A stretch of DNA of 62,319 nt, filler included, from Basidioascus undulatus (Eukaryota): NCBI GenBank assembly GCA_000826855.1. It is 3 parts of 3 records of this genome, joined end to end, with 100 filler letters (N's around TTAATTAATTAA, not from the genome) between each part and the next. Parts side by side here need not be neighbours in the genome. Positions count along the whole stretch, not along the records: positions 1 to 20,892 come from JTLS01001098.1; 2 more parts are not named here. One strand, given 5' to 3'. Below are positions 1 through 62,319 of this stretch, one piece after another. The translations under genes were made by a program, and so were the position numbers. Numbering within the stretch: position 1 is the stretch's first letter; each line of letters starts with the position of its first letter. The notes beneath the pieces are model-generated. The model did not search any database, was not told the DNA's origin, and saw only the letters and a list, made by a program, of their open reading frames with translations.

Positions 1-2521
<2,521 letters not shown>

Positions 2522-5500
2522 GACGATTGGGGAACAGTGGTCGCGTGCGCTCGCTTGGCCGACGAGCTTCAGGCCGAAGCTTTTCAATCGCAGGCGAGCA
2601 GCTGGGAAAGGTGAACGCGAAAGTATGGAGCGTGTGAACGGACTGAAGAGAAGGAAGGCCTATGCTCGGCTGGAATGAATAACGCGCACAAGAGAAGAGC
2701 GCAGCAAGGAGGCTCGAGCGTGGCGAACTAGTGCTGCTGGGCCAGCGACGAAAAGCCACAAGAGGCTGAGGGAAGAGTCGCAGCTGATGAAGACGGCGCG
2801 ATGCGAAGCGACGCCGTGGGGCAGAGACTCGAAAGCGGATGGATCCGGCCCGGTGGATTGTTGATATTGTTCGTGATGCTCGAAAGTATCGCGCTATAGG
2901 GGTCAGTACGAGTCTAATAATTGAGCGTGAGCATCCACCAATCAAACAACGATCGACGACTGCGAGACTGGGAAGGTCGTTTTTTTTTTCCCACGCGGCG
3001 TGCAGCGTATAAAGTGGCGCTTTTTTGCCAGCTTCGCGATCCTTTCCACACCTCGTTGTTTTGAATCGAATGCATCAATAGAAGAAAATTACAACATAAC
3101 CTGCAGTATAAACAAAATAAAAATCGAAGTCTCCGTCGCCTGCCATCTCGAGAGTACGAGTTCTACAGCAGTTTCCAGCGATTACCGACGTCTGCACTTT
3201 CAAGAGTCTCACTGCCAGTGGGAGAGCGGTGTTCGGAGAAAAGCTGCTGTATGGGTTCGGGCACCTGATCTCCGTGACAGAGATGGCTTTACGAGTTCCT
3301 GGATTTGGCCGACATCTGGCGTTTGGCGCCCCTCAATTGATGGTCGCTCGACACCCTCTTCACTCCTCATGATCACCTCCCGTTCCCTCACGCCTCACTA
3401 TTCTGGAACCCCCGCGCTATACCATTTCCTATTCCCTCTCATCTCGGAATGCTCGCTCGCACGTTCAGTCGAACCATCCCTCGCGCTCGCTTCTCTCGCC
3501 CGTCTGGCGTTGCGTTCGCCGCAAATTCGGGTCCCGCAGGCTCACCATCTGCTTCAGTCCATCGCTTCGATTCGATTGAATGGCCCCTGGATTTTTGGCT
3601 CGCCCAGCCTACTCTACCGTCCTGCTATCGCCTTCGGCGTCCCAGTGCGAGAAGCAGAGGCTCCGCTTGGCTTCTGGGGCTCGACGCAGGCAAGCGCCGG
3701 CATGGCACAGCTCTCGGGTCCGGCGACTTACGGCTCGAGCGTCTCTGAAAAACTTCGAGAAGCAATGGAAGAGCTGGGGCAAGCCGCAAGCTGGGAAGGC
3801 ACAAAGGAGTGGACGCAAAAGAGCGGACGAACACCCGCTGTTGACCTGCGACTTCGGCAGACTGCAGTGCATCCGGCACTATGCAGTGCGATGTCCAATA
3901 TTTGTTTACGTGACTTTCCACGAATTGGACCATATTGAAACAGTGTAAGTATTACTGAGAATAAAAGACAAGCCCTTCGAGATTTGCCAAGCCCGAGGAA
4001 ACAACTCACTCATCAAGCTGATGGCACAATGAACGTCGCTGCTCTCACTTGTACATGATGGTGTGACTGCCCTTTGTTCTTAGTCCGGAGAATGTTCAGG
4101 TACTTGACCGGTTTGGGGTTGGTGGGAAAAAGTTCACGGTTTGTTTTGCCCGCGCGACTTCAATTTCTCTCAATCTGCTCGCGCACTCCTCAGGAGATTA
4201 GCTTTCTTTCATAGAAAATATCGTGGTTCAAGCTGCTAATGTCAATTAGCTTCTTGCGGTCGTCCAAAACATCCCCACTCTATCACACAGACGAGGATAT
4301 GGGCTCGCCAAATTCGGCTGCAGCTTGCCAAGTCAGCCTAGGCTTTGATCTGAGCTACTTTGATCATCTCCTCCTCAATCCCCTAAAACTTTGAAGAATG
4401 CGAACGGAGAATCCATCTATGCTGACTTGGGCAAGAGAGAAAGGAAAGATCAGGATCCCACATTTGACATGGATGTGCGGTCCGCAGGCCACATGCGCAG
4501 CATCTCAGCCGTTGTTGACTACCCTAATCCTTCATTGATATAGATATTTTGTAATTTAATTACATCCTATAATTTTCGCTTCTGACGTGCAAGGAAAAAT
4601 GCTGAAGCGACATGCTAGCCGTTGGTGGTGAGGGCAGTCCGGCCAGGAAAGATACTTTCGCTGAGAGTGTGGTGAAGTCACGGAGAGTGGCCCAGTTATT
4701 GTGCACCCCCAGCCGGTGTGCAAGAGGGAAGTTTACAGAAAACAACAAGGAGGCCGGCGGACTCATATGGGACTTAAGAGTCCAAATATCATGTGCACTT
4801 TGAGACATTGGAGCGGCACGCGTTTGAGCTTCTATCATGATCGGACATATGGTGATCTTCACTTCTTAGTATGAGCTCAACCAGGTCAATTTTTTTTAAA
4901 AAGGTGCCCAGCCCATGGGTATTGAATTTGAACAGGTTTAGTTGCGGGCGGGTGGCCGCGGCTTCTTGAATTGTCATGCTAAGAGCGCACAGTACGGGCT
5001 AGAGTTCCAATAGGACCCATAGAGTCTACACACGGTAGGGATGGAATAAAAGAGGCTGAATAAACTCATTAGTGTGAGAAACACAGCAAGAGTGTGGGTA
5101 AGGGGAAAGCAAGCCGCAAGGGGTCAAGGGCCAGGCCAGGCTCCAGCTGTGGAAGGCCTCCGAAGCGGATGTTGTGGGCCTGAGTTGCCTTTTCTGGAAT
5201 ATTAGGTAGGCATATCTGTAGGTTAATTTGGTAGATCGGGTGTTAGAGCATTGGAGATGGGCAGCACAGTGTGTTGAAGTTGCATTTGCGCAAGGGCGCC
5301 GCGCTCAGTGGCTGTGGCTGTCTTGAGCGCCCCTCGTCCATGCAACTCCATAGTTGCCCGAATAAGACGGTGCCCCACATCTCGAAGAAAAATGAGGAAG
5401 ACTGTGGCTGTCGGCCATGGTAGACGGGCAGGTTGAACTGCGGATCAAGCTCACAAGACGTTAGTCAGGTGTCTCTTCCTCTAATGTGCCTATGATCACA

Positions 5501-6166
5501 AAGATTCTGTTTCTACCCATTTCACAGTCCTTCAGAGCACAACTGAAGCATGTCACAGTCTCTCACTTCGAAATGGACAAAGGCACAGCCAAGTCAGGGG
5601 CCAGGCGACAACAAGCGAGACGCGCGAAAAAAACTGTGAACCATCCGCCTACCACATTGGTTCCAGAAGGATTGAGTTCGTTTCCAATGTAAATGTAACA
5701 TTGCTGTGAGCGCTTGGTTAATGAAGTCTGCCCTACTAACACGGGCGTGTGCTTCCAGGCAGAATGGGTACGGTTCCGAGTGCAGGTTTGAAAATTCTCC
5801 AGATTCATTAGACTGTGCTCTTTCGAGAAGGGAGCAGTAACTCTAGAATCTACAGTATTACCACGAATGGAGTTTGGGCTCGTCAATGATGTTCAAGGTA
5901 GTCAAGGATCTTCAGCCACACCGAGCCCAGAAGGAAAGTTATGACCAGTTACGTTCCACATGATGCTTCAAACAGGACAATCTACAGAGAGGCAGTCTTC
6001 TGCCCGACAGACACCTATTTGCAGCTACTTCACAAACCTCGCGCTCGGTAGACGCCGTCCGGTTCCTGCGCGGCCTCCTTCCGGCACTGGAGGAAGTCAT
6101 CGACCCAAGACTTCAGTGTATATATCTTAGACAGACAAAAATCCCCCGCACAATAGAGGAGAACCC

Positions 6167-6826
6167 TTAAGGACGTACCACGTTGAATGTATCTCTGCGA
6201 AACTTCAGAGCGAGCACCCCCATCGTCTCCAGCGCCGCGGGCATTGTAGCGCGGAGCGTCCTAACCTGCGCCAGGTTCCCCTCAAAACCCTTCCCCTCCA
6301 CCCCGTCCCCCCAGAACCACTGCACCCCAAACTGGCGCTCCTCTTCCCGCGCCCGCTCCTCCATTTTCAGGCGGATGTACGCGCCCTGCCGGCGCTCGTC
6401 GCCCTCGTCCAGGCCAAGAGCAACCGCTCCCGGGTCCTCGTGGATGAAAACCAGCTCGTACGCATCCCCGACGGAGTCGTGGTTCGCAATGAGCAGGAGG
6501 ATCGTCGGCTCGTCAGCCCCGTCCGAGAGCTCGCGACGCGTGCGCGCGTCTGGCTCCACGAAGAGCTCGCGCCACCTCTATACGTCGATAGGCGCTGCGT
6601 CTGCCAGTTCCGGATCGAATTCGTGTAATACGAAGTGGTGTTAATGCTCGCCCGAGGATTTAAGAAAGGCCACGAGGCGATCGAGCGTCCTCCAGGACAA
6701 CGAGATGGACAGGCAGACCTGAGTTTCGCCCGAGTGTGGGGTGAGAATGTCAAGCGAGGAGGGGACTATTAATACGGTTCCAGAGTCGAAGAGTTGGATG
6801 GGGTCCGTGGACAGCGGTGAAGACAA
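6167..6826 (-). pseudogene. Disabled ORF of unknown function with two in-frame stops
   Basis: ORFs 6641..6826 and 6167..6559 are in the same frame. The intervening codons read as protein (H*HHFVLHEFDPELADAAPIDV*RWRELFVEPD), with TAA at 6643-6641 and TAG at 6580-6578. No in-frame ATG lies directly upstream. Confidence 0.5.
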
Positions 6827-7307
6827 GAGGCCTACTTAGGGATGGAGAGCCGCACGGTGGCACGCTTGCTCCGCTTGCTATCTTGTGCTACATATAAATT
6901 GTGCATGACGTCCATCCTGCCTACCTACATATCGCCCACACTGTTTGCTCTCACAGCCGGCATGGAAGTTGGATAGTAAAGTTCCGTTCGCGGGTTGAAT
7001 GTCCGTTAGCATTGCACCGACCTGAGGTAGGGCAAGAAGAGGAAGGAGCGGCTTTTCCGTCCGCGGCTCCGCCTTTTACAAAGTACCCCTCTCCGCTTAG
7101 CCCCCGCCAGTCCGGGGCATGCCATCCAGGAGTGGTTGGAAGTAACAGCCAATGAAGTGCGCTTTAATGAGCTGCTATTGGTTGGTACAACCGCCGGCTG
7201 CACTTGCCCGCGTGACAGTCGATCGCGTCCACGTCTTCTCGTTTTCGAACAGGCCACTTCGGCCGCTTCTCCTCAACTGTTACTTCACTCTCTTGCCAAT
7301 ACTGACG

Positions 7308-8302
7308 ATGACCCACTCATCGCGCTTTTGGATATCAGCGTGGCTGCTGATATCCTCGATCGTCGTCCTCTGGGTGTGCATCGGCCCTAATCGCCTCAGA
7401 CTCAGCGAGGCCGGGACGCTCACCTTCTTTCGTTGGCGCGCAGGACGCTGGCTACTGCCTTCTCCGACCTCGGAGCATGGTTGGCGGCGACCTACACGAA
7501 CTGTTCTGGAAGCCTTACGCGCTGTATGCCACTGTGCGTCTCCATTTGGAACATTGCTCGCCAGACGACTTGGCTGACAGCTGGTCGCAGATCGACTACG
7601 TGTATGGAGTGCCGTCTTTCGAGAGGGTGTGTTAACCTTCCCTTCTCACTGAGAAAGTTTAGGACTCAAATTTTATAAACCAGGGCGACGGCTTCACGTC
7701 CGCGCAAGCCTTCTTGAACCTGATCGAGAGCGCCCTAAACGTAGGCTTATCCTCTTCGTCTCTTCATCTCTGTCTTCCTTGACCCAAGTCGGGCTAAACG
7801 TAAGACACTACAGTTTGCCTACCTCTACCTTGCGCATCTCAAGCGCGCCCCGATCGCTCCCCTGGTTGGGTTCACCGCGGTGGTGATGACCGTGTCCAAG
7901 ACCGTGCTCTACTGGGCCCAAGAAGTGCGTATTCTCTCAGCCGCCCAGCCATTCCTCCCGCGCCAGCACTGACGTCTGGTTGTTCGCACCTGGTAGTACT
8001 TTTGCGGGTATCCTCTTCAGTCCTATTCAAATACTTGCGGAAGCGCGGTGACTTATGTTGGGTGATGCAGGTTCTGCGCCGTCGGCCACAACGACTGGCA
8101 GACGCTGATCCCCCTCTGGATCGTTCCGAACGGGTGGGATTCGCACCATTGCTTCGACTGGCACATCAAAAGAAGGGCTGACACATTTCGCCGCAGACTC
8201 TGGATAGTCGTACCCAGTTTCATCGCTGTCGCATTCGGACGCGAGATTGCTACGTCCTTGCGGCAGTCCGACGTTACTGGCGCCGGGAAGAAGCGGGCTT
8301 AG
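7308..8302 (+). CDS. EXPERA/EBP (emopamil-binding protein-like) membrane protein, 7 exons
   Basis: The spliced product is MTHSSRFWISAWLLISSIVVLW-DAGYCLLRPRSM..WKPYALYAT-IDYVYG..GDGFTSAQAFLNLIE..SKTVLYWAQE-YFCG-FCAVGHNDWQTLIPLWIVPNG-LWIVVP..GKKRA*. All introns are GT-AG, and the C-terminal lysines resemble an ER-retrieval signal. Confidence 0.8.
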
Positions 8303-8524
8303 GAGATCTGAAGGGTTTGGATGACGGAATGGACGAGTATGGCTTTGATATGGAAAGGACTATGCGGAAAGGGAACAGACGGATGTTTTCTGCTGTCGCT
8401 CTTACAACCACCTTGTAGCAAAACCTGGATTGTCTTCCCTCAGAAACGTTGGTCTCGCTCCTGCAGACCTTGCTAAAAGACATGCAGACAACGAGCAAGT
8501 TGTGGAAACAACCATCTCCAGCCT

Positions 8525-9977
8525 TCACAGCCTCTTCAACTCCTCATCGACAAGCCCGAACAGCAACCTGGCTTCCTCCCCGACCTCCTCCCCACCAACC
8601 ACCGCATCCACCTCTTCATCCCACCGCAGAACCTTCCGCGTCAAGTTCAGCCAGTCTCTCACTTCCCCCATCCGCAGCTTTCCAGCCGCCTCATCCCCGC
8701 CGCTGATCCACGCGTTCCACGCGACCTTAGCAAGTTCAAGCGCGTGCAAGCCGATGAGAGGGTGGAACGCGGGGTAGATAAGCTTATAGATCTTCAGCAC
8801 CGCTCGGCCGGCTTCGAGCGCGGTGAGGGCGCTCTGCGGCGCGTGGGCTAGGCGCGAGAAGGTCGAGGCGAGGAGGGAGAGGTTCGGGGGGACGAGGAGG
8901 GGGAGCTGCGATGCGGAGACGGGCGAAAGGTCCAGCAACGGTTGAGAAAGCGTGAGAAGCTCAGGCAGTGGCAGGGCGGGAGCGGCGTGAGGGAGCGGCG
9001 ACGGAGGCGAGCAGCGGGAACAGGCGCAGGTGAAGCCGTAGGTGGAGAACAGCTCGGATTGCCGGTCGGGAAACGGGAGCGCCGGGTCGACGTAGGAGAT
9101 AGTGACCTGCATGGTTGAATTCTCAGAAATACGCAGGACAAAGCAGCAAACTTAGAGATACTTACCTCCTCGCCTACCGAGACCTCCCGTATCGTGCGTA
9201 CCCGCACCTCCAATCCCTCCCGGCCCCAGACGGGCTCGACGACAGAGGCGGGCCAACACGAGTGGTTCAGGGTGCGACTTGTCATCGGCAGTACGGCATC
9301 ACCGATGCCGTCGCCGTCCAGCCTCGGACGTGGCAGCGAGTGGTTGTTCCGCCCGAAGCGTTCGAGGAGCGCCTGTATGTGCTTGGGCGGAAGTCCGAGG
9401 ATGGGAGAGAGGAGGTCCGGAAGGGTCGAGGGGACCGTGCTAGGTAAAAGAGCGAGGAATGCAGAAGCCGGGGATGATAGGTCGAAAGGGTCGATTTCGG
9501 GGAGAGAAGGTTCAGGGAAGTGGGCAGCCACGAGACGCGCGAGCAGGATTGCGGCGGTGCGGATTGGCGTCGGCAGCGAGGACGCTTGAAAGGCGCAAAC
9601 GAGGCGTGGCAGAAGCGGACAAAGCCGTTTGTGGTACGATGTCCAAGCTCGTATCTGGCCTATCCATCCGATCAGCCCGTTGCTACCAGGAGGACATGTC
9701 TCGAGGAAAAGAACATACAGGTTCTATCGCAGTACCATTCGCTTTTGCACCTCGTGCAGCGCATCAACGTCTCTCTTTCCCGCAAGCATGTATCGCATCG
9801 CTTCCCACGCTCGTCGAAGGGGACGCTGACGGCAAAAGGCGTTTCGCGAAACAGAACAGTGTGAGGGTGGATCGCAGTGCGAGCGTGAGTGGACGAGCGG
9901 AGGGTTGTGTCGGCGGGATGCGAGCGAAGTTCGAGGAGCTGTGCGAAGGGGAGAGTATTCCCGGTCGAATAAGACAT
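8525..9977 (-). CDS. SET and MYND domain lysine methyltransferase (SMYD/Set6-like), 3 exons
   Basis: MYND finger RCDTC..LMRCTRCKSEWYCDRT-CQIRAWTSYHKRLC, SET motifs LNHSCWP and GEEV-TISYVD, post-SET YGFTCACSRC, and C-terminal HPLIGLHALELAK. The start codon is tentative. Confidence 0.88.
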
Positions 9978-11540
9978 TCTTTTGAAGGTATGGCAGTTGA
10001 AGTCAGCTCGCGAGGAACGAGACGAAGCAAGTACGTGGACGCATCGAGGTGCGACCGCGAGCACCTTGACAGCCGGACTAGTGAACGGCGCGACGCGTGA
10101 GTCAGTGAGCTGAGTGGGAAACAGACTTATGGCTATGAATCTTACATAAGAAGTGCCAGTGTGATGAGATGAGGGTGAGAGGTCACAGAAGAACAAAACC
10201 CACAAGTCCAGGTGCGGCTTGGACAGCATAGCGGCACATGAATTCAAACCCCGTCCGAAAGGCCCGGGCAGCAGCGGCAGTCTCAATAGGGCGGAGACTG
10301 CGTTTTCTTCTTTGTAATTATAAACAGGTATTTAACGTCTACGTAAGCTCCCCCAGTCCCCACAGTGAGGCCCGACGATCCTTGGCGGTGATTGTACACA
10401 GCGCCGTGAGACGACTGCATCACAGTTCGTGGGTACTGGCCGGGCGTTTTAAGCTTGCATCCGGGAAGTAATGTGTATTTTACAGAAATTCGTTCTTCAA
10501 ACCGTGGCTATAACGTAACACGCTAAGACGATTGAAAACGCCATTTGAGAAGATAAATATAAGTTACACTTGCCCACTAGTACTCTGGACATGGATTGCA
10601 CGAGGCAAGTTGCGGGTAGATCTTTCCCATGGCCTGTTTTTCTGCGCGATCAAAATGCTCCCCCCCCCCCNAAAATGCCCCCACCCCCCCCAGGCCAGCC
10701 ACCCCAAGATCACAAGTATATTGGTCATGATATATTTTTCAAGAGAACATTTGATACTGTACGCTTCTAAAGTTGTGTGCCAGGTCATGTGCTTTTGTGA
10801 CATGAACTTGTTGGGAACCACAAGCCGGACGTTGCTTTCCAGACTGGCTGCCGCCAAACCGCATCACTTAGTTGAATAGGAGGGTTCCGTAATTGTTATG
10901 TATAAAGCTATTCCCTGTGCCTTCCTCTCATCATGTTCTTGATTTTGGCCTCATCACTTGCAACGAACGAGGCTCCCATAACGCTCCTCAGATAAGCACG
11001 CCCTGTACCGTGGCTTCGTCCTCTAAAGGACACTGGTACAACAAAGCTTAAACTTCAATTTATACATCCTTCATTTGTCTATTTGATCGTTCAGTGGATT
11101 TTAGGTGAGGACACCAAACCTTCAACCGCACTCGTGAACGCTCTCATAAGGTCACCATTGGAAGAGATTTAATAGATGGGGGCTTAACCCTTGCTCTGCC
11201 AGTGAGCACCATTCTGCCAGGCTGCCCTCACACTGCACAAGGGTTTGCAAAGGCGTATCTTGCGGCCGTTGCAGGGTTAGAAATAGAAGGTGCTGCATAT
11301 GTACTCTTCTCAGGCCACCCTCATGTCTTGGGGGCGCTTTTCAGTTTTCCCGTGGAGGGAATTGACTTGTGACTTGCACACACTGCATCGCCCGGCAAGC
11401 GTCGGTCCGGCGCCGACGCTATCAGCTGGCCTCAGATAGCCTCCATCATCTACCTTTACCTCCTCTCTACCACTTGCGTGAAGAAAGCCCATCCATATCA
11501 AACCCCATTCTCTCCATCGAACAGACTGCTACTCGTAAAC

Positions 11541-13482
11541 ATGACTGAAGGTCGTCCTGTCCCGGGTGCCAAGAAACGCGCTCTGTGCTCTTTCGGTGCG
11601 CTCTGAGTTCTATACAGAGTATATGGGGGTAGACCATGGGCTGATGTTCCACATTCATCAAGGTGTCGACGTTGATGCCGTCGCAGGATGGCTCGGTAGC
11701 TACGGCGGCGAAGACTCGCCTAATGGCATGTCATTGCCCTTCCGTTCAGGCTGCTTTTCTTGACTGACGCCCAGGGCGACCAGACATCTCGCGCGGCGTG
11801 TTTGCAGGCGAGGTTGGTACACCCCGTCTCTTGAAGCTTTTCGACAAGTACAACATCAAGGTAGGTAATATCTATCGCTTCTGCCTGCGCCATCGCTCAA
11901 CTCGACTTGCAGACGACGTGGTTCATTCCTGGTCACAGTCTCGGTAGGTTTTGGCCGTTGCCATGTATAAATCCAGATAACCTCACCCCACACTCCGCGT
12001 ACCACAGAGACTTTCCCCAAAGAGATGGCTGCAGTACGAGACGCTGGTCACGAGATTGGCTTGCACGGGTACTCCCACGAGGGTGCGTCGATACAAACAT
12101 ACAGGTGGTCGGAAGTATTGACAAAAATGAAGAAACGTAGACCCTGTGTCCATGACCTTCGAGCAGCAGAAGGAAATCCTCGACAAGACGTTCAAGCAGC
12201 TGACAGAGTTCTGCGGAAAGCCACCGTGCGTGAGTTTCTGATGTTGAGAAGGCAGCGAGTATTAACGATACCTCTGCAAAACAGTGTTGGTAGCGTTGCC
12301 CCTTGGTGGGAGACGTCCAAGTACGACTGCTTCCCTAAAGTCATAAAACTTCTTTCCGATTGCTGACCCCACACCTCATTGCCTGCAGAGAGGGCACCAA
12401 GGTCCGTCTCCTTGTCTGGAATTTCAGCCCCAACATACGCTCACAGAAGGCCTTCCGGGTTCCAGCTGCTTCTGGACTATGGCATCGAGTATGATCACTC
12501 GAACCAGGAAAGTAGCTCTGCGGGATTGACGCGCTCGGTAACCGCTGACATTCCTGAATGGCATACAGCACCACGACTGCCTTCCCTACTACGTAAGCCC
12601 AACATCACCCATGTAAATACCGCAAACTAACACCTTTTGGCACATAGCTCCGTGACGAGGACAAGTGGACCAAGATTGACTACAACGCGAAGAGTGCGGC
12701 GAGCTGGATGAAGCCTCTTGAAAGGGGCCAGGAGACGGGTCTGGTTGAGATTCCGGGCAATTGTAGGCCGTTTACATTTCTGAAGAAAAGTTTCTTCTAT
12801 ATTTTTGACATGACAAAACACGTTTAGGGTACCTCGATGACCTGGTACGCCACCGAGAGCCGCTAGACTCAATTTATTTGTTGTTGACAACCGTTTCCGC
12901 CGCAGCCGCCTCACATGTTCATCAAGAAGGCGCCCAACTCGCACGGCTTTGTGGACGCCGACAGCACTTTCAAGCTGTGGAAGGCTCACTTTGACTACTT
13001 GTACGTCCCGCGTCCCGTACGCCATTACATCGGCATGTCCACTATACATGCTCAGCCGGAGCTCCGAGCAGCTATCGGGAGTATGACTACTTCGTCTTGT
13101 ACGTGTCTTTACAATCAAAGCCATAACACTTTACTAATCCTTGCGTTGATATGTTACCGTGCTCTGGGCAGCCCGATCTCCATCCACCCGGACGTTTCGG
13201 GTCGCCCTCACATCATCCTGATGATTGAGAAGTATGGCAAAATAGACCTTGTCGGGGACAAGAACTGATCATAAAACTACCGTTCCTTCACAGACTCATC
13301 GAATACATCAACACCCACGACGGCGTCGAATGGCTCACTATGGAGGTACTGTCACGAATCCAGACACGTTGACGATGAAGGACGGGCGAGCTTGACGAAT
13401 GTGGATTGGACAGGACATCGCTGCCGACTTCAGGAAGCGTCAGCCGCCCAAGGAGGGTGCCCTTCTTCCCAAGAAGCGCTGA
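11541..13482 (+). CDS. Polysaccharide deacetylase, carbohydrate esterase family 4 (PuuE/HpPgdA-like), 17 exons
   Basis: The spliced product includes [68 protein letters not shown] and [13 protein letters not shown], ending at TGA 13480-13482. No signal peptide is apparent. Two non-GT donors are needed (see findings). Confidence 0.92.
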
Positions 13483-14345
13483 AAAGGTCGCCTCGCTAAA
13501 GGCAACGAGGCCTGCAAGGTGGAAAGAGGGGAGGGGGAACAGACATATTGATGTGCCGCTTTGCGCCGCTGCTACCTGGGCAACTTGTAGGCATTAGCTA
13601 TTCTGCGTGAAAATATCGCCTGAGAAGGTTTCAGAAGGACTCGTAAAAAAACTGAATTGCTCTTACTGCCTTCGCTTGCTCAACAAACTGTAGCCACTTG
13701 GAGAATTCGTCCACGGCAGGTCCGGCACTGCCAAGGGCCTCTTCTTTGTGCCGGTTGATCCACTCTTAGCGGTATAGCGGCTATTGGCAGTACGATTGAT
13801 ATTAAACTTCATCGAAGTCGGTCGCCGACTGCCTGTCCGTGCAGTTAGTTGGTGCAGTCTGCGCAGGCTGATAACGCGCTTTTGCATGGTCGGTGCGACC
13901 AATAGCGTTGCTTGCTTCTCGTCGGTGCCTTGTTTCGTGGCACTGTGCGTTGCACTTGAGCAACATGCCAGAATGCCATTTTTATGTCGTTCTCCTTGCA
14001 CACCTTGTGGCATGCCGCTGCAGTACCGTGAGCCGCGCGGATAGCAAATGCGCAATTGCCGCAGCGAGCGCGTATCTGCCCGACGTCCTCGGCGCTTCTG
14101 TCCTGTGGCGCTTATCGCTAAGACTGCAAGGTCTCATGATAAGGTCAGTCGCCACGTTCAGCCGGAGGCAAATAATAAACATACTGGTCCAAGCTTATGG
14201 TCTATCGCACAAGCGCCGCATAGGCCCATCTCTTGATCCTCATCCTCGTTCTTACTCTTCCGCGCTCCTCCCATACGATCCCGCATACTCCTCTCCCCCC
14301 CCCGCGCGCGTGACGCGTACCAGACACCACATAACATCACATCAT

Positions 14346-16098
14346 ATGGATACTAGAACGAGCGCATACACACTGCCCGATACGGTCACGTCTCCAGAGC
14401 TGCAGGCGTCGCCGCAGGCGGAGACAAGCGCTTGCGAGCAGCCCCCTTCGCCCGGCACGGTAGCCGCACAGAAACGTAAGAGGAACGCGGATGCCCAGGT
14501 AGGGAGCTTTTCCTACTCAAGCTACAGGAGTGGGAACCTGAAGTAAGGCGGGCGTTATCGCTATCGCAGGCAGCTTTCCGAGCGCGGCGCGCGACCTACA
14601 TTCAGGAGCTCGAAACGACCGGTACGTGTGATTCGAAGCACCGCACAACGAATACACTCAAATTCCACTTCCAGCAGTGAACGACCTGGAGACTGTCGTT
14701 CATGAGCTGCAGCTCGCTTGTCGTAACGCCAATGACGAGCTCACCGAGGCTAGGAGGGAGAAGGTCCGTACAGTCGCTAACTGGCTCAAAGACTGTCAAG
14801 ACTGAATTTCGCTGTCATTACAGAAAGCTTTGAAAGCCGAGATCGCGAGGCTGCAGGCGCGCGAGCAGGAGCGCGACTGGATCTGGCGGCGGGTCTGGGA
14901 AATGTGAGCGTTGCTACTGGTTGACTGTTCAGCTCTCCCACTGCTATCGACAGTCACTGACTTTTCTGATGCTCTATATCACTACAGGAAAGAGCGCGTT
15001 CCGAACGGCCCCCCGCCAGTCCCTCCGCCCCTACCGGCGTCCACTTCCACATCCTCCGCTCGCCCTGCCTCGAAGCCCGCACACTCACATCGTCCGACAA
15101 GAACGTACGACCCTCTCTCTTCCAACCCCTTCCCGACGGCAACACCCGCGTTCCAGCTAGCCATGGAGCAGGCGCAGCGGCCGTCCTCGTCTGGCCCGTC
15201 CCGCAGCGCGCCGGAGCCCGAGCCTTTCAGCGCGCAATGGGACCGCGCAGAAAGCAGCGACGGCGGGGACGGGGGGAGCGGGGGAAGCAACTCGGGCGAC
15301 AGTCGAGCCGATCGCATGGGCTCGACAGGCGCTGCGTCGCCCGACCGCTCGAAGACAGGCGACGACGCCGAGCACTCTCCGCCTCACTTTTCCTCGTCTG
15401 TATCGCCTCAGCACGAGCAGGCCGGGCTGCCGCTGCCCCATACCAGCCATTTCGCGTCCGATTCGCTCCAGAAGTCCCTTCACCTTCCTCCCCCCACACA
15501 TACCGTTTCCGCCGCTCCTTTCCCGACATCCACCCTCTTCGCGTCTTCCACCACCTCTCCATCCTCAGCTTCGAGCCCCCTTCCACCGGGTTCTTCGGCG
15601 CTGCCGCCCCTCGCCTCGCCCCGCTTCGGGGGCGGGGGCCCGACCACCCGCAATGGCGCCCGCGCCGAGCTCGACTGGGATACCAACATCAGTCTCGCTG
15701 CGCTCATGGAGCTGAGCACGGCCGGCTGCTCCACGCCGTCGGCATCCACTTTCCCGAGCGCTCCGCCTGATCTAGCCTCTGCCGGATCGTCCACATCGCT
15801 CTCGCCATCGCTCTCGCCGCCTGCGGACTGGAATAGCGGTGGGGCCGGTGCGGAACGAAGGGGAGGCAGCAGCAGCAGCAGCACGAAGCGTCGGCGCAGC
15901 GGCTCGCCTGAGGACGCCTCGCGGTCTCGCCAACATCGCGCTCCCCATCAAGCCCCCCTGCCGCGGTCTTCCTACGAGCACCCTATCTCGGGCACGCTCG
16001 CTCGCATACAGGCCGCTGCGTTCGGTGCGCCGCGCCGGAGCAACGCGCCGCGCCCGCAGCGGGGCAGGTCGGAGTCGGTCGGGGAGATGATGGACTAA
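14346..16098 (+). CDS. bZIP transcription factor
   Basis: Basic region QKRKRNADAQ-AAFRARRATYIQELE joined across an intron, then a leucine zipper (VNDLETVVHELQ..LKAEIARLQ) and a long Ser/Pro-rich last exon ending at TAA 16098. Confidence 0.82.
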
Positions 16099-16700
16099 TT
16101 GAAGTGTAGATTACTGTTTTTCGGGCATCCTGTTGGGGATTGTCTGTTTTTCTTTTCGATCCTCGAGGCATTGTTGTATTGGCGTCTTCTGTGTCGCAGT
16201 GTTCCTTTCCTCTTTGCATGTCTTCTTCCTTCTTGTACTTTGAACATACACTTTTCGCTTCCTGTTCAAGCCTGTTATTTTGTTCTGCATGGACATTTTA
16301 TTCATGGGGGTGACCAAGCTGAGGGGCGTCTTTCCGCCAGGCAGCTGAAGTGCGCTTTCAAACTTTGGGCGTGGATCACAGCCAGCTGGAATGAGACTGC
16401 CGGGTGCTCCCTCTTTCTTTATCTGGAAATGAACATCTCTTTACACGGATGAACGAGGGGAAAAATTTTAGATAATTTGCGTTGATAAATGTTCTCCGGT
16501 GAAAGCAAATGCTGCCTCCAAGCGGGACAGGTCGTCCCTGGCTCAATCGGCGGTTGTGAATTCGCCGCAAAGTCGCCTTTCGGTGTTGGACTTGTCGCCG
16601 GCGACTCTCGCGCTTGCTCGCGCGGCACAACTCCACCGCTGATTGCGCCCGGCCATCTCCTTCGTTTATCGCACTCGCTCTCACAACACTCTGGCACACG

Positions 16701-19700
16701 ATGCCGCCGAGACGATCACTCCGCACTCGCACGCCGTCAGCGACCGCTGGAGCTGCTGCCGCCGACGCCATCGCTGCGGCCACGAACGGCGACACTCCGC
16801 GCGGTCGGAAGCTGAATCAGGCGAGCCCGCCGGGCGACGCGCCTGACGCGGGCGGCGGCGAGGCAGCGGCTGGAGAGCAGACGGAGGCTGGGCAGAATAG
16901 GCCAAAGAGGAGGGGGAGGGCTAAGAAGACGTATTGCGTGTGCGGCGGAGTGGACGACAAGACGCCGTGAGTGACATCTTTCCCTCGAACGGCGCGGCAG
17001 TGCGGGGGCAGCAGTATCACCCCCGGGGGACTGTAAGTGATGTTGAGTGCTTTCTTTCCAACCAGAATGATCAAATGCGAGGGGGGCTGTACGGAACAAT
17101 GGTGAGTCCAATTTCGCAGTGATCTCCGCAGGGCGGTCGCCTGGATGCCGTCACCTTGTCCGCAACTTCGCCCGTCGCCCTTGCTGACGGCCCTACCCTC
17201 GCCTCCCCTTCAATTTGGCTTAGGTTTCATTTTCGGTTCGTTGCATTTCCATAGAGAAGAGAACTTCGTCAAAGTTGGCATGATCCAGCGTATTGACCGC
17301 TGGACACCCCATGCAGGTGCATCGGCCTGACCGAGGAAGTCGCGGAGCGCATCGGTCAGTCCTTTCATACCTCGAGCAGCCCGGTGCTCGAAAATTGACC
17401 TTCAGATTATGTTTCAACCAGCTTCCTACTACTGCGCAAACTGCGAGAAGCGACTAGGGGTATCCACAACGAGTGAGTCACTTACTTCGCTTGTGACCGA
17501 GGCGGCATGTCTCGCTGGGCCTTTCGAAGGGGGATGTTCGTTCTCCTTCATTCGCAATGTAATTTTCGTTGCGATCACTTCCGCCTGAGACGACTCAAGC
17601 TCATCCTCGCTACCCGACAACTTCGCTCGTCGCCCTCGCCCCCGCTCCGTCCACCCTGGGCGGAGCGGTCCACCGCACGGCTGCCGGCTCGCCGCCGTCA
17701 TTTCGCGCTCAACTGCCTGCCATGTCGCACATTGGTCACGCTGTGCCTCAGGGCTTTCGGAGAGGCATGAGAGATGGCGGGAGGGCGGGGTGGGGATTCA
17801 GCCGGACGTGCATGCAGTTGAGCCGTAACGACTCGACTCTGTGCACGCTCTGGTCTGTGTGAGGGTGCTGCTGGACGATGGGGATGAGAGACAATTCGAG
17901 CGCGATATAGCCTCGCAAAATGCAACCCGCTCGAGAAGGGCCGAAGCGTGCGGACAGCCGGCCTGAAGGGCAGGGTCACTCCAGGACGTCTAGAGGGCAG
18001 GAGGGCTCGCGGCGGTCTGCATCGCTTTCTCACAGACACGATGTGGATGATGCTCAACGATGGGAGTTACTGACAACTCCACCCGTCTCTCGCAGTGAAG
18101 AACGAGAGCGAGGCCTCGACCAGCGCATCGTCCGCACCGCCCCCGCCGCCTGCAGCGCCTTCGCCGCCCGCCGAGCCTCAGGAACCGATGGAAGTCGACC
18201 CCGCCGCCGCCCCTTCGGAGCCGCTCGTTATCGAGCAGCCTGACCCTCTCCCTCCACCCGCTGTCGAGTCCGCCGCGGTCGAGCCTTCTACTCCTGCTGA
18301 ACCCGCTCCCGAGCCCTCCGTCTTCCCTTCCTCAACATCCGAAACGTCTGCGCCGGGCGCTGCCGACGAGTCCTCTGTCATGGAGACGTCCGCGTCGCCC
18401 AAGAAGGGTTCTGCGAGCCCCGCGAAGGGCAAGGCGAAGGCGAAGCCTGCTGCGCCTGCGACCAAGAAGCGGCGAACGTCCGACGCCAACGGCGAGGCGG
18501 AGGCACCCGAGCCGAAGAAGCAGCGCAAGCCGAGCTTTACGAAGAAGCGCAGGACGCCCGAGGAGGACGAGGACGAGCCAGTACCGATTAAGGATGAGCG
18601 GAGGAGGGGCAAGTTCATCAAGGACTCGGACAGGACTCCCGAGAAGAGCCCAGTGAAGGCTCCGAGGCAGGTGCGTAGGTTCCTTTCGGAAGTAGGTGGA
18701 ATGAGTGATGGGTAGGCAGATGCTGATATGATAGGAGGCGATACAGGCAAGCGACTTCTTCGTCACCCCTACCGCGACGTCTAAGTCGAGCGAGCGCCGC
18801 ACGTCCGGTCCAACGCCAGTGAAGACTGTCGTGCGTCGGGTCTCGGCCTCAGGCGGCGGCGGGGCTTCGAGCGCCCCGTCCGACTCGAAGGCGAGCTCGA
18901 GCAAGGACCGCGCAGCTGCGAGCGCCGTGCCCGACGATGGCGGGGCGCGCCTTCGCAACGTGTCGAGGGAGAAGCTCTCGGAGGCACTCGTGCCCATCTT
19001 TGTGGAGGCGTACACGCCGAAGGAGGACATCGTGTTGGGTGCGGACGGGGAGGAGGAAAGGAAGGCGCGGACTCCTAGCGCGTCTGCGAAGGAAGGCCCA
19101 ATCGAGATCGACGAGGACGAACCGGTCGAGAAGCAGGAGGCGGAGAACAAGCGCTCAGTGCCTATGGTCATCACCGACGAGCCCACACTGCCCGTTCCCG
19201 CACTACCGCCCGCGGCCGCATCCGAGCCGGCGCCTATTGCCCCACTCGAGGCCACACCGCTGCCACTCCATCCGGAGGGCGACGAAGCCCTCTTCGCGCC
19301 ATCCGCCACACCCGGCGCGAAGCCGGCCGTCGAGCCCGCCGCGCCTCCTTTCCCCGCGCGGCCTGCGCCGAGCCACGCCCCGCCCGGAGCTGATGCGCCG
19401 AGCGCGTCCGAGGTTCTCTCCACGCCGCTCGAGGCCGTCAAGACCCTCCCCTCCGCTGTCGGCAAGAGCGCGCTCGCGGACGGCGTCCCGCCCGAGACCC
19501 CGACGGCCGAGGGCGCGCCGCCTGCGCCCGTCCACGCGCAAGACCTCGTCCCGCCGACGGCGCCGGGCATCCTGCCTCCTTCCCCTACGAAGGCGACCTT
19601 TTCCGAGAACACGCCAAAGCAGGAACCGCAGGCGGCGGCTCCTCCAGCACCGCCAGCATCCGACCTTCCGCCCAGCACGAGCACCGCTGTCGCGCCGGCT

Positions 19701-20892
19701 GCGCCGTCGAAGAAGGAGGGACCGCAGCCGACCAAGAGGGAGGCGGAGATCAGGGTTGAGGCGGACGCGTATGCTGTCAGGCTGGAGCAGGCGCTTTTCG
19801 ACGCCCTGCATGAGATCAGCAAGAAGGACCAGCAGCCGACAGTGGGCCCGAAGTACCGGTACGTTACATCCACTCCGCGCTTCGACCACCCCTCCAACGC
19901 AGATAAGCTGATCTGGCCGGTGTACATAGGGAGAAGGTCCGCTCGCTCCTCTCGATACTCAAGTCAAAGACAAACCAGTACCTCTGGGACGGCATCGCGT
20001 CGGGCACGATCGAGCCAGTGCAGCTCGCGACGGCCCACCCGGAGGAGCTCGTGAGCGACAAGCGCCGCCAGCAGCTCGACGCCATCCGCAAGGCGTCGCT
20101 GACCAACTCGATCCGTCAAGTCGAGACGGGCCCGCGCCGCAAGTTCACGCACAAGGGCGAGATCGAGGTCGAGATGTACTCGCCGACCGGTACGTTTCGT
20201 TGCAGTTCTTCACTCACAGACGCGCGTGAGGCTCATTGTACTGTGTTCGAATAGGCGACGAACGCGGTGAAGAGCGCAAGGAATACCCGCTCGACCGCGG
20301 TCCCAGCTTCTCCCCCGAGACGGAAGCGTCCACGCCGTTTGCGGGCTCGCCGTTCCGGCGCGAGTCCTCGTCGATGCTCCCCGAGTCGCCTCAGCCGATG
20401 CACGGCTCGCCGCCGCCCACGCACGGCTCGCCCGCCATCTACTCGCCCGCCCTCGAGCCTGTGCAGGACGACGCGACGATTCGCGACCAGGCCGATGCGC
20501 TCCTGCACGACCACGCCGGTGGGAACGAGGAAACACACGAAGGCGCAGACGCGTTCGACCTCGGCCCCGGCTTCACGGTCGAGTCCATGTCGACCGCGCC
20601 GGGCCATGCCTTCTCTCCTCCGCTACCCTCCACGACCACCTCGGCCGCGCCGGCGCACTCCACTGCGTCCTTCGATCTGCGCGCCGTCTTCGGAGCTTCG
20701 GAGCACCCGCCTCGGACGGATGAGCGCGTCGAGTCGCCCCCGCCTGCGGGCATCCACGACTCCGCGAATGGCTTTGACGTTGGGACGTTCAAACTCGACG
20801 AGTTCGACATGTCCGCGTTTGACGCGGACCGCGGGTTCGGAGGAGAGTTCGACATGGGCTCGCCCTTCGACGGCGGGACGCTGCCGGAGGAG
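16701..20892 (+). CDS. BYE1: Bye1/DIDO-like PHD finger plus TFIIS central-domain protein, 3' end in assembly gap
   Basis: The PHD finger is assembled from small exons (YCVCGG..MIKCEGGCTEQW-FHFR-CIGL..YYCANCE). After a low-complexity linker comes a TFIIS-M domain (KYREKVRSLLSILKSKTNQYL..PEELVS) and the Bye1-typical KFTHKGEIEVE. Confidence 0.82.
17500..17896 (+). ncRNA. Candidate large intronic box H/ACA snoRNA-like structured RNA
   Basis: It lies in the 623-nt intron 17473-18095. A 5' multi-hairpin domain is followed by an ANANNA box (AGACGA, 17588-17593). A long 3' hairpin is closed by CTCATCC 17600-17606 / GGATGAG 17882-17888 and followed by ACA at 17891-17893. Pocket strands GCTAC/GATGG are complementary to LSU rRNA CCAUC-U-A-GUAGC. 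Confidence 0.55.
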
Positions 20893-20992
20893 NNNNNNNN
20901 NNNNNNNNNNNNNNNNNNNNNNNNNNNNNNNNNNNNTTAATTAATTAANNNNNNNNNNNNNNNNNNNNNNNNNNNNNNNNNNNNNNNNNNNN
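20893..20992. other. Assembly gap with artificial TTAATTAATTAA linker
   Basis: N-run, TTAATTAATTAA, N-run. The true gap must be larger because it has to hold the BYE1 3' end and the NMNAT 5' end. Confidence 0.95.
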
Positions 20993-21067
20993 TCGCACGA
21001 CTCCGTGTTCAACCACTCTTCCTCCACCTTCGCGATCGGCTGACACCCTCCTCCCGCCGCGCGCAGC

Positions 21068-21934
21068 TCCGACGCGTACCGCAAGTCGGGCCTCGCACCC
21101 GCGCAGCACCGCGTGCGGATGTGCGAGCTCGCGGTCGAGCGCACGTCCGACTGGCTCATGGTCGATCCCTGGGAGGCGTCTCAGAAGGAGTACACGCGCA
21201 CCGCGCTCGTGCTCGACCACTTTGAGCGCGAGATCAACGGCGGCGAGGAGGGCGGGATCGAGCTCGCTGATGGTCAGTGGCTCTGCGCAGCTCCAGTGGT
21301 AAATGAGGGAGAAGCTGATGGCGTACTTGTGGGATGCAGGATCACGGAGAAAAGTCAAGATTATGCTCCTTGCTGGCGGAGACCTGATAGAGTCCTTCGG
21401 AGAGCCGGGTGTATGGGCCGAGGCAGACGTGCGTCTTCTCCCTTCTCCCAGCGCAGAGCTCTGAGCCGCCTCTCCTTTCGTGACCAAATCCCTGACATTC
21501 TCTGCGCCTTGACAGCTGCAACACATCCTCGGCAAGTTCGGGTGCCTCATCGTCGAGCGCACAGGCTCAGACGTCTGGGCGTTCCTGCTCTCGCACGACA
21601 TCCTCTACAAGCACAGGTGTGTCCTCCTCCAACTCCTCTCTCTCACCCCGGTCTGAGGGGCATTAGTTGACGCTATGGGGAGGACGTACAGACACAACGT
21701 AATCGTCGTCAAGCAGCTCATTTACAACGACATCTCGTCGACGAAAGTCCGGCTCTTCGTCCGACGGGGGATGAGCATTAAGTGCGTTTCCCTCCTTGCC
21801 CTCGCTTCTCGCTTTTGCTTGAAATTCTCGCTTGCTGACTAGCGCCCGTCCGCGCGCCGCACAGATACCTCCTGCCTACCGGCGTAATCGACTACATCAA
21901 CGCGCACAAGCTGTACGCGGGCCCCGATCGATGA
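21068..21934 (+). CDS. NMA1: Nicotinamide/nicotinate mononucleotide adenylyltransferase, 5' part missing
   Basis: SDAYRKSGLAPAQHRVRMCELAVERTSDWLMVDPWEA..RTALVLDHF, KIMLLAGGDLIESFGEPGVWA, FGCLIVERTGSD, QLIYNDISSTKVRLFVRRGMSIK-YLLP; TGA at 21932-21934. Confidence 0.93.
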
Positions 21935-22789
21935 GGGGTTTTTTTTTGCGCAACTAGAGCAGACCAGACCCGTAGATGATTCATCGACCGCGCTCGCTTT
22001 CTCTTGACCTTGATGCCCGGTCTCGACATTGCCTTGCCCTTCACAGCCGCCTGGACGGCGCGCTCCTGCCCCCCCTTGTACACCTCTCTGTACATCCCGC
22101 ATCCGATCAACCAGCCCGGACCTTGATCGCTACCCACCCCGTTCCTTCTTGCTCTCTTTTTACTCCATACCCCTCCTCGGATACTCCCACCCCCTTCTCC
22201 TGCGCCAGTGCCATGCCCCGAGACCTTCTCCTGCCACAATGTCTGTATCCCTTACTTTCCCTTCCCCGCCCTTTCTTTTCCCCCTTTCCTTTTTTCCCCC
22301 TCTATTCCCGAACTGCATGTAAGAGTACCGACCCGTCCGCGCTGCGCTGCTACATGGAGATGCCTAGATGCCTCGTCGTCGGCTCGCTTGCATTAAAGCG
22401 CATCTGGTCTCTCGTATCATCTTCTCCTTGTATAACTTACGTTTTCCTGGAATATTCACGAGAAGGCCGGGGGTTTACCTCGGAAATGGGGATCCTTACA
22501 TTTCGCGAAATGGTCAAAATGAGAGCTGAGAGCGCCCGAGCGGTGAGCGATCAGTCGATCAGCCACTTGTGCGATTTGGACGACAACCACCACCACTATC
22601 GCCTTCAGCATTGGTGACGGCACCAATCGCGGCCGGAGGGAGAGGTCCCGGTTTGAAGCCACGCAGATCGCGCTCGTGTGTCGGGCCTAGCGGGTGAGTG
22701 TCTTCTGTGAGCGCAGGTGCAGCTAGCGGTGCTTCAGAGGCTCAAGGTCCGGACTCGATCGAAGCCTTCGATGATCTGCTGCTCGTCCT

Positions 22790-23542
22790 TGACCTCGATG
22801 GGCGCCATCCTTTGCGCCACACCAAGGAGATCAACGTATCTGCTGGTACGAGGAGGATGACATGGACTACCCAATCCTCGACAACGTCGATCGAAGCTGC
22901 CTCCCGCCCATTCTCTCCTTCAGGCGCGCGCTCGAAGCCGCCCATTCTGGGATGTCGTCGGATCTACGGCTCTTCACGCTCTCGCGACCAACGCGCTCAC
23001 TCTCACACTCCTCACCGTCACGGCGACGAGCGCATGCCCTCAACCCTCAACCCTTTGGGTCTTTCCGTCCAGCTGGAGGAACTGGTGCTTCGTCTGGACG
23101 ACGAGGGTTGGAAATCGTCCTTGTTCGGCCCCAAGCCGTTCGCCCTGCCGAGCTTGCAGAACATCAAGATCATTGCTGCGATTGGCGCACGACACCTCGA
23201 GGTCATTGGGCTTTTGGCGCTGTGCAGCTTCCCTTCTCTCAAGAACGTCTCGTTCAAGAAGTGTCTTCCGCTTGCTGCTCTCGCCCTTCTGAGACGCACG
23301 GATATCGCCTCCGCGGCATCTCGCTTTCGGTTCATCTTGATGAGGGGGAAATCTTACCCGACGTTGTCGCACTCTGCCTGGCCTCAAATACATTCAGTTT
23401 CACCTCTATGAATCGGGAGAAATCGGCGCAGCTATCCGAGCCATACTTGCACGGGTCACCCTCCATGCAGGTGTCGCTTACGAACCACTTCGAGTTGCGC
23501 TCGAATGCCTGGCAAACAACTGCTCGCATGTGGCTTCTCTGA
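22790..23542 (+). pseudogene. Degenerate LRR/F-box-associated-like gene fragment
   Basis: Leu-rich repeat-like segments (QLEELVLRL, LPSLQNIKI, FPSLKNVSF) are spread over overlapping frames with no coherent gene model. Confidence 0.3.
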
Positions 23543-24706
23543 AGCATGTCGTCTTTCGATATTCCGCACGCTGGGCCTCACCGGAAGCCCGGAGAGGTAT
23601 TTTGCGGCTTGCCGCCGAACTCGCCGGGAAGGGAATCAAAGTGGATCACTAGGCCTCAATAGAAACAAGTTCATTCGACATGGCTTTGCGATTGCATGTT
23701 TCTTAGTAGCCGGAAGAGGAAGGCGCAGTTCCCTGAATGAGAATACGAGCCGGCACTCGGGCCTCTCCTCACCCCCCTTTCGCTTGGAAGACCAGCAGTA
23801 GATCCAGTCTTGAAAAGTAATACATAACAGTGCAAATAATACACAATGCCAGCGGATTAAAAAAAAACTGACGGCTTGTAGATGGTCTGGTCAGCCTCCA
23901 GGACAGATGACCACAAACCGTAGGTAGGATGTTTATCCGATCCGATATAAGCCAGATCTGCCAAATTGCGTGTCGTTGCGTCTGCCGCATTGAGCCTCCC
24001 TCTGTCCAATCCCGAAGTGCAGAGAATAGGATGGCCATTGGTGGTCAACAAAAAGGCTTATTTACCCTGTGGGTCGCAGGGAACGACAGGACTCCCTCGC
24101 GCAACCGACAAAGATCTGAATTCTTGGTACTTGTGCCATACATATGAGGAGTGCATTAGGCTTTTGTATCAGCATAGATCCCTGTACAACAAATTCGAGG
24201 GGCGCGTGCCTATCCTACTGTAGGCGGCCTTGATCTCAACGACAGGGAACATCGCTGCAGCGCCCTTGCATTTGACAATCGTGGGCTGTCTCAGCTGAGC
24301 ACTATTAGATTACTATAGGGCGTCCTCCTGAGCACCTTATCCTTAGGAGAGCTGGGGAAGAGTCTGAGGGTGAGCTGTAGCTGCAGATGCGACAGGCCTA
24401 CAGGACCAAGCTGACACACCATGTGCAGGACTCCCGTACGAAGGTAAAATTAAGACAAGGTCAATGGAGACCACGACTGTTACCACTCGGAAAATGCATT
24501 TGAAGCGTACAGGACATGATGGCTGGACAGGCTGACTTGTTCGACGTGATTGCCACTTAGGTCTCCAGTTGTCCTGGCGACGGATTGCGTATCAACTGCC
24601 CTATTCCAAAGGTAGACTTTTATCACTCTTGACAATGGGTTTGCATGTGATGAAAATCTAAGTGGAATCTGAATCGCGCAAGTCCGACCTTCCAGCCTCC
24701 TGAAGT

Positions 24707-25940
24707 TCACTCCGAGCTTTCTGTTTCCCAGTCGCTCTCCACAGCTTCCGAGGCTTCCTCCTTCAACGCTTCGTACTCCTCGTCCGAAAGCCGCACCAAG
24801 CCCAAGGTGTCCCCGAAATTAACGTCGAGCTCGAGGAATTTGTCGGCCAAGGCGCCCACGCTGCTCAGCTGGAAGGGAACCTTCGCCAGGAACTCCTTCC
24901 GGCCGGGAAAGTGCGAGCGCGGCGGGGCGAGAATAATGCGACGAAGAGTAGACAGACCGTCCTCGGTCACCGCGGCAAGCAGATCCTGAAGAACGCGATC
25001 GCCGGCGACATCGAGAGCCAGCTGTTCGAGTTCCGGGTGATGCGCAAGACTGAGGCGGACAGCGCATGCGAGGTCCTTCTCGTAACGCTTCCCGACCGTC
25101 TCCTCAAAGCCAGGCCATACCAACGTGAAGGATACGATGTCTGGGCAAGCCTCTTCGAGATGGCGTGGGGGCAGACTCGAGGATCGATCCCGAGATGACT
25201 GAATGGGCGGAGAAAGTCGACAAGCTTCTCGCTGAGAGCGTCTTGCTCGTCCCTCTTCCCGAATGAACGGTCTTCATACAGGACCTCGAAGGTGAGCACA
25301 AGGGAGTGCAACGTCGGCAGCCGGAATCGCGAGAGGGTTGCGACCACTTTGTGGATGTGATCCGACTCGTCGGAGTCTGCGTCGGGTTTCACCGTCCCTG
25401 TGAAAGAGTGCAGGGTTGCGCAAGACAACGGAGGGTTGCGCTGCGAACGAAAGATGATCAGGAGCCTGGTGTGAAGTCGAACGTAGGCATATTCAGCGAC
25501 AGCCAGTCTAGCTGCGGACAGACTTCGATAAAGCGCAGCAGCGTGTCAAGATGCTCGAGCGAATCATCCACCCGAAGGGAACGAAGTATCTGCGAGTGTC
25601 CTTCCGAAGTACCTTGAACAGACGCCCCGTGTCATATCCAACACACTGTGGCGCTGCACGTTGGCCGATCGAAGCGGGCTGATAGAGCAGAGGAGGCGCT
25701 CGAGCATGTCCTGCACATCGTCGTCGCCGTGGTAGATGTCGTCGTCGTTGTCGTCGTTGCTGAAGAACCGTACCAGAAAAGGTCTAATCTCTAGGTGACG
25801 GGCGGACTCGGCCAGGTCCTTTCCGGACGCCGTCCCGGAGGTCAGGCTGTGGACGCTGCGCAACTTGTCGTAGTCGGTCACCCGGAGGCTGCGCCAGAGG
25901 ACAGGGAGGGCCATGTCCTGTAGAGGGAACAACCCGCAAG
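24707..25940 (-). pseudogene. F-box/RNI-like protein pseudogene
   Basis: LQDMALPVLWRSLRV..ARHLEI, then LRSLRVDDSLEHLDTLLRFIEVCPQLDWLSL, LPTLHSLVLTF, HPELEQLAL and TLRRIIL fall in different frames. They are separated by frameshifts and an in-frame TGA that I could not explain by introns. Confidence 0.55.
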
Positions 25941-27876
25941 TCAGATGAGCTCTTGCTTGACCATCAGTATTCTTGGGCAGGAGCCTGAAGCTTGCCTTCC
26001 ATGCCTAGCAGACACAGGCGACGCGGACGAGGTCGCGCTGTCGGGGGGCACGAGACAGCCGCACAGACGCGGGCCGGTGCGCGAATGGGGCTCTGCTCCC
26101 TGACTGGGGTGAGCTTCTCGCTCCCGGCGCGCGACGCTCGCCACGTACCTCTTGAGAGGAAGACTGGGAGACATGCTGAGGGAATGATGGTGAGGTGATG
26201 ATGGTTCGAACTGAAGAGTGCCGGGCTCGTATGGGTCTTGGTCGCGCTGCGGATGGTGGACGCGTCGTCCTCGCGATCGCAAATGACGTCGCTCTCCACA
26301 CCCAGTGGGCCAGTCCTCCGCATAGAGGAGGCAGCATCGACTGCGGTGCGCTTGGGTGCACACAGGGTGTGCGAAAGGACTGAAAAGCCAATGGTTATTT
26401 ATGTAGACGAGACTCGATACATGTTTCTTTTTCGCGCTCTGGGTGGAGCAGATGGAGGGTCTTGGACGGCTAACTGACTCGCAGACGCGGTGCGGCGCAG
26501 TCGTCTAGCCGTCCACGATAACCCCCGGATGGCTCGCTCTGACGGACACCTGACTTGCCAGGCTCTGCGATTTTCAAAGCCACCTCCAGGAGTAGTTGGT
26601 CATTCTGCGTGGCACTCGTGTCGGTGAAGTTGTAGCGGGGAGTGTGCCACCCGCCTGCCAATCGTAAGCGAGGGCTTGGTTGTGTAGAATAGTTGTTAGG
26701 ATGGTATACCAGTCCTAGAAAGAGAATTTATCGGATTCAGGTAAGTGTTCTTGGTGCTGTAGCATCAGGCGGAGGCGCCAAGTGGTCAACGGCTGGGCGG
26801 GCAGTGCTGTGCTGCTTTTCACAGTGAATATATAAAACGTCGACCGTTAGCACAGGCTACTGAGATGAGTAGTGACTAGGCATCATACTCTATATATCTA
26901 TTTACTTTAAGAAGGCAATCACGAAACCCGGTCATGCAAAGTCTCGACGCTGTTGCATTGCACTGTGCTGATCTGACTTCCATTTGGCCGGTCAGGGGTT
27001 TACTGGTTCAGACTAGAATTTTGTGAACTCAAATAGTTCAATTAAAAGGCCTACCACGGTATTCTCTTCAGGCAGACTGTCAGAAGAGCGCCACTTCGCG
27101 GCGTGATAGCCGCAAGAGTGGCACTGCGAGTGAATCGTCGGATGTGAGTGCGATGGGATCACGCCTTGAGGTTCTTCTCCGCCATAGAGTGGAAGCCGTT
27201 TGGAGTCCCTTTATTTCTTCAAACTTTCAGGTCCGTTAGGCCAATGCCCATGGATGCTCTCTACTGCGCGAAACGGCAGCGCGGTAACTGCCCGCCCCAC
27301 GCCAGTTTGCGGCTCGACCGGTGCAATGTAACTTAACTGCTAATTATTTCATATTCAAGGCACGCTCTTGCGTTAGTAGAAAGGTGAGAAAGACTTGTGC
27401 TAACGCAAGTCCTGCATGGCAAGGCACTGCACCCGGCTTCGACTTGCTTGTTGTTCGTGTCATGGCCTCAAGTTCAGTATGCTGACTTTAAAAAAGTCGA
27501 CAACGAAATTTTCTGCCCTCTAATAAAAAAGGTATCAAGAGGAGGGTGAAGTTGTGTCGGCAACTTGACGCTATTAACCGCGGTTGGACCGGCCCTGAGC
27601 AATCAGGGTGCTGCCAGATGCGTGGCGTTTTCCCTACTCCATCAACATCCACCACTTCCACCTCAACACACTACTTTCGCTACTTTCCCCTTCGGAGAGC
27701 GCACACCGCTGTTATCGGACCTGTGCGCGCACTGACCGTCCAACTTGTTCCCGAGAAAGAGCGGCAGCAGGAGCGCGACTACTCGCTTTTCGAGCAGGCC
27801 CTTCGTCCCATTCGCGCCTCTCGTTCCTCTCTTCCCCCGCTCGATTCTCACATCATCGATCCGAAAACCCCTAACC

Positions 27877-30641
27877 ATGTCGTACGGTTATCCGCCTCAG
27901 GCGCCGCCCCAGCGCTACCCATATTTTGCGCCTGCGCAAGCGGCCGCTGCCCCTCTTCCTACCGCCTATCCTCCGCCCCCTGCTCCGACTTACCTCGCTC
28001 CGGCCGTTCCCACCGATCCCTACGCGTTTCGGCAGTTCTATGCTGCGCAGCTCGCCGCTCTTACTTCGAACCAGAAAAACATCATCACCAATCTCACCGT
28101 GCTCGCTCAGGAGCATGCGCGCCTGATGAGTGGGGAGATCGCGGTCGCCATCGAAGACTGCTTGCGAAGAGTGAGTCCTGATTCCTGCTCGCTCACAAGG
28201 CTCTTGGGAACGGTGGGATTTGGCGGGCACAAAAATAAATGCACACCGACCGACGGACAAGAACGTGTGCCGCAAGACCGTGTGCCCCATGCTGATGTGT
28301 TGTGTTCCTCACCTTCCCACTCGTCTTTCGCCTCGTTCTCGAGCTTGTTGATCGGGCTGTCTTGACCATATTTCCTCACCGTCCCACGTCTTGCTGCCGA
28401 TGTGTCTATGGAAGTGCGTTCGCTGGCGATGTCAGAGAGCGACGATGCACGTTCCGCGTCCGCATGAGCTAGCATCGACACGTAGCGACTCGACTGAAGG
28501 TCTATCGATCTACGTCTTGCTATTTAGCGAGCTCAGCTGATTGATCGTATGTTTCCCCTGTTACGAAGTGATCGACTGACGCGCCTCGTCTTTTCATTCT
28601 CAGACGCCGCCTCAACATCGTCTCCCTCCTCTTTACTTGCTCGACAGCATCTCCAAGAACTGCCCGCCTCCCTCATACCCCTACACCAACCTCTTCTCGC
28701 GCTTCATCGCTGCCATCTTCCTCGAGACATACGCCGGGGTCGACGGGTCGATGCGTGCCAAGCTCGAGGAGCTGGTCGTCACTTGGCACAACGGCGGGCC
28801 GTACGGTCGCGAGGTATTCGGCCCGGAGGTGCAGCGGCTCTGCGAGGAACGCTTGTACGGGCGTGCGGGGTGGCAACCCCAGCCAGCGGGGCCGGACATG
28901 CATGTCGTATTGAGGGAGATTCAGGACTTGCTCGAGCAGCGGAGGGCCATGGCGTACAGAATGCCGGGCGATGCCGAGGCTCAAGCGCAAATTGGGGCGC
29001 TGCAGAATGTGAGTGTGCCATCCGCTGGTCATCTTTGTTCGTCTTCGCTCAACCAGTCACACGAACAGCTCGAGCGAATTATCCTATCGACTTCCGTCCC
29101 TCCCGCACAGCTTGCCGAGATCCACGATCGCGTGAAGTCGCTCAAAGCGCAGTCCTTCGCTCCACCTCTTCCAGCACCTAGGTACCCCCCTCCGCCCTCC
29201 TCCCGCTACGCGACTCCACCCTTCCCTCCGCAAGGCGCTTCCACCCCGCCGTTCAGAACCGCCACGCCACCGTTCCGCCCTCCCCCTCCCCCCTCGCACG
29301 CACCCGTCTACCGCCCGCCCGCGCCCGCGCCAACCGACCCGTTCTACGCGACCAACGACGACTCGCCGCAGGTCGACTGGAGTACCCCACCGCCATCTAC
29401 ACGTCTTGCCAACGCTTCGCCCGTTCGTCCACCGCCGCCGCCGCCGCCGCCGCAGGCCTTCCCGCCTGTGTCGACCCTTCAACGGGAGGGAACGCCTACG
29501 TCAGTGCCCGTCCCGCCGCCCGTCGCTGGATCAGCGCAAGCTCCCTCATCGGTCCCTCCTCCCGCCCCAGCCCCCGCCCCGGCCGCCGCGGTCGCCGCCG
29601 CGCCGGACATCGGCGCGCTGCTGGCCAACCTGCAGAAGTCCGGGCTTCTCGGTGCGGCTTCTGCGCCGACGCCGCCACTTACAACGGTGACCGAGGAGAA
29701 GAAGCCCGAGGACGAGGCGGACGCGGCCGAGCGCGCGTATGACGACGCTATTCTCTCTCTCGACATCAAGCTCGACAACTCGGACATCTTGAAGTACGTC
29801 TTTTGTATGGCCGCCTTTCAGAAGTTGGCGCTTACTGTCGGTGGCCCCACAGACGCCGTACCCACGCGGACGACATCCTCCGCGACCGTCTTCCCGTTCA
29901 GTGCCCACAGTGCGCGCGACGATTCCCGGAAGGCCCGGCAGGTCGCGCGCAGCTGCAAGAACACATCGACTCGCACTTCCGCGCCAATCGTCGAGCGAAG
30001 GAGGGCACGCGCGGGCTGACGCGCAGCTGGTTTGTCGGCACTGAGGTAAGCCGCCTTCGCATACACGCCTTACTCGCTCGCAAGCTAAGTCGGTACATTC
30101 AAACCAGGACTGGATCAGCGATACCTCGGACGGCTCCGGTTCCCGTTCCGGCCTGCCGATCAACCGCCGCGAGGCGCAAGCCGCCGAGGCTGCGAACACG
30201 CGCAACGCGCTCGCGGCTCAGTCGGTGCCGGTGCCTTCGGATCCCGAGGAGGCCGCGCGGACGTGCCCGATCTGCAAGGAGAAGTTCCGTTCCGAGTTCG
30301 ACGAGGATGCGGAGGAATGGGTCTGGAGGAACGCGGTGGAGGTCGATGGCGTGGTGCGTCTCGCTATCTCGCTTTACCCTGCCGAAATAGCTGACCTGGT
30401 CGCTGCGGTCTCTTCTTTCCACTAGATCTACCACGCAACGTGCCATGAAGACGCTAAGTCCGCCACGCTCTCGGGCAAGCTCCTCGAGGCTGTGGCAGTC
30501 GCGAGTCGCGGCACGACGCCTGCGCGGGATGTCACGCCGCGCTCGCCGCCCGTCAAGCAGGTGGAGGTCTCTCTGACCGTGCTCGGCAAGCGCGAACACG
30601 AAGACGACGACGACAGCGCGAACAAGAAGCCTGCTTTGTAG
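27877..30641 (+). CDS. PCF11: mRNA 3'-end processing / Pol II termination factor Pcf11
   Basis: CID domain (LAALTSNQKNIITNLTVLAQE..LPPLYLLDSISKN..KLEELVVTW), Pro-rich linker, zinc fingers QCPQCARRF..HIDSHFRAN..RSWFV..DWI and CPICKEKF..DEDAEEWVWRNAV..IYHATC; TAG at 30639-30641. Confidence 0.93.
28234..28306 (+). promoter_or_regulatory. Putative intronic polyadenylation signal in PCF11 intron 1
   Basis: AATAAA at 28234-28239 and a GU-rich TGTGTTGTGTT at 28296-28306, inside the 433-nt intron 28171-28603. Confidence 0.4.
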
Positions 30642-31625
30642 TCCGTTCTTTTCTTGCGTCTCGTCGTCATTACTTGCATCTTCTTGATCCTCTCATCTCT
30701 TGCACGCAATCTGTACCGCTAGACATCGAGCATCATTTCTTTATCTGGAATTCGGGGCACAGAAAGTCTGCTGAGTTACTGTGGGTTCCAAAGACCAGCG
30801 ATATACTTCGCTGATGTACTTCGCCAATGGCAACAAGGGAACATGTCTGTGCTGTCGGGTTATCGGCCGGCCTCGGAAAGCTCTGGGCAGGAAGAACTCA
30901 CCGACGAACGTTGATGCTCGTCAGCAAGCTGGCAGCGATCTGGCGCCTGCATTCGAACTTCGCAGGCATAATTGCAACCGCTTCGCCAGTTGCTGGAAGT
31001 TACCCGTACTGAACCTCTTTTGGCAATGTAGCTGATCACAGAGGTGATCACATGTCACATAATCCACGAAATCATATGGGCGATGATTTAGGCCATACGT
31101 GCACAACGGCAAGCAAGGAAAGACTTGAAAAGACTGACACGGGAAATCGGCTCGATCGAACCTTTTCGAACTGGACTTCTCATCGGAAAGTTGGTAGTAG
31201 TTACTCATCTTTCGACCATTGCTATCATTGGGAAAGGGCATCTGTATGATACCATCACGAATAACATACCATACCTGCGTCCGAAGAGGCAACAGCGCGT
31301 GAAGGCTGACAATCATCTCCAGCTGGAAAGTTGACGACTTGCTGTCGCGCTACCTCTCTCGTCAACCCCCTCCCTGGCATCAACAGCTTCTGGAAGTCAT
31401 GAGATTCCACTGCGCAGGGTGGGTATTGCAGGTCTTCTCCCACATCAGGCAGAAAGCCGCTGATTCTAGTTGACATGCGTCCATATGCCTGCCCAAGCGC
31501 ACTCCCGAGCATGCAGCAAGTAGCAACAGATGAAGCAGTTTCCGTACATTCCCCGTTCCTCTCCAGCCTCCTCTCTCTTTTTCCCTCCTCTCTTTCCTAC
31601 TTCCGATCCCTATAGCATCCCCTAT

Positions 31626-31835
31626 TCATACAGAGACGTGCTCCTGCGGGCTGCGGCTCTGTTCCTCACCGCTCGCACTGTGCACGCTGGCTGGCCTCGT
31701 TCCCAGCGGAGCCACGGAGTCGAGCTCTTGCTGATCCTGCTCGGGCGACGATGAGTGCTCGCTCGCCCTCTCGCTCGCAGCGCTCGATACGCTTGCAGGG
31801 CGGGTCCCGAGCGGAGCTACCGTGTCCGTGTCGTC
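31626..31835 (-). repeat. Duplicated ~35-codon unit in antiporter C-terminal tail
   Basis: DTVAPLGTRPASVSSAASE and DSVAPLGTRPASVHSASGE, spaced 105 nt apart. Confidence 0.8.
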
Positions 31836-34581
31836 CTCGCTCGTGGAGTGATGCGCCGCGTGGCTGTGTCGGCGCGAAGGGTGGAGGCGGTGCCGAGGTG
31901 TGCTCGTCGCCGGTGTCGAGTCGTCGAAGCCATGCGTGAAGCGGATGGACGGCAAAGGCGTGATGCTCGTCGGCATCCCCGCAGGAGCGGGCAACGTCTC
32001 GAGCGCGGACGTAGATACCCCGCCCATAGGCTCAAGTCTCGCCGCCGGGAACTCGTCGACCCGCTTGATGTCAGCTTTGTTCAAAGGTAGGGACGCCCCG
32101 CTGGTGCCAGCACTGGCGCCGACGCCGGCGCGCGTGGGCAAGAGGCTCGCGGCGGTCATTGTGCGGGTGAGGGTGACAGTGCGCGCGTATAGCATGCCGA
32201 GCGGGAGCGACATGCCTGAAGGATTTCGAAACAGCAGGCCGGAATCAGCTCTGGACCGCGGAACATGATGCAGCCATGCGTACCATGAGCCATGATGCTG
32301 CCGAAGACCATGAAGTACACAACTGGAACGACGAGATTCCGCACGTGCTCGCGCTCTTCGGGCAAGTTCTTGAGAGCCACCTGGGCGTAGAAGACAGCAG
32401 ATACTGTAAAGGGCGGAGTGCTTAGGCCTCCTGAAACGAACGCACGATGGCGCAACACCTTGAAAGACGAGAACGTACCGCCGATTGGGCCGAAATAACC
32501 TGCAAAAGTAGCTTCGCGCAGGTTACGCAGGGCAGGGACGAACCAGTACTGGACGGACAGCCTTCATTGTCAGACTCTCCACTGCAGCGAAGCGGTTACG
32601 CAGGAGCTGCGTACCAGACCGATAACGACCGGCGGCCGCCGAAGGAGGAGGATGAGAATGGCGAGCACCACGTATCGCCAGCCGGCCACGCTGTACATGT
32701 TATTCTCATAAGCGGACCAGGGGATGATTGCGCCGACTGTCGCACCGACGTCAGCATAACACCATGATATCGGCACGCAGAGCGAGCGCACTGTAGATGA
32801 AAGTTGCCTGCGTAACAAAGCATCAAAGGATCAATATCAGTGCAAATTTGGACAGCAGAAAGCCCGGGTCAGTACCCACAGCGTTGAGCAGCCCATCGAG
32901 GATGTTTTGGAACCTCGCTTCTTCGGCTGCAATGCGCGTGTAGTCGTCCCAGCTGAAGCTGTTACCGGCGACGAAGCATGCCAAAAGGTCATCGCTTCCA
33001 ATCTAATTTGTTATCTTACGCTTTAGCTTCCATGTGTGCGAGAAATGGGATGGGGTCCACTTGCCATGCCCATGGTACCCATCACAAGCGCCGCCAGCCC
33101 AAAGCCGTCTGAGAACCGTCTTTACAGCGTCAGCACGATCAATGCAGCGTAAAGGGTCTTTGCAAATAACCGAGGTACACGCAATGAAGCTCTCGTGATC
33201 GATGAACTCCTTCTCCTGAGCATATCGAAGCGTCTTGCGGGCGACATGCCCAATCAGAAACCCAACGACGATGGAGAGGAGGATTTGGTAAATCCTGCGC
33301 GTTTCGAAAAGAAACGTCGCCTTCTGTATTAGCTGATCACCTCGTCGAACCTGAAAAAAAAAACCTGGGAAGTGCGTGCGTACCAGATATCATAAATCCA
33401 CACGGCAATGGTCGACCCCAAGTCGTGCACGGGGTAGGTCCCGCGCACCTCAGCGTGAGGAGAGCGCGAGACTATTAAGAGGAGCGGAAGGAAAAGGAAT
33501 GGGTATCTGTTGGCATGTTTCCGCTTCTCAGGACCCCCGTCGATCAAGTCGAAGCATGGAGAAGCTCGAAAAGGTTACCCTAGTCCGTCGTTTGCGCCCG
33601 ATTCTCCCACACTGTCGGCGGTGCGAATGAACGTCAGGGAAAGGTCCGTATGTCCAGCGAGTAAGCCAACGTACAGGATATTGCGGACGTGCCCGGGCAC
33701 ATGCTTCTCAGCGAAGCGACCCTTCGTAATTGAGTTCGCTGAAAATGAAAAGTCTCGTCGCATTCAGTATAGTCTCCTCAAGTTTCTGGAAAGGGGAACA
33801 CGACAGACCCAAGATCGGATCGGTCGGGGTGACACAGGCTGCAATGCAAAGGCATTCGAGGAAGGTGAGACCGGGGATGAGTGCTCGCACGAGTCCGGCA
33901 GAGATGAGCCAGGCAATAGTCATGACCGGCAGGAGCAGGACCTGTACCACACAAACCGCCTCCGTGAGCCTATTCAAGTAACGGGAGTCTTGACAATGCA
34001 GCAGGAAACCAAACCATCAGGGATTGGAACTCGAGTTTGAGGTACTTCTTGGGCAGATCTATTCCCGCGAACAGAACCTGAATTCCAATGACGACGCGCG
34101 TAACGGAAAGGCTAATAGAAACACGGTTTGCTCTGCATGCACATAAACGTTGCTGAGCGGCCGACGTACGTGATGTAGTCCCCCCATCCAGGCGATTCGT
34201 CCCAAGCCAAGGGGTCTATCCAGTTCAGTGCCTGTTCCCTGTCCGCATCAGCTGTCTCCTTGCCAGCCGTCTCCAACTTCGTTTCGTCGTACATGTGGAC
34301 CGATAGCGACCTAAAAATTCCTCCAGCTCCCCCGTAAGCATGATGTTCCTGTGCGGCGCAAGGATTTGCTTACGCCAATGACCATAGCGATGAGGGGTTC
34401 CGAACTGCAGCGGCGATGTTAGGGTGAGAATGCCGAGCCAAAAAGAAAGCGCATGAATACTGTAGAGTACCTACAAGTACAGCTTGTCCTTGACCAGGTA
34501 CGATATCAAACCGTAAACACATAGGAAGACACCGAGGGTCGCGAGGGAGACATTGAGGTCAGAAGTATCGATCTCGGGCAT
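31626..34581 (-). CDS. Plasma-membrane Na+(K+)/H+ antiporter, CPA1 (Nha1/Sod2/Cnh1 family), many exons
   Basis: MPEIDTSDLNVSLATLGVFLCVYGLISYLVKDKLY..SEPL, VTRVVIGIQVLFAGIDLPKKY, IAACVTPTDPIL, KGRFAEKHVP, ESGANDGLG-YPFLFL, SDDLLACFVAGNSFSWDD, LLLRRPP, FGPIG, PVVYFMVFGSIMAHG. Confidence 0.92.
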
Positions 34582-35360
34582 GGTTATATCGGATTGATGG
34601 AAGTAGGGGGTGAGCGGGTATGCAATGTGAAAAGGCAGAACACAAGCGTGTGTTATTGGATGAGAGCGAGCAGGGAGACGAAAGCGCCGAGAAGGTGTAG
34701 CATGAAGTGAAGGTCGGGGGAGGCTGGAGAGTGTGGATCCGTAAAAGTGTATTCCTCGGCGTTGCTTTTCAGGCCCTGTGGCCGATCTGTTAGGGCAGCC
34801 TGAACAGCGAGCTCGAGTAAGGTGATGGCGGGTCGAGGCAAACGAGGCGCGGGAAGGCCACGGAAGCGCCAAGAGACTGCCTAAATCAGAATAGAAATCG
34901 CAGCATTCACGAATAAAATCAGTGAACTTTGGTAATCAGCGAACCTTAGAAGCTGTATGGCCGCCCTGACACGTGCTCTCTGCTGATTGGCCCTCACCTT
35001 CAGCGTGTGCTGAGAACAATTTCGGGTCTCTTTTTCCCTGTGCCAATGTCCGCAATATGTAACAATCACGAAGTCGAGCTAGGTAGATATGGTCCTCGAG
35101 GAGCAGCTGACTGTGTTAGGCGTTGTTCTTGCTTATCTATAGTCGTGACACCCTTCCTTCGCGTCGAGTCGCCCTTGTTGGCGAGGTAAAATCGTTGCAT
35201 TGAACAACAGTCACACAGACAATCAAACACGATCGATTCCTGCTCAACAGCACTGATAGAGAAGACAGACACGAACAGGCCGACAAAGTCCATTCAACAA
35301 CGTCTTTTAGGGAGAGTCCGAGTCCAGTAGGCTTCGACCCTTCGGTCAAACATAGCAAAT

Positions 35361-38050
35361 CTACGAGTTGTCCGCGCAAGAAAAGGGGCTGCCAACCTCG
35401 CCCTTCTTGAACTGTGAGTCTATCGAGACGACACTTGCGTAGGTGCCGGCGACTGCCCCCGTCCCATGTCAGCGCCGTTATGACTGGGAGTCAGCCGCTA
35501 TTCAAAGAAGTTACTGACCGAGTAACAGCGCCCCGAGAAGAATCATCAAGCAGTTGACGACGTAGAGGACCTTGTAAGACAAAGTGGTTGCGCCTTGGCG
35601 AAGCTTGTGGCTGTTGTCGAAGAGCCACATTGCCCCGAGCAAGCCGACGCAGAACACGGAGCCCTGCGGTGTAGCATTCTATCTTTCAGCTCTGTGAACG
35701 CCCAGCTTATGCTGTGCAAAGGCCTTACGAAAAGGGCGCCAATCAGGCCGAGCAGACCTGTGTGAGGTGCAGCGCGTCAGCACGGTGCGCACATGCCTCG
35801 TCAGGACGAAGAACAACGAACTGTCGAAAAAGGGAATGACCTGAAAGGCGGTGCATCGCGTCAGTAATTCAGCCACATCTATTGGAGTGACAACGAGAAC
35901 TCACTTCAGCGATGATGAAGGAGAAAATGATGCAGCCGAGCACGATCCCGAGCCAGCTGACCCAGTGCACGGCGGTGGGCTCCTGCAAGTGGCGGGTGCC
36001 GCGGAGTGCGCGCACGAAAATGTACTTGGCCGCCAACTGCGAACCGAGAAAATACAATAAGGATGTGTTATGCACTGCCGCCGGTTGATTGAACGCACAT
36101 GGCTGTAGAGGATCGCCCCGACCAACAGCCCGGGAAGCGCGATGCTGTTGAACGTTCGTCAGCCTTGTGCGGTTCGACGATTCGCAGCGACATAGTAACT
36201 GACCCATAGGCAACCTGCGGTGTAGTTCAAAGGTAAGTCAAAGCTGACGTGATATCACTCGCAAGATGTTTCTCACCTTCTTCAGCAGAGGTCCAGCAGA
36301 GCCGAGGGCAGGCGACGCAACATATTGACCACAGTAGTACCACACCACGATGGCGATGACGCTGTAAAAGGCCATCTGCAACAACATGGGATCAACACCA
36401 GCGCAGGGACTGAGGAGAGAACTACGCGGAAAGACCGTACCGAAAAGCCTTGCATCAGGAACATGGACTGGACACAACTCACGATCAGCCTCCTCAGCAG
36501 CGAAATAGACATAAGATACTACACACCTTGTTGTAGTCCTCGGGCTTCTTCATTTCGGATATGATGCTGAAGAAACTGGGCTAGATATATACAAGAATTC
36601 AGCGGAGGCGAAGTGCGCAGCATGTCATGCAACGTACCGTCCCAGCGTATGCGAACTGGTAAAACAGGGCGGGGGTTAGCTGCAACGTCTGATGTCTACT
36701 TGGTGGAGGTGAATGCATGCATACCAGAATATTAACGATAGCCAAGAACGCCTCAGCGAAAGTCGGGGACCCGAAAGCGTCTGTGCCCGACAGGTTAATA
36801 CTTGTGCACGAATCCTCCCGGCAGTGCACGTACGCAGATCTTTGTCGAAAGGACCCTCAGGCGCCTCCGGGGGGCGGTCGCTGATGCCAACGGCAATGGT
36901 CACGATGAGTACAGCCGGAAGAATAGATGCGAGTCCGATCCAGCCTGCGAATTGCTCGCTGTGTTCAGTATGTGTGGTGTGGGGCATCTGCGGCACATCA
37001 CGCACCCAAGAAAGAGATCTGCTTGAACGTCCTCGCGGAAGCACAAATGCCGACGATGATGGCCGCAACACCCACAAATCCAACCGTACAGGTGCCCTGA
37101 TTGTTTGGGAACAAAGACGTGAGCGTGAGAGGAGAGGATCGACAACAGGCCTGCCGTACGTGCTCAGAGACGGTGTTGAAAGCGATTGACGTGGCAAGCA
37201 TACCGCTTCCAGCGATGAAAGTTCTACAAGTGAGCCTCATCAGCAGATGGACACAGTGGAACAAGGGAATGGCGTGAACCTACTGGAAAAGCCAGTACCT
37301 GCAAGCATATCTCGTCAACGAAGGCATGGATACAAGAGGAAGGAAGACGTACATCACGCCGAGGATCTCACGCCCGGGCCGGCCCCAGAGGATCTCTCCC
37401 ACGTCCGCAACAGAGTGGACTTGTCTGTGCAAGAAACCTAGAGGTCTATCAGCTAGTAGTTCACGTCTATTCTCTGGAGGACTTCGGCGTGCCGGTGCTT
37501 CACGCGGAACTGGCCGAGCACTGTCGCTAGTGGGTTAGGCGCAGATCCGATGAATCGATGGCGAGAAACGTACCGTAGTCGCCGTACGTAGTGACGACTG
37601 TCAACGCATGGTGAGCGCTCTGATCGGGTGATGGAATAAAAACCGAACGACTTTGACGCACTACCCAAGAACCTGTCGCCACCTGTCAGCGACGATAGCC
37701 ACAGTAAGAGCAATGCAGTCGTACACGATGATAATGACGCCTGGAACAGCCCCAAGCGTCTGCAGGGCAGAGGGAAGGGAGAGTACACCAAGACCGATCT
37801 GGCTCTTCAGCAGGAGCACGGCTAAATTGGTGCAACAGTCAATCATGAGCGAGCTCACAGTCCGCCACTAAGCTTGCCCCTGCTCACCTGCCTGCATCCA
37901 GCCCACCGCCCTGTAGTCCGGCCCATTCTCCGTCGCACCGAACACCTCCTCAGCGTCGTGGATGTCTACGCGCGTCCCAAGTTCCGCATCCGAATACGGG
38001 GGCGGCTGTTTGATATCCTTCTCATCGGAGAAGGATGGCTGAGAGGACAT
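35361..38050 (-). CDS. Amino-acid/auxin permease family transporter (Neurospora Mtr-like), many exons
   Basis: MSSQPSFSDEK..EVFG..GPDYRAVGWMQA, LLKSQIGLGVLSLP, FIAGSGML..AFNTVSEH, RTFKQISFL, FAYAGT, SEMRSPRDY, VASPALGSAGPLLKK, IALPGL, FIIAE-VIPFF, C-terminal SPFSCADNS*. Confidence 0.92.
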
Positions 38051-39513
38051 CGTGCCGACTGAGCCAGGAAGCGGTGAAAGTAGCGAGGGAGATGAGGTGG
38101 TAGGGAGGACAAAGGGGTCGACAGAGGGAGGGTTGGGAGTAGCGCAACGAAGACGATGGTGTCGCAAGATCTCGTGCAGTGCAGGGCAAGGTGCAGGGCG
38201 TGAGCAGGTCGCGTGGGGGAAGGGAAAGCGGGGTATGGTCAAACCCTAGTGGCCCCAGCAGCTTTTTGAGATCGTCTTCCAACCGGCCTCCGGGCCCCTC
38301 AAGGCCCCCCTCGGTAGCTTCGTAAATGCGTCATGCTGTTCACCTGATACGCACCGAAGCGAGCTTCGTTGCTTCACTCCGCTTGCAAGCGATACGTATA
38401 CTAGTCTGCAGACAGGAGCTTTGTGGACACGTATTATGCACAGGAAAGCCAGCCGAAGCCGGCGGTAGAAAATAGTAATCATGCTCTCACACTAACTTAG
38501 TTCGGTTTCATGAGCGACGCTATAACGCTTCGTTGGTTGCATATTATCGCCGTCCTGAATCCGGCTCGCAAGGACGAGATGATATACGATACAAGAAGCT
38601 GAAAGTAGGCAAACTTAACAGCACGGATATGTAACAAACTGTTCCCTCGCCAGCGGAAGACTCGGGAGTTCTCAAAGAGGACGTTTCCAGGTCCAGGAGA
38701 AGAGAAGACGATCGGAGCCGGGCCGAAAAATCAGTGATCCTTTTGGTGTTCAGGCACGTGTGTTGACGGCACGTGCTTCTTGGCCATCCCGAGTTACCAA
38801 GTTGAGCAAGCTAAGGTGAGCACGGCGTCGCGCAAAACACCGGGCTGACATGCTAAGTAGTGCAACGTCTCTGAAAAACTCATCAAAAAGTACTGCCTTC
38901 TGGCCAGTCAAAGAGCACACCAGTCGCTTGCTAGAAGTCGACTGTGGCTGCGAGCGGCTCGGTCAGTGTTGTGCACATAAGTGTACACAACTTGAGATGA
39001 CTGGTATGCTTGGACTCACCGCCGTCATATCGTATAGAACTTGAGATTGTGGGCGTCCTTGATATGACATCAACTTTGCCCAGCAGCACTGTCGGGAAGA
39101 ACGGCCTGCGCAAGATCCATAGGACGTGTACAGCTATACCCAGACCATTGCAATTGTCCGGCGCGTGTTCGAGCGCGAAAAGGGACAGTAAAAACGTTTC
39201 TTTGGCCTGGCCTTTGACGATATACGGTGGGTTAACCAGGAAAGAAGGCCTACAGCGCACTTTCACTAGCCAGCAAGGTAGATCACGAACCCCATCAACA
39301 ACCTCCACTGCAAATTAGCATGCCTCAACGCAGCCTCCTTCCAAGACAGACAATCCTTTCTGGTGCATTGATGAGCTCTGATTTTACCTATATGTCCGGT
39401 TTACAGCCCAAGTTAAGAGCAAGGTCTCTAAATCTGCGTCGGAAAGCCCTCGAGCATCGTACCCTCGCCGCCACTGCATCTGCGTATTTCATACCTGAGG
39501 GGTCAACCGAGTG

Positions 39514-41346
39514 CTATACAGAATTGTATGGAGCACCGAACTTAGCCCCGTCCACCGGGATGTGAATGGACTGGAAAGAACCAGACATGTCCCACTGATG
39601 CGTTCTTTGTTGAGCTGTACTCGAGCAGCACGGCACTGAGGAGCATTGACGAATATCTGGATACTCTGATTCTACACCCGTACGTGTGACGGTCGTATTC
39701 CACACCGTAAAATGTCGATGACCGAGCATGCGAGCAACGACTGTCGCCACGGAAGAGCATGGCAGTATGGATGTCAGCTGGTGCAGGTACGGCCAGCTTT
39801 GCAGAACGATCACGTACTCTCGAGATCGTGTACGAAGCCGTTCGGGTAAATCATCTCGAACACAGCCCTATGTCCAGCCTTCGTCGGCATTCAGACCTCT
39901 TGCGCAAGCCCATTTCCGTGCAGGCTCAACAGGACCTGCACATCGTCACAAGAGTCACCCAACGACATTACGCTTGGTGGGCCCAACCCGCTCGAAAACG
40001 CACCGTCGTCTTCGCAGCAATCTCCATTTGCTTCGCCCTGCTCAGCTGCTCCATGATGACGACCTGCACGTCCCGCGATGTCCCGCAGCCCCTCGAGCGC
40101 CTGGACCAGTCGGTCATGCGCGTCCGGGTGGAGCTTACGAGCGTCCCTCCCCGACTGACGCGAGATATACGTGACGACCGGCTTGCGCCCCCGTGTCTCC
40201 GGCACGTGCCCGACGGTGCTCAGCAGCACACCCCTCGGGACCGGCTCCCACCAGTGAAGACGGGGCGAGCTCCGCGATGTCGCCCACGTACTTCTGGTAC
40301 CTGTCGCCCTTGTTTCCCCGAAATCCGGCAGAGCGGTCCGCGAACACGGCTCGTGCGATGATATGCGGTGATCCCAAGTCCGAACGGTCCATCCAGTCTT
40401 CGGCGGACTCGAAGTTGACGCCGGGGAAGGCGGCGCGCAGGACCGGTCGGGGTGTGGAAGGGTAGAGGGATCGGGGGAGAGGAGGGAGTGGGCGCGCCAG
40501 CCTGAAAAGATCACGCAGAGGGCATGTTCAGTGTGGGTGAGTATGAAAAGGGACTGGAGATGCACTGCCGAGGATGACCTCTGTGAGACTGCTTTTCAGT
40601 TCAAAGGGTGGGTCTGTAAGGCGTTGGGAAGTCACGAATCGCATACCTGCTATTAGGTGATAGTAGTGTCCCAAAAACTGTACAGCATCGTTTACAAGAA
40701 ACTGCAGCAGCACAGCGACTCCGGGAAGGGCTTCACCAAGCAGTGCAAGAAACACTCACAGAAAAGCCATCAACCTTCGTCGCAACGCCGCTGAGCAATC
40801 TGCCAGCCTGATCCGGGCTGATAATCTGCGCGACTTCCGGGGTAGGCTCTCACTCGTCCCAAGTCGAGTCCAGCGTGATGCCCGTTCAAGATTGTGTCGC
40901 AGTGCGGTAAGCCTCCAGCGCTACAGTGTCTGCTTCCCAACGACGTGAAGTACGTACGCGTTGATCATATGATTCAATGGGGGCAGCGCCTGGTGATCGG
41001 AGGTGACGGTGTAGAATGTCCCTCTTCGGAAGTAGAGATTGTCGAAAACGGTGAAGCCCGGGGCATGTTCGAGGACCTGCGTCTCGGGCAGCGATAGCGG
41101 ATCGAGGTGAAATGTTGCTGCATGTACGCCGGCAGCGGCGCATCGTGATCCGCTCGCCCACCAGTGCCCCGAGCGAGGACAGTACGGGTGATAAGACTGG
41201 AGAGATCGAGGGAGTGGGGAACGCGAGTCGAAGAGCGGAAGGAGGTAGAGCGAAGTGCAGAGTCCGCCGGTAAGGAGGACGAGCTGGCGAGTTGATAGCT
41301 TGGACAACTGGGCCATGAGGCCTGACGAGGAGGAGGTGTAGCTCAT
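39514..41346 (-). pseudogene. Glycosyltransferase family 61-like type II membrane protein pseudogene
   Basis: N-terminal TM segment, PETQVLEHAPGFTVFDNLY, FLGHYYH, VFADRSA, HWWEP, KPVVTYISRQ, LHGNGL, FEMIYPNGF. Frameshifts lie near 40257 and 40072, and there is a TGA in EV*MP (39893-39891). Confidence 0.72.
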
Positions 41347-42013
41347 CTATCGATCTCCGCCTCGATGTGAGTGATTGTGTGGCGAAGTAGAACGGCGGTG
41401 AAAGGAGAGCGCTCAGAAAGTACCAGCAGCGACCTTGAGCCTCCCGCAGCATCAGCACGCTGCCAAGTGCAATGGCCGCGGCCATATGGACAATAAAAGG
41501 TTCGATCTTCGCACGCTCGAGGAGCTCTAAGAAAGGTACACATTATATTGGCGGACGCCGACCCGACAGAGTTACATGCGACTGCGGCAGGCAAGTTGAA
41601 CGCTTGCAGTCCGCTGTGTGACGCAAGCTTGCAGGACAGGCTATGATAAAGCATTTGTATCTCAGAAGGAGCAGAGGAACGGGTTAGCTAACTTTGGCCG
41701 TATCTTTGGACGGGCCTTGACGAGGTGAATAATGTGTATGCTTTTGAGTCCGCTCGCATGCCGACGACCGACAAGTCAACCCGGCCTTCGCGCTTCCGCC
41801 ACTTTCATGAACCACCACGGTTGCTGTATCAAACGAATGTTCGAGCATTCAAGGCTTTCTACTAGTTGCATCCCATTTCTGTTCCCGCGGCTCCCTCCAT
41901 CGAGACTCTATCCGACGCGCCTTCTGCAGCGTTGGAATCGAGTAAGCATCTGGCAGACAGGCGATCCTCGAATAGCAGGCGAGGGGACGCACCGTTTATA
42001 CACGTGGCATCGC

Positions 42014-43315
42014 TTAGACGTCCTGCTTGAGGATCTTCTTGGAGAGGATCTTGATCGAGCCGTCATGGGCAGGCTCGACCTGTGCGCGTTGTGGAGTTAC
42101 ATCAGCCTACCGTTGAGGAACCAGGAGTTGATCAAGGTGCGACTGACCTCGTAGACGATCGGCACACCAGTGGCGAGCTCGAGGCCGACGATCTCCTCAC
42201 TAATGCGCCGCACAATCTCATGAGCCCATGTTCACCCACTTCAACGAGGCGGAGAGTACGCACCCAGGGATCTTCTCAAGGTCCATGATGAGCGCACGGA
42301 GCGAGTTGCCGTGGGCGGCGATGAGGATGTTCTTGCCCGCCGCAAGCTGGGGCTTGATCTCGGCCTCGTAGTAGGGCAGGACACGCTTGGCGGTCAGCTC
42401 GAGCGACTCCGCCTTGTCGCCGGGCGGGGGGACGTCGTACGAGCGGCGCCAGCTGCACCAACGTCTCCGTCAGGAATCTGCAACTCTTCCACCTGTGTGA
42501 GACACGGAGAGAATCCAAAGACGCACATGTGGACCTGGTCCTCGCCCCACTTCTTGCGCGCATCGTCCTTGTTCAGGCCCTGGAGCTGTTCGGGTCCCCG
42601 AGTCCGTTCTTTCAGCATCTCCCCCTATCCCTCCTATCCGTCCTCCGTGCAAGCTGTATGGACGTACGTCACCGTAGTGACGCTCGTTGAGTGCCTGGTC
42701 CTCCTTGACAGGGAGGTCGGTCTGGCCGATCTCCTCCTGGATGATCTTGAGGGTGTTCTGGGCGCGCTTGAGGTCGGAGGTGTACGCAAGGCTGTCCCAG
42801 AGGAGGTGCATTAGCACGCGACGCTGTGCACCCTAGCTGCGGGCATGAACTGCAACACGTGCGGTACGCACTCGAACTTGTACCCAGCCTTCTTCAGGCG
42901 CTCACCACCGAGCTTGGCCTCGTCGCGGCCCTTGTCGGTCTATCCCACGCCAATTACACAGTGCCCCAGGTCAGAATCCCAAATAAGAGCGCCTCGTTGA
43001 CAGAGCGCGTAACTGCAAAAGACGCACGAGCTCAACGTCGACCCAGCCGGTGAACTGCCCGTAGCCCATCCCAGCGCGTCAGCTGCCTCGTTCCTGCTTC
43101 ACTCCGTGAGATGGAAGCGCACGAGATTCTTCTTGTCTGCAGCGAGGCCAGTACCATCAGCATCTCCTCTTCAACCATAGCAATGGCAAGGGGAAACGCA
43201 CTCCACTCGGACTCGCCGTGACGGGTAAGGACAAGGACGCCCTGCGCCGCATCCCAAGCGAACCTCATCAGTCGCACGCCTCCGCGTTCTGTTACCAAGA
43301 CCAACGTACGGGCAT
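42014..43315 (-). CDS. GPM1: 2,3-BPG-dependent phosphoglycerate mutase
   Basis: [101 protein letters not shown]; the first coding exon is only 6 nt. Confidence 0.95.
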
Positions 43316-44067
43316 GATGGATGATTATGCTAAGAGAAGGAAGTGTGAGGGGAAGGTGGTGATGGGAGGAGTTCAAGCCAAGAGAAACGAGGCGAGGGAG
43401 TTGAATTGAAGCCAGGCCAGCAACTGATCAGGGCGCGATTGCGTCGCCCGAGTCCGCCGACCCCGCGCCCTCGCCCATCGATTCCACTGTCGATTCGACC
43501 GCTTCCGCTCGCCATCCTCACGAAGCAGTCTTCAGTCTTCGAGAGGGTGCGAGCTTTCAGGGGAACACAACTTCCCGAAAGTCGAGTCGTTCTGTACAGT
43601 CGCGAATCCTTCAATGTTGCTTGATGGGAGACGGGAATGCTCGGAACCCCTTTCAATCTCGCCGCCTCCTTCCTCCGACAGCCTCGCGAGGGTCGGCAGG
43701 GGTCGGCGCCAGCAGAACATGAACGCATTAAAAAAAGCTCTTGCGCAAGGTTGGCGCAATCCGACGCTTACAACAACAGGCTGATACTTCGCGGGCTTTC
43801 GACTACTCACAGCCCGCCAGCGTATGCCAGCAACAGCGATACAGCAGTGAGCAACCACAATGTTGCGGATAATGCACCCGTGCGACTGCACCCCGTCCTG
43901 CACAACACCTTGCGCATCTTCTGGCTATCAGTTTCCTGCACTCACTCATGCGCCGATCCAAGCGCCCACCTCCCCTTCTGCAGACAGCATCAAGCGCACT
44001 ATCGCTATCTTCGTTTTATTATCCCCCCGCCCTCCCGCCTCGACCACCGGCCGACAGTAGCGCGCGC

Positions 44068-45717
44068 TCAAATGCTCGTCAGCACTCCCAAGCCGAGCAT
44101 CTGCACCGTCGCGTTCTCGAAGCTCTGGTTGACCTCCTCTTCCAGATGCTGTTCCGCGCGCGACACCCACCGTGCATGTCAGTATCAGTGTCCGCCCGCT
44201 GGGAAGGAAGTGATGGCGGGAAATTGAGCAAGACGCACGCGTTTGGGATCCTGCTTCCCGACGTGCCTGTCAAACCATCCGTCAACGCGTCCGCGATCGA
44301 CCGGGAGGGGAGGAGCAAGAAGGAGCAACGAGGTCAAACGCACCGCGTCGCCAACTGCTGCGGCGTAAGCGTCTTCTCCTCCTCCACGCTCTTCGTATAC
44401 TGGTCCGCGAGCGAGCTGAATTTCTGCTCGACCCGACCCGCACTCGGGATCAGCCACCGCTCTTTCTCGCTTCCCTCTCAATATAGACGCCGCGACGCAC
44501 CACTATCGCCTTCTCATTCTCCTGCTTGTACTTCTCCGCGTCGCGCACCTCCAGGCCCTTCGTCCACGCCCGCCGCTGAAGACTGCCCAGCATGCGCTCC
44601 TCGCCCGCGTTCTTGCGGAAGTTCACCGCGATCGAGTAGTAGTGCCTGTTGACACCGTCTGTGTGGTACGGAGGGACAATGTCAGTCAAAGAGCAGACTT
44701 TAGGAGGAAAAGAGACAGGGAACGAACGGATCAGGCCCTGGATTGAGGGCTTGTGGAGGTGTCCGACGTTTGACGTCGTCTGCCGCGGCTCGTGACCCAT
44801 CATGATCGACTGGGGGTTGATCAATCGGAACGCGTCGATGACGACTGTTCTCCGTCGGACCAATATGAGCGCCTGCACCTGGTGGATGGAAGAGATTGGG
44901 AAAGGGAAAGGCGGACCTTTGCCCTTGACGGATTGGATGGGGTCGATGACGACTGCAACGGCGCGGGGGTTGAGGGACTCGAAGGACTGATGGGGGCGTG
45001 TCAGGAGCCACAGCGCGGGGAAGGCGGGAGGAGGATGGAGAGCGAGGCGCACTTGTTGAGTGTTAATATCCACACTGGAGAGCCAGCACCCGAACCCGGG
45101 GTGGGAGTGGTACCACCCAACAACCATCTCAGGCCTGAGGTGTACACGGTGCGCTCATCAGCTCATGGCCAGGGAGAGGTCCGGGCTGGAAACGCACCGC
45201 CCCGTCTGCTTGAGCATCTCCAGCATCTTCGTCTGAAACACGTGGTCGACCGACTCGACGGACACGGTCGTCCCGCTCTGGGGCATGGCGAAGACGTCCG
45301 TCACTTGGACGGTGTACCTGTCCGGACGCCCCACCGGTTCAGCAAGACAGGAACGGGTGTGAGGAGAAGAGTGGAGAATTGGACGCACTCATCAACAAAC
45401 TCGCCCAGCATGAGACCCATCACTTCCATCGGAACACCCGCGCGCCCATGCTTGAGCATCTTGAGCAGCGCAAGGGACGAGATGTGGATCGTCTCGCCGT
45501 CTGTCCACCCAGCCCTCCGTCAGCCCTCGCGCTCCAGACGCCTCATTGAAACCAAGGGTAGACGCACTGTCTGCTGTCGGGTGGTCCCCGCCCGGTGCGG
45601 CCTGCTGCCCCGCGCCGCCGCGCGCCTGTTGCAGGAGCTGGGAAAGATCCCTGGAGGAAGAAGGAAGACCGGCGTCAGACTCGGCTGGAGCTCGGGGAAG
45701 AGGCCCAAGACGCACAT
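44068..45717 (-). CDS. RPN11: 26S proteasome lid JAMM deubiquitinase Rpn11
   Basis: [51 protein letters not shown] motif [57 protein letters not shown]. Confidence 0.96.
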
Positions 45718-46677
45718 AGTAATACGATAGTCGGTTCTGGGTGTGATGTGTACAATTGATGGCTGTGGATAAAATGAGGAGATGATGAAGAAGACGAGGA
45801 AACGGTGGCGGTGTGGTGATGAGCGGCGTCTACGACGCGTGAGCGCTTCAGGCGACGATTCGAATCGCCTCAGCACGATGACGTACCGAGTAAGTTACGG
45901 TTGTATCACTTGACGCAGCGTTTCATACATTTTCTTCTGTCCGGTAATTCTATAAAAAAAAACCTTCTCAACATAAATGATGGGAGTAGTTGCAATATGC
46001 GCTGGAGGATGGGTGTGAACATTAGCAAGACGTGAAGATGCATATGTGAGACGCTACAGTCACGTAGTGTCAGCGAGGTCCAGCTGCACCCAATTGGTTG
46101 ACACGTCCTGATGGTGGGGCTGCGCTCATTTCACGATGCACTGGGGGACCCCTACAAGACCCTCCTGAATTTTTTTTTGTTCTTCTACAGTGGTCCTGCT
46201 TTTGCGGTTCAGGGAGCGGATGCGAGCTTGGGCTGGAGCCTCGACCAACTTGGATGCCACGACAGACTCAACGTGTGCTGCCCGCGTGTGCTTTCAGTCC
46301 AATAACCAGCCGCCTCGATGATCCAGCCAACATTATTCAGTGTAAGCCACTTCCCTACTTTCACAAAGGAGCAGGCTCAGGTAAGACGACCTATATCTCG
46401 CTCTAAAGTTGGGACGTTGTCCCTTCGATTACTGGATATTGTTCAAATGAATATTGACACGTACATGGAGAGTGTACGGTTCCCATTCTCCTGGTGAGAA
46501 TTAGCCCCATTCCGCCTTTCGCTCGGGTCTCGCTGGCTGGCAAGCGGAAAGGCTTGGATCAACGGCGCAGTACTCCTTATCCGGCGGCCGGCGCGGCCCC
46601 CCGTTGCCCTTCTGCAATCATCAGCCTCCAAACACCCTCAATCGCGTCGAAACAGGCCACGCTTTGTCTCGATTGAA

Positions 46678-48248
46678 ATGACCAGCTCCCGTTCGATGTT
46701 CTCTCGGCTATCTTTGCCCGCATGCAGCGCTCGATGCTCCGCAACGTCGTCCTCGTATGCCGCGACCTTCACGCCGTTGCCACTCGCCAGCTTTACCGCT
46801 CTGTCTACCTTGACCGGAAGAGCCCGGCCTGCAGCGCTGTTTCTGTCGCTCTCTTCGCACGCATGCTCGAGAAGTGCCTTGAACTCGCCAAGCACGTCTC
46901 CGCGCTGCGCTTCAACCTCGACGGCTGCGACTCGAGTGCATCCCTGTTCCGGATTGCCGTCAGCATCATTCGGGCAGTACCTCACCTGAAAAGGCTCTCC
47001 TTCAAATACGGGATGGGTAGCAATTACGAAAGCCGCAACAAGCTCGGCAATGAACCTGAACGGTCGAGGAGATGGCCTTGCTTCTTCTGGACGTCCTTCA
47101 AGCCGCCATGGCTTGCCAGCAGCTTATTTCCCTCGCGCTTGATTATGGAGAGCTTTTAGATCCGGAGGATACTCAAGTCGCCGAAGAAGTCTCCAAGCTT
47201 CAGAACATCAAGCTGCGGCTGTCCCCGTCCCTCCGCCACCTTAGCCTCAAGGGTAGCTTCTTCCTTGGCCATGACTCAAAGGCGCTGCCCGAATTTCACG
47301 CCTGATACTTCTCGCCTCGCCAGAAGTGCGGTGTCTGCAGCTAGCTCAGGCTGACAAGATAGACTGTCAGGCTTTACAAGACCTGTTCCTTCCGCCCGGG
47401 TCATGTTCCCGCGTCACCACCTTTATGCTCGACGGATTCATGTTTACTCCACGCGTCGCCTTTTTTCTGTCGGAAAAGCAAAACATCTGCCACCTCTCAT
47501 TTGGCCCAGGGTTTGAAGGGATGTTTAGCTCGGACAACCTTGCCGGCGGATCTTTCGATGCGGGAGCGTTCCCGCACCTTCGCTCCCTAGACGCACCTCT
47601 GCCACTGGCTGTCTTGATCCTTCGACAACGCCTTCCAAGGAGCTTGTTGAACTAGTCGTATGGCCTGCGAACAAGCCTTCCAGCGAGAAACAGCTTTCGA
47701 TGATGCTAATCCAGCTTCCTGCTACGCTTACACACGCGCTTTTGCCCAACTTGCCGTTCTCCGAACGCGACGCATTGGATTATCCCGGCCGTATCTCCCC
47801 CGAGCTCCCGCTACTGATATCCCTTGCTCTCGATATCTCATTCCGGTTTTCGCGGGGGAACGATGCCCAAGTGCGCCGCGTCTCATAGCAATATCAATGA
47901 AAGCACCTCCATTCTTAACCCGGCTTGGGTTTCTCCAGAAAGAACAAATTATAAGGGCGTTTGGTGAGCTTCAGAGCTTGGAATAGCTCTGTGTGCATTT
48001 CGGAGCGGTTGAGAACTTCCAACTTGTAGTCTTCGAAACCGGAAAGCGTCTGGCCTCTTCCTGCTCAGCTCGCTGTTTTTTCTGACGACATCTCGCCTGG
48101 TGCTTTCCGGGTTGAGCGTTCTAGCGATGGCCCTTTGGTCGAAGACTTGTATGGGTGGGAGATCGAGGACAATGACGGCCGTGAATACGAGCCGTCGACG
48201 TTCAATCTGTGGCGCCGGTGGAGAGCGAACCTAGTCGGCCACCTTTGA
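46678..48248 (+). pseudogene. F-box/LRR (RNI-like) protein pseudogene
   Basis: F-box-like MLRNVVLVCRDLHAVATRQLYRSVYL..LAKHVSALRF..VPHLKRLSF continues in shifted frames (SPSLRHLSL, FPHLRSLDAP, ELQSLE), with several frameshifts and in-frame stops. Confidence 0.65.
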
Positions 48249-49757
48249 CCTGTACATTGTGTTCCCTCACATGTCTCTGTTTTGCCCATAATGCCTCGTT
48301 GTCGCTCTCCATGAATCCGCTTGTGCTCTGGCGGTCCCAGCTGACTGCTATCCAACGTAATGAAACACGCACCTTGAGCAATCTCAGGTCGGTGCTTCCT
48401 GTTCAACTGAAACTAAGCGCGATCTCTCTAGAAAGTACACCATTATCAATTTCTCTCCACCGCCGAGTGGTGCGAATGCAAGTAGTCCCTTGAAAATCGA
48501 AAGTGCTTCTGGTGTTTAAAACATTCAGGGATATTTAGTCCAATATTTTATGGGGTTAAGAAGAAGTTGAGATGGAATCTTACCTGACCCCAGCTTAGGG
48601 TGATCGCGAGGCAACTGTATGGCCAGTGTGCATAAAGTCCTGGCGTTCCTGGCACTGCACGACACTGTCATGCTTGGCACCACATCCAGCAGCTCGGGAA
48701 CCCTCGATCCTTTTGAGACCTAGCAGATAATCCTGTGGCCAAACTATTTCACAATACTTGAGGTCTCAGTTCTGGCTGTCGGCCCTGAATAGATGAGTGC
48801 AGCGAGCTGCGAGCGAGAGGGATGCGGAAATTGTCTAAGTCACATTCTGGTCCTCTTCTTTCTTGGATTTCATGAATTTTAACTTCTCTAATCAAGTACA
48901 TTTGAGAGCCATATACGAAGGAGGAGCTGCTTTACGAGTCCGAACGTGGGAGTGACGAGGATGCAGACTTGGCATTACAAGTAAGGCAGCTGCACTGGGC
49001 ATGATTTGCGAAATAGTCACAAGAAGAGACCCTCACAAGCTCTTGAAAATTCTCTGGAAACCTCGGTCTTCATCTGAGATCAGTTCTTGTATAGCATAAC
49101 CGGAAAGGGTACCTGTATCCTGCAGAGCACTCCGCGTGCCAGGTCTCCCGAGCTGCTTGTTCGCAAGCAGACATGCTTGATATTTTATGTAAGCAAGTCA
49201 GACCTAGTAAAAGTTGTCAGTGGGTGTTCCGAAAATTCCGAGATGTTGCGCGTTGGGTTGGGGAAGGTGGGTTATCGGAGACGACCGAACGCTCGCGCAC
49301 GTTGCGGCCAGGATCCTGGTGCTGTGCAACGCGCGATCAAGCAGATCTCCTGTCCCCCAGCGTGGACGTGATAAAAAAAAGTCCCACAAGAGTATTATTG
49401 TCAGGTTACATGCAAGCGGGCGCCGTGCGGAACTTGTACAGCAGGCGAGCGCAGGGCACAGCTTCGACCGCAACAACCGATTCCGACTGCCGACGGTAGA
49501 CGCTGCATCTCATGCGAGTGCAGCACTGGCGGTGCTGTTCGGATCGCTACCGCCCGCTGACCGAAGTATTTTAGAAGTGGGAGTGTTGAGTAAGTTTTAC
49601 TACTGTGATTGGGATCGGACTGGAGCTCCTCAGTAATCACCACGCATGAAACGCAGGCATTGCTCACGAACAAGAGATGAATCCCTCCGTCTGCAGCAAC
49701 ATCAGGTCCGGTTCTCCAGCGCTCTTGTTTCTCTCACCGCACACATCACGTCACTAA

Positions 49758-50620
49758 ATGAAGTTCTCCGTTGCCGTCCTCTGCACTCTTCGCCATCGCT
49801 GCGTTCATGGGCGGTGCCAACGCTGCCCCAGCTGCACCTGCCGGCAAGACCAGCCTTGAGGTACGCAGCAAATTTAATGCAGCTAACCAGAACCCTCCTA
49901 TTCCCTCCTTATGGATGTCACGTTGCTGAACCTGCCCGTTCTTTCAAGGCTCGCCAAGTAGCGGGTAGAGCAGTTGTTGACGCTCTCCTGACCGCCATCA
50001 GCGCCGCTGTGGACGTGCCGACTTCATCATTGGTGGTATCGAGGGGGACAAAGAGGTGCGTGTTGGGTGCTGGATGCTCGGTGCTTGATGCTCGGTGCTG
50101 GATGCTCGGCGCAGTGGCTGACGCGCTTCCGTATGGGCCTGCGCAGAAACGTAGCGCGTGGACGGCCGCTACGGTCGACTAGCTCCGTAAGAGCAACCCG
50201 TACTTCAACGTCGTTGTCTGGCTCACCAAGCACGCGTACGCCTGGGATGGCGAGGAGGTCATCGTCTGGGCCCACGCCCACGCCCACTACGAGTTCGACA
50301 TCCAGATCGGCGGCACCATCGAGTCAGTTCAGGGCTTGGCTCTCTGCTCGCTTCTTATTCCACCCTGCGCTCTTCGGCGGACGGGGGGGAAATTCGTTGA
50401 CCGCGCCTGGCTGCGAGTTCTACATCGCCATGTCGGGCAGGTTCCGCCTCGTCGGTGACGGTGGCTGGCTGAACGTGAGCTCAGAAACACTCTTTGTTTG
50501 TGTCCTTCGCATGATTTCAGGAATTATCTGAATTCATTGTCTCCTCTACCAGTGGGCGTACGCGGGGAATGTCGTTTTGAAGGACGAATTAGACGGCACA
50601 CTCACCTTCTGTATCATTAG
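49758..50620 (+). pseudogene. Small secreted protein pseudogene (GDGGxLNWA-motif family)
   Basis: The signal peptide MKFSVAVL/ALFAIAAFMGGANAAPA is broken by a frameshift near 49782. Later exons read KRSAWTAATVD*LRKSNPYFNVVV..HYEFDIQIGGT..SGRFRLVGDGGWLN-WAYAG, with TAG at 50180-50182. Confidence 0.62.
50066..50109 (+). repeat. 14-bp tandem repeat x3 (GGTGCTKGATGCTC), intronic
   Basis: ggtgctggatgctc ggtgcttgatgctc ggtgctggatgctc gg. Confidence 0.9.
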
Positions 50621-51252
50621 CCGATTCCAATTAAATCCTTCGAGCTCCGCGCCCAGCCATCTCCTCCGTGTCACATTCAAGAATTAAGACAAGGCAAAAC
50701 TCTAGCTGCCACGCTTATAGAAATAGGCTGATAATGCATAAATGACCTTTGTTTGCACAAAAGTGGTGTGAAGAACGTGGTGCAGCGCTGCGCCTCTGCT
50801 TCTCCCAAATGCTTCCCAAAGAATGGCCCTCCCCCAACTGTAGAGATTTGCGAAACGTTCCGAAGACGAGACGATTACAACGAAGCATGTGCATCCTAAG
50901 ATACGGGGACAAGTTTCAGTTGAAGTCTTAGAACGGGCTCGCAACGTCGAGCGAGCACTTCACGAGCTCACCCTTGATCTCAGGTTTGACCCTTTCGTGT
51001 CTCCATTAGCCTATGCCTGAGTAATATGCAAATTCTTCAGCGGTATGGCCATTGGGAATTTCAGTCCTTCATCCAACCTGAACGGCGACGACACTGAAGG
51101 GCTGCGTTCTCGACGCCCTTGCGACTCGCTTACGTCAGAATCACGTGCACGTGCACTTGCATCCCAGTCGCGTCCACATCCAGCTCTCGTCCACCCACCA
51201 CCATCATCACCATCACCTAACGCACCCGCAACCAACCACCACAACACCAACC

Positions 51253-52245
51253 ATGTCGATGGACATTGACCCCTCCTCCTCCACCGCCGCCCCAAGCGCG
51301 CCCTCCTCCAACCCGACGCAGAACCCCCAAGCGGCAGCGGCTGCGGCGGGAGGAATCTCCACGCCGGCGTCCTCTCCCTCCCCGTCCGTCTCCGCGTCCG
51401 CGTCGGCCTCGGCGCAGCAGCACCCCCCGCAGGACGAGTCCATGTCAATCCCGTCCTCGCCCTCGCCGTCCCCGCCGCCGCAGTCCGCTCCGCACTCGCA
51501 GTCGCACGCGGCGGGCAGGTCCACCGGCGGCNNNNNNNNNNNNNNNNNNNNNNNNNNNNNNNNNNNNNNNNNNNNTTAATTAATTAANNNNNNNNNNNNN
51601 NNNNNNNNNNNNNNNNNNNNNNNNNNNNNNNTCTCTTGGTGCCTTTCTGCTTCCCCCGCAGCAGGCATGCGATGTTCACTGAAGTGCTCGCGCGCAATCC
51701 CATCATCCGCGCCCACGTCCCACCCGCGCGCATCACACATTGCGCTCCTCATGTCCTTCGGGTCGAACATGTCGCCCCCCCCGTCCATGGGCGCCGGCCC
51801 AAGCGGCACAGCGATGGTGTCCGGCGGCGGGGGGTCGAGCATGGGCAGTCTCGGCGGCGGGGGCGCGCCCATGACCCGGAGCTGGAGCACGCCCGTGCCG
51901 ACGCAGCGCGAGTTCGAGGTGCTCGAGCGCAAGCGCTCCCTCGGCCACTCCTCCGCCCCCAACCGAAACAAGGAGAACGCGCGTCCGGGTCCCTCTGCCC
52001 ACCTCTCCTTCACGTCTCTCAACTCTCCGTCGTACCTCGCCGGCCCCGGCACATCCTCCTCCTCATCGCCCGGTATGACCGAGAGCGGGAGCCCTCGCCC
52101 GGGCTTCGCGCGCTTCGCGAGCAGTCCGAGCGTCCCACTTAGCCCGACAACCACGACACGGCGCCCCAGCGCTCAGGAGATGCTTGGACCGGGGAAGGCC
52201 GCATTCGCTATGACCGCGATGGCCGCAGGCGGTGGAGGGGACTAG
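51253..52245 (+). CDS. Low-complexity Ser/Pro/Gly-rich protein of unknown function, interrupted by assembly gap
   Basis: An ORF from ATG 51253 (MSMDIDPSSS..) runs into the gap. A terminal exon after the gap ends at TAG 52243-52245. Both have GC3-rich codons, but the two halves may belong to different genes. Confidence 0.5.
51532..51631. other. Assembly gap with artificial TTAATTAATTAA linker
   Basis: Same N-linker-N structure as at 20893-20992. Confidence 0.95.
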
Positions 52246-52566
52246 ACATCAGATCCATTCGAGCCACTTCAGTTGATAACGAGCGTCTATCTTTGCAAGC
52301 TAGATGAAACGTACGGCAGACCAGGACCGAGCTAAGACGTGACTATAGTTCGTGTTCGATGCGATGCAGATACAAGAGCGAGAGAGGACGAAACGAAAGC
52401 TAGTAGGCATGGACCCAAGACGACGCAGAGAAATTCTAATCGAAGAAAATGAATAGAGAGTACTATGCAAACGGGTAACCAAGAGCGAGGTGAGACTGCT
52501 GGAGGTGACACGGATGAGCTTCGGATGCGAAGGGAGGAGAAAGGGAAGGCGGGTAGCGCACGCACC

Positions 52567-55500
52567 TTAGTTGCAGGCAGGTGAAGACTTGAGCATAGCC
52601 GCGAGCGCCTTGCGGTCCTCCTCGCCCAAGCTCTCCAGCACGCGCGCGAAGCCGGCAAGCGTGCCCTCGCGGCTGGACTGCGCGAACGCGACGATTGAGT
52701 TCTCGATGTGGGCCTGGCGCGTCTGCTCGATCACGTCCTCGACAACCTTCTTCTGCGTCTCGATAAAGTTCGCGACAGCCGCGTCGTCGGATTCGTCGAT
52801 CGCGTGCGCGTCCAGGAGCGCGCGCAGCTGCGCGACCCGCTCCGCGCGCGACAGCTCCTGGTCCGCCTTGGCCAGGCGGGAGAAGACGGCCTCCTCGTCC
52901 AGGCGGCGGCGGAGACGCTTGTAGAAGTACCGGCGAGACTCGGTCCACTCGCAGGGGGCTGCGCAGCCCTTGGCTTGCATGCGGCCGACTGCACAAGGGG
53001 GGGCGGATTAGTGACAGAGGTTGAAGGCGGCGAGGCTGGGGAGGCGGCTTACCCCGGTCGTGAAGGTCAGAGTAGAGAAGCGCAATTTGCTGGTAAGTCG
53101 GGTAGAGCTCCTTCTCGCGCGCAGCGAGCGCCTCAGTCGCCTCCGCGCGCCCCTCGGCCGTCTTGGACTCGTCCTTCGACGCCGCCTTGAGCTCGGCGTA
53201 CCGCTCGTCCAGGCGTGCCATCGTCGCGAGTACCTTGTCCTTGCGGTACTTGATCTCGACGATACCCTCCGGCTCTGTATCATTTGACGACCTGTCAGTG
53301 GGCCGTTCGTTCAGAGGGGGTGGACAGAAGAAAAGACGCACCAAGGACACCACCGCGCGCCCGCGGGTCGGCGTACATCTCCATCTGCGCCTGGTTGATG
53401 CTCGGATCGAGGACGACCCAGGCACCACCACGGAGCTCGCCGTTGGGGACGATGTAGACGAACACCGGCTGCTTATACGCGGACAGGCCGTCGACGATCT
53501 GCGGAACGTAAGTCAGGGTGGCAGTGAGGAATTAGATTGCGTCAGTGAAATGCATACCATGGCACCGAACTTCAACACCTGGTCCGCCATGTCCTGCTGA
53601 CCGCCAGAGAAGCCACGCCAGTTCGCGAAGATGATGAGCGGCAGGCCCTCGCGGTTGAAGTCGAAGATCGCAGACGCGGTCTTGTGCGAGCTGTTGGGGT
53701 ACCAGACCTGGTAGTGCGTCATACGTCAGCGTCACGACGATACGCGGGCGAAGCGTGGACGCGGTCAAGCGTACCTGGCCGGCCTCCATGATCTTCTGCT
53801 CGAACGAGAGAGGGTTGGCGGGGTCGGCGGGGACGACGCGCTCAATGGTGCGGGCTGCGGGAATAACACATGATATGTCAGCAGCGAAAGCGGCAACGAT
53901 AAAGGGAAAACAGCTGACTCTCGACAGCGATGACACCCATCGGGATACCACCAAGACGAGCGCGACCGGTGACCTATCGAAGCGAGGAACATCAGTACAC
54001 AGCCTCGAGACGTGAAACCGCGATTAAAATACGTACGACAGTCTGAGCCCAGCCGCCGAGGGTCTCCTGGAAGGAGCCCTTGTCGAAGAAACCGGACAGG
54101 AACTTGGACTGCTCGTCGACCTCCTCCGTCTTGCCCTCGATGAACCAGCGCGGGTCGTACGCGCCCTTCGGCGGCAGGTACTCGACCGGGCGGTCCCACG
54201 CGTCGCTCTGCGGCGCGATCGGGATCGGACGGCCCTTGCGGTCGGGGATGTACGAGAGCCACTGGACGATGGACGCGGCGCCCTCGAGGTCGTTCGGCGC
54301 GACGAGGTGCGAGACACCGTTTTTGTACATGATCTGCGTGCCGCCGAGCTGGAGGTTGGACGTGTAGACCTCGCGGCCGAGGACCTTGTTCAGCGCGGGC
54401 GCGCCCGTGAGGATGATCGGCTGGCCCTCCACCTGGACCGCGCGCTGGCCGAGACGGACGAGGTACGCGCCGATACCGACGGAGCGGGCGGTGACCAGCG
54501 TGATGGTGAAGATGTCGTCGTAGGCGCGCGAGGTCTCACCGGCGATGAGACCAGAGCCGCGGAGACACTCGACACCGAGGCCGTCGCGTAGGCCGATGAT
54601 GTCGGTGATCTTGTGCCGCCGCTCGCCCTCGTCTTCAATGAGCTCGGTGCGCACGCTCGCGGTCGCCTCCTTGAGGGACTCGTGCGCCTCGAGCGTGAGG
54701 TAGAGATACTTGAAACCCTTGTCAGGACGCTCGTTGTCGTTCCACGCGACCGAGAAAAGGTTGATGATCTCCTCGGCGAGGCCGATGCGCGCGCCGGAGT
54801 TGGCCGAGAGGTAGATGCGCGGGAGACCGAGGCGACGAGCAAGCTGCGTGACCTTATAGAAGAACTCGTCCTCGAGCGGGCCGAACGAGCCGATGTTGAA
54901 GGTGATGTCGTTAGCGACGACGACGACGCGGCGGCCCTTGGGGTACTCGGGCGTGTGGATGGTGAAGATCCAGCCGACCATGCCGCACGCGTTCGAGCCG
55001 GGCGGGCGATTGACCTCCTGGAGCTCGTTGTGCTCGTCGAGCACGAGCTCGGTCGCCGTGAGCGGCTCGGCGGGGATGGTGATGCTGGGGACCTGCGCAG
55101 AGACCTTGGACCACACGCCGCGCACGGCCTGGCGGAAGAGGTCGGGGAAGTCGTAGACGTAAGTCGTGCCGACGACGTGCGCCTTGTAGCGCTTCGGCTG
55201 GAGCCACTCCTTGGTCGGGTACGGCGCATTGACGGGCTGGAGGTGGAGCGCGCCCTGCGGGCCGATCGACTTGAGAATCGTCGGGCCGCGCTCGGTCACG
55301 ACCTCCTGGTAGGCCTCGTACTTGACGACGAAGCCCGAGACGTTCTCGATGATCGCGCGGATGGGCTGGACGTTGCCTTCCTCGTCCTCGAGCACAATGC
55401 GGATCTCGGCGCCGGTGACGCGGAGGCGCCAGAGACGCTTGCCGTGGCGGTCGATGAAGCCCGCGAGCGCCTCCTGCACGTCGTCGAACGTGACGCGGAG

Positions 55501-58500
55501 GTTGTAGAGGAAGTTGAGCGAGATGTGGTTGCAGTCCGCGGTCGGGTGCTCCGCGGTCGTGACCTCCAGCGCGTCGAGAATGTCGGTGACGAGGCGGTCC
55601 GACTCGGAGATGAGGTAGTCGGTCGTGCGCATTGCGCCGCGCAGGCGACCGGGGCGGACGAGTGCGCGGACGAAGAAGCGGTTGTCCGAGGCGTTCTCGC
55701 GGCCGACGGCGTGGTACATGTGGATCTGACGATTCTCGATGAACGACGGCGTGATCTTGAAGTTCGAGAGGCGGCTGAGCTCGAGCTGGTACGCGAGCGC
55801 GGGCTCGATGTTACGGATCGCCTCCTGCTCGGCCCACTTGCCGTTGCCCGCGTCGCGCAGCGTGAAGTACCACGGGTACTCGCCCTTGCGGCAGATCATG
55901 TACGTCACGCGGCGGATGCCGCGGCCGGTAACCTGCGCGCCGTGCTCGCTCGTGACCTCGAGGAACTTCTCACGCCAGGCCTCGTTCGGCATGTCGTCGT
56001 CGGCGTCGAACGGACGGACGGCGATGTTGAGGACGTTCGGCGGCTGAGCCTCGACGCCGTGGCGCTCGAGGTGCTCCTTCGAGTCGAACTCGGGGAAGAG
56101 CTCGAGGATACTGGCGAGGTGGCGCTGGAGGCTCGGGAGGTTCGGGAAGGAGGTGATGGCACCGAAGCGGATCGGCTCGAGCTGGTTGCGCTTGACGGCA
56201 TAGGTGAGGTCCGACATGGAGCCGATGCGGGTCATGTCCCTGTAGAGTAGTTCAGTCAGCGTCGGCTCGCGGCTGAACGGAATGCAAGGACAGACTGACT
56301 TGAACGAATCGACGCGCGGAGTCTGCGGGGCGTCAGCCGACGCGCCGAGGCGGAAGCGCCAGCTGACGACGTGCGGGGCGCCGTCGCCGCCCACGCCCTG
56401 CTGGTAGTCCATGTGCAGGACGGAGTAAGCGCGGTAGGCGCGCGAGACGTAGACCTCCAGAGCGGCTGATGGTGAAACTCGCCGTCAGCAACAGGTCGGC
56501 AATGCAGGGGCAGTTGGAACGCACCTAGCGCGACCCACGGGTCCTCGTGGTCGAAGAAGGTCGAGAGAACGTCGTACACGGTGTAGCGCGAGTCGGTCAG
56601 CTCCTTGAGGATGTCGGGCGCAGGGAGGCTGTTCGGCCGGGCAACATTAGCTACGACATTCGGACATGGGACTTTGAAAGAAACAAGCGTACCGGTGACC
56701 AGTCCCCTGCTCGCCGTAGAAGCTCGTGGTGACGGAAGCCTTGAGGATGGTCTCCATCTGGCCGACACGCTCCTCGTACGACGGGATCTGCGTGAGGATG
56801 AGGACCTCGCGCGCCTTGAGCGCAACCTTCGTCGAGAGCCTAGAACCGCGCATGTGAGCGACTTGGAAGTGATCGGATCGAAAGATTAGAAGCTACACAC
56901 TTGCTCTCGAGCGAGGCAGTCACCTTCAGCGCGGCGCTGAGGCGGTTGTCGGAGGCGGTGAAGCTGCCGCCGCTGGTCTTGACGAGGTCGAGAAGCGCGT
57001 AGACGAGGCGGTTCTTGGACTGGACCTTTGAGTGGGAGAGGACGAGGGTGGTGACCTGGTCGAGGTCGGTCTTGTGCTGCTCGCGTAGCTTGAGGACGGC
57101 CTCCTCCTCGCCGACGCCGAAAAGCGCCTCGACGTCGTTGTAGCGCTGGATGAAACCCGCGATGACCGTCCACTGGTGGACCTTGAGACCGTACCGGAAC
57201 AGCTCGGCGATCTCGTACAGCTGGCCGAACGACGCGCGGAACGTCGCGCGGTCCTGCGCGCGGATGTTGGCGGCGATGAAGTTCTCGACGAGCTTGTGCA
57301 GGCGCGCGGCGGGGAACTCGGCGCCCTTGGAGTGCGCGTCGTCGACGAGCTCGCGGATCGAGTCCTCCAGCTTAGACGGCATGCGGCCCGAGAGCGTGGA
57401 AAGTACGGCGGTCGTCTGCGAGAACGGCAGCTCCTGGTCGGCGAAGACCTCGAGGAGGTCCTTGAGTGTCGGCTGCATGATCGTGAGGTTGTCGTAGCCG
57501 TCGAGGATGTTGTTGATGACGTCGACGAGGTACGCGAGCTTCTGGTGCGGCTTCGAGCCGACGACGGTGGGCAGGCCGTACTTGGGAAGCAGGCCCTCGA
57601 ACGGCTTGGCGTGCTTGACGCGGCTCGGGTCGTCGAGCGTGAGGATACCGACGACCTCACCCGGCTGGAGCGTGACGCCGGGCTGCTTGACGAAGAGCGG
57701 GACACCGTCCTCGGTCGCTATGAGCGGCATGTACATCTTCATGACCTGCGGACAGAAACAATTCGACATCAGCTGCGCCCACTTCTGCAAAGAGGTTCAA
57801 CCTCGACGCACCTCGATCTCGGCGTAGGCCTGGCCAGCCTTGACGGGGTCGCCGCTCTCGACGAGGAAGCGGACGAGCTTGCCGGGGGACGGGCTGCGGA
57901 GCTGCGTCGGGTCGTTCTCCTGCTCGATCAAGCAAGTCTGCGCAAGGGAAAAGACTGTCAGTAAGTGCGCCATTGAAATGCGCAGTCAAGCCAAGCTCAC
58001 CTTGGAGTCGACCATGAGACGGAGGGCGACAGCCTCGTCGCGCCAGTAGACGCTGTGCGACTTGCCGTCGAGGAGGACGAGGAGACCGCCGTCCGCGAGA
58101 GGGCGGACGCCGACGCGGGTGGTGCCGCCATTGATGTAGAGGACCCAGGACGTGGACGAGGCGCGGGCGGCGGTAAAGTTGTAGCGGACGCCCTCGTAGA
58201 TGAACTCGACGCCGAAGACGGTCTTGAGCGTGTCGCGCGCGGGGACCTGGCCCTTGTCAAGCACGCGGCGGTACTCGGCCCAGCACGCCTCGCTGGCGAC
58301 GTACGCCTTGGTGACTGCGCCGCAGATGACGGCGAGGGACAGGTCCGGCCGCTCGGCGGTAAGCTTGTTCGAGATGAGTGTGTCGAGCCAGCCGGTCGTG
58401 ATGGTGTTGTCCTCGAACGCCTGCGTTTCAAGCAGCTTGATCAGGTACTCGACCGTCGTGCGGAAGTCGCCGCGGATCGAGATCTCCTTGAGCGCGACGA

Positions 58501-60725
58501 CCATGTTCTTCCGGCTCTCGGACCGGTCCGCACCGTACGCGAAGATGTGGCCGAACTCTGCGAGCGCAATCAATTGAAGTCGTCAGTCGCGAACAAAGAC
58601 AATCAAGTAGAAGGGACTTTGGACACACGGGAATCAGCGAACTCGTGCAGCCCTCCCGCGGTACCGACGGAGAAGTAGCCCCAGACATTGGTGTTGGAGC
58701 GGAAGTTGAGCTCCTGGAGCGAGCCGGAGGACGGCTTGAAGCCGGCGTCGGGGTTCTCTGCGGTGATGCGGACGGCGACGACGTGGCCCTTGGGCTTGGG
58801 CTTGCGCTGCGCCTGGAGCGAGTCAGGGTTGACAAAGTCGAAGTCAATCTCGCTCGATCCGTGGGGCTCCTTGCCGTACAGCGTCCGGATGTCGCGGATC
58901 CGGTGCAGCGGGATCCCCATCGAGATCTGCAGCTGCGCCGCGGGCAGGTTCACGCCCGAAACCATCTCCGTCGTCGGGTGCTCGACCTGCAGACGCGGGT
59001 TGAGTTCGAGGAAGTAGAACGTATCGTCGGCGTGCGAGTAGAGGTCTGCAGAGCAAGGCCAGGGAGGGGTCAGTATTCGGGGGTGGAAAGAGAAGGGAGG
59101 GGAGGAGCGGGAGGGAGGTAACGCACACTCGACAGTACCCGCCGAGACGTAGCCGACGAGCTTGGCCAGACGGACAGCAGCCTTCTCCATCTCCTCGAAC
59201 CGCTCCGCACTCGCGATCGTCACTGGCGCCTCCTCGATGATCTTCTGGTGCCGACGCTGGACTGAGCAGTCGCGCCCGAACAGCGAGATGGCGTTGCCGT
59301 ACTGGTCCGCGAGGAGCTGCACCTCGAGGTGGCGCGCGGCGCCGGCGAGCTTCATGATGAAAATGGGAGAACCTGAGCACCACAGCCGTTCCTTCAGTAC
59401 CTTGCACCCACCATGTGGGAATGTGAGTGCGCCCCCCGAACTCACCAGGTACCTCGCCGAGCACAGCGTTGAACGCGAGCGTGAACTCCGCGTCGCTGTC
59501 GACCTTGCGGATGCCCTTCCCGCCGCCGCCCTCGGACGCCTTGATCATGACCGGAAATCCGATCTTCTGCGCGCGGTCGAGGCCCTCCTCGACGCTCGTC
59601 ACGCACGCGTTGCGGTACGCGGCGTCGGGGACAGTGACGAAGCCCTGGGGCGAGAGCTCGGTGTCGGCGATGCCCGTGCCGGACCAGGCCATCGTCGGCA
59701 CGTCCGCCGACTGCGCGACGATCGTCGACGAGATCTTGTCGCCTAGCGAGCGCATTGCCGAGCCGGGCGGTCCGATGAAGACGATCTTGTGCTTGGACGC
59801 CGCGAGGGAATCGGGCAGGCGAGGGTTCTCCGAGGCGTGGCCCCTAGAAACACAATCCCCATCATGATCCGTTCAAAACTCTAACTTTTGACCTGAAAGA
59901 AAAAGAGAAAAGGACAGAGAAGGAAGAGAGAAGACGCACCACCCCGCCCAGACGGCATGCACGCCCGCGCGCTCAGCGACGTCGACGATAAAGTCGACGT
60001 TGGCGTAGTTGTTGTTGTTGCTCCCGCCGGGGACCTCGACGTACTGGTCGGCCATTCGGATGTAGTCCGCGTTGACCTTGAGGTCCTCGGGCGTCGCCAT
60101 GACGGTGAACTCGACCGCGCGCTCCGTCCCGAACGTCTCGTAGCACCATTTCCGGATAGAGCGGATCTCCTTCACCGCGGCGATACCTGGTCCGGGAGGG
60201 AGACAGTTCAGAATTGAGTGGGGGAGAAGGGGAAGGAGGGAAGGCAGGGGAAGGAAGAAGACGGACCGTTGTTGGCGATGAGGACCTTGGTGATCACAGT
60301 GTGACCGCCGTGCGCCTTCACAAAGTCCGCGACCTTGGATGAGGGCGCAGACTGGATGGTGTTGCCGCCTGCGCATCATCAAACAAACACCACAAGAGCA
60401 TGTCAGGGAGTTGTTCAGTGCGTGCAGTGAGCGCTGGGGAAATTGTCAAGAGCCAGAGACAGAGCTCTCCAGCACCAGGACCGGAAGCAAGCCTTGAGCT
60501 GCTGCCCCTTCGCCCCTTGCCCAACTCAAACCGCCCAGGAGAGCTCCCAGAGCGTCCTGAATGCTCACCACACCTCCCACACCGCTTCTAAGTCCGCTCG
60601 AGCCCGCCGAGGAGCTCGCCAGACGCCCTCCCGCCTGATTCCCACGCTCCGGAAGGTAGCAGTCCAGCGAAACACAGTTGCTCACCGATAAAGTGCGCGA
60701 CCTTGTCGTGATCGTAAGAAGCCAT
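52567..60725 (-). CDS. ACC1: Acetyl-CoA carboxylase (BC-BCCP-central-CT), multi-exon
   Basis: [71 protein letters not shown], biotin site EIE-VMKM, CT domain [51 protein letters not shown] at 52569-52567. Confidence 0.98.
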
Positions 60726-61561
60726 GGCCGATTCGTGAGAGGGGTAAGTACGGAGAATCAAAGGCGAATCGAGAAAGAAGCAAGGTCGACAGTCGGGAGC
60801 TGTCTAGAGGAGGAGAGAAGACGTTGGGGGTGCGGGGAGGCGCGCTCAAGTATAGTGTGGGAGCGGTCGGCAGCGGGGGAGGGGAGGGGAGGGTAGATAA
60901 TGAGGGGAGGAGTAGGAGTTTCGGACGAGGAGGATGGGATGGGGAGCAGCGAGCGGCAGTCGAAGGGGTAGGGCGACCTGGCGAAGCAGTCCAAGTTGCG
61001 AGTCGATGGGGCGGCATTCGCAAGCGTGGGGACGCGCCAGCCCTTGCCTGTCGGGGTTGTCAACTTCGCTCGCTGCCCACCCTTCTGAAAGCGAGGTATT
61101 TTCTTTTATGCGAACCTCTTGCAGGAAGATGAAATTATTAGACTTTATTATGGTCAATGCAACCAACAAGCACCGGCCCATCCGAGTGCTCACAGCGACT
61201 TCCAATCCCCAGCCGGCCCCCCTGCGATGCTGCGAGTTCCCGCGAGCCAGGCCGCCCGACCCAGCGCGGGTGGAACCGGCTTCCCGCCGAACTCCGACTG
61301 CTCGTCCCCACAGACTTCTCCAGCTGCAAACGACTTCTTATCGGGCGTATGCAAGACAGGCTTGGCAAATGCGATAATAAATGATTTTACTAGTAATAAA
61401 AGGGGTTACAATGCGGATGATTATACGAGGCCGTTGGGAAAGGGTGCGGGGCGAACTTGGGCCGGACAGATTTCGCGCTGAGGCACGCAGACCAGCTCTC
61501 GCGGACGGAGTCCTAACCGCCGCGGCGTGATCGTCGTCGGTGCGGAAGTATTCCTCGTCGA

Positions 61562-62280
61562 TCAGCTTTGGAACTTCCTGAGCGTCGCTACCTCGTCTAG
61601 GAGCGCTTGGAGTTGCTGCTCGTCGTGGTTTTGTAGACTGTGTGCGGGGAGGGTCGATGTTTCGAGGTTGGGGAGCCGTGTGTGATGAAGTTGGGGTGTA
61701 TCGGCGTGGAGGGGAGCGGCGAGAGCAGGTATGAGTGGTGGTGAGCGTTGGAGAAGGAGAGCGCGGCGAGAAAGGAAGGCACGGGTGGTGGTAAACGTTG
61801 CATGGCGAGGAACGAAGTTTTGGGGTCGAGGAGCGTTGTGGGATGGAGGTGGGTTGTGTTGGCGTAGATGTGGAGCGCGGCGAGAAGGAAGTGCGTGGGT
61901 GATGGTGAAATTTGGGAATGGAGAGCGCAGCGAGAAAGGAAGGGGCGTGGGTTCGTGGTGGAAGGGGTGAAGGGAGAAGTCAGCGTCCGTCCCTGCCCGC
62001 TCGCACAATCCAGCCCACGCACCTCGGTATCAGCGTCCGCGCCTCGTCCACCTCCTCCGGACACAAGTTCCCAATCTGCGCCGCCTCAAACTGGTGCAAG
62101 GACTCGTCCTTTTTGAACACCCTGCGACCCACCCCACCACACCCCTCACTCAGTAAGTTCCCTCGTCCTTCGCTCCTCACCGCGGATGCGACCCAACGCA
62201 CTCTCGAACCGACATCGCCGCGTCCTGCGTCTTGAAGCGCGCAAAGGTCTGCACGTAGTCGTACGCTTTCTTGAACACCC
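61562..62280 (-). CDS. RPB4: RNA polymerase II subunit Rpb4, last three exons (5' part outside window)
   Basis: VFKKAYDYVQTFARFKTQDAAMSVRE-VFKKDESLHQFEAAQIGNLCPEEVDEARTLIPS-LQNHDEQQLQALLDEVATLRKFQS*. Confidence 0.93.
61703..61945 (-). repeat. Dispersed imperfect ~23-nt pyrimidine-rich repeats within RPB4 last intron
   Basis: Plus-strand GAGAGCGCGGCGAGAAAGGAAGG at 61757-61779, with variants at 61872-61891 and 61921-61943 and a partial copy near 61703. Confidence 0.75.
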
Positions 62281-62319
62281 TGCGCGCGAGAGGGATGTGA
62301 GTGAGCGCGCTGGGCCTCG

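Follow-up and report, generated by a model that had tools for sequence, protein, structure and literature searches.

In the intron-encoded box H/ACA snoRNAs of fungi, a hairpin domain, a hinge with the H-box motif ANANNA, a second hairpin and an ACA triplet follow one another on the sense strand of the host intron. Both boxes are single-stranded, and a pocket in the form of a two-sided internal loop, in which the guide strands abut a stable upper stem, pairs with conserved rRNA both before and after an unpaired U-N, the target uridine lying 14–16 nt upstream of the box. The 3′ hairpin is usually 60–70 nt long, and very large H/ACA snoRNAs exist in budding yeast. For Wallemia sebi, the nearest sampled lineage to the organism treated here, 92% of the H/ACA snoRNAs are reported as ‘lost’ in homology searches (PMC5824354). 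Internal pairing that joins the region of the 5′ splice site to that of the branch point is reported for long introns of budding yeast (e.g. that of RPS17B; PMC2536676, PMC12350175); these introns are long in a genome of short ones and combine a bridging stem with a looped-out interior. Miniature inverted-repeat or foldback elements residing in introns are another class of structured insert, comprising a few hundred bases that form a long imperfect hairpin.

Here we describe a 623-nt putative intron of the fungus Basidioascus undulatus, identified in a 62,319-nt stretch of assembled DNA (the window). Its core, of about 400 nt, resembles intron-encoded box H/ACA snoRNAs in the order of elements predicted for it when folded alone, in its largely single-stranded boxes, in its sense orientation within an intron, in the spacing of 14 nt between the start of the 3′ guide and the ACA, and in a candidate bipartite complement to conserved rRNA. 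In contrast to those RNAs, its 3′ arm is 289 nt long, the upper stem at the pocket has only 3 bp, no pocket exists in the multibranched 5′ domain, the guide is only 5 + 5 bp, homology to any Rfam H/ACA family is lacking, and the host is a chromatin/transcription factor gene. The length of the intron among short introns, the predicted bridging stem and the looped-out interior are features in common with the structured introns of budding yeast, from which it differs in that the excess stability resides in the interior and not in the bridging stem, and in that the predicted distance between splice site and branch point is no better than in shuffled sequences. Like foldback elements, it contains a few hundred bases forming a long imperfect hairpin; unlike them, it has inverted ends of 7 bp, 24 G-U pairs among the 138 predicted pairs, a largely sense-specific stability and no further copies in the window.

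Host gene and putative intron

The putative intron is bounded by consensus splice signals (GTGAGT at 17473–17478, CTGAC at 18070–18074 and CAG at 18093–18095), and the reading frame is kept across it, the A at 17472 being completed by TG at 18096–18097 and continued in the ORF at 18074..18715. These signals and the frame suggest that the segment would be spliced as drawn. The upstream exon ends in a PHD-type pattern, which was assigned by eye in a finger split across short exons, and a later exon (19930–20189) encodes a TFIIS_M domain (Pfam PF07500, E 4.8e-12 over 19931–20188). The host may be a PHD/TFIIS_M (Bye1-like) gene of a deep-branching basidiomycete, with 17473–18095 as its unusually long spliceosomal intron, an assignment that forms part of the explanation preferred in the Discussion.

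The six other introns of this gene, read from GT..AG boundaries and frame, are 99, 122, 81, 67, 64 and 71 nt long, which bears out the earlier claim that the 623-nt intron is an outlier in length (5 to 10 times its neighbours). No coding sequence was found in it: all six frames are interrupted, and none of the nine ORFs tested matched Pfam. When the TFIIS_M exon was used as query, 595 pattern matches were obtained in metagenome contigs and 436 candidates among longer proteins; none of the former was confirmed as a relative of the gene, and none of the latter was a significant homologue.

A discrete structured element on the sense strand

The whole intron folds more stably on the sense strand than its shuffled versions (z −2.35 with 0/20 as good; z −2.68 with 0/100), and the same was observed when shuffling was done in 50-nt blocks (z −3.32, 1/100), so that composition blocks do not account for the structure. 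There is no excess stability on the antisense strand (z +0.8) or in any of the 18 background folds calculated. A probable long intron of ACC1 in the same window (60400–61022) is without such an excess (z values of roughly +0.9 to +1.0), so that length by itself does not bring structure. The intron had also been characterized as almost entirely base-paired; its paired fraction is ordinary (0.697 vs. 0.677 ± 0.018 in 15 shuffles), and this claim has to be dropped.

The excess stability is located in the segment 17496–17896 (Table 1), where the sense strand gave z −2.80 (1/100 shuffles as good) and, in a second test, z −3.17 (1/60), and the antisense strand z −0.89. The structured part stops a few bases from the ACA near the 3′ end of this segment. 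The limits of the RNA proposed in the preliminary description thus coincide with a discrete sense-strand structured element of ~400 nt. No strong inverted repeat at the DNA level lies behind the fold: the best local alignment between its two halves, equalled in 3/300 shuffles, spans only ~24 nt. To judge from the folding models, the structure would presumably form in vivo.

Folded alone, the core yields the layout originally proposed, namely a 5′ domain, AGACGA, a 289-nt arm and ACA, and every short motif named for it is present in the sequence exactly where it had been placed. The 5′ domain was retained in part. Its hairpins at 17526–17549 and 17552–17574 appear in the minimum-energy fold, and the region 17498–17599 is more stable than most shuffles (z −2.25, 4/200 as good), but the AGGCGG/CCGCCT closure is seen only when 17496–17896 is folded in isolation; neither the whole-intron fold nor the centroid contains it. 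Folding of the entire intron at minimum energy does give the closing stem described earlier for the 3′ arm, and G-U pairs lengthen this stem to 10 bp. The arm consists of a C-rich 5′ half and a G-rich 3′ half and is the more stable on the sense strand (z −3.32, 0/100; antisense z −1.92, 6/100). A tight G-quadruplex motif was observed on the sense strand at 17779–17795.

Table 1. Features of the putative intron, its structured core and the flanking exons (positions are those of the window)
Feature	Position	Strand	Basis
Upstream exon, last portion of PHD-type Cys/His pattern (..YYCANCEKRLGVSTT)	17422..17472	+	By-eye reading
Putative spliceosomal intron, 623 nt	17473..18095	+	Splice signals and frame read from sequence
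Structured core, equal to the RNA proposed earlier	17496..17896	+	More stable than shuffles, sense only
5′ domain, AGGCGG (17500–17505)/CCGCCT (17581–17586), 6 bp, closing three small hairpins	17500..17586	+	Minimum-energy fold of isolated core
AGACGA, matching H-box pattern ANANNA	17588..17593	+	Sequence; last four bases unpaired in ensemble
3′ arm, 289 nt, closed by CTCATCC (17600–17606)/GGATGAG (17882–17888)	17600..17888	+	Predicted fold
Putative 5′ guide strand GCTAC	17609..17613	+	Complements LSU 3′ of target U-A; mostly unpaired in ensemble
12-bp hairpin within arm	17642..17668	+	Predicted fold; local window 17576–17675 z −2.8
Near-perfect 59-nt hairpin within arm	17799..17857	+	Sense z −4.76 (0/300); antisense z −3.33 (1/300)
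Putative 3′ guide strand GATGG	17877..17881	+	Complements LSU 5′ of target U; starts 14 nt before ACA
ACA, 2 nt past closing stem of arm	17891..17893	+	Unpaired, probability at least 0.97
Remainder of intron including branch point, no excess structure	17897..18095	+	z −0.21, 61/150 shuffles as good
Downstream exon, low-complexity, rich in Pro/Ala/Ser/Lys	18096..18670	+	Sequence reading

Relation of the fold to the splice signals

A 13-bp stem (17482–17496/18030–18046) is predicted in the minimum-energy fold, also when the splice signals are held single-stranded; it is situated 10 nt past the 5′ splice site, and 24 nt separate it from the branch point. The predicted distance between these two sites is 17, compared with a median of 18 when the interior is shuffled (33/120 as short), and 23 compared with 26 when the signals are held open (40/130 as short). 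Because this distance does not differ from that in shuffles, splice-site compaction was set aside as the cause of the structure and does not specifically account for its excess.

H/ACA-like boxes and candidate pocket

In the isolated core, the elements are arranged in the order hairpin, hinge, hairpin and tail, with a three-hairpin multibranch as the first hairpin domain. One nucleotide separates AGACGA from the 5′ stem and six separate it from the arm; in the ensemble, the first two bases of the motif take part in pairs. It is one of three ANANNA matches in the intron, which also contains seven ACA triplets; ANANNA is a weak motif that would be expected fairly often in A-rich linkers. The claim that GATGG starts 14 nt ahead of the ACA proved correct, this distance being made up of the 3′ guide itself, one strand of the 7-bp lower stem and two further nucleotides.

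The guide geometry claimed for the arm could be upheld only in part. The boxes, the 14-nt spacing and the 5 + 5 match around an unpaired U-A are all there, but a two-sided pocket under an upper stem is not: at minimum energy, unpaired bases occur on the 5′ side alone, as a 13-nt bulge, and bases 17879–17881 of GATGG are mostly paired with 17607–17609 in the ensemble. If the guide strands are forced open, at an expense of +5.2 kcal/mol, an upper stem of 3 bp remains, including a G-U pair, and is followed by an 8-nt bulge; the two extra unpaired nucleotides at the top of the pocket, conceded at the outset, are seen on the 3′ side of this forced-open form. A scan for canonical pockets in hairpins of up to 110 nt gave no matches, and the 5′ domain is a multibranch without a pocket.

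The chance rate of the motif set depends on how strictly it is defined. With strict criteria tailored to the intron, the combination of boxes, stems and guide occurs in 1/3000 intron shuffles, and the skeleton without the guide match in 13/3000. An ACA adjoining a 7-bp stem is found in 1087/3000 shuffles, and in 45/3000 when an rRNA match is required too. A flexible score that trades one feature against another reaches the value of the intron in 28/2000 shuffles, and a looser test finds the full arrangement in 113/1000. In the rest of the window, nine other ACA positions on the two strands have the same composite H/ACA-likeness score or a higher one, including 19308, in an exon of the host gene, and 10896 on the minus strand (score 27, local fold z +0.64). 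With motif sets of equal quality at other places in the window, the guide RNA remains a candidate.

Complementarity to rRNA

The 22-nt LSU rRNA motif quoted in the preliminary description is real, since it occurs exactly in at least 107 metagenome contigs annotated as eukaryotic LSU rRNA, and the 5 + 5 match flanking an unpaired U-A in this conserved sequence is likewise confirmed, all pairs being Watson-Crick. The complement corresponds to positions 940–944 and 947–951 of the Rfam LSU model, in the context CCAUC-U-A-GUAGC, and a 6-nt internal loop in a universally conserved LSU stretch begins with the target U (model position 945). A 5 + 5 guide is of minimum length; this one is impossible to extend, and many alternative matches of 9–11 bp exist nearby.

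The assignment of the target to about position 932 of yeast 25S rRNA probably does not hold. Anchoring on Gm805, Am807 and Am817 in a published table (PMC5699541) places it probably at U813. In that table, no modification is listed at 813 or 932. When the numbering was checked on a metagenome LSU sequence, the anchors 805, 807 and 817 fitted by construction; of the eight other listed sites, two had the base predicted by this offset, so that the anchoring is valid just locally.

Searches for known RNA families and mobile elements

The Rfam search envisaged in the preliminary description matched no family. At gathering scores there were no matches in the whole window, and no H/ACA family reached E 10 in 17000–18500 or 17485–17905; the only weak matches were two hairpin microRNA families (E 2 and 9.7), far below thresholds and at chance level. 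Little weight attaches to this blank, since nearly all H/ACA snoRNAs of Wallemia sebi are reported to escape detection by homology (PMC5824354).

Several other candidates were rejected. For a box C/D snoRNA (RUGAUGA/CUGA), there is no perfect C box, and the two C-like motifs with one mismatch have terminal stems of only 1–2 bp. A second hairpin-hinge-hairpin-ACA unit of ordinary size at 17896–18034 has a hinge without ANANNA and no pocket at 14–16 nt, and was missed by the scans. An inverted-repeat mobile element would have had its inverted ends limited to 7 bp, with no other copy of any part in the 62-kb window, and neither long terminal repeats nor a clear target duplication was found at the intron. 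An internal duplication of the branch-point region (17860–17897 vs. 18042–18079) is not significant, 12/200 shuffles scoring as well, and the same applies to a derivation of the C-rich and G-rich halves from the neighbouring exon (75/300 and 29/300 shuffles).

Discussion

The explanation to which we incline, at somewhat less than an even chance, is that this is a structured long intron in which the motifs occur by chance and from which no separate trans-acting RNA is produced. While still part of the pre-mRNA, the central 400 nt would form a compact domain of several hairpins, and the bridging stem would loop this domain out and so place the branch point close to the 5′ splice site. Splicing and degradation of the intron would follow, presumably without a stable RNA product and with nothing acting in trans, and the 5 + 5 rRNA match, like the ACA and the H-like box, would be an accident of A-rich single-stranded linkers and a wide search space. 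The consensus splice signals with the frame kept, the confinement of the excess stability to the sense strand of the core, the prediction of the bridging stem, the nine ACA sites that are as good or better, the non-canonical pocket, the lack of an Rfam family and of C/D boxes, and the internal pairing reported for long yeast introns in the papers cited above all agree with this explanation. It fits less well with the splice-site to branch-point distance, which is not shorter than in shuffles, and with the ACC1 intron, which is also long and has no excess structure. It also leaves unaccounted for why the structure stops near the ACA and why the motif set is rare in shuffles by the strict and the flexible count, and neither composition blocks nor a strong inverted repeat supplies the fold.

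The coincidence of the excess structure with the proposed RNA, down to its stop at the ACA, speaks for a ~400-nt intron-encoded box H/ACA-type RNA, freed by debranching and trimming, in which GCUAC and GAUGG would guide Cbf5 to the LSU uridine or which would act as an rRNA chaperone. So do the largely single-stranded boxes in the right order, the 14-nt spacing, the all-Watson-Crick match in a conserved LSU loop, the rarity of the skeleton and of the full set in shuffles, and the small weight of the Rfam blank. The motifs are present as described, but the pocket is non-canonical, the set is not exceptional within the window, and the looser test also finds a full arrangement in some shuffles; the guide is minimal, the arm is far beyond the usual size, the 5′ domain offers no pocket, the yeast table lists no modification at either position, and the other 200 nt of the intron would go unexplained. 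We regard such an RNA as possible and on balance rather unlikely. A similarly doubtful, more specific form is a lineage-specific RNP RNA of this Wallemiomycetes relative that pseudouridylates or chaperones the LSU loop at model U945, and with it goes, just as uncertainly, the location of the target loop in LSU domain II between the 2′-O-methylated A807 and A817. It is improbable, in our estimate, that the core is some other functional RNA, such as a small-RNA hairpin precursor (e.g. the 59-nt hairpin), a stable intronic RNA or a cis element for splicing or retention. The sense-strand stability, that hairpin, the G-quadruplex motif and the fact that the sole weak Rfam matches are hairpin microRNA families are compatible with it, yet there is no significant family match, no specific defining motif was found, and nothing here separates it from neutral structure. 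Still more improbable is that 17473–18095 is not one intron, and that a small exon, an alternative promoter or first exon, an opposite-strand gene or a decayed inverted-repeat element in a short intron is concealed in it. The length of the intron, the terminal inverted ends of the arm and the stability of the 59-nt hairpin on both strands would suit this; the interrupted frames, the ORFs without Pfam matches, the absence of a second copy, of long terminal repeats and of a clear target duplication, and the non-significant duplication and exon-origin tests argue against it.

The real anomaly is a stable, sense-strand-specific fold of 400 nt within a long intron, which still wants an explanation. 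Should the H/ACA interpretation be wrong, the locus serves as a caution, in that H/ACA-like boxes and stems together with a 10-bp rRNA match occur about 10 times in 62 kb of genome. Should it be true, the core would offer an initial approach to the H/ACA guides that are ‘missing’ in the Wallemia lineage, would show the extent to which the hairpin above the pocket can expand, and would imply that a conserved rRNA loop dense in methylations contains a new pseudouridine.

The proposed long intron of a Bye1-like gene

The interval 17473-18095 (+) is plausible as a single 623-nt intron, since splice signals are present (GTGAGT at the start, CTGAC at 18070-18074, and CAG at the end) and its excision joins A17472 to TG18096-18097 and carries on the long open frame 18074..18715. 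In the host gene, a TFIIS_M domain lies downstream (Pfam PF07500, E 4.8e-12, 19931-20188) and a PHD-type Cys/His pattern, recognized by eye, runs across short exons upstream; the product is thus consistent with a Bye1-like protein. Runs of N, recorded as assembly gaps or masked stretches, occur at 20893-20936, 20949-20992, 51532-51575, 51588-51631, and 10671; the first four lie in the filler between records, and the first pair falls within the 3' part of this gene and breaks it up.

The preliminary description regarded the intron as a length outlier, and this holds within the gene, where six other introns delimited by GT..AG and frame measure 99, 122, 81, 67, 64, and 71 nt, but may not hold across the window. 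In the acetyl-CoA carboxylase gene (52591-62287, -), nine gaps between consecutive tblastn segments span 44-80 nt, whereas one further gap of ~1.7 kb (60348-62025), with only ~25 residues covered, probably represents one or more long introns. Over an 830-aa query (53992-56484), the carboxylase shares 75% identity with its Wallemia ichthyophaga counterpart; the remaining listed matches, all from other basidiomycetes, reach ~62-66%. The organism is therefore a relative of the Wallemiomycetes that has been little sampled.

The intron contains no box C/D motifs, none of its nine ORFs matches Pfam, no part of it has a second copy in the window, and neither half of the arm derives from the adjacent exon. 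The branch-point region looks duplicated, but not significantly so (an equal score was reached by 12 of 200 shuffles). A 22-nt pyrimidine-rich stretch (17618-17639, +) matches 17163-17184 (+) in the second intron of the gene at 91%; either a chance effect of low complexity or an intronic motif may underlie the resemblance. A predicted bridging stem (17482-17496 with 18030-18046) resembles those reported for structured long introns of yeast (PMC2536676, PMC12350175). The spacing predicted between the 5' splice site and the branch point is no shorter than that in shuffles, being matched in 33/120 and 40/130 of them, so such compaction appears generic and does not account for the excess stability described below.

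Fold stability

The impression that the intron is almost entirely base-paired is unremarkable, because 69.7% of bases are paired in the minimum-energy fold compared with 67.7 +/- 1.8% in 15 shuffles. Unlike the paired fraction, the fold energy is unusual in comparison with shuffles, and the excess is found on the sense strand, in the core (the proposed RNA) and its 3' arm, with none in the rest of the intron (Table). It persists in a 50-nt block shuffle, which preserves local composition; the C-rich half of the arm and its G-rich counterpart therefore do not explain it. Across nine further segments of 623 nt in the window, taken on both strands, z ranged from -0.19 to +3.89; among them is a sample of the probable long carboxylase intron, and this sample has no excess structure (z about +0.9 to +1.0). 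The predicted pairing is largely RNA-level: 24 of 138 predicted pairs are G-U, and inverted DNA similarity between the arm halves is restricted to ~24 nt (equalled in 3/300 shuffles). These predictions point to a discrete, sense-strand-specific structured element whose limits agree with those of the proposed RNA.

The sole part of the core resembling a DNA-level palindrome is a near-perfect 59-nt hairpin (17799-17857), which is stable on the sense (z -4.8) and the antisense (z -3.3) strand alike. Within the arm, the G-rich half also carries GGGAGGGCGGGGTGGGG at 17779-17795 (+), a G-quadruplex motif of four G runs separated by three 1-nt loops. It is the tightest among seven plus-strand and four minus-strand motifs of this kind in the window, and would form in competition with the predicted hairpin.

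Table. Sequence strings, fold statistics (shuffles folding as well), and competing ACA positions
Feature	Coordinates	Strand	Observation
AGGCGG	17500-17505	+	string present
CCGCCT	17581-17586	+	string present
AGACGA (H-box candidate)	17588-17593	+	string present
CTCATCC	17600-17606	+	string present
GCTAC (putative 5' guide strand)	17609-17613	+	string present
GATGG (putative 3' guide strand)	17877-17881	+	string present
GGATGAG	17882-17888	+	string present
ACA	17891-17893	+	string present
Whole intron	17473-18095	sense	z -2.35, 0/20
Whole intron	17473-18095	sense	z -2.68, 0/100
Whole intron, 50-nt block shuffle	17473-18095	sense	z -3.32, 1/100
Whole intron	17473-18095	antisense	z +0.78, 16/20; z +0.80, 83/100
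Core	17498-17896	sense	z -3.17, 1/60
Core	17496-17896	sense	z -2.80, 1/100
3' arm	17600-17888	sense	z -3.32, 0/100
Rest of intron	17897-18095	sense	z -0.21, 61/150
Other ACA positions	19308, 30196, 39252, 45144	+	flexible score >=23
Other ACA positions	16147, 16143, 10896, 10811, 470	-	flexible score >=23

H/ACA-like anatomy

All strings named in the preliminary description were read directly at their positions. The proposed H/ACA layout was recovered in part: when 17496-17896 was folded alone, a 5' domain closed by AGGCGG/CCGCCU, the AGACGA hinge, a 289-nt arm closed by 10 bp, and an unpaired ACA 2 nt past the stem appeared in that order, but the 5' domain is predicted to be multibranched without a pocket. 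The 3' guide, lower stem, and 2 nt sum to the claimed 14 nt to the ACA, reportedly the classical H/ACA distance, a rule attributed to Ganot et al. and Ni et al. in 1997.

The pseudouridylation pocket, the defining part of an H/ACA RNA, appears to be absent in any convincing form. The minimum-energy fold joins 17601-17609 to 17879-17887 and 17623-17625 to 17876-17878, so that 13 nt bulge out on the 5' side and no base is unpaired on the 3' side. Holding the two guide strands open takes 5.2 kcal/mol and yields a three-pair upper stem (one G-U), two extra unpaired 3'-side bases, and an 8-nt bulge above. A scan for canonical pockets, in which each guide strand must directly border an upper stem of 4 bp or more, found none in hairpins of up to 110 nt and one site, unrelated to the candidate, in hairpins of up to 320 nt. 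An Rfam search for a family matching the element was blank, which carries little weight because homology searches miss 92% of H/ACA families in Wallemia sebi, according to a fungal snoRNA survey (PMC5824354).

Motif background

Under criteria tailored to the candidate, an ACA adjoining a 7-bp stem occurred in 1087 of 3000 shuffles, and the successive addition of the H box, the 5' closing stem, and the 5+5 rRNA match left 87, 13, and 1. Under loose criteria the full arrangement appeared in 113/1000 shuffles, and the strict skeleton alone was found at two other loci within the window. A flexible score, which allows stem length to be traded against guide length and permits wider offsets, gave the candidate 23, a value reached by 28/2000 shuffles. 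The motif set is unexceptional in this genome, because nine other ACA positions in the rest of the window (both strands) score at least 23, one of them in an exon of the PHD/TFIIS_M gene. The best of the nine, 10896 (-), scores 27 and belongs to a hairpin-ANANNA-hairpin-ACA arrangement (10896-11176, -) whose lower stem has 9 bp and whose LSU rRNA match is 6+6; it lies in an AT-rich, apparently intergenic setting, lacks excess structure (z +0.64), and is probably a chance match.

Putative rRNA target

The LSU motif quoted in the preliminary description is real: it recurs without mismatch in at least 107 metagenome contigs, among which complete rDNA units annotate as eukaryotic SSU, 5.8S, and LSU. 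It corresponds to Rfam LSU model positions 937-958, where a 6-nt internal loop of the consensus structure begins with the target U (945). The bipartite guide has the correct polarity around the unpaired U-A, the 3' strand pairing 5' of U and the 5' strand pairing 3' of U-A. The 5+5 match cannot be extended, and many alternative rRNA matches of 9-11 bp occur in the same region. The assignment near yeast 25S position 932 is probably wrong. The consulted passage of a yeast table (PMC5699541) lists Gm805, Am807, and Am817 but no modified residue at either 813 or 932; since the sole G-N-A-N9-A pattern in the conserved stretch sets G805 at model position 937, the target would be U813. The three anchor sites fit by construction, and 2 of 8 other listed yeast sites have the expected base at the same offset in the metagenome (not yeast) LSU, so the anchor is valid only locally.

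Interpretation of the element

The unusual structure, the suggestive coincidence of structure and boxes, the non-canonical anatomy, and the false-positive rate were weighed together. A large intron-encoded H/ACA-type RNA would account for the hairpin-hinge-arm-ACA order of the isolated core, the guide spacing and polarity, a genuine LSU motif with its target at the start of an internal loop, and the rarity of the tailored set and flexible score in shuffles, and the Rfam blank scarcely counts against it. It is a reasonable candidate that fails the pocket test: the pocket is one-sided and costly to open, the canonical scan of shorter hairpins is empty, the 5' domain offers no substitute, and the short guide has many competitors nearby. 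Most important, the motif evidence is at window background level, as the nine rival ACA positions demonstrate, the best of them without unusual folding, together with the frequency of the loose arrangement and the two other strict skeletons. We consider this reading rather unlikely. A functional RNA of another kind is appreciably less probable, and the least probable reading is an error in the gene model or the remnant of a decayed insertion. Tentatively, at somewhat below an even chance, we favour a long intron whose core is folded and whose boxes arose by chance, the fold of this element being predicted to be more stable than expected by chance, though its paired fraction is ordinary.
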